Positions 1 through 64,000 of a DNA stretch of 64,000 nt are shown here, piece after piece; position 1 is the first letter of the stretch, and the number at the start of each line of letters is the position of its first letter. The translations under genes were made by a program, and so were the position numbers. Location of the stretch: positions 128,001 to 192,000 of the IMG/VR virus record IMGVR_UViG_3300033073_001153; one strand, written 5' to 3'. Source of the stretch: a virus. Lineage: Duplodnaviria > Caudoviricetes. The notes beneath the pieces are model-generated. The model saw only the letters and a list, made by a program, of their open reading frames with translations. It ran no database searches and had not been told where the DNA came from.

Positions 1-501
1 AAAATTCTTTCCTTTATTATTCATAACAGGACTAGATTCTAAAACTGAAAAATGTTTTGGATAATACTCAGTTATCAAACCACGCACAAGTCCCAATACC
101 CAATCAATCTGCCATAATCCACCAATTTCCATGATTTCATTTTTTGGTTTGTATTTCACAAAACAAGAAATTTGTTCATATGGAGACTCTCCACTAATAA
201 ACAAATCCCAATTATATCCTTGTTCTAATGTTCTATATAATTCGTATTCTTGATTATTAATAGTAACATTTTCTATGAATTTTTCACTTTCTTTTGCTTT
301 TAAAGACCATTCATGATTAACTATTTTGTTATTTAAAAAATGAAAATAATCAGATTGATGAAGCATAGGAGATTCAAATAAAACACAATCCTCTTTAATT
401 ATGTGTTTGTCTCTTTCTATTTCTTCGTCAATTTGTTTTAAGGAATAATTAAAATATTCCTCAAAAGACATTTCTCTAAACTTATCCCTGTAAATATCCA
501 T
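1..501 (-). CDS. Hypothetical protein, partial (runs off window start)
   Basis: Open frame from ATG at 501 (overlapping upstream TAA) to position 1; MDIYRDKFREMSFEEYF...SSPVMNNKGKNF; not in ORF track because truncated. Confidence 0.7.
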   Translation of the reverse strand, partial: MDIYRDKFREMSFEEYFNYSLKQIDEEIERDKHIIKEDCVLFESPMLHQSDYFHFLNNKIVNHEWSLKAKESEKFIENVTINNQEYELYRTLEQGYNWDLFISGESPYEQISCFVKYKPKNEIMEIGGLWQIDWVLGLVRGLITEYYPKHFSVLESSPVMNNKGKNF

Positions 502-1127
502 TATTTGACAACTAGTTGTGGATCGTAACCAAATTCAAAAATACTATTAGCATCTGTAAAAACATCACGTGCAAATACAGTTTTCTTTAAAATTTTATAT
601 TCTCCTCTTAAACTAGCTTCTCCGTGTTCAACTGCATATCCTCTCACAGTAGTAACCCAATCACCACGATTGATGTCTATTTTTTGTTCTTCAATTTGTG
701 GTGAATTTTTTATTTTTTCTAATTCATTATGAATATAATCGAAATATTTAGAAACATTATAAAATCCTGCTTTAGCCATGCTTTTTTTAATTTTAGGACT
801 TTTATCTGCTCTACGAAGAATTTCGCTTTTTTCGTATTCTAATCGGTCTATTATATCTTCTCTTGATTCTATTTTTGGAACTGCACGGTAAATTACAACT
901 TTAGCATTAGGACGATTACGATAACTGTGCATTATTGAAATTGCTTGTCCATCTAATGGAGATGCATCGCCGTAATATTGAGCCGCTTTTGATGAGTAAA
1001 TATCATCTGGATAAATTTCAGTTAAATTCCAAAGTGGAGCAGAACCTTCACCTTTTGTTGGAGCTTGATGCTCTCCTCTGTAATCAGTGGATTCTAAAAT
1101 ATTCTTAACTATTTCATCAAAACGCAT
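501..1127 (-). CDS. Late protein with ADP-ribosyltransferase-like domain and capsid-targeting-like N-terminus
   Basis: VVIYRAVP...GDWVTTVRGYAVEHG...SIFEFGY; N-term MRFDEIVKNILES; TAAATA at 1133-1138. Confidence 0.5.
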   Translation of the reverse strand: MRFDEIVKNILESTDYRGEHQAPTKGEGSAPLWNLTEIYPDDIYSSKAAQYYGDASPLDGQAISIMHSYRNRPNAKVVIYRAVPKIESREDIIDRLEYEKSEILRRADKSPKIKKSMAKAGFYNVSKYFDYIHNELEKIKNSPQIEEQKIDINRGDWVTTVRGYAVEHGEASLRGEYKILKKTVFARDVFTDANSIFEFGYDPQLVVK

Positions 1128-1135
1128 AGAATTAT

Positions 1136-1660
1136 TTAGAATAACTCTGCATCTTTTAAAAATACGGCATCTTTATCTTTATCAGACAAAATTGGTAATC
1201 CTTCAATCTTCCAATCTATATTCAATTCTGTATCACTGAAATTTATACTACGATCATGTTCTTTGTGCCAGTATTCAGTAGTTTTATACAGTACTTCTGC
1301 TTCTTCTGATAACACAGAAAATCCGTGAGCAAATCCTTCGGGAATATACAATTGTTTAAAATTATCACTAGACAATTCCACTGCTATGTGTTTTCCAAAT
1401 GTAGAGGAACCTTTACGAATATCCACTGCTACATCTAAAATCCTTCCTTTAATTGCTCTCACAAGTTTTCCTTGTGGCTTAACTACTTGATAATGTAATC
1501 CACGAATCGTGTTCTTATAAGAAAATGATTGATTGTCTTGTACGAAATTAAATGGCAAATGCTTATTATTAAATGATTCTAAAAAGTATCCACGAGAGTC
1601 ACGAAAGACTTTCGGAGTAATAAGAAGAACATCTGGGATTTCTGTAGGTTCAATTTGCAT
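1136..1660 (-). CDS. rmlC: dTDP-4-dehydrorhamnose 3,5-epimerase
   Basis: DSRGYFLESF, VQDNQSFS, RGLHYQ, QGKLVR, YIPEGFAHGF motifs. Confidence 0.95.
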   Translation of the reverse strand: MQIEPTEIPDVLLITPKVFRDSRGYFLESFNNKHLPFNFVQDNQSFSYKNTIRGLHYQVVKPQGKLVRAIKGRILDVAVDIRKGSSTFGKHIAVELSSDNFKQLYIPEGFAHGFSVLSEEAEVLYKTTEYWHKEHDRSINFSDTELNIDWKIEGLPILSDKDKDAVFLKDAELF

Positions 1661-1662
1661 AA

Positions 1663-2934
1663 TTAAGCTAGAAGATCCTTCACAACTACTCCATCTTTAA
1701 CAATAGCTGACGGTCTTCCACCTGCTGCCATAAGTTTTGTTTCTGGATCAATTCCAAGCTGATTATACATCGTAGCAGCTAAATTTTCAACTGTCAATGG
1801 ATTTGATTCCACATCACTTCCAGTCGCATCAGATGATCCATAAACATAGCCACGTTTAAATCCACCCCCAGCAAATACAACAGAGAATACTCGGGGCCAA
1901 TGATCTCTACCCGCATCTTTATTAATTTTTGGAGTACGTCCGAATTCAGAAGATATCATAACTAATGTAGAATCTAACATACCACGTTGATCTAGATCAT
2001 TAATCAGTGTTGCATATGCCTGATCAAATGGTGGTAGTTGTTTACCAATTCCATTAGCAATTCCACTGTGCATATCCCATCCACCATAAGTTACCGAAAC
2101 AAATCGTACACCCGCTTCTACTAATCTTCTAGCCATTAGTAATCTCTGTCCGGCTTGATTCATTCCGTATGCCTCACGCATCACTTGAGATTCTTTATTT
2201 AAATCAAATGCTTCTTTAGCTTTTGGTGAAGAAATTAAATCAAATGCCTTCTGATAAAATGTATCCATTGCTGCTAAATTATCACTAGATTCTAAATAAC
2301 GGAAATGACTATCAACTGTATCTAATATACTTCTTCTTCTTTCAAAGCGTTCTTCTCCGATTTCTACATTTAAATCGCGAACCTTGAAACCATTATTTGC
2401 TGGATCATTTCCTAAACTAAAAGGTCCATACGCTTTTGATAAGTACCCACTATCTGCTGGATCATTACCATTATTACCAATCTTTTGTGGAATACAAACA
2501 TATGCTGGTAAGTTATTCCGGTCTCCTAATTGATTAGAAACTACAGATCCAAATGAAGGATATTCTAATGCAGGAGAAGGACGATATCCAGTAAACATAG
2601 AAGTCACTCCACGTTCGTGTGCAGCTTCTCCGTGTGTCATAGAATGTACTACAGTAAGCTTATCAGCAATTTTAGCTGTCTTTTGTAAGTATTCTGAAAA
2701 TTGTAATCCAGCAACAGAAGTAGAGATGGCTTTTAATGGTCCACGATACTCAGAAGGAGCCAGTGGATGTGGATCAAATGTCTCATGCGATGCAGCACCA
2801 CCCGGCAAGAAGATATGAATCACCGACTGTGCTTTAGGTGTTAATGAGGATTCTGCTTGTAATTTAAGAATATCACCCATGGATAATCCCAACCCACCTA
2901 CAAGCCCAGTGTAGAGAAAGTCTCTTCTGTTCAT
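1663..2934 (-). CDS. DUF1501 family protein with Tat signal
   Basis: MNRRDFL twin-arginine start; IFLPGGASHETFDP, ARRLVEAGVRFV, GGWDMH, SEFGRTPKIN, GRDHWP; start moved to 2934 because TAAATA lies at 2940-2945. Confidence 0.9.
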   Translation of the reverse strand: MNRRDFLYTGLVGGLGLSMGDILKLQAESSLTPKAQSVIHIFLPGGAASHETFDPHPLAPSEYRGPLKAISTSVAGLQFSEYLQKTAKIADKLTVVHSMTHGEAAHERGVTSMFTGYRPSPALEYPSFGSVVSNQLGDRNNLPAYVCIPQKIGNNGNDPADSGYLSKAYGPFSLGNDPANNGFKVRDLNVEIGEERFERRRSILDTVDSHFRYLESSDNLAAMDTFYQKAFDLISSPKAKEAFDLNKESQVMREAYGMNQAGQRLLMARRLVEAGVRFVSVTYGGWDMHSGIANGIGKQLPPFDQAYATLINDLDQRGMLDSTLVMISSEFGRTPKINKDAGRDHWPRVFSVVFAGGGFKRGYVYGSSDATGSDVESNPLTVENLAATMYNQLGIDPETKLMAAGGRPSAIVKDGVVVKDLLA

Positions 2935-2947
2935 ATTACTATTTAAC

Positions 2948-2980
2948 AAAAAAGCCACACAAATTTTACTCTGTGTGGCT
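2948..2980 (-). terminator. Intrinsic terminator
   Basis: AGCCACAC/GTGTGGCT stem followed by T6 on minus strand. Confidence 0.7.
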
Positions 2981-3060
2981 AATTTTCAGCAGGATTTCTA
3001 TGTTACTACATTCCAATCATAACAAGACCTATATACCAGTGGGGTCGTGGTTACTGAAAG

Positions 3061-3168
3061 TTATTTTCGCTTTTTGCGGGTTTTGGTAACTGTAACCGTC
3101 ACAGTCTTACGAATTTTTTTGTCACGTACTTTTCTTTCTGTAACACGCTGACGAGTAATTTTAGACAT
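3061..3168 (-). CDS. 35-aa highly basic peptide
   Basis: MSKITRQRVTERKVRDKKIRKTVTVTVTKTRKKRK*, TAAATA at 3175-3180; below ORF-track cutoff. Confidence 0.65.
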   Translation of the reverse strand: MSKITRQRVTERKVRDKKIRKTVTVTVTKTRKKRK

Positions 3169-3181
3169 ATGTTTTATTTAT

Positions 3182-3394
3182 TTAAATTCCGTATTTTATA
3201 CACTTCAAAAAGAACTTCTTCTCATTATTAATTTCAAAAATAATAAAACCGTCTTCTCTCGCAACATTTTCGATGCCGTAGTTTTTACGGACAATTGAAT
3301 GACTAAAATATACCAGAAAATCTAAAATACGCAATCCGTTATTTTTAAAAGAATTGTAAAGACGGGTTTCGTCAATTCTATGGATTGGAAACAT
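3182..3394 (-). CDS. Small hypothetical protein (C-terminal KxFLxxIKYG family)
   Basis: Probable start MFPIHR at 3394, matching the paralog start at 4237; ends EKKFFLKCIKYGI. Confidence 0.65.
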   Translation of the reverse strand: MFPIHRIDETRLYNSFKNNGLRILDFLVYFSHSIVRKNYGIENVAREDGFIIFEINNEKKFFLKCIKYGI

Positions 3395-3462
3395 TATTGG
3401 AGAATGTGTGTAAGTAGTTGAATATATTTGAATACAATTAAAAGCCAATTTAAATTTTTTGA

Positions 3463-4077
3463 TTACCACGTATTGGTTTCTGGATTAAAAGTTTTAGTTT
3501 GTTTTAACGTAAAAATTTCAATTTTTGGTATATCTTCATCTGTAACTTTATCTCCAAAAAATTCTTTTTTTGACATTAATCTTTTAGATATAATTATAAA
3601 TTCTCCAGATGTAATAGCTTCCTCGTAATGAAAATCTATAGGAAAATTATCATCTTTTAATTCTTTTATTTCATATTTTGATAACATATCATATGGGACT
3701 ATTTTAGTTCCTTTTGGAAATTCAAAAATAGTATCACCCCATGATGTTGCATTAAAAATGCTACCACTCACGGCCATTAATGATATTTTTATTATTTCGT
3801 TAATTTTATATAATTTATTTTTTTTGTTTTCAAATCCATGATATAATAATTCTTCCGATCCTATAAAATCAGAATTTATATATTTCATAAACTTTTTAAC
3901 ATCTTTTTTTTCATGAGTTGTTAAAGAATTGGTATAATACTTATAATCTGGAATTCCCATCAATTCTGCTGCATATCCCGCCATTCTAGTACTTGTTCCT
4001 CTACTAGCACCCCACGCAGCAGATCCTATTTTTCTTCTTTTTGAATATGCCTCCCAAATTAATTGCTCGTCATTCAT
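3463..4077 (-). CDS. Putative ADP-ribosyltransferase-fold internal head protein
   Basis: LLYHG...AVSGS...YEEAI pattern; N-term MNDEQLIWEAY; TAAATA at 4087-4092. Confidence 0.5.
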   Translation of the reverse strand: MNDEQLIWEAYSKRRKIGSAAWGASRGTSTRMAGYAAELMGIPDYKYYTNSLTTHEKKDVKKFMKYINSDFIGSEELLYHGFENKKNKLYKINEIIKISLMAVSGSIFNATSWGDTIFEFPKGTKIVPYDMLSKYEIKELKDDNFPIDFHYEEAITSGEFIIISKRLMSKKEFFGDKVTDEDIPKIEIFTLKQTKTFNPETNTW

Positions 4078-4117
4078 TATAAATATTATTTACACATATT
4101 CATAAACTTCAAGTACA

Positions 4118-4237
4118 TTAATACAAAGATTTGTAGTTTCCACGAACTAAAAAACACAGCAAATCTAGCATACGCAATCCGTTATTTTTAAAAGAATTGT
4201 ATAATGTCTTTTCGTGGATTCTGTGGATTGGGAACAT
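4118..4237 (-). pseudogene. Truncated paralog of 3182-3394 fused to a duplicated fragment of 4238-4714
   Basis: MFPIHRIHEKTLYNSFKNNGLRMLDLLCFLVRGNYKSLY*; near-identical DNA to 3328-3394 and 4396-4435. Confidence 0.6.
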
Positions 4238-4714
4238 TTAAAAGAGAAATAGATAAAGAAAAAATAACGTCACCACAAAGATCAACACATATTCAACAAC
4301 ATCTTTTAATGATTTTTCAGAATATGTAGGCGAATCCAGAAATCCAAGCTTATTAAGCTCCGATGTATATACACGTTCCGGTGGAGCATACCCATCTTCA
4401 TACACTTCAAGTACATCAATACAAAGATTTGTATCCTCGTCTATGTAATTTCTTTGGTTCTTATTCTTAGAACCAAGAGGAACCCTAGTAAGATTACCTT
4501 CACTATCCATAGACTCAAGCAAATCATCTGAGTCTTGAAATAACTGAATCAAATGACCATGTTTATTAATAACTTTAATCATATCCTCAGAATCTCTGTA
4601 CGCAAGACGAATCCTGTCACTAACTATATAAGTTCCTCTGACTTTTAAAATGGGTCTACCGAATTCAGAGAGAACTTCAAACGTATCTCCATCTTGGATA
4701 GGATATAAGATCAT
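4238..4714 (-). CDS. Hypothetical protein with C-terminal transmembrane helix
   Basis: ORF; hydrophobic C-terminus VLIFVVTLFFLYLFLF. Confidence 0.7.
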   Translation of the reverse strand: MILYPIQDGDTFEVLSEFGRPILKVRGTYIVSDRIRLAYRDSEDMIKVINKHGHLIQLFQDSDDLLESMDSEGNLTRVPLGSKNKNQRNYIDEDTNLCIDVLEVYEDGYAPPERVYTSELNKLGFLDSPTYSEKSLKDVVEYVLIFVVTLFFLYLFLF

Positions 4715-4810
4715 TATAGATTATTTGTAAGTAGTTGTTTAGATCAGGAATTGAACTAATTTTTAGATAATACCGTAGTTTTTACATCATGTAAAGATAA
4801 ATAATTATAT

Positions 4811-5896
4811 ATGATATTAACCGATTCCGAAACATATCACAAATTGAAGGCGCATGATTTTGTTGATTTAAAATGTGATACATGTTCTAAAATTTACAAA
4901 AAAAATAAAAAAGCGTGGTATTACACAGCATACAAGAGAAAGATAGGATTGGATTTCAATTCCAAAAGTTATTGTTCGGATGAGTGTAGAAATAAAAAAT
5001 ATGGAATAACTAGAAAACAATACAATTGTCTAGAATGTAACAAAGAGTTTGAAGCTTTTATTAAAGAAAATCCAAAATTCTGTTGTCATTCATGTGCTGC
5101 TATCTTTAATAATAAAAAAAGAGATGGAAACAAATTAGTAAATTGTCATACATGTAATATACAATTTACTGTCTGGAAATGCAGAGATCAAAAATATTTC
5201 AGATGTGATTCTTGTATTAAAAATAGAGTAAAATTAATTAAAGAAGAAAAAATCAAAAACCCCCAAAAATACAGAAAAAAAATAAAAGGTCTACGAATTA
5301 AAATAAACAAACAATGTAAATATTGTTTTAATAATTTTGAAACATTTAATAATAATTTTTTGTATTGTAGTGATATATGTAAAAAATCTAATCAAAAAAA
5401 TCAATATAATCACATTTGCAAAGGATGTAATATAGTCTATATATCCGAAAGAAGTGATTCGATGTATTGTACTGGAAGTTGCAGATCGACTAATTTAAAA
5501 TTATCCACATATGCACACAAAGCAGGAGGTAGATCTAGATCTAAAATTGAATTATTTTTAGAAGAAAAATTACCTAAAGATTTTCCAAATGTGAATTTCA
5601 TTTTTAATGATAAACAAACTATAGGATCAGAATTGGACATTTATATGCCTCAATTAAAAATAGCAATAGAATTAAATGGAATAATACATTATGAACCTAT
5701 TTACGGAGAATCGACTTTAATAAGAACACAAAATAATGATAAGAAAAAAATGATAAATTGCGCTAATTTAGGAATTGAATTGATAGTGATTAATATGGGA
5801 AGGAAAGGATTATCAAAATCACAACGAGAAGAAATATATCGAGAAATACATTCTATTATAGAACGAAATAAAAATAGAATTAATTGTAATATTTAA
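4811..5896 (+). CDS. Free-standing homing endonuclease-like protein (Zn-binding repeats + Vsr-like/PD-(D/E)XK domain)
   Basis: Repeated CxxC/YCSxxC units; ELDIYMPQLKIAIELNGIIHY; TAAATA at 4798-4803. Confidence 0.75.
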   Translation: MILTDSETYHKLKAHDFVDLKCDTCSKIYKKNKKAWYYTAYKRKIGLDFNSKSYCSDECRNKKYGITRKQYNCLECNKEFEAFIKENPKFCCHSCAAIFNNKKRDGNKLVNCHTCNIQFTVWKCRDQKYFRCDSCIKNRVKLIKEEKIKNPQKYRKKIKGLRIKINKQCKYCFNNFETFNNNFLYCSDICKKSNQKNQYNHICKGCNIVYISERSDSMYCTGSCRSTNLKLSTYAHKAGGRSRSKIELFLEEKLPKDFPNVNFIFNDKQTIGSELDIYMPQLKIAIELNGIIHYEPIYGESTLIRTQNNDKKKMINCANLGIELIVINMGRKGLSKSQREEIYREIHSIIERNKNRINCNI

Positions 5897-5900
5897 AACG

Positions 5901-5985
5901 TGGACCGTGGGTGAATTGAACACCCCGATGATATTAATCAAAGAGTTCTACAGACTCTTCCGCCTCCTTAACGGTTTACCGATCC
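5901..5985 (-). tRNA. trnY: tRNA-Tyr(GUA)
   Basis: AAGAGT-CTGTAGA-ACTCTT anticodon arm, long variable arm, GGGTG-TTCAATT-CACCC T arm; no encoded CCA. Confidence 0.85.
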
Positions 5986-6017
5986 ATATACGTAAGTAGT
6001 TGATAATCAAATAGATG

Positions 6018-6277
6018 CTCTCCCTCAAGGATTCGAACCTTGCTTTTTCGTCTTACTTTGAATCCACAAGTTTTATTTCTTGTGGAATGGACTTTGTCTT
6101 CATCCCAAAAGGATGTTCCGTGTAAAGTCTCTACACTTGCCCAGTCTTTCGACTTGCTAGCTCGGCGTTGGCATTTCAGCGTTCACCGACTTAGCGGAAT
6201 TTTTCAAATAGAATTACTTCTATAAGCTGCCATTTATAGAAAACAGGACGGCGCATTTCCAGCTATGCTAAAGGAGA
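6018..6277 (-). tRNA. trnN: tRNA-Asn(GUU) split by group I intron (exons 6243-6277 and 6018-6055)
   Basis: Joined exons give TCTCCTTTAGCATAGCTGGAAATGCGCCGTCCTGT|TAAGACGAAAAAGCAAGGTTCGAATCCTTGAGGGAGAG. Confidence 0.88.
6056..6242 (-). ncRNA. Group I intron (IC3-like, ORF-less, 187 nt)
   Basis: P1 CUGU/GCAG with U.G at the 5' splice site; R-like GUAGAGACUUU and S-like GAAGACAAAGUCC forming P7; terminal omega-G. Confidence 0.85.
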
Positions 6278-6322
6278 ATTTTTATCTATTCAAAGAACAA
6301 GTAAGTTTTAACTTACACAAAT

Positions 6323-6350
6323 AATTTACCACATCTCTCCAATTTGTCAA
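6323..6350 (-). promoter_or_regulatory. sigma70-type promoter for tRNA-Asn/Tyr
   Basis: TTGACA-16nt-TAAATT with extended -10 TG. Confidence 0.7.
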
Positions 6351-8054
6351 CTACTTCTTCACACAATTAGGTACTTTCTTCTTACCTTTTTTCTTCATGC
6401 CTACTTGTTTGAATCCTTTCCAGCAAGCTTCAAGGAAAAATTGTTTAAAGGATTCTAATTTAGGTTGGTTTCTTTGTCTGGATGTTTCCATAGCTTTTTT
6501 AATATCTGATTCCCAAAATTTTACAAGATTTCCTGTAAAATCAAAATAATTAATATCACCAACTCGATATGGCAATCCTTCTAATGAGATTAATTTATTA
6601 TATGCACATTTAAACGCGCCACCGACACGGTATGGTGCTTCTTTTAAGGTGGTTAATTTATTATTATCACAATCAAATGTACCACCAACATACTGTGGTG
6701 CTCCTTTTAGGGTGGTTAATTGATTATATGCACAATTAAATCCACCACCAACATACTGTGGTGCTCCTTCTAGGGTGGTTAATGTATTATTTATACAATT
6801 AAATCCACCACCAATACGATATGGTGCTCCTTCTAGTGTGGTTAATTGATTATCATGACAACTAAAACTAAAACCAACATATTGTGGCGCACCTTCCAAA
6901 GTAGTTAATTGATTATTATGACATTTAAAACTACCACGAACATATTGTGGTGCTCCTTTTAATGTAGTTAATTGCATATTGGAACAATCAAAATTACCTT
7001 CACATTTTATGTTTGTTAAATCTGGCAATTCCATAAAAAATACTCCAGATAAATCAACATCTCCATAAATTTTATTATTCTCTACTCTTTGCATTAAATC
7101 TGAAATTATTTCTTTTTGTATTGGCTCTATTTCAGATTTATAAATTTTATTAAATTTTTTAGAATCTATAGAATAAAATTTGTGATTCCATTTAATCATT
7201 CCTATATTCCCCCCATCATGAATAACTTCATAATTATTGTCTTCTATAAATTCCCTACAAGATTTTCTATATTTTTCACTAACACTTCTGTTTGCTGGCC
7301 CTTTAATTTCATTAATTTTAAAATTATTTTCGCCATAGAATTTTTGTAATCGAAATGTTACTACTGGATGATTATGTTTTTTTGGGTCTCTTAGAGAATA
7401 TATTATCAATTCTCCTTGTTTAAATTGTCTAAAGTATTCACTTTCTCCGCCTTCTACACTAGTTACTTTACTTTCTCCTTCTGCTTGTCCTACGCAGTGT
7501 CCCATATACATGCTCTCTTCTCTGAACGACTTATTAGATGTCAATTTCCAAACTGGATAGCCATCATATACTCCAACTACTTCATAATCTACTCCTTCTA
7601 CACTTTGTAATTTGGCTTTCTTAGCCTTCTCTGCTGATCTAGCCATTTCTTCGTCCCATTTTTGTACTTCTTCAAACATTTGTGGAACCATAATTTTATA
7701 CAAAGATTTCAAATAATTATCATCTTTGGTATTCAAAAAATCTATTAAATGACTTAAACGATCTTTATATTCAGAAGTAAAATTATTAAATTGAAATATA
7801 CCTTCTTTCTTTGCCCATTCTGGATCAGTTTCTTTTGCTGTATACTTTGAAATAAATGGTGTTTTTATATTATCATCAGCAGGTGATTGAAACCATTTAA
7901 TATAAGTTTTTAAAAACCAATTAACTATTTCGGGCTTCTGTACGTTCTTTTCTTTTAATAGTTTTTCTAATTCTAAATGTAAGGGATCTTTAGAAATTAA
8001 ATTAGCTTCATGTAAGCTAGTGTACTTTTCCCATATTAATATAGAATCATTCAT
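6351..8054 (-). CDS. Multidomain late protein: PcfJ-like domain + 22-aa LRR-like repeats + C-terminal CWKG..VPNC peptide
   Basis: EESMYMGHCVG...IIYSLRD; tandem FxCxxNQLTTLEGAPQYVGG; MNDSILIWEKY; TAAATA at 8061-8066. Confidence 0.7.
   Translation of the reverse strand: MNDSILIWEKYTSLHEANLISKDPLHLELEKLLKEKNVQKPEIVNWFLKTYIKWFQSPADDNIKTPFISKYTAKETDPEWAKKEGIFQFNNFTSEYKDRLSHLIDFLNTKDDNYLKSLYKIMVPQMFEEVQKWDEEMARSAEKAKKAKLQSVEGVDYEVVGVYDGYPVWKLTSNKSFREESMYMGHCVGQAEGESKVTSVEGGESEYFRQFKQGELIIYSLRDPKKHNHPVVTFRLQKFYGENNFKINEIKGPANRSVSEKYRKSCREFIEDNNYEVIHDGGNIGMIKWNHKFYSIDSKKFNKIYKSEIEPIQKEIISDLMQRVENNKIYGDVDLSGVFFMELPDLTNIKCEGNFDCSNMQLTTLKGAPQYVRGSFKCHNNQLTTLEGAPQYVGFSFSCHDNQLTTLEGAPYRIGGGFNCINNTLTTLEGAPQYVGGGFNCAYNQLTTLKGAPQYVGGTFDCDNNKLTTLKEAPYRVGGAFKCAYNKLISLEGLPYRVGDINYFDFTGNLVKFWESDIKKAMETSRQRNQPKLESFKQFFLEACWKGFKQVGMKKKGKKKVPNCVKK
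6560..7000 (-). repeat. 66-nt coding tandem repeat (LRR-like)
   Basis: About 7 copies of NQLTTLEGAPQYVGGxFxC. Confidence 0.85.
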
Positions 8055-8066
8055 GATTAGTATTTA

Positions 8067-9164
8067 TTAATTTAAATTACCTTCAAATAAATCTGGTCTG
8101 TTTTCTTCTAAAAATTTTCTATTATTTTCAGATAAATCAGATATTTTAAAATTATTTTGTGGTAAGTATCCACTTGATGTTAGTTTCTTAATAAAGAAAT
8201 CATTATCTTTTTTTAACATCAACAACTTTAATATAGCATCATGATATTTTTCAACTGGTTTTGTGTTTTGGGAACCTTTTCGTTCAGACAAAGATCTATC
8301 ATTGACATGATACATAAATGTTAAATGTGGGGCAGCTATAATTCTTCCTCCTTTATTTGTTATGGTACGATAACTAAGTAACTTTGTATTTTTGTCGTCA
8401 ACTCCGCCAGATACATTATTCCCACAATGTCCCATTGCTCTTCCTTCTTGTGTACAAAAAGAACTATCAATTATTTGCCATTCGTTATTTTCATCAATTT
8501 TTAATAAAGTTTTTGTTCTTTTTGTCTTTAAATCATTAGTAATGTCTACTATACCTTTAGAGGTTTTTTGCCATTCATGTTCAATATTTGCAAAATTTTC
8601 AAGCACATATTCGATAGATTGATTAACAAACCTAAAATCATCTATTTGTTGTATGTTTAGTGCTAAATAATGTTCTAGTTTTTCTAATAAAGTTTCCGTG
8701 CTAACTTCTATTGCACTGTAATATTCTATATCAAAGAAATCTGCTTTGAGATATTGTAATTTCATAAACTCTTCATAATATTCTGGATGTTTGGTTTTAA
8801 GAAAATATTCTATATTTGAACCACTTGCTTTTGTATCTACACGAATATGAAAAAGTTTTTTGTCAATTACTGCACAAATAGTTTCATTTATCGTTTTTCT
8901 AATATACCACTGAATAATATCATCTCTTCTAAGTTTATCTATTACATTTTTTAAACAAAACTTAAATTCTATTAAAAATTTAATTCTAGTATGATTGTAG
9001 TATACAACATCCATTTCACAATTAGCTGGATTATATATGCTATTTAATGGTTTTGCATCTGGAAATAATTTGAATAATTTATTGTACATATTCAAATACC
9101 TATTCACGCGAGATTCTTGTATAATCTCTAGATATCTTTCCCAGATAATATGCTTATCATTCAT
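8067..9164 (-). CDS. PcfJ-like domain late protein
   Basis: QEGRAMGHCG...LLSYR...PHLT; MNDKHIIWERY; TAAATA at 9170-9175. Confidence 0.6.
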   Translation of the reverse strand: MNDKHIIWERYLEIIQESRVNRYLNMYNKLFKLFPDAKPLNSIYNPANCEMDVVYYNHTRIKFLIEFKFCLKNVIDKLRRDDIIQWYIRKTINETICAVIDKKLFHIRVDTKASGSNIEYFLKTKHPEYYEEFMKLQYLKADFFDIEYYSAIEVSTETLLEKLEHYLALNIQQIDDFRFVNQSIEYVLENFANIEHEWQKTSKGIVDITNDLKTKRTKTLLKIDENNEWQIIDSSFCTQEGRAMGHCGNNVSGGVDDKNTKLLSYRTITNKGGRIIAAPHLTFMYHVNDRSLSERKGSQNTKPVEKYHDAILKLLMLKKDNDFFIKKLTSSGYLPQNNFKISDLSENNRKFLEENRPDLFEGNLN

Positions 9165-9168
9165 GAGA

Positions 9169-9948
9169 TTATTTAGTAGGAAGATCGGAGAAAAACTCGT
9201 CTAGTCTCTTAATAGTCTTTTGATCTATTATTAATAGTTTTTTAGGAAACTGTTTCCATTTTTCTAAATCTTTTGGCATAACTTGTCCTTTCACTTCTAT
9301 AAATAGATCATAATCTTTTAGATAGAAATCTGGGAAATATTCGTGATTTTGACCTTCGAATACATAAGTGAAATGTTCTTTGGACTTGCAGTAATGGATT
9401 TTATGTTCATCCATGTATTTTGCTACTTTAAGCTCCCATCCAGCATGTAGTACTTCTTCATTACCTAACCAAGATGTATGATGATAAATTTTAAAAAATC
9501 TATGCCCGTCGGAACGATATTTAATTCTGCCTTCTACAATAGCTTTCGATAATCCTTTGCTTATTTTTTCTTTTTGGGATTTTGGTAATTTTAAATTGTC
9601 AAATTTTCCCCGTAGTCTCGCAGTTTCAGATCCTTTTCTAGTTTTTAAATATCCTTCTTTAATATATCTGGCTAGTCTATGACTACTTATATTATACTTT
9701 TCTTGAACATCTCTATAAGTATGTTTGTCATCATAATAAGCTTGTATTTCTTCCCAATTCAAAGAAGCTAAATTTGCTCTATACACATCATTATTATAAT
9801 TCTTATTAATAGTAAGATTGTTAGATTTTCTTACAGCATGTGATGGTTTGCCATCGCAAATTTCTAAATGTTTTTTGATGTTATTGTTCGAAATTTGACA
9901 ATTACATTTATTACATAATTTAGTAGGTCTTACATGGTTTGTTTCCAT
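9169..9948 (-). CDS. Homing endonuclease-like protein (NUMOD3-like + PD-(D/E)XK)
   Basis: QKEKISKGLSK; WELKVAKYMD; YFPDFYL...FIEVKG; TAAATA at 9954-9959. Confidence 0.75.
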   Translation of the reverse strand: METNHVRPTKLCNKCNCQISNNNIKKHLEICDGKPSHAVRKSNNLTINKNYNNDVYRANLASLNWEEIQAYYDDKHTYRDVQEKYNISSHRLARYIKEGYLKTRKGSETARLRGKFDNLKLPKSQKEKISKGLSKAIVEGRIKYRSDGHRFFKIYHHTSWLGNEEVLHAGWELKVAKYMDEHKIHYCKSKEHFTYVFEGQNHEYFPDFYLKDYDLFIEVKGQVMPKDLEKWKQFPKKLLIIDQKTIKRLDEFFSDLPTK

Positions 9949-10022
9949 GTAATTATTTATTCATTTAGCTCCACAATGTAAGAGCAAATTGAAATAAAAA
10001 AAAATTATGTATAAATAATAAA

Positions 10023-10060
10023 AACCTCCATGCGTGTAAGGTACACACCGCATGGAGGTT
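10023..10060 (-). terminator. Hairpin/terminator after tRNA-Met
   Basis: AACCTCCATGCG/CGCATGGAGGTT inverted repeat followed by T-rich tract on minus strand. Confidence 0.7.
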
Positions 10061-10066
10061 ATAAAA

Positions 10067-10144
10067 TGGTGGGAGTGGCGGGTGACGATCCCGCGAATTC
10101 ACTTTTTTATGAGAAAAGAGCTGTTCCAACCTAGCTTCACTCCC
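10067..10144 (-). tRNA. tRNA-Met/Ile2 (CAU), elongator type
   Basis: GGGAGTG/CACTCCC acceptor + ACCA; CTTTT-CTCATAA-AAAAG anticodon arm; GCGGG-ATCGTCA-CCCGC T arm. Confidence 0.85.
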
Positions 10145-10226
10145 ATCTTAGCTAGCTACTTAGCTAGAAGAAATTTTAAAATTTTAAAGAACTTTTAAGG
10201 TCAATCTCAACCAACCTTACTCACCT

Positions 10227-10255
10227 ACTATACCACACTTTCCACTAATTGTCAA
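10227..10255 (-). promoter_or_regulatory. sigma70 promoter for tRNA-Met
   Basis: TTGACA-17nt-TATAGT with TG extension. Confidence 0.8.
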
Positions 10256-10261
10256 CTACTT

Positions 10262-10428
10262 TAGTGTGTTTTGATCCGTATTTTTTGTCACACTATTCAA
10301 CGAAATATTTACGGAGTTCCGTCTGAGCAATAGAGTTTACCCTCGACTCTATCGGAAAAGAATACCTACACAAGTTGTCTGAGTCACAACTCATATATCA
10401 GCTAGGCTTGCTCCAGCTCTCTCCCGTC
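10262..10428 (-). ncRNA. Putative structured ncRNA, copy 1 (paralog of 13514-13650)
   Basis: Shared 3' module CGxUGAAU-stem-ACAA..CGGAxCAAAA-stem with covarying UAGUGUG/CACACUA; 5' GAGAGAG stem. Confidence 0.6.
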
Positions 10429-10471
10429 ATATTTGCGCTTATGAAAGTTATAAAGATCTAATTAATTTTAC

Positions 10472-10520
10472 CTAGATACTTTTTATATTGCAAATATATT
10501 TTGATTGCTGTTCGTATCTA
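10472..10520 (-). ncRNA. AGAU-stem/RCWGCAA repeat RNA, copy D
   Basis: UAGAUAC GAACAGCAA ... GUAUCUAG. Confidence 0.65.
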
Positions 10521-10526
10521 ATCTTA

Positions 10527-10582
10527 CTAGATGCCTTTTTTTATTTCCATTTAATAATATAGAAATTTGCTGCAAGCATCTA
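10527..10582 (-). ncRNA. AGAU-stem/RCWGCAA repeat RNA, copy C
   Basis: UAGAUGC UUGCAGCAA ... GCAUCUAG. Confidence 0.65.
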
Positions 10583-10596
10583 AAATTTAACTTACC

Positions 10597-11385
10597 TTAG
10601 AATTTTACCACAATTCCCGCAGAAGTCAACCAGAAATCATTCTTTTCACCACGATTAGAATTATTTGTGTTAAAATAAGTTACACCAGTGGTAAGTGCTA
10701 CATTTTTGGTGATAGGTGTAGTAGTGTTTACACCTGCTGAAGTGTAGCCATAGCGTTCACCAGAAGTATAAAAATTCTTATTTCCGAATCCTACTGCTAC
10801 TGGAAAACCAATCTTTGTGGAACAGAGCGACACAGATGGAGATACGCCGACTTCGTAATAATTACCGATTGGTTGTCCTACACGCTTTGTACCGAAGTAA
10901 CCTTTGGCATAAGGATTCAAAGCGAGTGGAGTTAGACCAGTGTCATCGAAATGTAGACCTAGATTAACTCCTTGTGCATCTGGAAACCAGTTCTTATCAC
11001 TATTAACCCATTCATAGGTAGAAGTGAGTGTGACACGATCCTTATTAAAAAGGAGTCCTGCATTATATTCAGAACGAGACAGTCCATTTAGAGGAGATGC
11101 TGTATGAATATTTTGTTTAGTAGAACCAATTACAGAAACGTTCACTCCACCAAGTTCTAGCTTAGTTGGAAAGATTACACCAGCAAATGGTTGGAATACC
11201 GCACTAGAATCGAATACACGACCCTTGTTGATGTAACCAGATGATACTTCTACTCCGATAACACCAGTCACGAATGGATCTGACTTGGTTTCGAGAGGCT
11301 TAGTGTTCTTTGTTGAAGTTCCTGCGAATGACGCAACTGAAGTAGCGAGCAATGCAGCCAATGTTGTTGTTTTTGTTTTATTCAT
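10597..11385 (-). CDS. Outer-membrane beta-barrel protein with signal peptide
   Basis: Sec signal (LAALLATSVASFA), alternating amphipathic strands, C-terminal Phe (AGIVVKF). Confidence 0.75.
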   Translation of the reverse strand: MNKTKTTTLAALLATSVASFAGTSTKNTKPLETKSDPFVTGVIGVEVSSGYINKGRVFDSSAVFQPFAGVIFPTKLELGGVNVSVIGSTKQNIHTASPLNGLSRSEYNAGLLFNKDRVTLTSTYEWVNSDKNWFPDAQGVNLGLHFDDTGLTPLALNPYAKGYFGTKRVGQPIGNYYEVGVSPSVSLCSTKIGFPVAVGFGNKNFYTSGERYGYTSAGVNTTTPITKNVALTTGVTYFNTNNSNRGEKNDFWLTSAGIVVKF

Positions 11386-11430
11386 ATGTTTTATATGTTA
11401 CTTTGGTTTCCTTGATATCTCAAGAAATTT

Positions 11431-11889
11431 TTAGTTATTTTCCTCCATGTATTTTGAAATTTCTTCGGAATTCATGGCTGAATGTAATCTTACTGATTTG
11501 ATGATATTATGATCTAGAATAATGACAGACAGATTAGGTTCATGATTATGTCCTTCGCCAGTGTTGTGATATACTAGTAGGTCGTAATCTTTTTTATATT
11601 TGTCTTCTTCTTGTTGATCGACATTTTCTCCGGAATCGTGAATTAGTTGTTTATGAATCTTTTTTGGATTTAGAACTAATTCATAGATATAAGAGATTGG
11701 ATAAACTTCTTCGTCATTTACTTTAAAATCTGCTCTCCAGACGGCTTGGAAGAGTGAACCAGCATGAATGTTTTTATCTGGTCTGGATTTTACTCGTGAC
11801 AGAAAATCACCATTAAAAGAACAAGCATGATATACTGTGATATAGTCAGACTTTAAAATTTCGTCGAATGAAGTTTGTCTATCTATCAT
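11431..11889 (-). CDS. Possible ADP-ribosyltransferase-fold protein, coupled to DUF2828 gene
   Basis: TVYHAC...IHAGS..QA...IYELVL...YHNTGE; ATGA overlap with upstream gene. Confidence 0.4.
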   Translation of the reverse strand: MIDRQTSFDEILKSDYITVYHACSFNGDFLSRVKSRPDKNIHAGSLFQAVWRADFKVNDEEVYPISYIYELVLNPKKIHKQLIHDSGENVDQQEEDKYKKDYDLLVYHNTGEGHNHEPNLSVIILDHNIIKSVRLHSAMNSEEISKYMEENN

Positions 11890-13322
11890 ACTGTGACGCT
11901 ATCGTAACGTTTTACGTTAATCGTGTCAAGCATGACTTGTTCAGGGCTGATAATTTTACCAGATAGAAGAGAAGTAAGGATAGATGGAGAGCAACCAGAA
12001 ACTAAACAAGTACCCGCTTCATCAAAGCGTACTGGAACATGAGTATTTCGTGCGTTCACATTCCAAAAAATTAATTCTGGACGTTCATAACCAGCAGATT
12101 TGTATGCTGCGTCGATATTCTGAAAAATTGTTTTATCTGGATGTTGGCAAGCTTGGTTTATTTCCATGTCGCTAATAATGTAAACCTTACTAGGCATTTC
12201 GGACTGTGGGACATTATTTTCCACGGCAGAATCCAGAACCAAATTAAATACAGATTCTAGATTAGTAGACATTCCCCAATCAGCACTTTGGAGATTACGT
12301 ACTTTTTCTCTGATATTATTTCCAATAACTTTTTGTAGTGTGGGAGTTTCTGAGAAAGTAATAAAGTGATCTTTGAATTGTCCTTTATTACGTTCAGAAA
12401 TGTACATGGCGAGTGAAATCGCCACTGCCATTGGGCGACCACTCATCGATCCACTCACGTCGCAAACTACGATGCCATTAGAATTGTCATTATTCGTGTA
12501 GTCAGGAAGGCTATTCCATAGTACATCGAGAGTAGTAGACTCATCACCGGCAAAACATTTTTCAACAATATCATAGGGGTATAGGGTTCCTGAATTAATA
12601 GTAGTTTTTCCTGATTTTACATCTTGAATGAATTGTTGATAACGAACATGATCATGTTTTTCGAAAGCATCTTTATAATTCAAGGCAGCTTTAGAAGGAA
12701 CTCCCTTGTAATTAATTTCAGACCAGTTATTCGAACACATCTTGCGTTCTACGATATCTAGTTCAGAACGCTTTTGCGAAAGTGTCTTACGATAAGTACG
12801 TGGAGAAATTCCTAGAAAACTACGAATCTCTTCAGCGATTGTACGAGTTTCTTTACTAGAAGTATTGTTTGATGGCATCCATTTTGCGAAAAGTGATGGA
12901 GTTCCTTCACGAAACCATTCACTCTTAATCATTGGAAGAACATTATTCTGCCATACCTTTGTACCCCGTGTGGAATAGAGGTCATCCCAACGTCCAAATT
13001 CAACAACATTCTCTAGATTCTTAATTGCTACTTCGGGATATTCTTTAGATAGCCAATTAAAGATTGTACGAAAAGTTTTACGCTCGCCTTGTCCACCTCT
13101 TACGTCCCTGATGTAGAAGAGTGTCTTAACTGCAAGAAGTGGATCTTCCGCAAATGCTTTAGAGAATAGACCGATTACATCAGCTTCTTCACGAGTACGT
13201 AGAGCAGCACCTAGACCAAAAAAGTCCACAGTATGCTTTAGTGTGGATTTAAGTGCTGCTGCACCGTTTTCAGTGGTGGTGATGTTCTGTTTGTTTTCGA
13301 TGGCGTTTAGTAGTGCGTTCAT
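11886..13322 (-). CDS. DUF2828 family TROVE/Ro60-like protein with C-terminal vWA domain
   Basis: TTTENGA, FYIRDVRGGQGER, FGRWDDL, AKWMPS, TLYPYDIV, MIDAS DVSGSM, WGMSTNL, ISDM, IFWNV. Confidence 0.88.
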   Translation of the reverse strand: MNALLNAIENKQNITTTENGAAALKSTLKHTVDFFGLGAALRTREEADVIGLFSKAFAEDPLLAVKTLFYIRDVRGGQGERKTFRTIFNWLSKEYPEVAIKNLENVVEFGRWDDLYSTRGTKVWQNNVLPMIKSEWFREGTPSLFAKWMPSNNTSSKETRTIAEEIRSFLGISPRTYRKTLSQKRSELDIVERKMCSNNWSEINYKGVPSKAALNYKDAFEKHDHVRYQQFIQDVKSGKTTINSGTLYPYDIVEKCFAGDESTTLDVLWNSLPDYTNNDNSNGIVVCDVSGSMSGRPMAVAISLAMYISERNKGQFKDHFITFSETPTLQKVIGNNIREKVRNLQSADWGMSTNLESVFNLVLDSAVENNVPQSEMPSKVYIISDMEINQACQHPDKTIFQNIDAAYKSAGYERPELIFWNVNARNTHVPVRFDEAGTCLVSGCSPSILTSLLSGKIISPEQVMLDTINVKRYDSVTV

Positions 13323-13324
13323 AA

Positions 13325-13388
13325 CTAGATAGGTTTTTTATCGGCATGGAGCCGTTCGGTATATTTTTTTGGTTTGCTGTTACTATCT
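13325..13388 (-). ncRNA. AGAU-stem/RCWGCAA repeat RNA, copy B (ends 2 nt before DUF2828 ATG)
   Basis: AGAUAG UAACAGCAAACC ... CUAUCUAG. Confidence 0.65.
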
Positions 13389-13397
13389 TAAAGAGAA

Positions 13398-13465
13398 CTA
13401 GATGCGGTTTGTTCTGGGGAGAACTTTTGGTTTCATGTAATATGAGGTTTGCAGTTACGCATCTA
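13398..13465 (-). ncRNA. AGAU-stem/RCWGCAA repeat RNA, copy A
   Basis: UAGAUGCG UAACUGCAAACC ... CGCAUCUAG. Confidence 0.65.
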
Positions 13466-13479
13466 AAATTGATGGTGCT

Positions 13480-13507
13480 ATACTAGCAGAAATTTTAAGG
13501 TTGTCAA
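13480..13507 (-). promoter_or_regulatory. sigma70 promoter for repeat RNAs A/B + DUF2828
   Basis: TTGACA-16nt-TAGTAT with TGn extension. Confidence 0.7.
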
Positions 13508-13513
13508 CGGTTT

Positions 13514-13650
13514 TGATGTGTTTTGTTCCGGAATATTGTCACATCATTCATCGCTCGAACGTGATAGCCACATTCCTATAGCGACTAAGGCTAGTGTTTT
13601 CCATGCAATATCAGAGATACAACTCTAAACTAGCCTAACTCTCTCTGATG
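13514..13650 (-). ncRNA. Putative structured ncRNA, copy 2
   Basis: AUCAGAGA/UCUCUGAU stem, GGCUAGU/ACUAGCC pseudoknot, UAGUCGC/GUGGCUA hairpin, UGAUGUG/CACAUCA 3' stem; own promoter. Confidence 0.65.
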
Positions 13651-13656
13651 CTGACT

Positions 13657-13684
13657 ACTATAGCATAATAAAATAGGAAGTAAA
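13657..13684 (-). promoter_or_regulatory. sigma70 promoter directly upstream of ncRNA copy 2
   Basis: TTTACT-16nt-TATAGT with TGn extension. Confidence 0.65.
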
Positions 13685-13716
13685 GATTTTTTTGATCAAA
13701 AAAGATAAATAATAAT

Positions 13717-13791
13717 ATGGGCAAAGGTAATCACGCGCACAGAAAAGAAAAGAAGAAGCCAAAGAAAGATAAGCCTAATCCTAAAAAGTAA
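13717..13791 (+). CDS. 24-aa Lys-rich peptide
   Basis: MGKGNHAHRKEKKKPKKDKPNPKK*, TAAATA at 13706-13711. Confidence 0.5.
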   Translation: MGKGNHAHRKEKKKPKKDKPNPKK

Positions 13792-13802
13792 AGGTTTATT
13801 AA

Positions 13803-14453
13803 TTACTTTGTGAAATAAATCACACTGTATTTGTCATTCGTTATATTATCTTCGAATGATTTAGGAAAATGTTTTCCTAGATATCTAGTAAACATTTTAA
13901 TATACAATTCTCTTCTTTTGTTCTCTGATTTATCTATTCGGAATGAAATTGCTGATAGATTTTCTATCATTTTTCTATTCATCAAACTATCCATTAGTGA
14001 ATCTTTCAAAGAAGAGAATACTTCAAATGATTCATATTTAACTTCATTTGTTAAATGATTTCTAGCTTCTGAATCGATAAAACTAATTATACAAATTTTA
14101 GAATTTGTGTTTCTTAATTTATTTTTAAGAACTTCAAATTCATTAGCTAGTGTATTATTTCTTTTTTGTTTAGCTAATGTTTCGTTTGAGTTAGCTATTT
14201 CGTAGCTATTATCTGGGTTATAATAAGATATCAAAACACTGAATATTTTTCCAGATTTTGTTTCAATATTGTAATTATGCTCAGTAACTCTACTGTTTTT
14301 AGTTTCTGAGAAAAACTCAAACTTCTCTAGAATAAATAACTGAGAGGACTTTTCATATACAGAGAAAATATATTCCCAATCATTATTAGAACTTTTAGAA
14401 GGTTCGACTAATCCACATTCATTTAATAATGATTGGTAATATAAAGATTCCAT
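13803..14453 (-). CDS. Hypothetical protein
   Basis: 216-aa ORF coupled to upstream gene. Confidence 0.7.
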   Translation of the reverse strand: MESLYYQSLLNECGLVEPSKSSNNDWEYIFSVYEKSSQLFILEKFEFFSETKNSRVTEHNYNIETKSGKIFSVLISYYNPDNSYEIANSNETLAKQKRNNTLANEFEVLKNKLRNTNSKICIISFIDSEARNHLTNEVKYESFEVFSSLKDSLMDSLMNRKMIENLSAISFRIDKSENKRRELYIKMFTRYLGKHFPKSFEDNITNDKYSVIYFTK

Positions 14454-15526
14454 TATTCAATATCTTTCATATATTCAGAAGTAGAAGTAGGTTTTATTTG
14501 TTGCTTTTGAGTTTTCTTAGCTTGAAGAAGTTTTTCTAAAGTAGATAATTGTTTATCTTCTTTTTTAGGTTTCTTTTCTTTTTCTTCTAATTCTTTAGCA
14601 ATTTTCTTTTCTTCATCTGTCATTGGAGGAAATTGAAAATCGCTTTCTGCCATATTTTCGACGAAAGAATTTGTTTTGTATTTCATACCATGAACTTTTA
14701 CAAAAATGCTTTTATCATTTTCGATTGTTCCACGGCATTTTAAACAATCAATACATTGTGTTCCGTCGAGATTATATTTACAGAATGTTTCGTCGGTATC
14801 TTTTTCTTCCCAAGTTGGACTGACTCTGAATGTTCTCCAACCTAAACTTTTTGCTTTTACATATTCATCTGGCGTATCTACTGATGCCATGAAGAATTTT
14901 TTATATTCTGGAAATCTTTCCCATTGATGAGTGTAACCAGTAATACGTCCGCCACAAATTTCAGTTAAAAATCTAACCATTTCTAAAGGAATACGTACTG
15001 GTTCACCGTAAGCACCAAAACGGATAGAACTTCCTTCGAATAATCCTTTCCATAATTCTGTGTTTGTTGGTACTCCATTTTCAGAAGGAAGATCTGGATA
15101 CTTTCCTTTTTCAAAAGATTCCCAAACTCTATCTACACCTTGTCCCACATTTACATAACAACTGGTTCCTCTGTGTTTACAGTTAAAACAAACAATAGCA
15201 TCTTGTCCAGTTTTAATTGCAGTACTTGGTTTGACTTCAGAAGGAATAATATAAACCTGAACCATTGGTCCGGTTTTTTCATTTGTACTCGGACTCATTA
15301 ATCCAACTGCTACGCAAACATATTTGCTTCCTCTGTAAATAACAACACCGTTACAATCGGTTTGAGAAGCTTCAGTTAAAAGAGAATTGTATTCTTCTAC
15401 ATAGGATTCTTCTAAATGACATCCACACTGAACACATAATTTATTTTTACTGTGTTTATTATGTGTTTGTCTTTTATTTTGTAAATAAATTTCTGATATG
15501 AGTTCAATATCTTCTTTCTTGTACAT
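14453..15526 (-). CDS. Cys-rich phage gp88-like (radical-SAM-related) protein with capsid-targeting-like N-terminus
   Basis: NEKTGPMVQVYI, CFNCKHRGTSCYV, IRFGAYGEP, TGYTHQW, MASVD, GWRTFRV, CIDCLKC; TAAATA at 15532-15537. Confidence 0.55.
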   Translation of the reverse strand: MYKKEDIELISEIYLQNKRQTHNKHSKNKLCVQCGCHLEESYVEEYNSLLTEASQTDCNGVVIYRGSKYVCVAVGLMSPSTNEKTGPMVQVYIIPSEVKPSTAIKTGQDAIVCFNCKHRGTSCYVNVGQGVDRVWESFEKGKYPDLPSENGVPTNTELWKGLFEGSSIRFGAYGEPVRIPLEMVRFLTEICGGRITGYTHQWERFPEYKKFFMASVDTPDEYVKAKSLGWRTFRVSPTWEEKDTDETFCKYNLDGTQCIDCLKCRGTIENDKSIFVKVHGMKYKTNSFVENMAESDFQFPPMTDEEKKIAKELEEKEKKPKKEDKQLSTLEKLLQAKKTQKQQIKPTSTSEYMKDIE

Positions 15527-15534
15527 GAAGATAT

Positions 15535-15762
15535 TTACTTCTTTTTCTTAATTCTAGAGAAGAAACCTACACCTTTTGGAAAATTACTAGAATCAAACCA
15601 CGGTCCTTCTTCTCCATCGAGTTGAAAACGAAGATTTTCGTAATCGATCTTGTGTAGATAACGAAGAACGGTTTCGCCTGAATTTGGATAATTCAGATCT
15701 GGAAAATTAACTTTTCCGTTATCACGTGCCACTACATTGCTGATAATAAGTACAGTATCCAT
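15535..15762 (-). CDS. Hypothetical protein
   Basis: ORF in gene-dense operon. Confidence 0.6.
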   Translation of the reverse strand: MDTVLIISNVVARDNGKVNFPDLNYPNSGETVLRYLHKIDYENLRFQLDGEEGPWFDSSNFPKGVGFFSRIKKKK

Positions 15763-15789
15763 TGTTATTTTATAAATTAAATTTTTAAA

Positions 15790-16101
15790 TTAGTCAACTT
15801 TTTCTTTTTCCAAAACATCTACACGATAGATTGAATTTTGTGTTTTAAATCCATAATCGGTAATTTCAGTTACTTTAGAAGTAAAGAATGATCCAGAACA
15901 TTCTACTCCATTTCTTGAAGTTCTTTGTACTAGAACACTAGAACCCACAGTTGGTTCGTTCAATAAATATCCTTCTAACCAATATTCAGTGGGAAGTGAA
16001 ACGTCACCATTATCTTCTCCCGGTTTGTATTGATTGAAATTTGGAGTAGGAACTACGGGATTCTCTACTGCACCTAGTTTTGTAATTTTAACTTTTTTCA
16101 T
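15790..16101 (-). CDS. Hypothetical protein
   Basis: ORF in operon. Confidence 0.7.
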   Translation of the reverse strand: MKKVKITKLGAVENPVVPTPNFNQYKPGEDNGDVSLPTEYWLEGYLLNEPTVGSSVLVQRTSRNGVECSGSFFTSKVTEITDYGFKTQNSIYRVDVLEKEKVD

Positions 16102-16294
16102 TCGAACTAATTGTATCTCTTAAATTTTCATTTTCAAGTTTCAAAGATTCGATAGTATTTTCTAAATATTGTACTTCTTGTAATCTCTGAATAGCTTCTC
16201 TTATATAAGAAGAAATTCTTTCAAATCCGTCTAATTCTAGAAGATACACACTTTCTTCTAAGTCCTCTATAATTAAATCAATTTTTCTTCTCAT
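16088..16294 (-). CDS. Hypothetical coiled-coil protein
   Basis: ORF overlapping neighbour. Confidence 0.6.
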   Translation of the reverse strand: MRRKIDLIIEDLEESVYLLELDGFERISSYIREAIQRLQEVQYLENTIESLKLENENLRDTISSNEKS

Positions 16295-16483
16295 CTGAAA
16301 TAGAAAATGATGGTTCTATTGAATTGTTTAAAATTTCATATGTGCTTTCTATATTAGGAATAGTATATGAAATTTCTTGATTAGGTTCTTCGATGTAAAG
16401 AATAGAAGAAATAATACTGTATAAAGAAATAAAAACAATAAATCGTTTCATGTAGAGATTTATTGTTTTCTTTTGAAAATCAA

Positions 16484-16789
16484 CTAAAATTGATATTTCA
16501 TTCTTAACAACATTACTTCTTTGTTGACTTCATATTCTCTTAGATGTGATGTAACTTTAGAGATTTTATATATTGTATTTTCTATTTCTTTTTTTCGATA
16601 ATGTTCTTTTGGAAAACTCTCCAACATTTGCAAGTGTTCTCCTACATCATCTAAAGAATAAAAACTACGATACAATTCCCATCTTTTTCTTTTTGCTTTT
16701 TTAGAAGCCGAATAGATGTAGTAGATATCGAAAGTTCGTTTCTTTTCTTTTTTAAGATTTTCAATTATGTTCATTATGAATTTTTCCAA
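16484..16789 (-). CDS. Hypothetical protein (KxxLxxMKY C-terminal family)
   Basis: Ends YEVNKEVMLLRMKYQF. Confidence 0.6.
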   Translation of the reverse strand: MEKFIMNIIENLKKEKKRTFDIYYIYSASKKAKRKRWELYRSFYSLDDVGEHLQMLESFPKEHYRKKEIENTIYKISKVTSHLREYEVNKEVMLLRMKYQF

Positions 16790-17202
16790 CTATTTAAAAT
16801 CCAAGAACTAGAATTAGATTTATCTTCACCACCAACTCCAAAAACAAATTCTAAATTATCATCAATAATGTCCATTTCTGGAATATTTGTTTTTGTTCTA
16901 TCACCACCATTAGCAAAAATAATTTTGTCGTCAGGATAATAACTCCTCACATGACGAATGGCATCTTTTGCAGATCCGTCGTCATCGTTAAAACCAAAAC
17001 TCAAATGAACTGGTTTCAAATTTTGTACAATAAAAGACCTTTCATAAAAAGAAAGAAATTCTTTTCCTTTTTTTCTTCGGAGCCATTCATCACTGTTCAC
17101 TCCAACTACTAGTAAATCACCAAGATTTCTAGCAGCATTCAAATACTTAATATGTCCAGAATGAATAGGATCAAAACCACCAGTAGCAATAACAATAATC
17201 AT
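16774..17202 (-). CDS. Cytidylyltransferase-like nucleotidyltransferase (TagD/RfaE-II/FAD synthase family)
   Basis: TGGFDPIHSGH (HIGH motif), VGVNSD, FANGGDR, SSSWIL. Confidence 0.9.
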   Translation of the reverse strand: MIIVIATGGFDPIHSGHIKYLNAARNLGDLLVVGVNSDEWLRRKKGKEFLSFYERSFIVQNLKPVHLSFGFNDDDGSAKDAIRHVRSYYPDDKIIFANGGDRTKTNIPEMDIIDDNLEFVFGVGGEDKSNSSSWILNSWKNS

Positions 17203-17207
17203 AATTT

Positions 17208-18008
17208 TTAATACTTCTCCAAGACAAACCCAATAGGATCTAATTGATCACTATAATCAGAATTCTGTTTATATTCAAACCAAATTTTAAATCCGACTTC
17301 TTTAATAAGATTCTTAATTTCTTTCTTACTCATGATCTCTATTCTTTGACCATAGTGATAAGTTTCGCCATTCTCCGGCTTTTTGATGTAGCTAAAAACA
17401 AAACAACCACCGTATGGCAACATCTCGTAAATTTGATTCAAATACTTTGTGATCTGATTAGGAGTTAAATGCTGAAAAACATTACAAGAATAAAAGATGT
17501 TAAATTTTTCTTTGTAGTCTCGTACTTGATCTTTTGTGAAATTGCCATCCGCACCTAACTCAATTACATAATCTTTTCTAGGAATAATATCAAATCCAGT
17601 ATACAGGTCAATATCTAGTCTATGTTTGTCAATGAATAAATCTTCAAAAGATCCGTAACCAAATCCAATCTCAGCTATGTTGATGGCTTTGAATTTTCTT
17701 CTACAATTCATCATCGCAAACTCCATTCCTCCGTACAATCCAAGAAATAAAGGAATAAGATGATTTTTGTAGTTTGCTCCTTCAATGGAATGTGTATCAC
17801 CCAAATCAAAACAACAATTAGCTACAGGATCGGTAGAGAATACTTCATCTGCTGCTTTCCAGAATTCTTTCACATTGATTCTGTCTGGAGACAGTTGCCA
17901 TCCAATAACATCATCTGGACGTTTACCAGAGATTAAACAATTATGATAATCTTTGGCATCTTTCCACCCAACAGATTTCCAAAGATCAATGATTTGATTT
18001 TTTGTCAT
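17208..18008 (-). CDS. Class I SAM-dependent methyltransferase
   Basis: IAEIGFGYG, YTGFDI, NVFQHL, LPYGG. Confidence 0.8.
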   Translation of the reverse strand: MTKNQIIDLWKSVGWKDAKDYHNCLISGKRPDDVIGWQLSPDRINVKEFWKAADEVFSTDPVANCCFDLGDTHSIEGANYKNHLIPLFLGLYGGMEFAMMNCRRKFKAINIAEIGFGYGSFEDLFIDKHRLDIDLYTGFDIIPRKDYVIELGADGNFTKDQVRDYKEKFNIFYSCNVFQHLTPNQITKYLNQIYEMLPYGGCFVFSYIKKPENGETYHYGQRIEIMSKKEIKNLIKEVGFKIWFEYKQNSDYSDQLDPIGFVLEKY

Positions 18009-18009
18009 A

Positions 18010-18402
18010 TCAACCCACCCATTTTCTATTAATTTCTTTACTGTTTAGAAAGAAAATAAGTTCTTCATTCTTTTCGGAATACTTTATAGTGAACCGATAA
18101 GGTTTATCAACTTTAAATTGTTTTTTGTCTTCTCGATGCCTTGGAGGATGGTTTGTACATACATTTCCGTCATACTTTTCTAGTTCTTCATCAGCCGCAA
18201 CTGCTTTTAAAGCATCGCCACTTTCACTCCATTCCCACAAATCTCTCAAATATTTTCCATCTCCACAAGAGAATTCAATGTCAAAGTTTTCTTCTATATC
18301 TTCTACCGATCCACAAGCTTTGTGCAATTCAACGTAATCCTCTTCTTGATAAGGAGATAAAGGAAATGATAGATAAATGTCAAGTACGGTAGTTCTACTC
18401 AT
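18010..18402 (-). CDS. Hypothetical protein
   Basis: ORF in operon. Confidence 0.7.
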   Translation of the reverse strand: MSRTTVLDIYLSFPLSPYQEEDYVELHKACGSVEDIEENFDIEFSCGDGKYLRDLWEWSESGDALKAVAADEELEKYDGNVCTNHPPRHREDKKQFKVDKPYRFTIKYSEKNEELIFFLNSKEINRKWVG

Positions 18403-18453
18403 GTTTTTTAATCATTTTTCATAGTAATCTTTTGGATCAAATTCTTGTACTTT

Positions 18454-18693
18454 TCAACTCTCTGCTTTGCTATTATACTGTTTTTGGAACTCTTGAAAAG
18501 CATTAAGTGTTTGCTTCTCGCCTTTTCCATAGAACATTCTGCACATAGAATACAAGTAACAATCAAAATCTGAATAGCTCCATATGCCATCTCTCACATA
18601 TTTGAAAGCATCATAATCTCGAACAGCTACCCATTCTTCGGCTATTGATTGACCAGCTTTCGGTCCTTTATAATCTTCTGGATATTCTTTCAT
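18454..18693 (-). CDS. Hypothetical protein
   Basis: ORF with ATGA coupling. Confidence 0.65.
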   Translation of the reverse strand: MKEYPEDYKGPKAGQSIAEEWVAVRDYDAFKYVRDGIWSYSDFDCYLYSMCRMFYGKGEKQTLNAFQEFQKQYNSKAES

Positions 18694-18923
18694 TTGGTAA
18701 TTACTTTTAACTTTTCAATCCAATATTTAGGAGGATCGTATTTGCACTTATAATCAGTGTTTGGATACTCTTTGTCGATTATTGCTTGTGTTTCTTTTTG
18801 CCATTCATCGTAATCTTTCAGCAATTTTTTAATGTGCTTTTCAGCAATTCTTTTGGAAGAACAGATTGCTACATTATATTCATAACTCCAATTCTTTTTT
18901 TTGTGAATGGCGTATATGTTCAT
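18690..18923 (-). CDS. Hypothetical protein
   Basis: ORF with ATGA coupling. Confidence 0.65.
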   Translation of the reverse strand: MNIYAIHKKKNWSYEYNVAICSSKRIAEKHIKKLLKDYDEWQKETQAIIDKEYPNTDYKCKYDPPKYWIEKLKVITK

Positions 18924-19252
18924 TTGTTTCTAGTGCTGTTTGCTTTAATGAATTCGTATTGAGCTAGTGCTTCTTCCTTGGTAGGATGACGCTTCCTAAG
19001 CTTATCAATAACTAATTTAACTTCATTAGGAAGATCCACAGTCATAAACTCGATGCTTGCCTCTGGAGATACTACAGAACCGTTTCGTAGATTTGTGGCA
19101 ACCTGACTCAAAGCATTACGAAGCTTTGTATTCTCCTCTATCAAAGCTTCGTTTTCTTTTAGCAGACTAGAAACTGTATCACTTTCAGCAAATAATTTAG
19201 CTAATTCTGCTCCATCACTATTCGAGTCCATAGGTGTAATTTCAATGTTCAT
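18920..19252 (-). CDS. Hypothetical protein
   Basis: Coupled ORF. Confidence 0.65.
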   Translation of the reverse strand: MNIEITPMDSNSDGAELAKLFAESDTVSSLLKENEALIEENTKLRNALSQVATNLRNGSVVSPEASIEFMTVDLPNEVKLVIDKLRKRHPTKEEALAQYEFIKANSTRNK

Positions 19253-19638
19253 TAAAGTATAGCTGAATGATGTTCAAAATATTCTCTGCCATCCCATTGA
19301 CTAACTCCACAAGCAGAACACTTATTTCCATCAGTAATGTGGGATTTCTTATTTTCTTTGTTACAGAAAATATTATCAATAATTTTTATTTCAACTGTAG
19401 TAGCGTTTTCGAGCTTTTCTTCTAGCTCTTTAATCTTATCTGCTGCACACATAGCCAAACTCCAAGCAGTATGATCACCGACACAAACACCATCAGCTTC
19501 TGTAGCATTAGGAAAGTTCTTTGGATCATCTTTGTAATATGGATAGCCTAATGCTTTGCCTAAGATTTGTTCAATCTCTTCAATCTCTTCTCGATATTTT
19601 CTAAGTTGACCCAATACACCAATTCCTTCTTTATTCAT
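19252..19638 (-). CDS. Hypothetical protein
   Basis: Coupled ORF; LGKALGYPYYKDDPKNFP. Confidence 0.7.
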   Translation of the reverse strand: MNKEGIGVLGQLRKYREEIEEIEQILGKALGYPYYKDDPKNFPNATEADGVCVGDHTAWSLAMCAADKIKELEEKLENATTVEIKIIDNIFCNKENKKSHITDGNKCSACGVSQWDGREYFEHHSAIL

Positions 19639-20032
19639 TTTCTTTCTTCAGCTCCTCATACTCCTTAATATCTTCACAGACTGCTTCATATATAGCTTGA
19701 TTAGTAGTTCCGCATTTTAGTTCATCTGCCCACACAAACAACATATCAGCACAAGCTTCCCACTTCTCTCTCAAATAACATTCTTCTGCTAATGCTTTAG
19801 TCAAATCTTGCACTCGATCTGGAATGTTTTCTGGAGTGTGTGTAAAGATGTTACCAAACGGCAATACTCTGAGAGTGTCGTTGATGATCTGCATATACTT
19901 CTCTTCAATAATAGAAGCAATAATATTCACCATCTCTGGAACTTCAAGATACTTTCGGTATCCAGCTTCATCATTAACTTCTTTGATTTTTTGAAGAGTT
20001 AGTTCTTCAAGGTGTTGTCTGTTGAATTTCAT
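19631..20032 (-). CDS. Hypothetical protein
   Basis: Coupled ORF. Confidence 0.7.
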   Translation of the reverse strand: MKFNRQHLEELTLQKIKEVNDEAGYRKYLEVPEMVNIIASIIEEKYMQIINDTLRVLPFGNIFTHTPENIPDRVQDLTKALAEECYLREKWEACADMLFVWADELKCGTTNQAIYEAVCEDIKEYEELKKENE

Positions 20033-20328
20033 TTTTTATAAAAATTGTGTATATCTGTTTTTGGGTTATAATCAAAAACAATGTCGTAATCTTTATTATA
20101 ACCAGTAAAATGATTATCTGGAACTTTTATTCCAGTCAATGTTTCGAATTTTTCTTTTGATATTTCTAATTCTGGATCATGAAACAAAGTTTCTGCACCA
20201 AAAGTCAAATCATCTTGTTTGACAATTTTATAAATTTCATTTCCATCGTCTCCGCAATAATCTATACAATTTCCTACAAATTTATATGTTTCTGAAAGTA
20301 TAAGATTTACCAATTTATCAAATTCCAT
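20029..20328 (-). CDS. Hypothetical protein with capsid-targeting-like N-terminus
   Basis: MEFDKLVNLILSE. Confidence 0.65.
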   Translation of the reverse strand: MEFDKLVNLILSETYKFVGNCIDYCGDDGNEIYKIVKQDDLTFGAETLFHDPELEISKEKFETLTGIKVPDNHFTGYNKDYDIVFDYNPKTDIHNFYKK

Positions 20329-20336
20329 AAAATTAA

Positions 20337-20606
20337 TTATTCTGTTTCATTTTTCTTTGGCATAGAAGTTATTTGCAGATAACCATTACTACTTTCTAAC
20401 ATTTTACAAATATCTTCAACCTTTTCTTCAACCTCGTATGAACGATGACATTCCATTAAAACATTAGAACCTTTTTCTTTTCCGTACTCTGAAGCTGGTC
20501 CCAATCGACATATGACTGGAGTGAAACCGCAGATCTTGTCTTTGTTGAGATAAAGAGAACCACCTTTTTCAGGTCCATTAGCTATTGTTAGTTTGAGTAG
20601 ATTCAT
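20337..20606 (-). CDS. Hypothetical protein
   Basis: Likely start MNLLKL. Confidence 0.6.
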   Translation of the reverse strand: MNLLKLTIANGPEKGGSLYLNKDKICGFTPVICRLGPASEYGKEKGSNVLMECHRSYEVEEKVEDICKMLESSNGYLQITSMPKKNETE

Positions 20607-20607
20607 A

Positions 20608-20808
20608 TTAACTAGAAGCAATGTAATCACCAATATACCACAACATTGCAGTGAGTTTGTTGTTGTCTAGCTCTCTGCCTACATATGGATCTAGAATGCC
20701 TCCGATATCATTAGCCAATTCATCTTCAATTTTAAAAATGAAAGCATTAGCAATCTCACTTAGCTTTCTTTTTTGCTCTTCTGTTAGTTCGTAGTTTGAG
20801 CTTCCCAT
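20608..20808 (-). CDS. Hypothetical protein
   Basis: ORF in operon. Confidence 0.6.
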   Translation of the reverse strand: MGSSNYELTEEQKRKLSEIANAFIFKIEDELANDIGGILDPYVGRELDNNKLTAMLWYIGDYIASS

Positions 20809-20959
20809 AAATTAATTATCATATTATTTCACACAATTACAAGAAGTACCAGCTACGTACTTAATAAATTTTGCATGTAGATAAAAACCTCCACATGCAA
20901 TTACAACTAAACACGTTACAATAAACAATTTCTCTATTAGTTTTTCCATATCCATAATT

Positions 20960-21220
20960 TTAATCTTTTAAAGCTTCAATTGCTACATTATATATCTCAG
21001 TATCACACAACGTACACACTGCACTAATAATTTCCATATCCTCTTCATTTCGGCGCATGTCAGTGGTAATCTGCATTATAGCATTCATTCTCAAATTACT
21101 TGGTAGATCTTTCAAGGATTCAAACCATTTCTTAATAGACTTATCAGAATTAATAACTCTTATTAGAGTATTAATTTTATCTAACTGATAAGGAGTTAAT
21201 TTGTAGTTTGAATGTACCAT
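20960..21220 (-). CDS. Hypothetical protein
   Basis: ORF. Confidence 0.65.
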   Translation of the reverse strand: MVHSNYKLTPYQLDKINTLIRVINSDKSIKKWFESLKDLPSNLRMNAIMQITTDMRRNEEDMEIISAVCTLCDTEIYNVAIEALKD

Positions 21221-21270
21221 ATATTAGATGTTTGTCTAATTCTTTTCTTATGAAGTTATATTTCTCATGT

Positions 21271-21588
21271 TTATTTCATTCTGTCTCTCAGTTCTTCCAA
21301 AGATGTGAATTCGTACTTCACGGTTTCCCATGCTGCTCTTTCAATCTTCATAGCTTCTTTGGTGGTCAGTTCTTTTTCGTAATTAAACCAACTCAATGAG
21401 AATTTCTTGTCTTGGAATTCTTCTAGAATTACTGCACACCAACTAGATGCTAATTCTAATTTAGAGATTGTGTATTCTTTGCCAACCTCTAATAGTTCAT
21501 TAGCATCTTTTAGGATGTTTGTAAACCAGAAAGGTTGTGTAGTACCTTTAAAGGTAACTTTTGTTCCAAGCTTAGGCCACATTTTCAT
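21271..21588 (-). CDS. Hypothetical protein
   Basis: Coupled ORF. Confidence 0.65.
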   Translation of the reverse strand: MKMWPKLGTKVTFKGTTQPFWFTNILKDANELLEVGKEYTISKLELASSWCAVILEEFQDKKFSLSWFNYEKELTTKEAMKIERAAWETVKYEFTSLEELRDRMK

Positions 21589-22313
21589 TACTCTTTATCT
21601 ACAAAGTTTCCACGGAAACAGTATTTGCCGTCTTCTTTATATGTCATGTAAACAACTACATCTTTTGTCTTTGCTTGAAGTTTGAGAAAGATTCGCAATT
21701 CATAAATGTTATCATATTTTTGAATAAAAGTAGCTTCTACTTTTTTATTGCGAAACAAACCAACTGGACCACAAATAAACCCCTTGCAAAAAGAAACTAC
21801 TTCATCATCAACAAATATTTCTTTCAATTTAAAATCAAGATCAGAATATTCTTCGTGTTGTCGAATTAATTGATTCTTAAAATGCTCTATCGATTCTTTC
21901 CATTGTTCTTCAGTAACATCTGGATAAGAAGGACTCTCTACATCTTTAAATGTATCTTCAATTGCAGTAAGTTTTTCGGAAATCGTTGAAGCAAAAGTAT
22001 CTACTAATTGTTTATTCTCTGGTAAATCTAAACAATCTTTTGCTTCATAATCAGGCTGTCCATATTGCTCTGGCGGAACTCCAGAGCAGGTTTTAAAGAA
22101 TCCAAATGCTTCTTCTTGAATTAACCTAACAACAGAAATGCAATCATAAGTATAATTCTTAAAACTAATTTCATGTTTGATTCTAACATCTTCATCTGTA
22201 GAGCTTTTAATATCTACAAGAAGATCATTCATATATTTGCTCTTCTGTGCCAAATTAAACAAAAGTAGATTAATTCTGTCGTATTTTGACATATTTTGAT
22301 GTTCGTTTGTCAT
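21588..22313 (-). CDS. Hypothetical protein
   Basis: 241-aa ORF. Confidence 0.75.
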   Translation of the reverse strand: MTNEHQNMSKYDRINLLLFNLAQKSKYMNDLLVDIKSSTDEDVRIKHEISFKNYTYDCISVVRLIQEEAFGFFKTCSGVPPEQYGQPDYEAKDCLDLPENKQLVDTFASTISEKLTAIEDTFKDVESPSYPDVTEEQWKESIEHFKNQLIRQHEEYSDLDFKLKEIFVDDEVVSFCKGFICGPVGLFRNKKVEATFIQKYDNIYELRIFLKLQAKTKDVVVYMTYKEDGKYCFRGNFVDKE

Positions 22314-22357
22314 ATTAAAAGTATAATATATTTTTTGTTGTTTTCAAGTATTTCATT

Positions 22358-22669
22358 TTAAAAATTTATAAAAACTAAACCAGCTATTAATAATATCATT
22401 CCAATGATTTGAAAAATAGAAACACTCTGTCCCATTAACATAAATCCCACGAAATATCCAAAAGCACTAATAGCATCAAACCATGCTGAAAGTGATATCA
22501 AATTCGCTTTTGTGAATTTAATCAAAGCTAACCACAAAATTGTGTTTGCCAAACCAGAAATGAAACATATCCATATAGGAATTTCATTACTTAAAATTTT
22601 GGAATAAATCCAAGAACTAATTAAGCAGAAAACAAAAGTGGTTATTAAAATTGATACATTAAGAATCAT
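22358..22669 (-). CDS. Small 4-TM membrane protein (SMR/EamA-like)
   Basis: Four hydrophobic segments, C-terminal QIIGMILLIAGLV. Confidence 0.65.
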   Translation of the reverse strand: MILNVSILITTFVFCLISSWIYSKILSNEIPIWICFISGLANTILWLALIKFTKANLISLSAWFDAISAFGYFVGFMLMGQSVSIFQIIGMILLIAGLVFINF

Positions 22670-23265
22670 TCTGATTTAAATTTTTTCTTTGCTTCTTCTC
22701 TTAAAGAGGATTCGAATTTATCTAATTTATTAGTGATCGGAAGAAATAATCTTCTAAGATTATTACGAAGATCAAATGAAAATGTAGCTAATCTCCATTG
22801 CCAAGTAGAAGTAATTCGGTTCCATTCTTCTCTTTGCTTTTTATATCTAATAGATTCTTCTTCTAAGTTTGTTCGTTCTGCACTTTTTAGTTTGATTTCT
22901 TCAGCTAACTTTCCGTCTTTCACGTGTGCAGTGAAAGTAACAAATATTCTTTCTTCGTTTGTGTGATAAAAATCATAGAAATCAATATAAGCATTTCTTT
23001 GATCTAGAATCAATTCTGGTTTTCCTACAGTTTCTAAAAAACCAAAATTCCATTTTTTATTCGAATCTGGGGCTGATTCTTTGTATTTATACTCTTGCTT
23101 TTCCCAAGAGAAAGATCCGTCTTCTTTAATGTAGAAATTCGTCAAAGAATTGTCTAAATCTTTAGTTTGAAAACTAAAATAACCATTAAAAAATTCCGGA
23201 ACAATATCCGTACCTTCTATTGCTTTTTCTATTAAAGATTTAGCTACGTAAAAATTATCGTACAT
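22666..23265 (-). CDS. Hypothetical phage protein
   Basis: FQTKDLDNSL...FTAHVKDGKL. Confidence 0.7.
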   Translation of the reverse strand: MYDNFYVAKSLIEKAIEGTDIVPEFFNGYFSFQTKDLDNSLTNFYIKEDGSFSWEKQEYKYKESAPDSNKKWNFGFLETVGKPELILDQRNAYIDFYDFYHTNEERIFVTFTAHVKDGKLAEEIKLKSAERTNLEEESIRYKKQREEWNRITSTWQWRLATFSFDLRNNLRRLFLPITNKLDKFESSLREEAKKKFKSE

Positions 23266-23332
23266 TCCTATTTGGATAGCCCTATCTTTCTATTTAAGTA
23301 AATATTTTAACACATAAAAAAATAAAAATCAA

Positions 23333-23542
23333 CTAAAAACCGTATTTTATTCTATTCAAAAATAATTTATGTTCGTCTAAAATTTCACATTTAAATTCGT
23401 TTCTTAGTGAGAATTTAATATAAATTCCAAATGCAGAAGCGGTTTCTGATACATCTGAAGTAGTAATACAATACCATTCTTTTCCGGTGAATTGTATTAC
23501 GGCATTATAAAATAAATCCTTATTTATAAAAACATATTTCAT
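23333..23542 (-). CDS. Small protein (KxFLxxIKYG family)
   Basis: Ends ILDEHKLFLNRIKYGF. Confidence 0.65.
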   Translation of the reverse strand: MKYVFINKDLFYNAVIQFTGKEWYCITTSDVSETASAFGIYIKFSLRNEFKCEILDEHKLFLNRIKYGF

Positions 23543-23772
23543 TCGGGTTTAATTACGAATTCCGAATAATTTAATGCAAACATCATTGCTTTTCCTTTAT
23601 CTTCTACTTTAAAGCTTTTTACTTTTTCTTTTTTAGAAAAAGGACATAAAGGATCAAGAACTAAACCATGTTCTTCTCGCATTTTTGTTATGTAATCAGA
23701 AAGAGAAAGGTAATCTTTTGAACGTGGATCAGAAACTCTGTGTGAATTTTTAATAAAAATCCAATCACTCAT
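23539..23772 (-). CDS. Small protein (same C-terminal family)
   Basis: FKVEDKGKAMMFALNY. Confidence 0.6.
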   Translation of the reverse strand: MSDWIFIKNSHRVSDPRSKDYLSLSDYITKMREEHGLVLDPLCPFSKKEKVKSFKVEDKGKAMMFALNYSEFVIKPE

Positions 23773-24278
23773 TTTTTAAAATATTCATTCATCATTTTAC
23801 GCAAAGTTTGAATTGCAGTAGTTTGGTGAAATCCTACATTACCAGAAGTAGTTTTTAGTTTTTCCGCACATTCATTGTAATTAAAATCCTTAAAAAATCT
23901 AAGTTTTAGAATGTCACGTTGACGCTTTGTGAGCTTTTTCATGTATCGCTTCAAAACTTTCTTATAGACATTCATGTCAAATTCTTCACTAGGATTTCTA
24001 CTTTCATCCATTTCATCTTGATCGTTTTCGTTAATTTCACAAAAACGATTTCGTTTTGAAATGTATTTAAAACATAAATTTCTACAAACAACGAACAACC
24101 ATGAATCGAAACGATCTTTTAGATTTTCATAATCTTGTTTATATAGTCTTACAAAACATTCTTGTACAACATCTTGTGATAGATATTCGTCTTTCAGTAA
24201 ACGATATGCATATGCATACAACTTACGATATTTATCTTTATAAAGTTCGTTAAAAATCTCAGTAGGTATTGTATTCAT
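23769..24278 (-). CDS. ECF-type sigma-70 family RNA polymerase sigma factor
   Basis: Region 2 SQDVVQECFVRL...SWLFVVCRNLC; region 4 LTKRQRDILKLRF..NYNECAEKL. Confidence 0.9.
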   Translation of the reverse strand: MNTIPTEIFNELYKDKYRKLYAYAYRLLKDEYLSQDVVQECFVRLYKQDYENLKDRFDSWLFVVCRNLCFKYISKRNRFCEINENDQDEMDESRNPSEEFDMNVYKKVLKRYMKKLTKRQRDILKLRFFKDFNYNECAEKLKTTSGNVGFHQTTAIQTLRKMMNEYFKK

Positions 24279-24565
24279 AGTATATATTCGTTGAATCTGA
24301 TTTTAAATAACATTAATTTCTTTTCACAAATTGGACGGAAATAAGCAAATTTCCATGTAAGATAAGTTAATTCTAAACCAAAATTAGTTTCTAAAATCTG
24401 TTTGAGTTTATATTTATTCCAGTATGAAATTCCTAATTCTTCAGAGATCTCACGTTTGACTTTAATCCTCGTTCGTTTTGAAATCTTTTTCATCTTGGAT
24501 ATATTCTGCTTCAAAAGCTTTCCCACAATACTCACATTTCTTAACGAAGTCAACTTTTTCATCAT
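24275..24565 (-). CDS. Small protein (same C-terminal family); start uncertain
   Basis: Ends ICEKKLMLFKIRFNEYIL. Confidence 0.5.
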   Translation of the reverse strand: MMKKLTSLRNVSIVGKLLKQNISKMKKISKRTRIKVKREISEELGISYWNKYKLKQILETNFGLELTYLTWKFAYFRPICEKKLMLFKIRFNEYIL

Positions 24566-24643
24566 TCACTTCTAAAATATCCATAAAAGCATTATCGCAA
24601 TCCAAGCAATAAAAACGACAGAGTTTTTTCATTAAATACATAT

Positions 24644-25012
24644 ATGTTGAAATTTAACCAACTAATGGACGAGATCCTAACTGAATCAAAGAAAACTGTC
24701 AACGAATTTGAAAAATTTGTCGAAGCTCGCAAGAGTGGTGCGGATAAAATTAGAAAAACGGCAGAATCAAAGGGTGGACCTGCAAAGCTAACGGCAATTC
24801 ATTTCGCCGCCAAAGAAAAACCTTATAATCAAGCTCTACGTACACTAGAAAAGCCAGATTTTGAAAAAACAATAAAGTCCAAAGCAAACGCTCTAGCAGC
24901 AAGAATACAAGGATGGCACAAGATGACTCAACGTGAGTTTCAAGATCTGATGGGTCAGTTGGAGGCATATGGTGAAGTGTATTTAGAGCACAAAAAAAGC
25001 TCACACCGTTAA
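24644..25012 (+). CDS. Late protein with capsid-targeting-like N-terminus
   Basis: MLKFNQLMDEILTES; TAAATA at 24633-24638. Confidence 0.75.
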   Translation: MLKFNQLMDEILTESKKTVNEFEKFVEARKSGADKIRKTAESKGGPAKLTAIHFAAKEKPYNQALRTLEKPDFEKTIKSKANALAARIQGWHKMTQREFQDLMGQLEAYGEVYLEHKKSSHR

Positions 25013-25024
25013 GTGTGAGCTTTT
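24995..25024. terminator. Bidirectional terminator
   Basis: AAAAGCTCACAC/GTGTGAGCTTTT between convergent genes. Confidence 0.7.
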
Positions 25025-25036
25025 AAGTGATTCGGT

Positions 25037-26836
25037 TTACCGTAGTAGACTCAAATAATGTACGGTATAAGATTCTCCCATAATAGATTCTATTGATTTT
25101 CCTTTTGCTCCTTTACCCATAGCTACTAATTTCTTAACGAAATTATTATATTTAGAAGCATCAATTTCGCCGCCGCCTTCACGTTTAAATTTGTCTAATG
25201 CAGACATTTTAATTTTATCTCTCCATGATTTTGGATCTAATGGTTCTCCATTATATTTTTGGAAATCTGCTGAAGTAGCAGATACGTCTCCGGTTCCTCC
25301 AGTGTAATCACTATCTCCTCCTGCTTCGGTGTCTCCTGTATCACTGGGTTTTAATGGTTGAGCATTTCCTACCGAATCTGATGTATGATCATCAAACATT
25401 CCTTTAATTACACCACCAATTGCTCCTGCTGCTGCTCCTTTTCCTGCTCCTTTTAATACAGATTTTCCTAATTCTTTTCCAGAAAACTTTTTATTACTAA
25501 ATCCTTGTGAAGCAATATTTTTAGCAGCACTAGTACCAGCACCAAATAATGCGCCACTAGCAGCACCAGTAGCAGCAGTTCCTAGGGTTCCTCCACCAAA
25601 TAAACCTGCTTTTGTTAACATCGGAATTAACACTGCTGGTCCACCAACGGCAACACCAATAGCAGCAATAATTCCCAATAAAGTACCAGCAGTACGTTTT
25701 GGATTAGCTTTTACCCAATTAATTGCTTTACGAATAATTCCTTCTTTATTCTTTGTAGCAGGCGCAGATACTCCTGTATATGGTAATTCTTTAGATTTTA
25801 TATCAGAAGTAGTAGAAGAAATAGGTTCTACTTGAATATCATCTGATTTTGGTTCTATCCTAGTAAGATTAGAAGACCCTCCATATCCTAACTGTGGGGA
25901 TACTCTTTCTTTTCCTGAAGAAACCGGAACTAAAGAACCTTCATCACCTTTTAAAACATCAGTTTTTGGTCTCTTACCTAAACTAGTAATAGGAGCACGT
26001 TGACTAACTTGATCTTTGCCTCCTAATTTCTTTGATAAAGTTTCACTAAACTTAGCGATTTGTTTATCGGAATATTTTTTCTTTAATTCGTCTGCCACTT
26101 GTTTTGCATACTTAGCAATAGACATCGGCTTTTCTTTCGATTCTGCCTTTTTTCCTTTTGTACTTTGATTAGATTTTTTTTGTCGTTCTTCTTCTTGTTT
26201 TTTATTTAAAGTTTCCGCATTTTCTCTTCTTTTTCGTTTAACAATTGCTTTATGTGGATTGCTCCTTTTTTCGATTGTTTCTGGAAGTCCTTCGGCATAT
26301 TTTTTTGAATATCCTGATACTACTTTTGCTTCTGTTAAAATTTGTTCATTAACAAATGAATAACGTTCTAACATTCTTTGAATATTAGATTCAGTTAATA
26401 CGCTAGAAGCAAAGAAAAGTTTATTTAAATAAACTGCCTCGTTATTAGTTGCTGGTTCTTCTGAAGAGGCTTCTTTATTTAAAGTAGCCATTCCTTTCTT
26501 AGCGAGTTCTTTTAACTTTTCTGGATCTTTTAAATCTTCAATTCCTTTTAAATCCTCTGGAGTAGCAGTTTTCTTAATTAAACTGAATAATAATTGTATT
26601 CCTTTATTAGCTACATAAGAAGCAGCTTTTCCTATTCCGCCTTTAACTTTACTGAATGCATCTCCTAACATTCCTTCTGTAACCAATTCTTGGATACATT
26701 CTAAATCATATTTGTATAAATCATGAATTTGTTTAAGAGGATCAGAACTATAAAAATCTGCTACACTTTGTTCTAAAATGAATTGCTTTCGGTGATTAGA
26801 ATAAGCCTCGAAAATAGGATCAGTACTATACTTCAT
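25037..26836 (-). CDS. Late internal-virion-like protein with Gly/Ala-rich hydrophobic helices
   Basis: MKYSTDPIFEAY; GTLLGIIAAIGVAVGG, GAAAGAIGG; TAAATA at 26843-26848. Confidence 0.65.
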   Translation of the reverse strand: MKYSTDPIFEAYSNHRKQFILEQSVADFYSSDPLKQIHDLYKYDLECIQELVTEGMLGDAFSKVKGGIGKAASYVANKGIQLLFSLIKKTATPEDLKGIEDLKDPEKLKELAKKGMATLNKEASSEEPATNNEAVYLNKLFFASSVLTESNIQRMLERYSFVNEQILTEAKVVSGYSKKYAEGLPETIEKRSNPHKAIVKRKRRENAETLNKKQEEERQKKSNQSTKGKKAESKEKPMSIAKYAKQVADELKKKYSDKQIAKFSETLSKKLGGKDQVSQRAPITSLGKRPKTDVLKGDEGSLVPVSSGKERVSPQLGYGGSSNLTRIEPKSDDIQVEPISSTTSDIKSKELPYTGVSAPATKNKEGIIRKAINWVKANPKRTAGTLLGIIAAIGVAVGGPAVLIPMLTKAGLFGGGTLGTAATGAASGALFGAGTSAAKNIASQGFSNKKFSGKELGKSVLKGAGKGAAAGAIGGVIKGMFDDHTSDSVGNAQPLKPSDTGDTEAGGDSDYTGGTGDVSATSADFQKYNGEPLDPKSWRDKIKMSALDKFKREGGGEIDASKYNNFVKKLVAMGKGAKGKSIESIMGESYTVHYLSLLR

Positions 26837-26850
26837 AGTAACTATTTACC

Positions 26851-27099
26851 TTAAAAAAGATTATTTTTAGTAAAATAATAGTGTAAATAGTCAAATTCTT
26901 TTACTGTCATCCAATGCATGTTGACTTCTAAAAAGTCCGACATTCTTACTTCATCCCATTCATGGGCACCATAAGTGTATACTCCGTCTTTATAATCAAT
27001 TGGATAATTAAACAAAGTCTTGAAAAGTATGACTTTATCGGCTAAAGACATACTTTTTAACTTACCATTCACTTCACGAGTAACTTTGCTAAACTCCAT
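26851..27099 (-). CDS. Hypothetical protein
   Basis: ORF; TAAATA at 27105-27110. Confidence 0.65.
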   Translation of the reverse strand: MEFSKVTREVNGKLKSMSLADKVILFKTLFNYPIDYKDGVYTYGAHEWDEVRMSDFLEVNMHWMTVKEFDYLHYYFTKNNLF

Positions 27100-27107
27100 A
27101 TAATTAT

Positions 27108-27425
27108 TTAGAGTTTTTTAACAAAATGTAGTAATAATCGTAATACATCATCTTCTGTTATACAATTAACTATTCTACTTTCTGTATACAGAACTTTAGC
27201 TTCTGACCATTCTGGTTCTAAAAGATGTATACATTCGTGTATTATTGTGGGAATCAAATCTTTTCTGTAATCTAATATAATACCATCTTCCCATTCACAG
27301 TATCCGTGTACTCCTTTTAACTTTTTAAAAGTAAAGAAACCTCGTTTTTGTTTTTTGATAACGTCTACGACACGTTCAAACAATTCGAGGCTTTCTTTTT
27401 TAGTTAATTTCTTATTATTGGACAC
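27108..27425 (-). CDS. Small HExxH (minimal zincin-like) protein
   Basis: HGYC...TIIHECIH...WSE. Confidence 0.55.
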   Translation of the reverse strand: MSNNKKLTKKESLELFERVVDVIKKQKRGFFTFKKLKGVHGYCEWEDGIILDYRKDLIPTIIHECIHLLEPEWSEAKVLYTESRIVNCITEDDVLRLLLHFVKKL

Positions 27426-27743
27426 TAAAATTATTTAGTGCTCAATTCTTGAAAACCGCATAAACAGCCATCATGTGAACGATTCCTACAAAAAATAAGA
27501 TAATTTTTGAGAAATCCGAATTTTCCTTTCTCCTCTTTCTTCTCAGAAAACGATATCTGATCCATTCTTCGTTATTTGTAAGTTTAGTCGCTTTTTTCAT
27601 CGCCAAGTACCTTTTCTAATATTTTGATAATTGTTACCCAGATGAGTATTTGATACCACGAAACTGTGTTGGACACAACACCAAAGTAACGTAAGGCGAA
27701 AAAAGAAAATAAGAGTACCATCACCTTATTTATCTTTTGCAGG

Positions 27744-27836
27744 AAAAAAGAAACCCACTCTCTTCAGTAGTGACAGAGAGTGGGTTAAGCACGTGACCAA
27801 TCGTCGTTTGTGGTAGCGAATTCCACTTAGTGCATA
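27744..27836 (-). ncRNA. Putative late small RNA (three-way junction + terminator)
   Basis: TAAATA at 27841-27846; GCAC/GUGC, GUGG/CCAC, GAC/GUC stems; 12-bp terminator stem + U tract. Confidence 0.45.
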
Positions 27837-28175
27837 TTAGTATTTATTCATTTCTAGCAATTTTTCCAAGCTCTAATTGAATGTTTGTTTTGATTGTATC
27901 GGCTTCTGTTTTTCCTCTCACATAACCGAGATAATAAACAAATCCATACACAGATAAATCAAGTACGATTGCAAGTGTTAATAGAATTTTATTTTTCATA
28001 GAGTTTTTTTAGCTGAAGTTACTTCTTATTTTCTGTTCTGTTTCTAAAGTCATCTGAAATTTCACACATAATATAGAAATATACACTTTTTTATAGAAAA
28101 ATCAAGAAACTAAAAATATTTTTCACAAACATTAATAAAATCACATCATTTAGACTAAATAATCCTATAGACTTT

Positions 28176-29480
28176 ATGATATCTATTAAATGTAAAATTA
28201 TTAACGATATTCAAATTGATGATTATGTTCGTCAATTTAATAATGTTAAACGTTTTTCTTATAATAGATTCAAAGATGGTTTTGGGTTTAGCCAAATCAA
28301 TAAACTCACTAAGAAATTAAACAATCTCGATCTTTTAGATGCTTCTATTATTGAAGGAGCAATGATGAAAGCTAAAGAAGTTTACGACCGTAATGGTGAT
28401 AAAAAGGTTATATTTGGTGGTAAGAGTAACTTTAATAAGTTAAAATATAATAAAGAATCAGCTAAACCACTTAATAAAAATGTAAATTTATGGATAGCTG
28501 GTAAATCTAATCAGCATGGAAATCGTAAGTTTAATTTTGATTTTGAAAATAACACAGTAGTTTTCAAACCTAATAGAAATGTTAAAATACCAATTATCTT
28601 TCAAGAGCCTTCTAAAAATCAAAAGAAGTTTTTAAAGAAAGCACAAGAACTAACTAAAACAAATCAAGTTTCTATTTCTGTTACACTTTCAAAAGAATAT
28701 GTTACGTTCGCTTTAGAAGAAAGTATTATTTGTAGTAATAAACAAAATCCGATTAAGAATCGTGTATTAGCTCTAGACTCCAATCCAGAGAACATTGGTA
28801 TTTCTGTTATAGATTGGATTGATACAGATACTAAAACAATCGTTCATAAAGAAGTTATTGATCTAAAAGAACTTAGAGATCTAAGTACGAACAAGAAGCA
28901 TCACGAGATTTTCAGCGTTTCTCAAAGAATTGCTAAGTTAGCTAAACATTATCAATGTGAGTTAGTATGTTTCGAAAAACTTACTATCAAATCTAAAGAT
29001 AATGGTAAAGGTAAGTTATACAATAGTTTAGTTAATAACAACTGGAATCGTATTAAGTTTTTCCAAAACCTTACTAAATGGTGTAATATATTTGGTATCA
29101 AGACACAAGAAGTTGCAGCAGAATTTTCGAGTTTTATTGGTCAATTAACAAATGAGAATGATGTAGATATGGTAGCAGCTTCTATTGAGATCTCTCGTAG
29201 AGGTTTCTTGTTTTACAATCATTACGTTGCTAAAAGAATTTCGTCAGTAAATGGTGGAAAGGTGAACATAGTTTACCCTGAGTTTAATGTTAGTTCTCTA
29301 CCTACTCGTTGGAAGAAAATGGTAGAGAATGACGAAGCATTAGGTTCATGGAAGAAACTATACTATCACTTAAAAAAATCTAAAACGAGTTATAGATTTT
29401 CTCTAAAAGACTGGAAACAGTCCAAAGAGTTTTTAAGGCACAAATCTAGAAAAAGTAATATTTTTCTATATTTTGGCTAA
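28176..29480 (+). CDS. tnpB: TnpB-like RuvC nuclease (orphan, no transposase)
   Basis: RFSYNR N-term, RuvC-I LALDSNP, RuvC-II CFEKL, RuvC-III DMVAASIEISRRG; no Zn finger; TAAATA at 28156-28161. Confidence 0.75.
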   Translation: MISIKCKIINDIQIDDYVRQFNNVKRFSYNRFKDGFGFSQINKLTKKLNNLDLLDASIIEGAMMKAKEVYDRNGDKKVIFGGKSNFNKLKYNKESAKPLNKNVNLWIAGKSNQHGNRKFNFDFENNTVVFKPNRNVKIPIIFQEPSKNQKKFLKKAQELTKTNQVSISVTLSKEYVTFALEESIICSNKQNPIKNRVLALDSNPENIGISVIDWIDTDTKTIVHKEVIDLKELRDLSTNKKHHEIFSVSQRIAKLAKHYQCELVCFEKLTIKSKDNGKGKLYNSLVNNNWNRIKFFQNLTKWCNIFGIKTQEVAAEFSSFIGQLTNENDVDMVAASIEISRRGFLFYNHYVAKRISSVNGGKVNIVYPEFNVSSLPTRWKKMVENDEALGSWKKLYYHLKKSKTSYRFSLKDWKQSKEFLRHKSRKSNIFLYFG

Positions 29481-29513
29481 CTCGATGGGATCAATACGAA
29501 ACATCCAAAATAT

Positions 29514-29795
29514 TTACAATGTTTTGTACTTCTCTTCAGCTTCTTCTAATGTTTTGAAAGTAAAACCTTTGGTTCCCCATTCAGAATTACATGGATATGT
29601 TTCTGAAGGTTCGATGTAATTTTCACCCAAATGAAAACCATCGTGCTTTGAAATTAAGATAACTTCATAAGCAAAAGTCTTCTTTCCTTTGGATTGCTTA
29701 AAGATAGCTTTTTTCTTTGTACGTTTGATCATTTCAAAATCAAATCCGTATTTTGAAAAAGATTCTTTTAATTGTTTATATTCTATGGTTTTCAT
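29514..29795 (-). CDS. Hypothetical phage protein
   Basis: YEVILI...ETYPCNSEWG. Confidence 0.7.
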   Translation of the reverse strand: MKTIEYKQLKESFSKYGFDFEMIKRTKKKAIFKQSKGKKTFAYEVILISKHDGFHLGENYIEPSETYPCNSEWGTKGFTFKTLEEAEEKYKTL

Positions 29796-30020
29796 TTAAT
29801 CGTTTTTCACTAGTTCTGAGAAATCATCAAAATCATATCCATATGATTCGGCCAAACTAACAATTTCATCAATATCTACTTCTACTTCGTCGTCAATTAA
29901 TGTTAGATAATAACTAATTGCCTTTTCTTTGGCAGACTTTTCATTTGAGGATCTATCAAAAATAATTTCAAAATTTTCGATAATCTCTTCGTTATGTTCT
30001 TTGAATAGTTTATTCATCAT
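29796..30020 (-). CDS. Hypothetical acidic protein
   Basis: Likely start MMNKLF. Confidence 0.55.
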   Translation of the reverse strand: MMNKLFKEHNEEIIENFEIIFDRSSNEKSAKEKAISYYLTLIDDEVEVDIDEIVSLAESYGYDFDDFSELVKND

Positions 30021-30633
30021 GATGTAAGGTGTTGATTGATTTGAGAGACATAATAGTTTCAATTTCTAGCATTGTCAACGGTTTTTTGTGGATGTCCCAT
30101 CCACAATCTAGAATTTTGTGAGTTTTATTTTCTGGTCTGGAAATAGGATTATGACCGTGTGAATGTCCACAAAGGTGCATCGATCCATTAGTCATATTAT
30201 CATAAACTTGAATCGGAAAATGAAAACAAATAAATTCTTTCTTATGATTTCTAAATGTGTAGTAATGTCCCAAATAACGAATAAAGATTCCTTTATTAAA
30301 GGCACAAACTTGTTCTCTTGTTCCTCCGTAAGATCTTTGAATCGGATTGTTATGATTGCCCCACAACATCCAAATTTCTTTAATTTTTAGTTTACTGAGA
30401 ATGTCAAAATATTGTTCTTGTGTGGTGTTTAAACAAAAATCACCCAAGTGTAAAAGAATTCCATTTTCACCAACAGTATCATTAATGATACGAATCATAT
30501 CCTCAGTCATTTCTTGAGGATTATCATATCCTCTAGTCTTATAGAGAAATTCTCGATTATGATTAAAATGTGTATCTGAAGTTACAAACAAATTATTGTA
30601 AACTTCGTCAGAGAGTTTTTCCATTACTTGCAT
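30010..30633 (-). CDS. Calcineurin-like metallophosphoesterase
   Basis: SDTHF, HLGDF, WGNH, HFP, CGHSH. Confidence 0.9.
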   Translation of the reverse strand: MQVMEKLSDEVYNNLFVTSDTHFNHNREFLYKTRGYDNPQEMTEDMIRIINDTVGENGILLHLGDFCLNTTQEQYFDILSKLKIKEIWMLWGNHNNPIQRSYGGTREQVCAFNKGIFIRYLGHYYTFRNHKKEFICFHFPIQVYDNMTNGSMHLCGHSHGHNPISRPENKTHKILDCGWDIHKKPLTMLEIETIMSLKSINTLHHDE

Positions 30634-30634
30634 A

Positions 30635-30880
30635 TTAAAGTCCGTGTTTAATCTTTGCTAAAAAGAATTTTTGTTTGTTTATTACTTTTCTTTTATTTTC
30701 CCAATTTTGGCAATACCAAGATACCTCGTCATATTTGATGCCTAAATATTCCTCATCGTATTTCCTTCTTGCTTCTATATCATTTCCAAAGTCGTGTTGT
30801 TGTTCCCACCATTCTATAAAAATAGATTGGTAGATAAAAGGATTATTTAAAACTACTTCCATATGCAATATGTTTTCCAA
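30635..30880 (-). CDS. Small protein (KxFLxxIKHG family)
   Basis: Ends VINKQKFFLAKIKHGL. Confidence 0.6.
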   Translation of the reverse strand: MENILHMEVVLNNPFIYQSIFIEWWEQQHDFGNDIEARRKYDEEYLGIKYDEVSWYCQNWENKRKVINKQKFFLAKIKHGL

Positions 30881-31944
30881 AGTTTATGGGGAGAAATTTC
30901 CTTACCATCAAGCATAGCAAAAGCAATTCCAAAATCATTAGGAAATGCTTTGATGATTATTTCAGCTTGTTCCTTTCTTGTTAAAGTTTTGAAATAATCG
31001 AGTTTCAATAAGTTTTTGATTACTCCAGTCATGTCTTTAATATGCTGCCATTTAATATACAATTCTGAAATAAGAGTATTTAAAGTAGTAACCAACTCCC
31101 AATCGAAATTCTTTGCTAATTCTTCTTCGAATTTATCTCTCTTAGGAGTACCATATTCTACAAAAATATCAAATAAATGATCTACTGTTTTAACACCAGT
31201 GAATACTCGATGCAATTCGAGATAACGAAGAGTCTTAATCTTTTTTAATATTTGTCCAGATTCATCATAAATCACAACACCTTCGATATCTTTCAAAGGT
31301 TCGATTTCTTTCTTCAATAATTCTACATCATTTAAATTAAATGTGTATGTTTTTGGACGTTCTACTCCTAATGTTTTAGCACATAAATCCAAAACATCTT
31401 GTGATAGATATTCATAAGTATTATTATCTATAATACCAATTAACCAAAGAGTAGGTTCTTCTGATTCTCTTAATACAATACGATTACTTGGAGTTGTCCA
31501 TTCAAACAAAAGAGTAAATCTTTCTGAAGTTACAAAATAATCAGAAAATACTCTTGGATATTTATTCTTTAAGAATTCTATCTCATGTCCATTTTCTAAT
31601 TTAGTTGCATCGACGGTTCCGCGAGTACGAACGATAAGTTCATTATTACTAGAACTCACGATTAAAAGTGAACCGTCTAGTTTAGTAATTGCTTTGAATT
31701 TACTAGTATTACCTAATGGTTCAAACTCTGGTTGTTCTCCATAATTTACGAATTTTCGAAACCCCGCACTAATTAATTTACCATCATTTTTTCTCCAAAG
31801 AGAAGAACGAAAATACTTATTTTGTTCGTTCCACTTTATCCCCATGTCCTTGGGAGTAACTAATACACATTCGTCTCCAGCAATTATACAATCTTTAATT
31901 TGAAATTGTTCTGGATCTGGTAAACCAATTTCATATAAATTCAT
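30853..31944 (-). CDS. RNA ligase, T4 Rnl1-like
   Basis: FRKFVNYGE, KLDGSL (motif I), RTRG, LFEW, EGVVI, KIKT. Confidence 0.8.
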   Translation of the reverse strand: MNLYEIGLPDPEQFQIKDCIIAGDECVLVTPKDMGIKWNEQNKYFRSSLWRKNDGKLISAGFRKFVNYGEQPEFEPLGNTSKFKAITKLDGSLLIVSSSNNELIVRTRGTVDATKLENGHEIEFLKNKYPRVFSDYFVTSERFTLLFEWTTPSNRIVLRESEEPTLWLIGIIDNNTYEYLSQDVLDLCAKTLGVERPKTYTFNLNDVELLKKEIEPLKDIEGVVIYDESGQILKKIKTLRYLELHRVFTGVKTVDHLFDIFVEYGTPKRDKFEEELAKNFDWELVTTLNTLISELYIKWQHIKDMTGVIKNLLKLDYFKTLTRKEQAEIIIKAFPNDFGIAFAMLDGKEISPHKLWKTYCIWK

Positions 31945-31946
31945 AA

Positions 31947-32156
31947 TTATTCATTAATCCAAGATTTTGAAATAATATTTTCGCTATTATCTTTCTGAAT
32001 ATAATTCATATGAGATCTGATTGCAATCTCTGCTTGACGAATATGTGATAAACAAATCATTGGATCTTTTTCTTCAATAGCTTGATCAATCGAAGCCTTA
32101 GCTTTCAAAAGCCAATATTCGATATCTTCTGTCATTTGAATTTTATTTTCTTCCAT
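31947..32156 (-). CDS. Hypothetical protein
   Basis: ORF in operon. Confidence 0.6.
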   Translation of the reverse strand: MEENKIQMTEDIEYWLLKAKASIDQAIEEKDPMICLSHIRQAEIAIRSHMNYIQKDNSENIISKSWINE

Positions 32157-32158
32157 AA

Positions 32159-33388
32159 TTATGCTCCAAATCCTACGGATCGCTTCTTTTCAGTTTTCTT
32201 ATTACTGTATTGTTTTTCGTAGTTAAAGATATCTGCCAATGTCATGGGATCTTCTACTACAACATCATGTCCTTGTCTAGACATTAATTTCTGGCTTTTT
32301 TCTACTGACAATTTTTGAAAATGATACTCTGAACGTAAACGTCCTTTTCTAAGTAAAGCTGGATCGATCAAATTACGATCACAATTATAAGTGGCAATAA
32401 TTGCAGTTTGTGCCAAGTCAGCATACAATCCATCTGTTAAATTCAATACAGAAGAAACCAGTTCTGAGTTGAAGAACCCGTCTTGCGATTCTCGCTTCAT
32501 AAGAGCCTTTTCTGCGTCTTCAATGACTAAAATAGATCCCTTCAGACTATTTGTCACCAACTCAGTAAATTCAGGATTAGACAAACAGTTAATCATCTGT
32601 GGTGGAATAAAAACTACCGGACGATCCACACAACTAATTAAATGTCTAATAGCAGAAGACTTTCCTGTTCCTGCTTCTCCATAAAACAAATATAATCCTG
32701 TCTTTGTTTCGCTCTTCAACTTGTTCGTAAGATCTTCGAAAAATACTGGAAAATCATCATTGTAATTATCTTCTTCGAATTTCAATTCTGTATCGTGATT
32801 AATCCAACTCACCATTGGACCCATTCTAGTTGTTTTAATAATTCCAATTTTAGGAGTTTCTTTTTTCTTTATTAAGAAATCAGTAAATGTATTTTCATCT
32901 ACTTTAATGTGTATTGGATGTAAAACCGAAAAATTAAAAAAAGTTGGTTCGTCTCCATTATTTGGAAAATTTACAGTAAGCGTATAAAAACATTCTTTAT
33001 AAGAAAAAACATAATTAATTTCTGGATAATCATCCAAACTATAAACTTTTCTATATTCTAGTTTTCCGTTTTTTCTGAAAAAATCTAATAATTTCAAATC
33101 GTATTTTCCGCTTTCCATGTAAAAAATACTTGGAATTGATTTATGAAGTTTATTACAAAATAACCATGCAATTTGAGAAACCGATTCTAAGCTATCTGGA
33201 TAATCAATATCACCAAAATTAGAATGAATATAATTAAACTTATTATCTAATTCTAAAACATTTTTAAATCTTTTGATGTTTTCTTTTTTAAGATTTTCAT
33301 TTCCCATATTTTTGTCACTTTCTATAGAAATTTCATTACCAATTAATAGATCATGCACTGAAGAATACTTTCTTTTTTGGTTTCTCAT
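32159..33388 (-). CDS. AAA+ ATPase
   Basis: GEAGTGKS, LVIEDAE, LNLTDG, IDPALLRKGRL. Confidence 0.9.
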   Translation of the reverse strand: MRNQKRKYSSVHDLLIGNEISIESDKNMGNENLKKENIKRFKNVLELDNKFNYIHSNFGDIDYPDSLESVSQIAWLFCNKLHKSIPSIFYMESGKYDLKLLDFFRKNGKLEYRKVYSLDDYPEINYVFSYKECFYTLTVNFPNNGDEPTFFNFSVLHPIHIKVDENTFTDFLIKKKETPKIGIIKTTRMGPMVSWINHDTELKFEEDNYNDDFPVFFEDLTNKLKSETKTGLYLFYGEAGTGKSSAIRHLISCVDRPVVFIPPQMINCLSNPEFTELVTNSLKGSILVIEDAEKALMKRESQDGFFNSELVSSVLNLTDGLYADLAQTAIIATYNCDRNLIDPALLRKGRLRSEYHFQKLSVEKSQKLMSRQGHDVVVEDPMTLADIFNYEKQYSNKKTEKKRSVGFGA

Positions 33389-33433
33389 GTTTTAAATTTC
33401 AGATTATATAACCAGTTTATCTGAAAAATCAAA

Positions 33434-33793
33434 TTAACGAATTTCTCCCTGAATCAGATAACGACGAGCTGATGGATTAAATCCAGAATAAGAAGGAGGA
33501 GGATTATATGTAGCTACCCTTGGCTGATGATAATAGTGATTATGCGTCACAACAGCAGATGTTTTTTTATTATCATCTTTATCAATCACAGCAGAAGTTG
33601 CTCCCAAACCATTTTCATAGAATGGATAATCTCCTGTTGGGGGTTCTTCTTCACGACTAGCTTTATACTGTCTTGCTGGCTTTTCTTCTGAATTAGAATT
33701 GAAATTATGAATATATGTGTACGAATGATCGTCTCTCCGAACCGTCGTACAACTACTCAAAACCAGTGCTGTTAGGATTATCAATTTCTTCAT
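33434..33793 (-). CDS. Lipoprotein
   Basis: MKKLIILTALVLSSC lipobox; TTGACA at 33824-33829. Confidence 0.7.
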   Translation of the reverse strand: MKKLIILTALVLSSCTTVRRDDHSYTYIHNFNSNSEEKPARQYKASREEEPPTGDYPFYENGLGATSAVIDKDDNKKTSAVVTHNHYYHQPRVATYNPPPSYSGFNPSARRYLIQGEIR

Positions 33794-33862
33794 GATCGAA
33801 ACCATACGCTGATTTTGAAAAAGTGTCAACTGATTTTCCTTCGATTTTAGCTAAATACTTAA

Positions 33863-34528
33863 ATGGACAAGAAGTCCCTTATTAAAAAGATACTGTTGGC
33901 ATTTGAACAATCTTCCACAAAAATAAAATACGATAAAATATATCTATTTGAAGACGGTCCTAATAACGCAAAACAAATTACCGTATCTTTCGGAGTAACT
34001 GAATATGGTAATTTGAAAAAAATGATAAGATCTTATTGTTTAAAAAATGGAAAATACACAGAAAAATTCACTCCTTATATTTCTTCTATCGGTGTTAAAC
34101 CATTAGTAAATGATTCTAAATTTGTAAATTTACTTAAAGAATCTGCATCTGATCCAGTCATGCAACAAACACAAGAAGAAGCATACGATGAAATGTACAT
34201 TAATCCTGCTTATGGATTTTGTTCTAAAAATAATTTCAACGAAGAACTTTCTAAATTAGTTATTTGTGATTCTTATCTTCAATCTGGTTCTGTTTTATCA
34301 TTACTACGAAATATGTTTTCCGAACGTCCTCCTATTAATGGTGGAGATGAAAAAGTTTGGATAACATCTTATTGTGAAGCCAGAAGAAAATGGTTAGCTA
34401 ATCATTCTAGAAAAATTCTCAACAACACAGTCTACCGTATGGATTTTATGTTAGATAGAATCAAAAAAGGCGACTGGAGTTTAAGCCAATCGCCTTTTGT
34501 TGCTAACGGTGTAAAAATCCTAGATTAG
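33863..34528 (+). CDS. GH46 chitosanase/lysozyme-fold protein, probable endolysin
   Basis: LAFEQSS..YD.IY...DG...QITVSFGVTEYGNL, ICDSYLQSG, ARRKWL, TVYRMD; TAAATA at 33852-33857. Confidence 0.7.
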   Translation: MDKKSLIKKILLAFEQSSTKIKYDKIYLFEDGPNNAKQITVSFGVTEYGNLKKMIRSYCLKNGKYTEKFTPYISSIGVKPLVNDSKFVNLLKESASDPVMQQTQEEAYDEMYINPAYGFCSKNNFNEELSKLVICDSYLQSGSVLSLLRNMFSERPPINGGDEKVWITSYCEARRKWLANHSRKILNNTVYRMDFMLDRIKKGDWSLSQSPFVANGVKILD

Positions 34529-34758
34529 GCGTATCCAAGCAAGCTGTTTGGATTTTCCTTTCTAACGATACCATGTGCATTGTACAGAGTCACAGGGGGA
34601 ATTGACTTACTGTTATTTTCTTGCACAGTACCGTTAGTATTCGTTGGTAACGAATTACTAGGACGTTTATCATTGTTAGTTCGAATAGCCTCCAAAATGG
34701 GGGTTAATTGTAGGTATTCAGCGGTTTGTTTTACTGGTTCTATTGGTTTTGTTTGCAT
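34525..34758 (-). CDS. Hypothetical protein
   Basis: ORF; TAAATA at 34766-34771. Confidence 0.55.
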   Translation of the reverse strand: MQTKPIEPVKQTAEYLQLTPILEAIRTNNDKRPSNSLPTNTNGTVQENNSKSIPPVTLYNAHGIVRKENPNSLLGYA

Positions 34759-34764
34759 GGAAAA

Positions 34765-35148
34765 TTATTTAGCACGCAATGCTATTAAATCTTCTGTGTG
34801 TTTATCTAATTTTTTATCTGGATGACTAATTTTTTGTAACATTCCGTTTTGAATGCGATTTTTAATATACTTTTCTTCTAAATTTTTTATTTTATTTTCT
34901 GATGTAGCTTTTAACATTATCAAATAATTATAATTATGTTCTACACCACGCAACCATGCTGTAATCATTTCTACTGTTCCTGAAAAAAGTTCAGCATCAC
35001 GTGAATAAATAGGAATCTTATCGTCTAACGGATACACACCAATAGAATATTCGCCAGCATAACTATATTTTGATTGACACATACAATAGCCTAATTTTTT
35101 TAGGCGATTTTTTAATGTATCTAATTGTTGAATATCATTCCAATTCAT
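34765..35148 (-). CDS. Hypothetical protein
   Basis: ORF downstream of vWA gene. Confidence 0.7.
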   Translation of the reverse strand: MNWNDIQQLDTLKNRLKKLGYCMCQSKYSYAGEYSIGVYPLDDKIPIYSRDAELFSGTVEMITAWLRGVEHNYNYLIMLKATSENKIKNLEEKYIKNRIQNGMLQKISHPDKKLDKHTEDLIALRAK

Positions 35149-35150
35149 AA

Positions 35151-36419
35151 TTATTCCATAGTAATCGTTGTTCCAAATGGAGCAATTCTATTGTTTGATT
35201 TATAACCAACAAAAATTACATGATCACAATATTCTGGATCTCCCCAACCTCCAGATGGGTACATATCAGTAAACATTACAAATACTTTCGGACTGATATC
35301 ATATTTTTTCATATGATCCCAATTTGCTTCAAACAATGTTCCACCTCCACCTGCTGGAACATATTCAGTAATATCAGTTCCTTCATCACTTCTAAAAATT
35401 TGTTCATTGTGAACTTCTGCATCAAATGACCAAATACGAATATTATAATCATCGTATTGTTCCATGATACCTTTGATTTCACTAAGAAATACATTCAAAG
35501 TTTTTTCATCAATACTTCCCGAAGTATCAATAGCCACACAAATATCTAATGCTTCGTCTCGACGCATACCGGGCAATACAACACCATTTTGCATTCCTTT
35601 TTTATTTGGAGTATAAAATGTATAATCGTATTTGATTTGTGACTGAATATCCATCTTCAACAACTCTTTCCAAGAAAGAGTAGGGGCAGTTAAATCTTTA
35701 ATCAAACGATCAACTCCCTTTGGGACATTACCAGCACTGTTAGCAGAAGATAATAGACTTTCTTTAATTTCATTTCTAATCTGCTGTTTCTCTGATTCAG
35801 AAAGCTTTTTACCTTTCTTTTCTAAATCATCAAGATGTTCATCCAACAACATATCAGCCAAACTATCTACATCAATCTTGTCGGCATTTTTCAAGAGATC
35901 ATCGTAAATTTCTTCAGCACACTTTCCTTTGTACTTTTCTTCAAAAAGAGTATCATTAATTCGTGATCCTATATTAGATTCAATAAGAATGGCATTCACT
36001 GCATAATCACAAGCAATGTTCCAAAGAGTGTGATGACGACACTTTTTACTAAATGTTCCGTCTTCATTAATTTCCGTAACACTATCTGGAAACTCTTTCC
36101 TGATATGATGTTCGAATACATTGTGTAGCACTTCGTGTCCAAAAAGAAATTCAGTTTCTTTGACACTGAGACTACTAATGAATTCTAAATTATAAAAGAA
36201 ATTTCTTCCATCAGTAGCAGCAGTATTCATATTATCATCTCGAACAATAGTGAGATGAGTAGCCATACTACCAAAAAAAGGTTGCTTCAATAGCAAGCCA
36301 ATTCTTGCTGCTCTAAGCTTATCTTCAATCACTGCTTGTGATGGAAGTGGTTTATTTTCGTCTTTATCTAAATCAGTTTTCTTTTTGCGTGCCATCTGAA
36401 GGTAATTCGTCATGATCAC
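35151..36419 (-). CDS. DUF2201-type metallopeptidase (HExxH) + vWA protein
   Basis: TAATDG, HEVLH, WNIACDYAVN, IDTSGSI, GGGGT, FTD; start may be MARKK at 36395. Confidence 0.88.
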   Translation of the reverse strand: MIMTNYLQMARKKKTDLDKDENKPLPSQAVIEDKLRAARIGLLLKQPFFGSMATHLTIVRDDNMNTAATDGRNFFYNLEFISSLSVKETEFLFGHEVLHNVFEHHIRKEFPDSVTEINEDGTFSKKCRHHTLWNIACDYAVNAILIESNIGSRINDTLFEEKYKGKCAEEIYDDLLKNADKIDVDSLADMLLDEHLDDLEKKGKKLSESEKQQIRNEIKESLLSSANSAGNVPKGVDRLIKDLTAPTLSWKELLKMDIQSQIKYDYTFYTPNKKGMQNGVVLPGMRRDEALDICVAIDTSGSIDEKTLNVFLSEIKGIMEQYDDYNIRIWSFDAEVHNEQIFRSDEGTDITEYVPAGGGGTLFEANWDHMKKYDISPKVFVMFTDMYPSGGWGDPEYCDHVIFVGYKSNNRIAPFGTTITME

Positions 36420-36600
36420 AAGAATCTACAGCATTTTCTTGTTGTTCGCAAGAAATTTCTCGTTTTTTATTTTTGAAAGTTCTATTGTTTTCGCAATAAC
36501 CACAGTTCCCATGATTACGACAACTGCGATCAAATCTCTTAGAGCCGAAATAATTTTTTCGGTATTCTTTTCCGGAATTGATCGCCTTGTCCAAACTCAT
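36373..36600 (-). CDS. Small Zn-binding phage protein
   Basis: SKRFDRSCRNHGNCGYCENNR. Confidence 0.7.
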   Translation of the reverse strand: MSLDKAINSGKEYRKNYFGSKRFDRSCRNHGNCGYCENNRTFKNKKREISCEQQENAVDSCDHDELPSDGTQKEN

Positions 36601-36602
36601 AA

Positions 36603-37616
36603 TTAATCAACGTAGTCTTGATTGATAACCTTCACACTTAACATCTTTTGTAGTGTAGGACTATAAACAGTTTTATTGTTTTTGAAACCACGAATTACAA
36701 TTCCTTCTGCTGGTTCAGTTCCATACTTTTGTTCGTTGGCAAGAGATTGTAAAGAATCTAAAGATAAATTTTTAATATCTTCTCCCATAAAACGAGCAAC
36801 TTCTTTAACCACTGATAATCCAGAATCTTCTAATGTGAGAAGAATATCATCATAAATTAAGTATGAATCGTCAGACAAATCTTTAATATTAAATACATGA
36901 AATTCATTACCTTCAATCTTTAAAGGATTACCTTGAATTCCTTGCCCAATAATTTCTCCAGCAATAGACATTCCTTCACTCATCAAGTTTTGGAGATCGT
37001 ACTTTTTAGTCATTTGCCAATAAATATTGTCTCCTTCTTCTAGTTCTAGATTCCGAGAACATACACGGAATGTGCCATCTAGTTCTTTAATGACAGTTAA
37101 ACTAGTTCCATCTAACTTGGTGGTTACTACAATCGTATCACATTCTTTCAATTCTTCTAATACTAGAGGATTGGATAAAAGATTGTCTTCGTCAGTTTTT
37201 GATACGATATGTGTCGGGAAATCACCTTTAGCAATTCCTTGTAATTGTGCTGGAATATTTTTCACGTATTTTTTGATGCCACCAATAAGGTCTGCTACGT
37301 CTTCTCCGATTTCTGGAACGTAAAATGGATCGGGAAGAATGTTCGTATGAAAAACTAATCCAGCAGATACTACTCCACGTAGTTTTTTGGTTTTTACACG
37401 GATGGGAGCAGTTGGATCATCCTTATCATGGAAAGCACTGTTCCAAGGCGCAGGATCAAGGATAGTATCAATAGGAATAAAAACGACACGATCACCAACT
37501 TTAAAGTCACCTTTACGGACGACACTACGCCATCCATTAATTTGACAAGTTTCGATTCTATCCGCGCCATTAATAGGAAGTAATTCTTTAACGATCTCAA
37601 TTGTTGCTAGTTTCAT
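36603..37616 (-). CDS. RNA ligase, DRB0094/Rnl2-like family
   Basis: N-terminal PINGADRIE...LRGVVSAGL OB-like domain; KTDE, KLDGTS, GEIIG, EGIVIR, KVIN. Confidence 0.88.
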   Translation of the reverse strand: MKLATIEIVKELLPINGADRIETCQINGWRSVVRKGDFKVGDRVVFIPIDTILDPAPWNSAFHDKDDPTAPIRVKTKKLRGVVSAGLVFHTNILPDPFYVPEIGEDVADLIGGIKKYVKNIPAQLQGIAKGDFPTHIVSKTDEDNLLSNPLVLEELKECDTIVVTTKLDGTSLTVIKELDGTFRVCSRNLELEEGDNIYWQMTKKYDLQNLMSEGMSIAGEIIGQGIQGNPLKIEGNEFHVFNIKDLSDDSYLIYDDILLTLEDSGLSVVKEVARFMGEDIKNLSLDSLQSLANEQKYGTEPAEGIVIRGFKNNKTVYSPTLQKMLSVKVINQDYVD

Positions 37617-37627
37617 TTAGGGTTTAT

Positions 37628-37951
37628 TTATAGTGGAAGTTCAAATTGTTCAGCAATATGTTTTGATGTGTTTTCTTTATTTTCAAAAGTAACAAAAAAA
37701 TCTAAAAAAGCTGGAGTGTTTTCTCCTACGTATGCTCCTTGAACATTATAGGAAAAATAATCTATTGCTTCTTCATAGCTCATATCTCTACAAAGAATTT
37801 CTATACATTTTTGTTTATCAAAAATTGCAATTGTTTTAGTAAATTGTGTAGCAATTCCAACGAATGCTTCTTCAAATCCATCTGGAATTAAAATATCCTC
37901 ATCTGGATAATTTTCATCAACGTAACTATCTAATAGTTTTCTAGTAATCAT
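37628..37951 (-). CDS. Conserved phage hypothetical protein
   Basis: DGFEEAFVG...EAIDYFSYNVQGAYVGENTP. Confidence 0.75.
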   Translation of the reverse strand: MITRKLLDSYVDENYPDEDILIPDGFEEAFVGIATQFTKTIAIFDKQKCIEILCRDMSYEEAIDYFSYNVQGAYVGENTPAFLDFFVTFENKENTSKHIAEQFELPL

Positions 37952-37961
37952 AATTTAGAAG

Positions 37962-38002
37962 AAAAACCGTAGCCACATTCTATCACAAAAATGTGGCTAC
38001 GG
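37962..38002 (-). terminator. Intrinsic terminator
   Basis: CCGTAGCCACAT/ATGTGGCTACGG + T tract. Confidence 0.75.
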
Positions 38003-38025
38003 CAACCAATAACCACTACCAAATT

Positions 38026-39096
38026 TTAGGTATTAGCAAAGATATACTTTCCGTATTCTTTGTAATAATCATCAAACTTTTTCATCTTATCCGGTTCAAT
38101 AGGAACCCCACAATTTTTCATGAGTGTTTTAGAGAACATGACATTCAATTCAGCAGGAAGATTATTCATGGAAAATTCAAAAGCAGTATCCATGTATCCC
38201 CAGAAGTTTTTTACTTTCTTTTCATGTAGTTCTTTCAATTCATAAGAAAGAGAAACTACCAGAGAATATAATGCTCCGATTTCTTTTGTTTTAAGAGAAG
38301 TAACTTTACCTTCGAGGATATCAATTGCTTTTGGAAGCTTTGCAGAAGTTTTACGATAAGCATTAAACTTCAATGCCAGACCATCTCCAATCGTTCCTGA
38401 AATAAGATCCAATGCGGTGTCTTCTCCCATTTCATCTTCGTCTTGTAAGAATTGAGAAACGAACTGCCAAGTGCGTGGAGTTGCAAACGCATGACCTGAT
38501 GTCTTTGGATCAAAAGAAAAAAGATCTTGTTTCATATGAGAAACGTAACCCACTACATCTTTATGAATACTGTTATTCAGTGCCCAATCAATCCATTCAT
38601 CTACGTCAACCTTGAGATCTAGGTGAATGAAACGATTCGCAAGAGGCATTGGCATCTTATAAACTACACCACGATCAGAAGCACGATTACCTGCTGCTAC
38701 AATCGCACAATTCTTTGGAAGAACGTATTCACCAACTCGATAATTCAATACCAATTGATAAGCCGCAGCTTGTGTAGAAGGAGCAGCAGATACCAATTCA
38801 TCCAGAAAGATAATCGCATTTGAGAATTCATCTTTTGGAAATTCAGATGAAGGAGCCCACTTCATGCTTTCAGATTTCGGATCAAAATATGGAAACCCCT
38901 TAATATCAGAAGGATCATAAAGTGCCAACCTGATATCAATAACAGGACGACCCAATTCTTTTCCAATCTGATGAACAATGTCAGATTTTCCACAACCCGG
39001 TGCTGAATAGATCATCACAGGTCGCCGGACTTTGATGGCTTGCTTAACTGCCTTGATCAAGGCATTTGGCGTTACAGTTCTAGTAGATTCACTCAT
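38026..39096 (-). CDS. MoxR-like AAA+ ATPase
   Basis: APGCGKS, FLDEL, AAGNR, PLANRF, TPRTW. Confidence 0.9.
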   Translation of the reverse strand: MSESTRTVTPNALIKAVKQAIKVRRPVMIYSAPGCGKSDIVHQIGKELGRPVIDIRLALYDPSDIKGFPYFDPKSESMKWAPSSEFPKDEFSNAIIFLDELVSAAPSTQAAAYQLVLNYRVGEYVLPKNCAIVAAGNRASDRGVVYKMPMPLANRFIHLDLKVDVDEWIDWALNNSIHKDVVGYVSHMKQDLFSFDPKTSGHAFATPRTWQFVSQFLQDEDEMGEDTALDLISGTIGDGLALKFNAYRKTSAKLPKAIDILEGKVTSLKTKEIGALYSLVVSLSYELKELHEKKVKNFWGYMDTAFEFSMNNLPAELNVMFSKTLMKNCGVPIEPDKMKKFDDYYKEYGKYIFANT

Positions 39097-39149
39097 GGTA
39101 GTTTTTAGTTTTGGTTTTTTGGTTAATGTCAGAACTTTCTGACACGTGA

Positions 39150-39177
39150 AAGATAACAGAATCTATGGTATTGTCAA
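39150..39177 (-). promoter_or_regulatory. sigma70 promoter for MoxR operon
   Basis: TTGACA-16nt-TATCTT with TG. Confidence 0.6.
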
Positions 39178-39180
39178 ATT

Positions 39181-39639
39181 TTATTTTCTGAAAAACGAAG
39201 GAGTGATTTTTTTATCAAGAGATTTCACGAGAATGAATGCTTTCAATTCATCACTCCATTTTACTGTGAATGTTTCGTCGGTGTTTCTATACACTACTGC
39301 TCCTGCAAAAATTCCATCTTTTGTAAGAACAAATCCAAATCCAGCATTCTCTTTATTTGTAATGTCTCCGAAAATTTTAAATATTTCATTATTATTATTT
39401 TCGGTTTCTTTCACAAGACCATTCAATACAGTTCCATCTGTAAGATAAATTTTAACTGCATTAGAAGGAATCAATCCAAGAATCATCTTTGGATTTAAAA
39501 CTCCATTCGTATCAGTAAGATAAGTTTCTTGATCTATTTTAAGAGAAAATGGTTGTTTCTGAATTTCTCCTTGTTTCAGCCCGCCAAAACAAGATGAACT
39601 GATAAGTGACAGTGCTAGTGCTAGTGATGTTGTTTTCAT
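39181..39639 (-). CDS. Secreted hypothetical protein
   Basis: Signal peptide MKTTSLALALSLISSSCFG. Confidence 0.65.
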   Translation of the reverse strand: MKTTSLALALSLISSSCFGGLKQGEIQKQPFSLKIDQETYLTDTNGVLNPKMILGLIPSNAVKIYLTDGTVLNGLVKETENNNNEIFKIFGDITNKENAGFGFVLTKDGIFAGAVVYRNTDETFTVKWSDELKAFILVKSLDKKITPSFFRK

Positions 39640-40034
39640 ATTTTCCATTGTTCGAAGTTACCCGAATCGTTCGTAAAATACAATCTTTTAAATCCTACTT
39701 GTATTAGCAAATCCTGACATCCTCTACAAGGTTTTGATATAGTAGTCTTTCCTTTTCTATCGATTCTTACATTCACAAATGTACAATCCGAACAGTCTTC
39801 TTTACCATATTTCAAAATAGCGGAAAGTTCCGAATGAACGCCGACCATGCTTCTGAGATCTATTCCGGTTTTTGACCTATAATCATATTTCAAATTTGCT
39901 GGATGCGTTTTGTTCGCATTAATTCCAATTTTTTGAATTTTATTTTTCTTCACAATAAACGTAGTATGAAACGTTCTTGTGGTAAAGCCCTCGTTCATGA
40001 GTGCCCTTGTAATTTCTATGTATTTTGAAAACAT
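39636..40034 (-). CDS. Cytidine-deaminase-fold protein
   Basis: HSE...KPCRGC. Confidence 0.75.
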   Translation of the reverse strand: MFSKYIEITRALMNEGFTTRTFHTTFIVKKNKIQKIGINANKTHPANLKYDYRSKTGIDLRSMVGVHSELSAILKYGKEDCSDCTFVNVRIDRKGKTTISKPCRGCQDLLIQVGFKRLYFTNDSGNFEQWKI

Positions 40035-40288
40035 TATTTTAACAAATCGTATTTTATAGCTGATACAAAGAATTTCTTACCATCCACAACTTTGAATGTG
40101 TAACAATTGTTGTAATCAATTTCATCAAACTCTGTCTCAGCATGTACTATCCCACACGATTCGTCAAATCTTTTCATCACTTTATGGAAATTAAACTGAT
40201 CCACATATGCTCCTGTAGCATTTATCCATTCGTCTAATAACATATCATATTTTTCCATAGATATGTGTAGTTTTTTTTCCTCCTCCAT
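40034..40288 (-). CDS. Small protein (KxFxxxIKY family)
   Basis: FKVVDGKKFFVSAIKY. Confidence 0.65.
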   Translation of the reverse strand: MEEEKKLHISMEKYDMLLDEWINATGAYVDQFNFHKVMKRFDESCGIVHAETEFDEIDYNNCYTFKVVDGKKFFVSAIKYDLLK

Positions 40289-40328
40289 AAGCTATATTAA
40301 CTTATTTTGGAGTTTATAAAAAACAACA

Positions 40329-40640
40329 TTACTCTAGAAAATATGTAATAATTTTTGGCTTAAATTTAGGAGAATTTATATAAGCATTCCAATGATCTGA
40401 TAGCTCAACTGGTGCATACACTTCTCCAGTTTCTAAAACTATTTTATTTTCTGTAGCATATCCATAAATTCCATTTCTTCTCATGGCATATGCTAATACA
40501 GACCCGTATCTACAATTCGATATTCCAGAAGAAATATCTGACCATGTAATATCCAATTCTATATTTTCTTCTACTTTATGTGATTTTTCTGATAATAAAT
40601 TTTTAACCATGTTAATTAGTTTTTTAAAAAATACTACCAT
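40329..40640 (-). CDS. Hypothetical protein
   Basis: ORF. Confidence 0.6.
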   Translation of the reverse strand: MVVFFKKLINMVKNLLSEKSHKVEENIELDITWSDISSGISNCRYGSVLAYAMRRNGIYGYATENKIVLETGEVYAPVELSDHWNAYINSPKFKPKIITYFLE

Positions 40641-40683
40641 AAAATGATTTATCTTTTTTGGTATTATTTGCTAAATAATTTTT

Positions 40684-41118
40684 ATGAAATCTTCTAAATC
40701 TGTTTTATCTTTCGCAGAATTTTATTATTTAGAAGAAGGATTTGTTGATGATGTTAAAAACAAAAAACAACAAATTTTAGATAAATGGGAAGAAATCAAA
40801 AATCTTCTAAAGGAAGACAGTTACGGAAGACCTATTAATACAAAAAAAGTTCATTCATTAAAAGATCAAATTTTTTTATTATTAAAAAGATTAAAAGAAG
40901 AAAGTATTGATTTAGTGAAAGACACGATTTTCACGATTTTAAAAGATTATAATATAACTTTAAGAAACGAAAAATTACAAACTTTTTTGAGAATATCTGT
41001 TTGGCTATTACACATTATAGCACTTTTAGGTATTTATCAATTAAAAGAAATGAAAGCAGCTCGTAGAATGTTAGATGGAACTGCTACTAATGTTGAAGTG
41101 CAAACTTTAAAAAATTAA
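40684..41118 (+). CDS. Late protein with SFAEFYYLEE leader and one TM helix
   Basis: TAAATA at 40672-40677. Confidence 0.65.
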   Translation: MKSSKSVLSFAEFYYLEEGFVDDVKNKKQQILDKWEEIKNLLKEDSYGRPINTKKVHSLKDQIFLLLKRLKEESIDLVKDTIFTILKDYNITLRNEKLQTFLRISVWLLHIIALLGIYQLKEMKAARRMLDGTATNVEVQTLKN

Positions 41119-41156
41119 ATCCCTCTACCTCAGAAAATCTGAAATAGAGGGATTTT
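41117..41156. terminator. Bidirectional terminator
   Basis: AAATCCCTCTA/TAGAGGGATTT. Confidence 0.65.
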
Positions 41157-41189
41157 GTGCAGCCAGCACACTTACAACCCTACAACCTT

Positions 41190-41441
41190 TTAGATTACTC
41201 CTTTTTGGTTAAGATCCTTAGTGATTGCACGCACATTCGCTTCTACAGGAATGGCACCGTATTGATTTACACGCTTCAAAATAGTAGCGTTTTGAACTGT
41301 GTAACCATTCTGTGTACGTTCTAGTGTAAGAACCACAGTCTTTGGACGAGTAAGGTTAGATGATAACCATGTTTCTGTTGAACACTCACCGAGACAAGCC
41401 CGTTGAGTCCGTTGTGTTGTTGTTGTTTTTTGTTTTCTCAT
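41190..41441 (-). CDS. Hypothetical protein
   Basis: ORF. Confidence 0.65.
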   Translation of the reverse strand: MRKQKTTTTQRTQRACLGECSTETWLSSNLTRPKTVVLTLERTQNGYTVQNATILKRVNQYGAIPVEANVRAITKDLNQKGVI

Positions 41442-41451
41442 AGGAGATTGT

Positions 41452-41655
41452 TTAAGAATTGTATTCTGCCAGAATATCTTTGTAATAGCAAGTCATTTTA
41501 TCAATGAATTGGGAATATTTTTCCGAATCATTACCCAAACTTTTGTTTAGGCGATAAAGATGCTTTAGTGTAAAGATAAGTTCTTTTTCTTCATTAGTCA
41601 AGAAGAAATTATAGACGTACTTATGTTTTTTATAAGTATTATCAGTTTCTTTCAT
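41452..41655 (-). CDS. Hypothetical protein
   Basis: ORF. Confidence 0.55.
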   Translation of the reverse strand: MKETDNTYKKHKYVYNFFLTNEEKELIFTLKHLYRLNKSLGNDSEKYSQFIDKMTCYYKDILAEYNS

Positions 41656-41669
41656 ATAAGAAAAATGAA

Positions 41670-41975
41670 TTATTCTGCCAGCGCACGGGCGATTGCTTTT
41701 TTCAAACCAGTGCTTCTGCGATAATGTTCTTTATTAGAACAAACAGATTCACCATATAGATCTTCATTCTTATCTGTGGTAATCATAATGGTAGTCTTTC
41801 CACCTCTTGCTGAAAGATACCAATTTTCTGGTTCAGCGTCCACATGCGATTGAAGAAACAATGCTGTGAGACGTTTTCCTGTAAAAGGATCATACCGGAA
41901 ATATTCCCGATGATGACCTACCCGCACTTTCCATCCTTTTTTACGCAGTTCGTAGACTGTTGGTACTGATTTCAT
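41670..41975 (-). CDS. Hypothetical phage protein
   Basis: RGGKT...GESVCSNKEHY...GLKKAIARA. Confidence 0.7.
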   Translation of the reverse strand: MKSVPTVYELRKKGWKVRVGHHREYFRYDPFTGKRLTALFLQSHVDAEPENWYLSARGGKTTIMITTDKNEDLYGESVCSNKEHYRRSTGLKKAIARALAE

Positions 41976-41990
41976 AGTTCTCAGACTATC

Positions 41991-42131
41991 TCACTTTTTC
42001 TTCGATTTATCAAGTACTTTTTTATCTTTTTTTCGAAAGATACTATCAAAGTTTTTGTTGTATGTGTCTATGTCTTTGATTGGACGTGGTTTATCACCTT
42101 TACCGTTATTCACAGTGTTTAGTTTTGCCAT
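41991..42131 (-). CDS. Small phage protein (46 aa)
   Basis: MAKLNTVNNGKGDKPRPIKDIDTYNKNFDSIFRKK...; below ORF-track cutoff. Confidence 0.6.
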   Translation of the reverse strand: MAKLNTVNNGKGDKPRPIKDIDTYNKNFDSIFRKKDKKVLDKSKKK

Positions 42132-42133
42132 AA

Positions 42134-42412
42134 TTACTTTGTAAGAGCTTGACTAAAAATAGTAACAGATTCGTAAGGACTAACATTCATGGAAGTAGAA
42201 ACTCCGCCAACTAATTGCCATCCATCATTTAAATGTTTGGTAACTTCTTCTTGAAGTTTAATATAATCATTTCTATATGCTAAAATTATATATTGATATT
42301 CAGGTTTTTTAATATCAGGATACTTATCAGCATTTTGTGAAGGAATATAAACTTCTTCAGAAGGCTTATTAAGCACTTCAGTTGGTTTGTTATTGTTTCT
42401 CTTTTTAGACAT
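42134..42412 (-). CDS. DUF1737-like protein
   Basis: VTKHLNDGWQLVGGVS...FSQALTK. Confidence 0.7.
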   Translation of the reverse strand: MSKKRNNNKPTEVLNKPSEEVYIPSQNADKYPDIKKPEYQYIILAYRNDYIKLQEEVTKHLNDGWQLVGGVSTSMNVSPYESVTIFSQALTK

Positions 42413-42424
42413 AAATGTTTAGAT

Positions 42425-42784
42425 TTAAGATAAGGTTAATAGATATTTTAGTTTATTTACCTCACCTAACATAGAATCACGAATATTTAATAAATCTGTT
42501 TTGTCATCTATTTCAAATGACATTTCGTTTAAATATTCGTTGAATTCTTCTAAAACGTCGGAAACTACAGAATCATCTGTAAGTGGAAAAAGAGTAATAT
42601 TAAAATTATTTGTAGGTTTACTCTTTCCGAAAATTCCCATATAGGTTTCCACAAATTCATCAACCAATCCGTCTAAGTTTTCGTAAATTTTACCAAAAGC
42701 CTTGTGACGGGCATAAGAATCAGTTTGCCAATGAAAAATTCTCATTTGTTGCTGAAACTGAACTAATGGAGTTATAACATTCAT
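42425..42784 (-). CDS. Ferritin-like/DUF5856 phage protein
   Basis: FHWQT.SYARHKAFG...DEFVETYMG...LLNIRD...KYLLTL. Confidence 0.8.
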   Translation of the reverse strand: MNVITPLVQFQQQMRIFHWQTDSYARHKAFGKIYENLDGLVDEFVETYMGIFGKSKPTNNFNITLFPLTDDSVVSDVLEEFNEYLNEMSFEIDDKTDLLNIRDSMLGEVNKLKYLLTLS

Positions 42785-42873
42785 GGATTTTATAATTTAC
42801 CTATATTATATAGTTTTGTCAATCATAAAAACGTGAGTTTATGATTTCGGTGAACTTTTTCAGTGAACTTCGT

Positions 42874-43281
42874 TCATTTTAGGTGAACTACATTAATTCT
42901 GCATTTTTTTAAAAATTCTATTCCCGAATCGTCTCTATAAGAGTTTTTATAGTAAACCTCTTTTATTCCCGCACCGTAAATAGATTTCGCACATTCCATG
43001 CATGGAGAATGTGTCACAAACATTACAGAACCTTCTCCTGATTCATTGCTTTTGGCTAATTTATTAATACAATTCATTTCAGAATGAATCACTTCAGGTA
43101 AAGTTTTGTTGTTTTCATCTTCGCAAACATTAGACCATCCTTCGGGAGTTCCATTATAACCAATTGAAATTATTCTTTGGTTTTTTACCAAAATTGCTCC
43201 TACTTTTAATCTTTTTGCTGTTGAAAGTTTAGAGAACACTTCAGCAACTTCCATATATGCATTTAAAAGTTTTTCTTTCAT
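42874..43281 (-). CDS. dCMP deaminase
   Basis: KVGA, IGYNG, HSEMN, THSPCMECAK. Confidence 0.92.
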   Translation of the reverse strand: MKEKLLNAYMEVAEVFSKLSTAKRLKVGAILVKNQRIISIGYNGTPEGWSNVCEDENNKTLPEVIHSEMNCINKLAKSNESGEGSVMFVTHSPCMECAKSIYGAGIKEVYYKNSYRDDSGIEFLKKCRINVVHLK

Positions 43282-43302
43282 AGAATGAATAAATATTAAT
43301 AT

Positions 43303-43476
43303 ATGGCTTTTATTTTTAGAATCAAACGTAGGTTAGCAGGAAATCCCGGTCCTCCAGACTCTCTTCAAGTAGGAGAATTAGCTTATAACGAAGTGGATAA
43401 TATTTTATATTATGGAAGAAGTCAACCACTTTCTGGAAGTACTACAAATACTACTCTAAGTTCTTTGAGTTCTTAA
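43303..43476 (+). CDS. Stand-alone 57-aa fibre N-terminal (IKRR..GELAYNE) module
   Basis: MAFIFRIKRRLAGNPGPPDSLQVGELAYNEVDNILYYG...; TAAATA at 43290-43295. Confidence 0.7.
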   Translation: MAFIFRIKRRLAGNPGPPDSLQVGELAYNEVDNILYYGRSQPLSGSTTNTTLSSLSS

Positions 43477-43716
43477 TTATTCTAAGTCTTCATTAGAAAT
43501 ATTAATTATTTTAGAAGATAATACCAATTCTAGTTCATCTTCTTCAATATCCAATTCTCTACAAATTTCTTCAAAGCAATCTAATTCTGGTAGATATTCT
43601 ACTACTCTGTTTAAATATTTTATACATTCTTTTTTATTCATTAATAATTTATTTACTAATAATGTATAAATAATTTTAACAGGTTCTGAAAAACTTGTCA
43701 ATAATAAATACTAAAA

Positions 43717-44127
43717 ATGGCAAATTTAATTCCAGTATTATCATCATCTCCTCTGTGGCCAAGTGTAGGAGACGCTTTTTCTTGGATAACTATACAAAAT
43801 GATGTACCAAGAGAATTATATGCACAAGCTGTATATACAGTAAATCATGGAAATAATTACGATAATATAAATAACAGTTCTATATTAACAGCAACTGGTC
43901 AAGTATTATCTGCTAATTCTGTAAGAAAAGCTTTATATTGTAGAAATTTAAGTACTGCACATTTATATATTAAATTTGGTTTAAGTGCGAGTTCAACATC
44001 TTTTAATGTTTTATTAAAAGGAAGTGCAGATGGAATAGGAGAAGCATTTTTTGATGAACAAGTTTATCACGGAGAAGTTTCTGTTTATAGCACAAATCCT
44101 AATTATATGCTATGGGAGGGTTTCTAA
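43717..44127 (+). CDS. Putative virion structural protein
   Basis: TAAATA at 43705-43710; beta-rich ANSVRKALYCRN. Confidence 0.65.
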   Translation: MANLIPVLSSSPLWPSVGDAFSWITIQNDVPRELYAQAVYTVNHGNNYDNINNSSILTATGQVLSANSVRKALYCRNLSTAHLYIKFGLSASSTSFNVLLKGSADGIGEAFFDEQVYHGEVSVYSTNPNYMLWEGF

Positions 44128-44367
44128 ATGAGATTTACAAATATAATAGTAAGATCCGATGTAGAACAGTTTATACATGAAATAATAACAGAAAGATTAT
44201 CTGCTTATGGAAATATTTTAGATGGTGTTGCATTAGAAGAACTTACTAATTTTGATGTGCCTTTATTATCAGCACAAACTCCAGATGAAAGAGAAGACGG
44301 AATACTATTGGCATATAAAGATGGCAAATTAGTAGAAGAGAAAGACTTAAATGGTGGCGAATTTTAA
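44128..44367 (+). CDS. Small structural protein ending LNGGEF
   Basis: Coupled ORF. Confidence 0.65.
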   Translation: MRFTNIIVRSDVEQFIHEIITERLSAYGNILDGVALEELTNFDVPLLSAQTPDEREDGILLAYKDGKLVEEKDLNGGEF

Positions 44368-44467
44368 TTTTTTATAAGATATTTGAAAAATTGAATGGTT
44401 TTTTTGATAAATAATATATGCAGAACATTTATTTCTATCTGCATAACTCAAACAAAACCAAAAAATT

Positions 44468-46324
44468 ATGGCAAATATTATTCGTATCAAACGTCGTCTA
44501 GATGAAGTCGGAGCCCTTTCTGGAGCACCAGCTTCTCTACTTAATGCAGAACTCGCCTTCAACGAAGTCGATAACACACTTTACTATGGTCGTGGAGATG
44601 ATGGTAGTGGTGTAGCAACTGAAATCATACCTATTGGTGGTAATGGGTATGTTGAGGAAATTGCTGCTGGTCTTACTGGTGCTATTGACACTCTTCGTTC
44701 AGAAGTCGATTCTGTTTCTTCTTTTCTTGACAGCAAAATTGATTCACTTTCTTCATCTGTAGATTCTCAGCTTTCTGATCTACATGCAGAAATGGTCACC
44801 GCTTCTGGTGCTTTAGATTCTAAAATTGATTCTGAAGTAGCAGGTTTACATTCAGAAATGGTTGCTGCTTCTGGCGCACTTCATGCTGAAATGGTTGCAG
44901 CTTCCGCTGCTCTTGATTCTAAAATTGACTCTGAAGTTTCAACTCTTGAGGGGACAATTGAACAACTTCGCACTGAAACTGTAGCTGCTTCTGGCCAATT
45001 AGCCAGTGATTTAGCTGCTGAAGTATTACGTGCTACTACTGCTGAAACTGCACTATCTGGTGCAATCGATGCAGCTAATACCCGTATCGATAATGTTCTC
45101 AGCAACATTGATCCAGCCGCTCTTGATTCATTAACTGAAATCGTAAGTGCCTTTCAAGCCGCTGATGGCAGTCTTAATGATACTATAACCAACCTTGCAA
45201 ATACTGCATCTTCTAACCTAGCTTCTGTTAGCGGTGTATTACAAGGTGAAATTGACGATCTTCGGGCTGAAACTGTCGCTGCTAGTGGCACCCTTCAGGG
45301 CGAAATTGACACACTTAACGCAACTCTTGTAAGCGTTTCAGGTGAACTTAGCCAAGACATTGCTGATGCTGCTTCTGCTGCTCATACCGAACTCGTAACT
45401 GTTTCCGGTGAACTAGCTCAAGACATTCTTGATGCTGCTGATGCAGCCCACACTGAACTCGTTTCAGTTTCTGGTGAACTCTCACAAGATATCGCTGATG
45501 CCGCTTCTGCTGCTCACACTGAACTTGTTTCAGTTTCTGGTGAACTCTCACAAGACATTGCTGATGCTGCTTCTGCTGCTCACACTGAACTTGTCACTGT
45601 TTCCGGTGAACTTTCACAAGATATCGCTGATGCTGCTTCTGCTGCTCATACTGAACTAGTAACTGTTTCTGGCGAACTTTCACAAGATATCGCTGATGCA
45701 GTTTCAAATGCAAACGCTGCATTAGCTACTGTTTCTGGCGAACTCGCTCAAGACATTGTTGATGCTGCTGATGCTGCTCATTCTGAATTAGTCTCTGTTT
45801 CTGGACTTCTTAGTCAAGACATTGCGACAGCAGTTTCAGATGCTCACACTGAACTTGTAACTGTTTCTGGAGCTTTAGAGACCGAAATCGGTTCTTTAAG
45901 CTCTGACATGATTGCTCGTGATGCTCAGGTTCTTTCTGACGCACAAGCTTATGCCGACCAGAAAATTTCTGATCTTGTCGGGGGTGCTCCAGCACTTCTC
46001 GATACACTCCGCGAACTTGCAAGTGCTATTGGTGATGATGAAAGTTTCGTCGTAACAATGGCAAACAACTATGCAACTCTAAGCTCTGCTTTAGTTGCTA
46101 GTGAAAATGCTGCCGATGCACGTCTCGATGTTCTAGAATCTGCCGTTGATAGCTTAACTGGTGCTTCTGGTGTAACTGTTCTCGGTACTATTGCTGCACA
46201 AAATTACGATGCAGTAAGTATCACTGGCGGTTCAATGACTGATGTAACCATCAGTGCAACCGTTAGTGGAACAATTACTAATTACACATTAGTTAATTGT
46301 GCAATGGATGCAGGTACTTTCTAA
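44468..46324 (+). CDS. Long coiled-coil fibre protein
   Basis: IKRR..ELAFNE N-module, 22-aa repeats, APALLDTLRELASAIGDD motif, C-terminal DAGTF. Confidence 0.8.
   Translation: MANIIRIKRRLDEVGALSGAPASLLNAELAFNEVDNTLYYGRGDDGSGVATEIIPIGGNGYVEEIAAGLTGAIDTLRSEVDSVSSFLDSKIDSLSSSVDSQLSDLHAEMVTASGALDSKIDSEVAGLHSEMVAASGALHAEMVAASAALDSKIDSEVSTLEGTIEQLRTETVAASGQLASDLAAEVLRATTAETALSGAIDAANTRIDNVLSNIDPAALDSLTEIVSAFQAADGSLNDTITNLANTASSNLASVSGVLQGEIDDLRAETVAASGTLQGEIDTLNATLVSVSGELSQDIADAASAAHTELVTVSGELAQDILDAADAAHTELVSVSGELSQDIADAASAAHTELVSVSGELSQDIADAASAAHTELVTVSGELSQDIADAASAAHTELVTVSGELSQDIADAVSNANAALATVSGELAQDIVDAADAAHSELVSVSGLLSQDIATAVSDAHTELVTVSGALETEIGSLSSDMIARDAQVLSDAQAYADQKISDLVGGAPALLDTLRELASAIGDDESFVVTMANNYATLSSALVASENAADARLDVLESAVDSLTGASGVTVLGTIAAQNYDAVSITGGSMTDVTISATVSGTITNYTLVNCAMDAGTF
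45330..45870 (+). repeat. 66-nt coding tandem repeat
   Basis: About 8 copies of ADAASAAHTELVTVSGELSQDI. Confidence 0.9.
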
Positions 46325-46350
46325 GTTAATTTAGAAATATAAAAGCTTAT

Positions 46351-46388
46351 AGGGGGTGGTGGTTGGGTTTTACACCACCCCCTTTCTT
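46351..46388 (+). terminator. Intrinsic terminator
   Basis: AGGGGGTGGT/ACCACCCCCT + TTCTT. Confidence 0.65.
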
Positions 46389-46420
46389 CCAAAACCCAAA
46401 AATTTTTATATATAATAAAT

Positions 46421-46750
46421 ATGGCAAATACATTTCAAATTAAACGCAGAACTAGCGGATCAGCAGGTGCTCCAGCTTCATTACTAGGTGGAGAACTTGC
46501 ATTCAACGAAGTAGACGAAACACTGTATTATGGTGCTGCTAGTGGAGTAGTACCAATTGGTGGTAAAGGTGCATTCGTTACTCTCGACACTCAACAAACT
46601 GTTGTCGAAGATAAAACATTCACTGGTGCAGTTGATCTTGGATCAGCCGCAGTAACTATAACACAATCAAGAACTGATAGTAGCGTAGCCGTCGCAAACA
46701 CACAATTCGTACAAGATGTAGCATCATTACTCGATGGCGGAAGCTTCTAA
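46421..46750 (+). CDS. Short fibre module protein
   Basis: QIKRR..GELAFNE; C-terminal LDGGSF. Confidence 0.8.
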   Translation: MANTFQIKRRTSGSAGAPASLLGGELAFNEVDETLYYGAASGVVPIGGKGAFVTLDTQQTVVEDKTFTGAVDLGSAAVTITQSRTDSSVAVANTQFVQDVASLLDGGSF

Positions 46751-46772
46751 CTTGGAGGGTTAACCTAAAATT

Positions 46773-47435
46773 ATGGCTAATACCTTTCAAATTAAACGTA
46801 GAACAACCGGACAAGCAGGTGCTCCAACTTCATTAGCTAATGGTGAATTGGCATTCAATGAAGTAAATAGCAGTTTGTACTACGGTATGGCAGATGGATC
46901 AGTTCAACCAATAGTTAATATTGGTGGTTCTGGTAACTATCTTACTGTATCTACACAACAAACTATTTCTGGTGATAAAGCATTTACTGCGTCTGTCGTT
47001 CTTTCTTCTGCTGTAGTATCTACCGCAGTTCTAACTGCTAGTGGAGCAGAAGTTGCTAATACTGAATTCGTACAAAATGTATTTGCCGTTCTTGACGGTG
47101 GATATTTTGACGATTTTTATACTCCTCCTACTCCTTCAGGTACTGGTAAATATTTCTATTCTACCAGCAGCACTGATTGGAGCAGCTTGAGTAACTGGTT
47201 CACCAACGTTCAACATACAACCCAAGCAGGATCACTTCCAACATCAGCTACTGATGTAGTTATCCTTGGAAATGTTGCACCAATTGTTAACCTAGATGCA
47301 AATTACTGGGTACAACCAAATTCAATTGATGCTGGAACCGCTGGTATCGTATTCAATTCAAGTAACTTTGGTAACGTAACCTGCTCAATCTCAGGTAATG
47401 CTACCTTCAACGGAAACTCAACTTATAACGTATAA
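46773..47435 (+). CDS. Fibre module protein (paralog of 46421 with extra C-terminal domain)
   Basis: QIKRR..GELAFNE; internal LDGGYF; WSSLSNW. Confidence 0.8.
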   Translation: MANTFQIKRRTTGQAGAPTSLANGELAFNEVNSSLYYGMADGSVQPIVNIGGSGNYLTVSTQQTISGDKAFTASVVLSSAVVSTAVLTASGAEVANTEFVQNVFAVLDGGYFDDFYTPPTPSGTGKYFYSTSSTDWSSLSNWFTNVQHTTQAGSLPTSATDVVILGNVAPIVNLDANYWVQPNSIDAGTAGIVFNSSNFGNVTCSISGNATFNGNSTYNV

Positions 47436-49396
47436 TGGGCGTAGAAAATATTCAAATTGATGGAGTAGGTAGTTTCTTTGATTCTACTGAAAATGCAGGA
47501 GTAGTTGCTTATGCAAGTTTTGGAGATACTGCTGTTAATAGTGGTACTATCTCTGTTTCTGCTGAGTTTTCACTTAGTGCTGCAAATCATGGAACTGTAA
47601 CAGAAGTTGCAGTTTTCCAAGGTAATGCAGTAAACACAGGAACAGTTGCCGTTGCTGAATTTAAAGACGGAGCAGTTAATGCCGGTACAGTTAGTACTTC
47701 TGCGGTATTCGCAGATAGCACTACAAACACTGGTACTGTTGCTGCTGCTGTATTCCAAGATACTGCAAAAAATGATGGTGGTACTGTAACAGGAAACGCT
47801 ACATTTGCTGATACTGCCGAAAATATCGGTACAGTTGTAGGAAATGCTGTATTTACAGATTCTGCTGAAAATAAAGGTGCTATTGCTGGTGATGCAATTT
47901 TTGCTGATACTACAGTAAATACTGGAACTGTTTCAGGTAATGCTCAAGTTGCAGATACTGCTGATAATAGCGGTGGTACTGTAGTTGGAAGTGTTTCTGC
48001 TTATGTACCACCTAATAATAATCCTGCTGCGGGCACAGTATTGTCTGCTGGATTAGTCGCTTATGCTACTATTGAAGGATCTCAAATTGATGTAGGAACA
48101 TATGATGTTGTTGCAGATGGTAATGGTGGTTCAACAAATAATTATAATTATACTGTTGCTGGCACATATCAAGCCGCAAATGGATCATGGTATACATTTG
48201 ATGGAGCTGGTAATGGTGGTTATGCTTCTGGTACACTGCAATTAGCATCAGATTCTAACAAATGGTATACATTTGATGGAGCTGGTAATGGTGGTTATGC
48301 TTCTGGTACACTGCAAGCAGTATCAGATTTTAACAAATGGTATACATTTGATAGTAATGGTGGTGGTTCATATGCTTTAGGAACATTCCAATTAGCATCA
48401 GATTCTAACAAATGGTATACATTTGATGGAGCTGGTAATGGGGGTTATGCTTCTGGCACATTCCAATTAGCATCAGATTCTAACAAATGGTACACATTTG
48501 ATGGACTTGGTGGAGGAGGATATGCTTCTGGCACATTCCAATTAGCATCAGATTCTAACAAATGGTACACATTTGATGGACTTGGTGGAGGAGGATATGC
48601 TTCTGGCACATTCCAATTAGCATCAGATTCTAACAAATGGTACACATTTGATGGAGCTGGTGGAGGAGGATATGCTTCTGGTACATTCCAATTAGCATCA
48701 GATTCTAACAAATGGGTTACATTTGATGGAGCTGGTGGTGGAGGTTATGCTTCTGGAACATTCCAATTAGCATCAGATTCTAACAAATGGTACACATTTG
48801 ATGGACTTGGTGGTGGTGTATATACTTCAGGCATTCTTAAATCAGCATCGGATCTTAAATGGTATACTTATAATGGTAATGGTGGTAGATCACTATTGTC
48901 AGTAGGCGCATACTTAATTGGGTCTAGTTATTACTCTATTGATAATGGAGTAGAAGGTAATACCCTTGCAAATGGTTTACGTGAGCTAGTAGATGACGGC
49001 ATTTGGAGATACTTTAATACTGGGTCATATGTTAGCTATGTAGTTTCTAATGAAATACAGCAAGCTGCTAATAATATATGGTACTCATTCGACAACGATG
49101 GTAAGGCATCTTCTTTCCCATCTGGGTTAGCTCAAGACTTAAATAATAATTGGTATATATTTGATGGAGCTGGTGGCGGTTCACGAGTCTATGAATTCAC
49201 TGACTATACAGCCGATATTAGTGTAAATTACTATGCTTCTAGCTCAACATTAGCATTAGGAGTTGTAATATACAACGGTGATGGAACTATTCATAACGGT
49301 CAAAGCGACATCACAATTGGTGATATAGTATATTCTATCGAAAATGATGGCAGCGGTGAGATCTATGGTATGGTAGATACTAATCCGTATAATTAA
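47435..49396 (+). CDS. Beta-helix + WYTFD repeat receptor-binding/fibre protein
   Basis: AxFxDxAxNxG solenoid repeats, then 25-aa repeats. Confidence 0.75.
   Translation: MGVENIQIDGVGSFFDSTENAGVVAYASFGDTAVNSGTISVSAEFSLSAANHGTVTEVAVFQGNAVNTGTVAVAEFKDGAVNAGTVSTSAVFADSTTNTGTVAAAVFQDTAKNDGGTVTGNATFADTAENIGTVVGNAVFTDSAENKGAIAGDAIFADTTVNTGTVSGNAQVADTADNSGGTVVGSVSAYVPPNNNPAAGTVLSAGLVAYATIEGSQIDVGTYDVVADGNGGSTNNYNYTVAGTYQAANGSWYTFDGAGNGGYASGTLQLASDSNKWYTFDGAGNGGYASGTLQAVSDFNKWYTFDSNGGGSYALGTFQLASDSNKWYTFDGAGNGGYASGTFQLASDSNKWYTFDGLGGGGYASGTFQLASDSNKWYTFDGLGGGGYASGTFQLASDSNKWYTFDGAGGGGYASGTFQLASDSNKWVTFDGAGGGGYASGTFQLASDSNKWYTFDGLGGGVYTSGILKSASDLKWYTYNGNGGRSLLSVGAYLIGSSYYSIDNGVEGNTLANGLRELVDDGIWRYFNTGSYVSYVVSNEIQQAANNIWYSFDNDGKASSFPSGLAQDLNNNWYIFDGAGGGSRVYEFTDYTADISVNYYASSSTLALGVVIYNGDGTIHNGQSDITIGDIVYSIENDGSGEIYGMVDTNPYN
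48188..48859 (+). repeat. 75-nt coding tandem repeat
   Basis: 9 copies of WYTFDGAGxGGYASGTFQLASDSNK. Confidence 0.92.
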
Positions 49397-49398
49397 TT

Positions 49399-50832
49399 AT
49401 GAAAATATCAATTCCTGATAAAATAAAATCAGAAATTGATGTTATAGAAGCAGTTTATTTAGAAACTGATAATACAAATGCCGGGGAGAAATCCCCGGCA
49501 TTTGTCGGTTCTATAATATCAGATAAACATATAAGAAAAATTTCATTTATAGAATTGAGTAATTCTGTATATGAAAGGTGCTCTAATATACAATACAGAA
49601 TATTATACAAAAATGGAGTTACCGAAATTTTGAAGTTTTTTACAAAACAAGATAGTTTATATAAATTCGGAATAAACGAAAATAATTTTAAATCAACGAT
49701 AATAAAACCAGATAATGAAAGAAAATGTTTTTTAAAAGACAAAAGCAAGAAATTAATAAAAAATATCAATTCTTTTTTTAACACAATCTGTGAATATTTT
49801 AAAGAACCCTTAATTTATTTTTTCAAAACCATAAGTTTATACTTTAGGAAAATTTTTATTAAAAATAAAAAAAGTTATTTCGTTCATACTGGAAGTGCTA
49901 AAGATTTAGTTAAAACAAATAACAAATCAAATTATCCCAACACTAAATTAGGTAAAAAAAGAGTAATAAGTAAATTAAACCAAAAATATAAAAAAGCTTT
50001 AAAAGAAAAAACACATTCTGTCGGAGATAAGAATTTAATTTATTATTCAGTTGCTGGTTCTGAAGATTGGATAGATTTATTAAAAATTAATATATTTTCC
50101 TTATTAAAATTTAAAGATGTAGATGTAGATTTATTGTTTATAACAACAAATAAATTAAAAAAAGAAATACTAAAAATAGAAAACATAGACAAATTAAATA
50201 TAGATTTTTTAATTGTTAAAGAGCCGGAAGATGGAATAGAAGCTTCTATGAACAAGCTGTTAATTTACAAATACAAAAAAATTAAAAGCTACGGTAAAAT
50301 TTTGTTTTTAGATTGTGACACAAAAATAGTAAACCTTATATCAAATATATTTAATAATATTTTAAATCCTGAAAAATTTTATACAGCATGGAAATCTTAT
50401 TATATAAATAAAATTCTTTTTGATGCATTCAGCCAACCTTTTCATGGGATAGGTTTATTTACTGGGGAAGATGTGGAAAATTGTAGAAAAAACAATCAAC
50501 ATCCTTTTAATGCTGGTCAATTTCTTTTCTGTGTAAATGACATGATGTTAAAACATATAGAAAATGTACATTGGCTTTCTAAAGAATGGCCGGGAGATTA
50601 TTTCTTTGAACAGGCTTTTCTAGTACATTATATGTGTTTATATAATTTAACTGAATCTAGTTTATTAGATGAAAAAGTAAACTTATATTCAATAAATCCA
50701 AAAGAACCTTCTTGTGCTACTGTAAAAGATATAAATGATGAAAAAGTAGTCATTTTTCATTTTATAGGAAATTCCGCAAATATAGACTTCAAATTAAACT
50801 TTATTAAAAACTTTACAAATGCCAATATCTAA
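49399..50832 (+). CDS. Glycosyltransferase (GT-A, GT8-like C-terminal domain)
   Basis: KILFLDCD (DxD), FNAGQFLF, FFEQ, IFHFIG. Confidence 0.75.
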   Translation: MKISIPDKIKSEIDVIEAVYLETDNTNAGEKSPAFVGSIISDKHIRKISFIELSNSVYERCSNIQYRILYKNGVTEILKFFTKQDSLYKFGINENNFKSTIIKPDNERKCFLKDKSKKLIKNINSFFNTICEYFKEPLIYFFKTISLYFRKIFIKNKKSYFVHTGSAKDLVKTNNKSNYPNTKLGKKRVISKLNQKYKKALKEKTHSVGDKNLIYYSVAGSEDWIDLLKINIFSLLKFKDVDVDLLFITTNKLKKEILKIENIDKLNIDFLIVKEPEDGIEASMNKLLIYKYKKIKSYGKILFLDCDTKIVNLISNIFNNILNPEKFYTAWKSYYINKILFDAFSQPFHGIGLFTGEDVENCRKNNQHPFNAGQFLFCVNDMMLKHIENVHWLSKEWPGDYFFEQAFLVHYMCLYNLTESSLLDEKVNLYSINPKEPSCATVKDINDEKVVIFHFIGNSANIDFKLNFIKNFTNANI

Positions 50833-51421
50833 CACTCATAAATTATGTTTTGTTCATATACCTAAATCTGCTGGTTCTTCAGTAGAAACAGCATTAGATA
50901 TGAAACATTTAGAATGTCTTTATACACATTACAAATATAAATTGTATAGTGTAACGGCGCAACATTTATATCTTTCTGAAATTTGTAAAGAAATACCGGA
51001 ATCTGAAAAATATGATATATTTACAGTAGTGCGTAATCCTTTCGACAGATTAGTATCAGAGTATAAACATTATCATAAAAATTGGTGGGCAAGAGAGTTT
51101 TTTAATAAAAATTTTGACGAATTCGTTAATACTGTTTTTTCTTTATCAAAAGAAGAAAGAATATTTAAATTTGACAATCATTTAGAACCACAAGTTAATT
51201 TTTTAAATAGACCCGATTTAAACGTGAATGTATTTAAATTTGAAGAATTGCCTGTTTTGGAACAATGGCTTTCCGAAAAAACTAAACAAAATATAAAACT
51301 TCCTCACGAAAGAAAAACAGAGAAAACAAATTATAAGGACTTTTATAAAGCCAAAAAAACTTATGAAATTGTTGAAAATTTTTATAAAGAAGATTTAGGA
51401 AAATTTTCTTATGATTTTTAA
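50819..51421 (+). CDS. Sulfotransferase family 2 protein
   Basis: FVHIPKSAGSS (PAPS loop), VRNPFDRLVSEY, HLEPQ, DLGKFSY. Confidence 0.88.
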   Translation: MPISNTHKLCFVHIPKSAGSSVETALDMKHLECLYTHYKYKLYSVTAQHLYLSEICKEIPESEKYDIFTVVRNPFDRLVSEYKHYHKNWWAREFFNKNFDEFVNTVFSLSKEERIFKFDNHLEPQVNFLNRPDLNVNVFKFEELPVLEQWLSEKTKQNIKLPHERKTEKTNYKDFYKAKKTYEIVENFYKEDLGKFSYDF

Positions 51422-51485
51422 CAACTATAATTAAAAATGTATAACTCATTTAGGATAAATAATATATGGACATCTGTCTATTCAT

Positions 51486-51773
51486 ATGCCTACTTTAAAC
51501 TTTGATCCAGAATTAACAGCTTATTTTACGGAATATAGCTCTAATGTCGGCGTGACGCAATATGGAGTATTTTCTGATAATTCAGAGAATACAGGTGTTG
51601 TTGTCTTAAATGCCATGTTTTCACAAAACTCTAAAAATAGTGGTGATGTATATGGTGATGCAGTTTTCAATAATTATTCCGTAAATGAAGGAATGGTTCA
51701 TGGAAATGCATATGTTACATCTACTGCGACCGTACCTGCCAGCAGCGTTGCTGGTACAATAACTCTTATTTAA
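51486..51773 (+). CDS. Small beta-helix structural protein
   Basis: FxxxSxNxG repeats as in 47435; TAAATA at 51456-51461. Confidence 0.65.
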   Translation: MPTLNFDPELTAYFTEYSSNVGVTQYGVFSDNSENTGVVVLNAMFSQNSKNSGDVYGDAVFNNYSVNEGMVHGNAYVTSTATVPASSVAGTITLI

Positions 51774-51779
51774 TAAATT

Positions 51780-53951
51780 ATGTCAAATCCAAACTCTCAA
51801 CTCGACGGACTAGGAAGTTTTAATCAATCCGCTCAAAATGCAGGAACTATCAAGTATGGAGCATTCTTAAATGCTTCAAAAAACCTTGGTATGATTGCAT
51901 TAAGTGCTACATTCGGTAATACTTCACAAAACTTAGGAACAATTGGTGATATACTTCCAATAACAACTGCATCTATCGTTCAATCAAATTCTGCTAATTG
52001 GGACACTGCATATACCGCAGTAGTATCAAATAGCGCAATTTGGGCACTTAGTGGTAGCGGTGTATCAGAACAATTGGTAGGTGATGTAGTAAGTGCTGTT
52101 ATTAACACAGATAGCTTCGTACAAACTACTGATCCCAGACTTTCTGATATAGCATTAGGTGTTGATGCATATAATCAATTAGGATCTTTATCTTCTTCAG
52201 TTTCCGAATTACAAAATGAACACGATTCTCTTTTAAATAGTGTTCAATCTAATAGTGCAGCATGGATGTCTAATGACACTTCAAATTCCGAATCTTGGGA
52301 TGCGGTTACTTCATATATTAGATCAAATTCAGCTTCTTTAGTTTTTACTAATGACAGCAGATTAGCTGATGTTCCTAATGGAAATGTTGCTTACACTTAT
52401 TTACAATCTGTTTCTGGTGACTTTATCTTAGAAGGAGATAGCAGACTAAGTGATGCACGTACTCCAGTTGCTCATAACCACGATGCTTCTGCTATAACTA
52501 GTGGTAAATTAGATCCAGCAAGATTACCAGTTATTCCCTCACAAGAACAAGTTCTTATAACTGGTGTGATGTACACAGCAGATTCTTCTTATAGTAGCGG
52601 AGATGATCATTTCACTCATTATCTCTCTTCTATTAATCAAGGAACTATCGTTACTACTACTGATGGTTATCGTTGGGTATACACTGGTTCTGGAGACAAA
52701 CGTTATGACAGTTCATATGTATTACTAGCAGATATAACTCCCGATTGGAGTGTTATTTCTAATAAACCAGCATCTTTCCCAGTTGATGCACATACTCATG
52801 TTATTTCTTCTATTACTAATTTAGAAAATAGATTAGAAACTCTCCAAGATAATATCGATGCCAAACAAAATAGCGGAGATTATGTATTAAACAGTGATTC
52901 TCGTTTCACTGTATTAGCTACTAATAGTGCTCAATGGGGAGAAAGCACAGTACAAGGTTATAATGCATATACCTATGTAAATTCTAACTCTGCTTCATTA
53001 GTTTTAACAAGTGATTCTAGACTCACAGATGCACGTACACCAGTTTCACATACTCATAATATTAGTGGAGTTGTTGGACTTCAATCTGCTTTAGATGATA
53101 AAGCTTCCTCATCTGATCTTAATGGAAAAGCAAGTTTATCTGCATTTAATGTTTTAAATACATTAGTAGAAGAAAATAGCGGAACTTGGGAAGGAGTTGG
53201 AATAGTTTACAATTATGTAAAAACTACTTCTGCTGCTGCTGTCTACAGTGATGATGTTCGTTTAGCAAGAGCTAATACTGCTTATACATATGTAAACACA
53301 AATTCTGGTAATGTAAGTAACGGAACTACTGCATATACTTATGTAAATACAAATTCGGCTAATCTTGTACTAACTAATGATAGTAGATTATCTAATACAT
53401 CTACTGCATACAGCTATGTTACTGCAAATTCAGCGAATATTGTAATGACATCAGATAGTAGATTAACTAATGGAACTACCGCATATACTTATGTAAATTC
53501 CAACTCAGCTAATCTCGTACTAACTACTGATACTAGATTATCTAGAGCAAATACAGCATTTACTACTATTACTGCAAATTCTGGTAGTTGGGCTTCAGGA
53601 GCAATCGGATCAATTAACTATACAATTGATGGTGGCGGAAGTGCCATTACAACTGGCAGTAAAGGATTCGTACAAGTTCCAACTAATTTTGTAATCCAAG
53701 AATGGAATATTTTTGCTGATTTAGAAACAACTTCATTTACTGTTGATGTTCGTAAAGCATCTTATGCAAATCTTCCAACTACTAGCACAATTACAAATTC
53801 TGATTTCTTAACATTAACTAATCAACAAAAGAATCGTAATTCATCTGTAAGTTGGACAAATATTAGTGCTGGAGAGTTTGTGGAATTTTATGTCACTGAT
53901 GCATCTAATGCTTCTATGATTAATATTTCTCTCAAAGGTATTCGTAGTTAA
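51780..53951 (+). CDS. Tail/head fibre protein
   Basis: DSRLSDARTPxxHxH, AYTYVNxNSAxLVLTxDSRL repeats. Confidence 0.8.
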   Translation: MSNPNSQLDGLGSFNQSAQNAGTIKYGAFLNASKNLGMIALSATFGNTSQNLGTIGDILPITTASIVQSNSANWDTAYTAVVSNSAIWALSGSGVSEQLVGDVVSAVINTDSFVQTTDPRLSDIALGVDAYNQLGSLSSSVSELQNEHDSLLNSVQSNSAAWMSNDTSNSESWDAVTSYIRSNSASLVFTNDSRLADVPNGNVAYTYLQSVSGDFILEGDSRLSDARTPVAHNHDASAITSGKLDPARLPVIPSQEQVLITGVMYTADSSYSSGDDHFTHYLSSINQGTIVTTTDGYRWVYTGSGDKRYDSSYVLLADITPDWSVISNKPASFPVDAHTHVISSITNLENRLETLQDNIDAKQNSGDYVLNSDSRFTVLATNSAQWGESTVQGYNAYTYVNSNSASLVLTSDSRLTDARTPVSHTHNISGVVGLQSALDDKASSSDLNGKASLSAFNVLNTLVEENSGTWEGVGIVYNYVKTTSAAAVYSDDVRLARANTAYTYVNTNSGNVSNGTTAYTYVNTNSANLVLTNDSRLSNTSTAYSYVTANSANIVMTSDSRLTNGTTAYTYVNSNSANLVLTTDTRLSRANTAFTTITANSGSWASGAIGSINYTIDGGGSAITTGSKGFVQVPTNFVIQEWNIFADLETTSFTVDVRKASYANLPTTSTITNSDFLTLTNQQKNRNSSVSWTNISAGEFVEFYVTDASNASMINISLKGIRS

Positions 53952-53974
53952 TTAAATTAATAATTTAATCTAAT

Positions 53975-54010
53975 AAAAAGAAGGAGTGGGAAACTGCTCC
54001 TTCTTTTTTT
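53975..54010 (+). terminator. Intrinsic terminator
   Basis: AAGAAGGAGTGG/CTGCTCCTTCTT + T tract. Confidence 0.75.
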
Positions 54011-54058
54011 ATTTATAAGATGAAATTCTAGCATTTTGATGTAAATACTCAAAAAGCA

Positions 54059-54352
54059 ATGGAACCTAGTAGAACTATTTTAATAAAACGAAGAAAAGTC
54101 GGTCCAAGTGGTCCGCCGAATTCGTTACATAATGGAGAATTAGCTTTTAATGAAATTAATAGAGTTCTTTATTATGGTTTGGGAAACGATGGTAATGGAA
54201 TTGCCGAAGAGATAATACCTATAGCAGGTGGATTTAATTCATTAATAGAAAACGCAACAGTAACTACTCTTTCGAGTGTTAGCGCATCAGAGGATTATTT
54301 AATAATAAATATAAATGGCCAACAGAGGGCATTGAGATTATTTGATTTCTAA
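54059..54352 (+). CDS. Short fibre N-module protein
   Basis: IKRR..GELAFNE..LYYG. Confidence 0.75.
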   Translation: MEPSRTILIKRRKVGPSGPPNSLHNGELAFNEINRVLYYGLGNDGNGIAEEIIPIAGGFNSLIENATVTTLSSVSASEDYLIININGQQRALRLFDF

Positions 54353-54388
54353 AAAAGAAAATATGATCAAAAAAGGATAAATAATAAT

Positions 54389-54649
54389 ATGCCCTATATT
54401 CATAAGTTCACTAAAGAGTTGGAACAGTTTGGGTTATGTAGTTTCCGATTAAATTTATCTGATCCCGATCTTATTCTTCCAGAATTAAATATTCCAGTTG
54501 TTTTTCGTAGTGGAGAAGATACTGAAGAAGCTATGACACAATTAGCTACACGTATGATACAAGAACAAACTGAATTATTCTTGCAATCATTAGTAGCAGA
54601 ACAACCAGTTACTGAAGTACAACCAGTTTCTGATGAATTTCAAATTTAA
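54389..54649 (+). CDS. Hypothetical late protein
   Basis: TAAATA at 54377-54382. Confidence 0.65.
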   Translation: MPYIHKFTKELEQFGLCSFRLNLSDPDLILPELNIPVVFRSGEDTEEAMTQLATRMIQEQTELFLQSLVAEQPVTEVQPVSDEFQI

Positions 54650-54664
54650 TATTTTTAACTAAAA

Positions 54665-57379
54665 ATGGCTACATATTTTTCAATCAATGATGGTAATTTT
54701 GATAGTGGTAGTGTATTTACAACTACAATAGGAGGCGTATCTACTGGTACTGCTGGATTTTGGGTTGGTACTACATATTCTTATGCGACAACTGTTGCTA
54801 CTTCGGATGGTTCTACATATGCTGGAGTTGCTCTAAATTTATCCGCAAGAAGTGCTAATCCTACGGGCACTATTGATATTACATTAAGTGCAAATAACGG
54901 AACTACTACAGGAACTATTTCTTATCCTGTGAGTGGAATAACTTCATATAATAGTAGTAATAATATAGTTCCCGGTTATCCTGTAGGATGGGTGTATTTT
55001 TCCTTTCCTACTTCATTTAATGTACCAAATACAAGAACCATGACTGTTGGAGTTAAAACATCCACTACCAACCAAGTTGCTTTAATAGGTACTACAAACT
55101 TAAACAATTTAAATAGATTTTATGTCACCACAACATATGGTACTCCCGGTAGCGTTGATGGTGTTCATGTTACTGGTAGTTTAACTACTAATGGATTAGT
55201 TTCAAAAACCGTAAATTATAATTCGGCTTCTACTTTATTAACAAATCTCTATATTCATAATGGAGGTGTGTTAAATTTTGATCCTACATTAAACACGATA
55301 CTTGAAATTCAAGGAGCACAAGGTATGCAAGTGACTCCTGAAGGAACTGTTAATATAGGAACTTCTAGCAATCCAGTAGCATCAGATAAAACTTGTCAAA
55401 TATTATTATCACAAACCAGTTATATAAATGTACATAACGGAGCAAATTTCAGAGCTTATGGTGCTTATAAAACTCCTTATGCATATATTAATTCTAATAT
55501 TAATGCTGGTGTAAGTATCATACCTACTTCTACTGATGTATCAGGATGGAGAACTTCCGATGAAGTAGTAGTAACACCAAATGATGTAACAAATAATACA
55601 TTTGAAATAGGTAATACATTCTCTTCAAAAGGAGTTGGTACTATAACATTAGGAAGTGCTACTACTTATTCTCATATTTCTAGTGATATTATACCCGGAG
55701 TTATAAATGTAGCACGTAATGTTTCTATTAAAGGAAATAATTCAGGGGTTACACAATATGGTTACATAAGATTTTTAGATGGATCTGTAAGTAATATAAA
55801 CAACGTAGAATTCAAGAGTTTAAAAAATACAACTTATAGAGGAATGCATTTATTGACTGATTCCACAGGTTATATTACTTTAAGTAACTGTGTATTTAAT
55901 GGTGATTATGTAACAACCGCACCAGCTATAACAGTTCCTGCTGTAGCTTTATTACCAACAAAAAACCCACTTTCTAATGTTTTTATAGATAATTGTACAT
56001 TCTTTAAATATGGAAGTGGTGCAGTATTATCAAATACTATAGAATTGACTGGATTATCTGCAAATGCTTTCACATTTACAAATAATATTGTATTAAGTTC
56101 TGGTCAAAACGGAATGTTAATAGATAGATTAAGTTCCTCAAATCTTAATATTAAAAATAACTTTTTAATTGGTAATAAAATTCACGGATTACGTGTTCTT
56201 AATCCATATGTATTAAGTGGAACAATAGGTAGTGTTGGATGCATGAATCTATCTTGCGGAGCAGTAGTTTCCGGTGTTAATAGTGTAGGAAATTATGATG
56301 GATTAGGTGGATTATATAATAAATTAGAAGGTATTAATGTTTCTGGTCTCATATCTAGATTATCAACCACTACATTTAGTAATTTAACAGCAAATAATAA
56401 CAATACTTCAGGATTTTCTTTATCTGGAAATAGTAACAATTTACTATCTCCTGTGAAATTAAACATTAATGGTTTAATAGCCAATAATAATAGAGCAGAA
56501 GGGTTTGAGGCGTATTCCGTATACGGAAATCTCAGTTCAATGTCATTTACTGACAATCTATCTGGAAATATTTACATTTCCATAGGAAACGGTTCCATAA
56601 CATTTGATGGACTTTCTTCTTCAAATACAGGTTCAGTTTCTGGTCAAAATAGTAATATTCATATTTTAAGCGGACAGAATTACGGAGCAACTTTATTCAA
56701 AAATTCTAATTTAAAAGGAAGTAATGTAAATGCTATAAAATTCTACAATACTAAGCTTGAACAATTTTCTATGGATTCTTCCACATTAAGTTCTAACTTA
56801 GAAGATATTGGAAGTTCTAGTTCATTAAATTACTTACAAGGTTCTTATCAATTTAATAATTGTACATTTGGTACAGGTATTCTTTCATCAACAATTCAGA
56901 ATTATCAACCAGAAGTTTTTCTAGAAAATGGGTTTGTAGTTATGAAAGAAAACGGAGTAGCTGATAAACACTATCGTTTACTTCAAGCTGGTAAAATTTC
57001 ATTAGATACTACAATAGCATACGGAACTAATACAGTTTCAGAAAAACTAGAACCAACTTCAACAGTTACTAAATTACGTTGCGGATCTAAAATGATTCCA
57101 GTCAACAAAGATTCATCATACACAGTTGGATGTTATGTTCGCAAATCTAGTGGATATTCTGGAGATGCTCCACGTTTAATACTTAGACGCAATAGTGCTT
57201 TAGGATATGAAGATACTGTTTTAGATACTTCTACAGGTTCAGACAGCACTTGGGAATTATTAAATGGCGTAGTACCCGCAGCTTTAGATAAAGGAATTTT
57301 TGAAGTATATGTAGATTGTTCTGGTTCTACTGGATGTGGTTCTATAAACATCGATAATTGGTCTTTAACTTCAGTTTAA
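54665..57379 (+). CDS. Large beta-helix virion protein (G8/parallel beta-helix-like, tailspike-like)
   Basis: Asn/Ser/Thr-rich solenoid, VINVARNVSI, C-terminal carbohydrate-binding-like domain. Confidence 0.65.
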   Translation: MATYFSINDGNFDSGSVFTTTIGGVSTGTAGFWVGTTYSYATTVATSDGSTYAGVALNLSARSANPTGTIDITLSANNGTTTGTISYPVSGITSYNSSNNIVPGYPVGWVYFSFPTSFNVPNTRTMTVGVKTSTTNQVALIGTTNLNNLNRFYVTTTYGTPGSVDGVHVTGSLTTNGLVSKTVNYNSASTLLTNLYIHNGGVLNFDPTLNTILEIQGAQGMQVTPEGTVNIGTSSNPVASDKTCQILLSQTSYINVHNGANFRAYGAYKTPYAYINSNINAGVSIIPTSTDVSGWRTSDEVVVTPNDVTNNTFEIGNTFSSKGVGTITLGSATTYSHISSDIIPGVINVARNVSIKGNNSGVTQYGYIRFLDGSVSNINNVEFKSLKNTTYRGMHLLTDSTGYITLSNCVFNGDYVTTAPAITVPAVALLPTKNPLSNVFIDNCTFFKYGSGAVLSNTIELTGLSANAFTFTNNIVLSSGQNGMLIDRLSSSNLNIKNNFLIGNKIHGLRVLNPYVLSGTIGSVGCMNLSCGAVVSGVNSVGNYDGLGGLYNKLEGINVSGLISRLSTTTFSNLTANNNNTSGFSLSGNSNNLLSPVKLNINGLIANNNRAEGFEAYSVYGNLSSMSFTDNLSGNIYISIGNGSITFDGLSSSNTGSVSGQNSNIHILSGQNYGATLFKNSNLKGSNVNAIKFYNTKLEQFSMDSSTLSSNLEDIGSSSSLNYLQGSYQFNNCTFGTGILSSTIQNYQPEVFLENGFVVMKENGVADKHYRLLQAGKISLDTTIAYGTNTVSEKLEPTSTVTKLRCGSKMIPVNKDSSYTVGCYVRKSSGYSGDAPRLILRRNSALGYEDTVLDTSTGSDSTWELLNGVVPAALDKGIFEVYVDCSGSTGCGSINIDNWSLTSV

Positions 57380-57401
57380 ACTTTTAAATTTTTAATATAT
57401 T

Positions 57402-60400
57402 ATGGCAAATTATTTTTTACTTAGAGATGGTCTTTTGGGAGACACTGGGACATATGGTATAAGTATGTCTGGAGCAGAAAAATTAAACAATAGTACAGGT
57501 TATAAATTAACTACAAATGATAGTTGGAGTACTCAGTTATCTGGAGCAAGTTCTAATATTATAGATTCTATTGCTATACATTTAAGTGGTAGATCTGCTA
57601 ATCCAACAGGTACATTAACTCTTCAAATTAGCAGTAGAACATTTTCTCCTACTACTCTAGGAACCTATCCAATTAGTTCTTTTACTTCATATTATGGGGT
57701 AAATGATCAAATGTCAAACTACCCATTAAATTGGCAATTATTAAAATTATCCACACCATTTACTAATACAAATACTTTTTTCAGAGTAAATCTAAAAACA
57801 AGCAACTCTGATCAATTATCATTAATGGCATTAAGTACTGTTAATGGAATAAGTTACGATTTGATGTGTATAAGAGATACATATGTAGCTTCTCCTCCAA
57901 ATATTTTACATATAGGAAGTAAATTAGATGGGTATAGTACAGAAAACAGAACAATAACTGCTTCTACTGGAACTTATAATGATATTTATATTCATAAGAA
58001 CGGAAGCTTAGTTTTCCCTACTTCTTCTACTACATTATCAGTTATAGGAACAAGTGGAATACAAATCACTTCAGAAGGAACCTTACAAATAGGTTCTTCT
58101 TCTAGTCCAGTTGCAGACACTACAACTCATCAAATATTACTTTCTTCTACTATAGGAGTAAATAATTATTCTGTATTGAACACATACGGTGCATATAAAC
58201 TACCATATGCTACATTTTCTGAAGATTATGCAGCAGGAACTAATGTGTTTATTACATTAGAAAGTCTTTCTACAACTTGGAAAGCAAATGACAATGTGGT
58301 ATTATTACCAAATACTACAACAAATAATACTATAGATACAAGTACCGTAAATAGCTTTTTAACTGAAAAAAGAGTTGTTACCAATTCAAGTACATCATTT
58401 GCACATCCTGTAGTAAGTTATCTTCCGAACATTGCAAATTTAACAAGAAATGTAAAAATAGGAGGATTTTCTTCTATTGCTAAAGGAACTATAAAATCTT
58501 TAAATAATTCTAATGTAAATCTAAATAATACGGAATTCTTATGCATAAGAGGAAGTTTAGCTAGTGATAATAGTAGTTATGTTTCATTAAGTGGATGCAC
58601 ATTAAGTGGTTTCGGTGGTGAAACTTTACATAGTTCAACTAATACAAATTCAACAGAATTTAGCGGTAGTAGATTAGTTGGTCCAATCGGAGTTACTGAT
58701 TTTGATATAAATCCCGGTACAGATTTTACTATTGAAATGTACGTAAAAACATATACAGTAGCAGGTACTATACAAGATATATTTTATTATGGAACTGCCT
58801 CTCCTCTTGCTAATAGTGATTATGGAATTTTAACTAGAATACAAGGCAATAAATTTACTGCTGCTTTTTATGTCGGTGCTGCTGCAACTGCTGTATTAAC
58901 AGCAAATGCCATCAATGAAAATACTTGGCATCATGTTGCTATAGTAGCTAGTAATAGTGCTCTTAAATTATATATTGATGGAACATCATTAGATCAATCT
59001 ACTCAAGTAAATTATAATTATAATAATACTACATTCAGACCTATTATTGGCGGAAATCTTGGTGGTAATCTTTGGCTTCAAGGTAAAATTTCAAATTTAC
59101 GATTTGTAAGAGGAAAAGCAGTATATACATCAAACTTCACTCCTCCTACTAGTGCATTAGGTTTGATAACTGAAAGTGGTGTTACTAATCTAGTATTAGC
59201 ATGTCAATCTCCAGATTTTGTTGATACTGGTGATTTAAAATTACCATTATCTGGTTATAATATTAATAATATTAAGTTTGATGCCGATTCTGTTTTTGGA
59301 TCACAATATAAAAACTGTAATATTAATAATTGTGTAACATTTAAAACAAAATACGGAATAACTTTAAATAACGGAATTTCATCAAATAATACAATAAACA
59401 ATAACTTAATTTTAAGTTCTATGTATTCTGGAATTTATATTAATAATGGAGGCATGGGAAGTATTTCTAGCTCTAATAATAATATATCTGTTGGACCATC
59501 CACATACGGAACATATTTAGAAAATAACGCAAATAATAAAACATTAAATGGTATCATAAATTATGATAATACATATGGTACATATATTAAAACCGCACAT
59601 TCTGGAGTAATAAGTAATATTACTAATACTTATAATACCAGTGGTGGTGTTTATGTTGATGGAAATACACAAAATTTGAGTTCAACTATTTTCAGAAATA
59701 TAACTGCATCAAATAACAAAACGGTTGGTTTTATTGTATCTGGAAATTCTATTAATCATTTATCTCCAGTTATACTGAATATAGATGGTTTGGTTGCAAA
59801 TTCTAATTTAAATGGTGGTTTTGAAGGTTACTGCATTGCTGGTAATTTAAGTTCTATTCAATTAAGTGGAAATAGCGGAAATTATGCAATGAAAACTTCT
59901 ATTGGTAATTATTATACTACTATAGATGGTATTACTGCATTAACTAATGATGTTGTTGGAACTTCTGCTGCTATTGGAATACTTTCAGCAATTAATTATT
60001 ATCCAACCGTAATAAAGAATTCTAAAGTAGGAAAAGCAGTTGGATCTTCTGTATATGGTGCTGCTATTAGTTTAGATAGCACTAAATTCTCTCAATTTAA
60101 TGTGTATAATTCAACAGTAAGTGGAGGATCTAGTGATTTTCAATTAAGAAACACAAACGGTGTAATCGAAGGATCATACTTAATTGGAAATACAAATATT
60201 GGTAATCTTCCAGTAGGTGCTGGTGTAACTTCTTCTAACTATCAATCTGATGTGTTAAAAACTACTGGATTTGCATTCACAAACATGAACAATGCAAGTG
60301 GATATAATGTTACATATCTTGCTGCGGGAACTCGTCAAATCGATTCTACTACAACTTGTAACATTAACGAATCAACTTCACCTTCTGAACGTTTAACTCC

Positions 60401-60734
60401 TCAAAGCACTACATTAAAACTTCGTAGTGGAAGTAAATTCGTAGCATTAAATGCAGGAGAATCAACTGCAATTAATGTTTATGTAAGAAAATCTACTTTA
60501 GCTACAAATGGTGCTGCTTATAATGGAAATTCTCCTCGTTTAATGTTAAAACGTAACGGAGCTATGGGAATCAATTCTGATATTGTGATGGATCAACTTG
60601 ATACAACTTCAGAAAACTTCCTAAAACTTGGTGGAGTTTCACCAGCAGTAACAGATAGCGGAGTTCTTGAGTTTTATGTCGATTGTGATGGAACTCAAGG
60701 ATGGATTAATATCGACAATTGGACAGCAAACTAA
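57402..60734 (+). CDS. Paralog of 54665 with inserted LamG/ConA-like domain
   Basis: DFTIEMYVK...NTWHHVAIV...LYIDG...GKISNLRFVRGKAVYTSNFTPP. Confidence 0.75.
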   Translation: MANYFLLRDGLLGDTGTYGISMSGAEKLNNSTGYKLTTNDSWSTQLSGASSNIIDSIAIHLSGRSANPTGTLTLQISSRTFSPTTLGTYPISSFTSYYGVNDQMSNYPLNWQLLKLSTPFTNTNTFFRVNLKTSNSDQLSLMALSTVNGISYDLMCIRDTYVASPPNILHIGSKLDGYSTENRTITASTGTYNDIYIHKNGSLVFPTSSTTLSVIGTSGIQITSEGTLQIGSSSSPVADTTTHQILLSSTIGVNNYSVLNTYGAYKLPYATFSEDYAAGTNVFITLESLSTTWKANDNVVLLPNTTTNNTIDTSTVNSFLTEKRVVTNSSTSFAHPVVSYLPNIANLTRNVKIGGFSSIAKGTIKSLNNSNVNLNNTEFLCIRGSLASDNSSYVSLSGCTLSGFGGETLHSSTNTNSTEFSGSRLVGPIGVTDFDINPGTDFTIEMYVKTYTVAGTIQDIFYYGTASPLANSDYGILTRIQGNKFTAAFYVGAAATAVLTANAINENTWHHVAIVASNSALKLYIDGTSLDQSTQVNYNYNNTTFRPIIGGNLGGNLWLQGKISNLRFVRGKAVYTSNFTPPTSALGLITESGVTNLVLACQSPDFVDTGDLKLPLSGYNINNIKFDADSVFGSQYKNCNINNCVTFKTKYGITLNNGISSNNTINNNLILSSMYSGIYINNGGMGSISSSNNNISVGPSTYGTYLENNANNKTLNGIINYDNTYGTYIKTAHSGVISNITNTYNTSGGVYVDGNTQNLSSTIFRNITASNNKTVGFIVSGNSINHLSPVILNIDGLVANSNLNGGFEGYCIAGNLSSIQLSGNSGNYAMKTSIGNYYTTIDGITALTNDVVGTSAAIGILSAINYYPTVIKNSKVGKAVGSSVYGAAISLDSTKFSQFNVYNSTVSGGSSDFQLRNTNGVIEGSYLIGNTNIGNLPVGAGVTSSNYQSDVLKTTGFAFTNMNNASGYNVTYLAAGTRQIDSTTTCNINESTSPSERLTPQSTTLKLRSGSKFVALNAGESTAINVYVRKSTLATNGAAYNGNSPRLMLKRNGAMGINSDIVMDQLDTTSENFLKLGGVSPAVTDSGVLEFYVDCDGTQGWINIDNWTAN

Positions 60735-60746
60735 AAATAAATAATT

Positions 60747-60938
60747 ATGGCTAATCAAAATCCTGACGGAAAAGTAAATTATTGGTATGAAGGTGTATCT
60801 TCCACCTTGATCAAAAGTACTTCAAATGCTCCTATTGGTGCTTTGAATTATTGGTACAATGGAAGTCCCCAAGGCTTTCTATTAGATTCCAAATTAGAAT
60901 CAAAAGCAAGAAATTTCGCAGTTCTTATTGGTTTCTAA
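60747..60938 (+). CDS. Small late protein
   Basis: NYWYxG repeated twice; TAAATA at 60738-60743. Confidence 0.6.
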   Translation: MANQNPDGKVNYWYEGVSSTLIKSTSNAPIGALNYWYNGSPQGFLLDSKLESKARNFAVLIGF

Positions 60939-60960
60939 AAAAAAAACAAAACACAAACAC

Positions 60961-61000
60961 AAATATCTCCTACTGGTTCGCTGGTAGGAGATATTTTTTT
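60961..61000 (+). terminator. Intrinsic terminator
   Basis: AAATATCTCCTAC/GTAGGAGATATTT + T tract. Confidence 0.75.
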
Positions 61001-61040
61001 GCCATAAGTGCTTTTTTAATTTAAAACCATAAATAATAAG

Positions 61041-62153
61041 ATGGATGATATTCTTGCAAAGCATTTAGCAAAAACATTGCTTTTTAAAGAAACTAAAAAA
61101 TCGCCTTTAAAAAAATCTGATAATAATTACAAATACAAATTAATAGATGGAAAATACTATATAAATGTAGGGTCTAAATTATTTATATCAGAAAAAATAG
61201 GTATTTGGAAAAACAAAGATGTTGTAAAAGTAAATGATAGCAACTTTATCGTAATGGAAAATAGTAATACTATGATTCCATTAAATCATTTATCTAGAGA
61301 AGAATTTGAAAATAATTTCACAAGTATTGAAAATATTCCTAGAAATAAAAATTCAAATTTTCAATCAAAACCGTCTTTTTTACAATCTAGTAAAAAAGAA
61401 GAACCTGAAAAGCTCAAAAGTAAAATAGATTCGACAAAAAAAGAAGAACCTTCTTTCAAAAAAGAAAGAATAACAAATCCAATAAAATCAAAAGAAATTG
61501 AATCTCCATCAAAAACTTCCGAATCTACATTAAAATATACAGATTCCGAAGAAATTACAGAACCTTCATTAAAAGAACCAACAGAATCAGAAGAAACGTC
61601 TACTGAAAAATATATAGATAATATTAAATCAGAAGAAATAGAAGAAGATGCCGAAGAAACTGCTGAAACAAATTCTTTTTTTGATTTATTAGATAAGAAA
61701 AAAGACGATCCAAGAGTTAAAAAATTCTTTAATTATCATGCAGATGCAATGAAAAAAGAATTTACGCAAATTATAGAAAAAGTAAAATCTTCTCAAATGT
61801 CAAGAGCAATGGAAAGTGGGGGAGGAACAAATGCTGTTCAATATGCAAATGGCGGCACAATGGATGGAGATTTAAATGTTACTCATAGAATTGTAGCAGA
61901 AACTATAAATGATTTTGACGGAAGACAATTACTTTTTAAGAGAACATTCAATATAACTGGAGATGGATCAAATAAAGAATTTACATTTAATCATAATTTA
62001 AATACAAAAGACATTTTAATTAATGTTTATGATTCTGTAACTAGTCAATTAGTGTTTGTTACAAGTGTTAATACAGATTTAAATAATACCACAATAGAAT
62101 TCCCAAACAATCTACAAGTAGGTGAAAATTACAGAGTAATTTTAATTGCATAA
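61041..62153 (+). CDS. Late protein with charged N-terminal region and ESGGG-led structural C-terminal domain
   Basis: ESGGGTNAVQYANGGTMDGDL...HNLNTKD; TAAATA at 61030-61035. Confidence 0.7.
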   Translation: MDDILAKHLAKTLLFKETKKSPLKKSDNNYKYKLIDGKYYINVGSKLFISEKIGIWKNKDVVKVNDSNFIVMENSNTMIPLNHLSREEFENNFTSIENIPRNKNSNFQSKPSFLQSSKKEEPEKLKSKIDSTKKEEPSFKKERITNPIKSKEIESPSKTSESTLKYTDSEEITEPSLKEPTESEETSTEKYIDNIKSEEIEEDAEETAETNSFFDLLDKKKDDPRVKKFFNYHADAMKKEFTQIIEKVKSSQMSRAMESGGGTNAVQYANGGTMDGDLNVTHRIVAETINDFDGRQLLFKRTFNITGDGSNKEFTFNHNLNTKDILINVYDSVTSQLVFVTSVNTDLNNTTIEFPNNLQVGENYRVILIA

Positions 62154-62189
62154 TTAGCTTTTTTGAATGTTTCGTCTAAATAATGTTAA

Positions 62190-63134
62190 ATGAAAGTCTC
62201 TCTAGAAGGTCAAGAAATTAAAAATTACCAGTTCACTTATGAAGGAGTGAATATGTTGGGCTTTGATTCTATAGATGAAATATATTTTGATGTTTTTGAA
62301 ATTAAAACAAAGCAATATCAAATTATAAAAGAAAAAAAAGAAGAAAAAAACGGTTTACCAGTAGTAGAATTAGACGTAACTGTAGATAATGTAGTTTTCA
62401 AAAACGTAAAATTCCAATTAACGAAAGAAAATGTTGTAAAAATAAATCAAAATACATTAAACAGAAGAAATGCTTCTATTATAGAAAATAAAATACCATT
62501 AATTAATAAAAATAATAAACCTGCCTTAATTAAAGAACAAAATTTATCAAAAAAACCTATCGAAAAACCTGTAAAAGAAGAATTAAAAAAAATTATACAA
62601 AAAGAATCTAAAACAGGATTAATAAAGCAGCTTATCAAGGAAAATACCGAAGAATTATTTAGAGAATTATTATTAACTGATAACGGAGATAAACAAATAC
62701 AAAAATTTTTCGAAGGATATACAAATAGTTTCAAAAAAAGTTTCGTAGAAATGGCAGAAAAAATTGCCAGACGTGAATCTCTTCGTTTTAGTGAAAGCGG
62801 AGGAGGTTCAAATGCTGTTCAATATGCAAATGGCGGCACAATGGATGGTGATTTAACAGTAACACAAACCATAGTAGCAGAAAGTATTACAGACACAAAA
62901 GGAAGACAATTAGTTTCTAAATTAGTTTTTAATATAATGGGAAATAATACAACAAGAACATATACACTTAATCATAATTTAGATACTAAAAATATTATTA
63001 TAAATGTTTATGATATAAATACAGACGAATTGGTATTCGTTTCTTGTAAAAATATAGATAATAACAATACTACCATACAATTTCCAAATAATTTAATTTC
63101 TGGTGAAAATTATCGAGTAATTTTATTTGCTTAA
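62190..63134 (+). CDS. Paralog of 61041
   Basis: ESGGGSNAVQYANGGTMDGDL...HNLDTKN. Confidence 0.7.
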   Translation: MKVSLEGQEIKNYQFTYEGVNMLGFDSIDEIYFDVFEIKTKQYQIIKEKKEEKNGLPVVELDVTVDNVVFKNVKFQLTKENVVKINQNTLNRRNASIIENKIPLINKNNKPALIKEQNLSKKPIEKPVKEELKKIIQKESKTGLIKQLIKENTEELFRELLLTDNGDKQIQKFFEGYTNSFKKSFVEMAEKIARRESLRFSESGGGSNAVQYANGGTMDGDLTVTQTIVAESITDTKGRQLVSKLVFNIMGNNTTRTYTLNHNLDTKNIIINVYDINTDELVFVSCKNIDNNNTTIQFPNNLISGENYRVILFA

Positions 63135-63152
63135 AACTAAATACTAAAACAT

Positions 63153-63824
63153 ATGTCAAATGTACGAATTCTCCAAGATGTAGTAATTTATAATTCATTA
63201 ACAGCTTCCAGTAATTTATATGTAACAGAAAACGCAGTTGCAAAAAATTTAGCTGTAGGTGATTTTGGTAATGTTTCCCCAGATCCTACAAAAACACTTT
63301 ATGTATCAGGAGATACCTTCATAGATGGTATGTTAACTGTTACTGGAAGTGCTAATTTTGTTAATACCACTTTTAGTACTACCAGCGCATTAAGTGTTGT
63401 AAACAATGGAACTGGTCCTAGTATTGTTGGTATCCAAAATGGAGAAGAAGCAATTGCTGCTTTTTACGATGACACTGATATTGCACTTTGGGTTGATGGT
63501 GTAGCTTCTCGTCCCGGTTATGTTGGTATTGGTACAAAAGAACCAAACGAAAAATTAACAGTTGTAGGAAATATTTCTGCAAGTGGAAGAATTTATGGAA
63601 ATGGAATGCTCAGTAAATTCGTTTCTGCATTTGGAAATACTACTGATACTGTTTATACTATCACTCATGATTTAGGAGTACAAGATGTAGTAAGTACTGT
63701 TATTGATAATTCTACTTTTGAAGTGGTTTATCCATCAGTAACATATACTGCTATGAATGAAATTACAGTAGAATTTTCAAATATTCCCGGAGATAACGCA
63801 TATAAAGTTATTATTGTTGGATAA
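63153..63824 (+). CDS. Fibre-like structural protein
   Basis: GYVGIGTKEPNEKLTVVGNISASG; HDLG C-terminal domain shared with the two preceding genes. Confidence 0.75.
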   Translation: MSNVRILQDVVIYNSLTASSNLYVTENAVAKNLAVGDFGNVSPDPTKTLYVSGDTFIDGMLTVTGSANFVNTTFSTTSALSVVNNGTGPSIVGIQNGEEAIAAFYDDTDIALWVDGVASRPGYVGIGTKEPNEKLTVVGNISASGRIYGNGMLSKFVSAFGNTTDTVYTITHDLGVQDVVSTVIDNSTFEVVYPSVTYTAMNEITVEFSNIPGDNAYKVIIVG

Positions 63825-63846
63825 TTACTTAAAAATATATTTTTAT

Positions 63847-63882
63847 AATAACTCGTTCATTGATTTGAACGAGTTATTTTTT
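63847..63882 (+). terminator. Intrinsic terminator
   Basis: AATAACTCGTTCA/TGAACGAGTTATT + T tract. Confidence 0.75.
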
Positions 63883-63903
63883 TATTTTTTGATAAATAGT
63901 TGT

Positions 63904-64000
63904 ATGTCACGGTTTTTATCACCTAATGAAACTATTCAAGGAATAGCATCTGGAAAAGATTCTTATTGGGATAATGTTTATGCACACAATATTCTTTCTG
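63904..64000 (+). CDS. Partial late gene
   Basis: TAAATA at 63893-63898; MSRFLSPNETIQG... Confidence 0.6.
   Translation, partial: MSRFLSPNETIQGIASGKDSYWDNVYAHNILS

Follow-up and report, generated by a model that had tools for sequence, protein, structure and literature searches.

Large freshwater phages carry an uncatalogued family of pseudoknotted small RNAs in their tRNA and small-RNA gene clusters

The window analysed here, a 64,000-nucleotide stretch of a 242.6-kb phage genome (positions 128,001 to 192,000 of IMG/VR record IMGVR_UViG_3300033073_001153), carries two members of one structured-RNA family, 143 and 174 nt long here, which is a previously uncatalogued, intricately folded small RNA. 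From 5' to 3' it folds into an H-type pseudoknot, in which helices P1 and PK cross, the two-part hairpin P3/P3b, a UGAAY linker and, at the 3' end, hairpin P4. Its home is the tRNA/small-RNA gene clusters of large freshwater phages, and it is not specific to the Ro60-like gene that lies between the two copies in the window; its constant feature is a position just ahead of a promoter. Judging from sequence and gene order, we tentatively propose, at a probability of roughly 40%, that it is processed into a stable small RNA of phage tRNA/ncRNA clusters, with the 3' hairpin doubling as a marker of the unit boundary.

Copy 2 (~143 nt) spans 13508-13650 and copy 1 (~174 nt) spans 10256-10429, both on the minus strand, as are all features below. 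The original prediction had recognised both copies, and these limits improve on the ones it gave. The 3' module that it described in them is present at both places and occurs nowhere else in the genome, with no occurrence expected by chance. The copy-2 model, R1, scores copy 2 at 170 bits, and copy 2 has orthologs in L167, L170, L084, L086, L085, L226, L209, L230 and L225. The same model finds copy 1 with E values of 1e-7 to 1e-3, which was counted in favour of a single RNA family. Copy 1 has orthologs in L084, L085, L086, L170 and L167, and the pair is conserved in these five related metagenomic phage contigs. The homolog search in metagenomic phages that had been suggested thus returned orthologs and relatives, and the suggested Rfam scan (Rfam 15) gave no match to either copy. 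A blastn search against 50,697 phage GenBank records likewise gave no match, and no matching RNA is described in the literature searched. Copy 2 had been said to contain no ORF; indeed, no open frame is conserved among the copies and orthologs, and the length differences between copies are not multiples of three.

The fold is best supported in copy 2. P1 (AUCAGAGA/UCUCUGAU) pairs 13642-13649 with 13610-13617 (span 13610-13649); five of its 8 bp carry compensatory changes across 10 sequences, and it was recovered by RNAalifold. The pseudoknot GGCUAGU/ACUAGCC joins 13629-13635, inside the P1 loop, to 13589-13595 (7 bp, 98.6% paired, two pairs changed on both sides). P3 pairs 13581-13585 with 13550-13554 (span 13550-13585) and encloses P3b (13570-13575 with 13557-13562); compensatory changes fall at four pairs of P3/P3b, and the closing G-U is invariant. 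P4 (13514-13546) has a covarying 7-bp stem and a 19-nt loop, ACAAUA-UUCCGGAA-CAAAA. In the ten sequences, 96.6% of cells are paired and compensatory changes occur at 14 of the 33 pairs, in all five helices including the pseudoknot, with a covariation support that amounts to about six lineages. The model used for this alignment already contains the nested helices; the pseudoknot helix lies outside the search model. An independent RNAalifold run on copy 2 returned the same 26 nested pairs. The six copy-2 orthologs gave 99% paired cells and 8 covarying pairs distributed over all five helices, a covariation equalled by 0 shuffles, with 0-1 in slid controls, and a nested alternative to P1 is broken in three of six sequences. 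Because G-U pairs are invariant, the transcribed strand is fixed as that of the tRNAs. P1 and the pseudoknot had been predicted from the window's letters and are real and covarying; covariation beyond the 3' hairpin, in P1, the pseudoknot, P3 and P3b, argues for an uncharacterised structured pseudoknotted RNA, and its confinement to that hairpin had been named in advance as the outcome that would speak against one.

Copy 1 has the architecture of copy 2 with an almost invariant sequence, its 5' half being invariant across six phages. P1 pairs 10418-10426 with 10353-10361 (span 10353-10426) and is 98% paired, with one-sided changes only. It encloses a variable hairpin (10372-10392) and a small one (10401-10417) whose loop holds an invariant GAGCAA; GAGC (10410-10413) is the 5' strand of the pseudoknot. 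An extra hairpin, P2 (10330-10352), is followed by the pseudoknot 3' strand GCUC (10325-10328; combined span 10325-10352), and a hairpin stands at the same position in L225/L188. P3 (10299-10323) shares its GACG/CGUU base with copy 2, and in P4 (10262-10295; UAGUGUG/CACACUA, 20-nt A-rich loop) one position carries three pair types and its neighbour two. The pseudoknot had been proposed as GAGCAA/UUGCUC; only the GAGC/GCUC part is kept, pairing of the AA/UU extension failing in 4 of the 6 orthologs. Every ortholog retains the GUA that precedes the 3' strand of P1, already noted in the two copies, while the GAGUUGU that they have in common proved coincidental, with the copy 1 hairpin that holds it replaced by a different hairpin in 5/5 orthologs.

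The invariant UGAAY linker joins P3/P3b to P4, whose loop of 18-20 nt runs from ACAR through a self-complementary core to AAAA. The cores are UUCCGGAA, UCCGGA, GCCGGU, UUCGCGAA, UUCUAGAA, GAUC and CUCGCGAG, and the two copies of one genome differ in both P4 stem and core. Since 42-55% of shuffled loops contain a 4-nt palindrome and 7-16% a 6-nt one, the support for the palindrome is moderate. Such a loop may allow loop-to-loop pairing of two molecules, and the RNA might dimerise through it. GOLLD and ROOL, which lie close to tRNAs in phages and assemble with themselves by loop-loop contacts, would be a precedent; they are 4-5 times larger, however, and neither was found at the copies by Rfam. 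A preprint reports cryo-EM structures of these large bacterial RNAs as RNA-only complexes (bioRxiv 10.1101/2024.12.08.627333).

We then considered the promoters around the copies. As claimed, both copies end before a TTGACA promoter. The one after copy 2 (TTGACA-16-TAGTAT, 13480-13507) serves two AGAU/CAGCAA handle RNAs and the DUF2828 gene, with hexamers conserved and spacers varying among orthologs. The one after copy 1 (TTGACA-17-TATAGT, 10227-10255; 11/12 matches, TG ahead of the -10) has a tRNA with anticodon CAU downstream (10067-10144, ARAGORN), an arrangement found in the window, L086 and L170. Across the family, TTGAYW follows P4 by 10-11 nt in 15 of the 18 instances with differing spacer letters, and the abutting promoter is strong, sigma-70-type, and serves tRNAs or the Ro60-like operon. 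Copy 2 also has its predicted own promoter, TTTACT-16-TATAGT (13657-13684), with counterparts in five orthologs that read TTGACA-17-TAAGAT in four and TTGACT/TAATAT in L086. The type-3 relatives end ~12 nt ahead of an ATG and have no promoter downstream; in L169, as in these, the 3' module is present without a promoter.

This geometry could be read purely at the DNA level, with A-rich P4 serving as a UP element or activator site and no RNA function at all: the distance to the -35 is fixed, A tracts fall at the UP-element position, and the palindromic loop cores lie ~22-23 bp upstream of the -35. We find this scarcely credible. What the compensatory changes preserve, in five helices over 140 nt, is pairing rather than sequence, the invariant G-U pairs would read A-C on the opposite strand, one genome holds two copies with different stems and cores, and the type-3 relatives and L169 have the module without the promoter.

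A possible but doubtful alternative to a stable small RNA is a purely cis-acting boundary element at the end of a transcription unit, without trans function, in which the folded RNA would stop or stall the upstream RNA polymerase or block 3' exonucleases, sparing the downstream promoter occlusion. In every case the RNA closes its unit: in L188 and L209 it comes after an ORF stop without an intervening promoter, in L230 after tRNA-Ser and at copy 1 after the handle RNAs, and the 10-11 nt from P4 to the -35 are kept while the spacer letters vary. However, a boundary would not need the conserved ~100-nt pseudoknot core, copy 2 RNA is the only product of its own promoter before the next promoter, the type-3 relatives have no promoter downstream, and P4, with its 18-20-nt loop and usually A-rich tail, is not an intrinsic terminator. 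As to the latter, which would be a GC-rich hairpin with a loop of 3-8 nt and a U run behind it, none was listed at P4 by the terminator scan, and this candidate was rejected on loop length (18-20 nt versus 3-8 nt) and tail, which is A-rich except in L230, where a U run after P4 would suit a boundary. With no consistent U run on the 3' side of P4, read-through into the next unit is possible, which tells against our preferred reading as a stable small RNA.

A bolder proposal, which we regard as unlikely, is a new RNA class that acts with the abutting promoter. For instance, the folded RNA, perhaps dimerised through its loops, might bind RNA polymerase or some other factor of phage or host origin, so that the upstream unit is stopped and the strong tRNA/small-RNA promoter 10 nt downstream is boosted or timed. 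No counterpart is known for such an RNA-built terminator-activator module. A novel RNA that cleaves itself or self-assembles would be the other unlikely possibility.

Besides tRNAs, phage tRNA clusters are best known for introns and homing endonucleases. Outside the genomes related to the window, the family member lies between tRNA-Ser and tRNA-Arg in L230, upstream of tRNA-Met in L188/L225 and downstream of three tRNAs in L209; these records (L230/L182, L225/L188, L209) each hold one copy. No DUF2828 gene was found anywhere in them, a positive control having been run, and one such record is a 227-kb genome rated 100% complete; nor were handle RNAs found in the stretches fetched around these members. 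Only a few lineages of phages carry the RNA, and it offers natural variants in the form of two paralogs, an insertion form and the type-3 form.

The window's DUF2828/DUF7788 gene (11886-13322, Pfam) encodes a protein that is predicted to fold like Ro60 (TROVE + vWA): its AF2 model has a pLDDT of 83.7, and all top Foldseek matches are Ro60 (E 5e-9 to 7e-6). Two handle RNAs lie upstream of the gene (13327-13464, as 13400-13464 and 13327-13388), outside copy 2 as its neighbours, and two upstream of copy 1 (10474-10581, as 10529-10581 and 10474-10520), so both copies adjoin pairs of AGAU-stem elements as reported. The pseudoknotted RNA might therefore be a partner, client or cofactor of the DUF2828 protein, a second RNA class beside the handles and possibly tethered to them within one transcript. 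Besides the Ro60 fold, conserved locus order speaks for this, with copy 2, promoter, handles and DUF2828 kept in seven loci (window, L084, L085, L086, L167, L170, L226) and handles followed by copy 1, downstream of DUF2828, in six (window, L084, L085, L086, L167, L170) despite differing flanking protein genes, as does a loose resemblance of P4 to the handle layout (helix, ACAR, A-rich tail, helix). We nevertheless consider it quite unlikely. The family occurs in the DUF2828-less records just described, the complete genome included, with no handles in the fetched stretches, and many DUF2828 loci have handles and lack the pseudoknotted RNA. The handle scan gave 150 matches at ~65 of the roughly 170 DUF2828 loci examined, each on the same strand as the gene, and picked up neither copy. 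The defining AGAU/AUCU helix ends and CAGCAA of the handles are absent from the pseudoknotted RNA, whose P4 loop opens with ACAA or ACAG only, where a handle has (A)CAGCAA immediately after the 5' strand of its helix. The handles have no counterpart in Rfam or the literature searched. The suggestion that the RNA acts with the DUF2828/tRNA region thus holds for its link to tRNA/small-RNA genes and the following promoter, and is not supported as a specific partnership with DUF2828, since full-length members sit in DUF2828-less tRNA-array records. This separates the Ro60-like particle's own handle RNAs from an RNA merely beside DUF2828.

Y RNAs (YrlA, YrlB, Yrn1; phiLo Yrl1/2) work with Ro60/Rsr and have been found by proximity to a Ro60 ortholog (~4 kb) on the same strand (PMC4201824, PMC12135203). 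In the window the RNA is likewise ≤1.5 kb from a Ro60-fold gene on the same strand; such proximity (~4 kb, same strand) is seen in the window, L084-L086, L167, L170 and L226, and is missing from L230/L182, L225/L188 and L209, where members occur in phages without a Ro60-like gene. Unlike Y RNAs, the pseudoknotted RNA has no terminal 5'-3' stem, its 5' end pairing internally in P1 and its 3' end lying in P4. Neither GNCGAAN0-1G (GNCGAA being a further motif that a Ro60 partner might show) nor GGUCCGA occurs in any row of both copies' ortholog alignments, and no YrlA-type tRNA-like domain was found at either copy by ARAGORN, nor anything by Rfam at E up to 10.

Comparable in setting are T4 species 1 (rnaC, 139 nt) and species 2 (rnaD, 119 nt), which are phage-encoded and of similar size, share the strand of the tRNAs within their cluster or at its end and are, by annotation, co-transcribed with them. 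They differ in having no sequence or structure similarity to the pseudoknotted RNA (no R1 match in NC_000866 70908-71171 with filters off), in the tRNA-like T arm of rnaC, which the family lacks, and in having no abutting promoter. The function of these small stable RNAs is, to our knowledge, still not known. On our preferred reading as a stable small RNA, the family would be their functional counterpart: copy 2 would be transcribed from its own promoter, and copy 1 and the tRNA-array copies as the tail of an upstream transcript; the RNA would be trimmed by the enzymes that process adjoining tRNAs and persist, its folded body binding protein as decoy or scaffold and P4 protecting the 3' end and marking the boundary to the next promoter. 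The family is a second one in the niche of the T4 small stable RNAs, unrelated to them and with good covariation support. Its defined fold, strict positional rule relative to the promoter and natural variants make the role of non-tRNA RNAs in phage tRNA arrays directly testable.

HDV-like theta ribozymes of gut phages are also pseudoknotted and embedded in phage tRNA arrays (PMC10879173), and a self-cleaving ribozyme could similarly help to cut a polycistronic tRNA/small-RNA transcript. P1 and PK cross as do P1/P2 of those ribozymes, and both covary; with an optional hairpin between the 3' strands (copy 1, L225), the topology becomes HDV-like P1/P2/P4 (PMC10879173). We nonetheless judge a ribozyme very unlikely. 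The fold lacks P3/L3, P1.1 and the catalytic-C junction: no 3-bp helix can form in the 11-13 nt from PK 5' to P1 3', and ahead of the PK 3' strand stands (U/A/C)AAAC with no C-N-A-A. The extra 70-nt 3' domain (P3-P4) is foreign to the HDV-like fold, copy 2 begins a few nt after its own promoter, where cleavage would be pointless, and neither the HDV families nor any other Rfam ribozyme family (E up to 10) matched the copies. Threading onto the HDV-like fold failed, and the conserved UUU-N3-4-UUGUA cannot pair as P3.

A riboswitch-like leader that senses a ligand or protein and controls read-through or translation downstream is very improbable indeed. H-type pseudoknots whose junctions are conserved commonly serve as aptamer cores, an alternative hairpin competes with P1 for its 3' strand, and type-3 relatives stand directly ahead of an ORF; most members, however, are followed by an independent promoter and RNA genes, not an ORF, an expression platform, whether a terminator or start-site sequestration, was not seen, and no Rfam riboswitch matched.

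Two further observations concern position. That type-3 relatives precede an ATG, not a promoter, counts against our best explanation, and the conserved, tight distance from P4 to the -35 suits action in cis no less well than action in trans.

The pseudoknotted RNA occurs twice on the minus strand of the window, which carries every gene discussed here: copy 1 at 10256-10429(-) (~174 nt) and copy 2 at 13508-13650(-) (~143 nt). The two copies and their common 3' module were found as originally predicted, and the whole genome (a 242.6-kb IMG/VR record rated 100% complete, of which the window is bases 128001-192000) has two occurrences of the module and no more, with none expected by chance. Close relatives of the DUF2828 protein encoded between the copies (83-89% identity) led to five metagenomic contigs (L084, L085, L086, L167 and L170), in each of which both copies are kept, ordered as in the window and 77-95% identical in DNA; the protein genes flanking the copies differ among these contigs. 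No reading frame is open across all copies and their length differences are not multiples of three, in line with the prediction that they are non-coding. The GAGUUGU motif said to be common to both copies did not hold up, as that of copy 1 sits in a hairpin replaced by another in all orthologs. Across 10397-10448(-), a stretch to which no sigma-70-type promoter fits, the six phages share the 5' third of copy 1 without a difference and the adjoining ~20 nt upstream of it almost so, the window alone having two additional bases; the Ro60-like proteins of these phages are only 83-89% identical.

Rfam 15, searched at gathering thresholds and at E up to 10, has no family at either copy, at the orthologs or at the type-3 relatives described below, and a blastn search with the 4-kb locus found no match among 50,697 phage GenBank records. 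Searches of IMG/VR with an exact copy-1 21-mer and with a copy-2 5' pattern returned nothing. The same 21-mer had two matches in 596 Gb of prokaryote genomes, both coding and with dissimilar flanks, and therefore due to chance; the sole match to the first IMG/VR pattern (L003) likewise lay in a coding region by chance. Contigs of four DNA sequencing runs added no usable variants, and L086:6827-6871 resembled only the promoter.

The fold was assessed in an alignment of six copy-2 sequences (A5) for the nested helices P1, P3, P3b and P4 (the 3' hairpin), and for PK, the pseudoknot helix crossing P1. In this alignment 99% of cells are paired and 8 pairs have changed on both sides, distributed over all five helices. 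None of 500 shuffles reached the observed score, and sliding the partners by 1-3 columns left 0-1 such pairs. RNAalifold, given no structure, arrived at an identical set of 26 nested pairs. Single-sequence folding gave weak z-scores (-1.6 and -1.8) and preferred a different nested fold; the central pair of this alternative is broken in 3/6 sequences, which means that P1 and PK form together, as an H-type pseudoknot. Copy 1 (alignment A6) follows the same plan, with a small hairpin and a variable hairpin added within the P1 loop and a further hairpin, P2, between the 3' strands of P1 and PK. It is almost invariant and covaries in P4 only; of its proposed pseudoknot GAGCAA/UUGCUC, GAGC/GCUC is conserved but the remainder is not. 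Model R1, built on copy-2 sequences only, nevertheless recovers copy 1, with E-values of 1e-7 to 1e-3. The model-based alignment of copy 1 was discarded because it misplaced P1; set side by side, the paralogs differ by compensatory changes in P1, P3 and P4.

Searching IMG/VR with a short P4-region pattern returned 54 stretches, among which R1 picked six full-length members: L226 (E 8e-28), L209 (1.5e-17), L230 and L182 (5e-17), and L225 and L188 (5e-10), the last two with a hairpin at the place of P2. L207, L190, L178 and ~16 similar contigs (sample 3300045988) matched the pattern but not R1, and L207 appears coding. More distant are the type-3 relatives (L168, L171, L173 and L174), which keep P3, a UGAR linker and P4 with quite different stems (GGGGG/CCCCU and AAGGG/CCCUU), and L169, which retains a degenerate P3-P4 module only. 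The latter (L169:8110-8187) stands alone, just before the ATG of another gene. The type-3 RNAs, ~220 nt long (L171:7290-7510, L168:6480-6690, L173:5760-5975 and L174:3380-3590), follow a tRNA-Met(CAU) and end ~12 nt before an ORF start, the ORF being of 70 aa in L171 and L173; their bulged helix, GUCGAAUUU with AAAUCGAC, holds a Y-RNA-like GNCGAA motif (GUCGAAG in L173).

Adding wider family members to the copy-2 set gave ten sequences (A10), in which 96.6% of cells pair and 14/33 pairs are compensatory: 5/8 in P1, 2/7 in PK, 2/5 in P3, 2/6 in P3b and 3/7 in P4. The support for PK is unbiased, since the model did not include it. Covariation was thus present beyond the 3' hairpin, in P1, PK, P3 and P3b, where the original prediction had allowed for a mere terminator or promoter-associated repeat; a terminator scan lists no canonical terminator at P4. 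All ten sequences keep the closing G-U of P3, and the transcribed strand is therefore that of the neighbouring tRNAs. Next to these observations, a signal acting as DNA only appears highly improbable.

The genomic setting was then compared. L226 repeats the arrangement of the window, i.e. RNA, promoter, handle RNA (a short AGAU-stem/CAGCAA element) and DUF2828 gene (84% identity). The remaining new members are found within tRNA arrays, with one copy per record: between tRNA-Ser and tRNA-Arg of a 13-tRNA array in L230, just upstream of tRNA-Met in L188 and L225, and downstream of three tRNAs in L209. Neither the Pfam model nor a 35-sequence profile finds a DUF2828 gene in the records of these array members, one of which is 227 kb and rated 100% complete, although the search recovers it in the genome of the window. 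The niche of the family is therefore the phage tRNA/small-RNA cluster in general; the Ro60-like gene and its handle RNAs form one such cluster and are not required. Of the proposed RNA acting with the DUF2828/tRNA region, a real, pseudoknotted RNA new to the libraries searched and its link to tRNAs stand, while dependence on DUF2828 and a specific partnership with it do not. Copy 1 precedes a tRNA with anticodon CAU in the window, L086 and L170. ARAGORN places tRNA-Met(CAU) at 10067-10144(-) and tRNA-Tyr at 5900-5985(-); no tRNA was reported by the Rfam gathering run over the whole window, although Rfam does detect tRNAs in L086 and L171. In the CAU tRNA the T loop (AUCGUCA) is unusual and CCA is encoded. 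A conserved GCCGGACAAC lies ahead of the RNA in L188:355-375(-), L209:1700-1720(-) and L230:3670-3692, and another GCCGG stands a few bases further upstream; the pair could form a small CCGG hairpin or be a direct repeat. It is absent in the window's clade.

Pfam assigns DUF2828 and DUF7788 to the 478-aa protein encoded at 11886-13322(-). Its AlphaFold model (pLDDT 83.7) found only Ro60 structures as top matches in the PDB over its full length (phiLo phage Ro60, Xenopus Ro60 and Deinococcus Rsr; E 5e-9 to 7e-6, TM ~0.55-0.60), and on this predicted fold the locus is a phage Ro60-like gene amid RNA genes. A PDB sequence search with the DUF2828 profile gave no match, and the literature searched has incidental mentions only. 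That the pseudoknotted RNA is the partner of this protein is improbable, a reading we lowered because the family exists without a Ro60-like protein. Nor is it a Y RNA, as it has no terminal stem, GNCGAA motif or tRNA-like domain (PMC4201824). The handle RNAs are a distinct class, with 150 matches (117 distinct) in ~65 of the ~170 DUF2828 loci retrieved, always on the same strand as the gene; this class looks like a Y-RNA analogue for the Ro60-like family and provides better partner candidates. Handles lie at 13327-13464 and 10474-10581 in the window and among loci L006-L174, for the most part 100-350 nt upstream of DUF2828 or shortly downstream of it, and some enclose a T-arm-like GGTTCGATTCC (e.g. 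L013:4336, L023:5191 and L038:5991). Threading as an HDV-like ribozyme fails by inspection, with P3/L3 and the catalytic junction (PMC10879173) missing, and we give a ribozyme very little weight. R1 does not match T4 rnaC or rnaD, which are unrelated positional analogues.

In 15/18 instances, 10 or 11 variable nt separate the top of P4 (CAC) from TTGAYW, which is followed by a spacer (16-17 nt in 14 instances) and a -10 hexamer. L209 departs from this by its degenerate -35, and the type-3 RNAs by running up to an ATG instead. Upstream of the RNA lies an ORF stop (L188, L209), a tRNA (L230) or, for copy 1, handle RNAs, and no promoter is evident in between; a promoter of its own is confined to copy 2 in the window's clade. 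The motif is a solid new RNA with an unusual and testable tie to a promoter, and there is little chance that it is riboswitch-like. We tentatively propose (probability about 0.4) that the RNA is processed to a small RNA that accumulates and works through its folded body, P4 serving in addition to protect the 3' end and to mark the unit boundary. The main rival is a purely cis boundary or insulator element, which we consider rather unlikely. The P4 loop always reads ACAR, core, AAAA, with self-complementary cores (UUCCGGAA, UCCGGA, GCCGGU, UUCGCGAA, CUCGCGAG, UUCUAGAA and GAUC). Shuffled loops contain a 4-nt palindrome in 42-55% of cases and a 6-nt one in 7-16%; because 4-nt palindromes are this common, the palindromic loops are not strong evidence, and loop-loop dimerisation through the cores is a moderately supported idea rather than a finding.

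Several protein genes accompany the locus. A 152-aa gene (11431-11889(-)) overlaps the DUF2828 stop codon (ATGA); its product has no Pfam match and an unusable AF2 model (pLDDT 36), and a protein atlas hints at ART-PolyVal ADP-ribosyltransferases (score 0.91). This gene is swapped for an unrelated 172-aa gene in L168, L171 and L174, and is missing from L085 and L170; L172 carries a 125-aa gene aligning with the 172-aa type. A 262-aa gene (10597-11385(-)), which lies between the Ro60-like operon and copy 1 and faintly matches a Campylobacter outer-membrane porin in Pfam (E 0.009), is kept in most related contigs and not in L085, L170 or the more distant L169 and L172. In L169 (141 kb), a T4 Rnl1-type RNA ligase gene (2247-3347) is directly upstream of the DUF2828 gene, and in the 82.7-kb P0008 contig a Cas12f1-like/TnpB gene (PF07282) lies ~2.3 kb downstream of it on the opposite strand.
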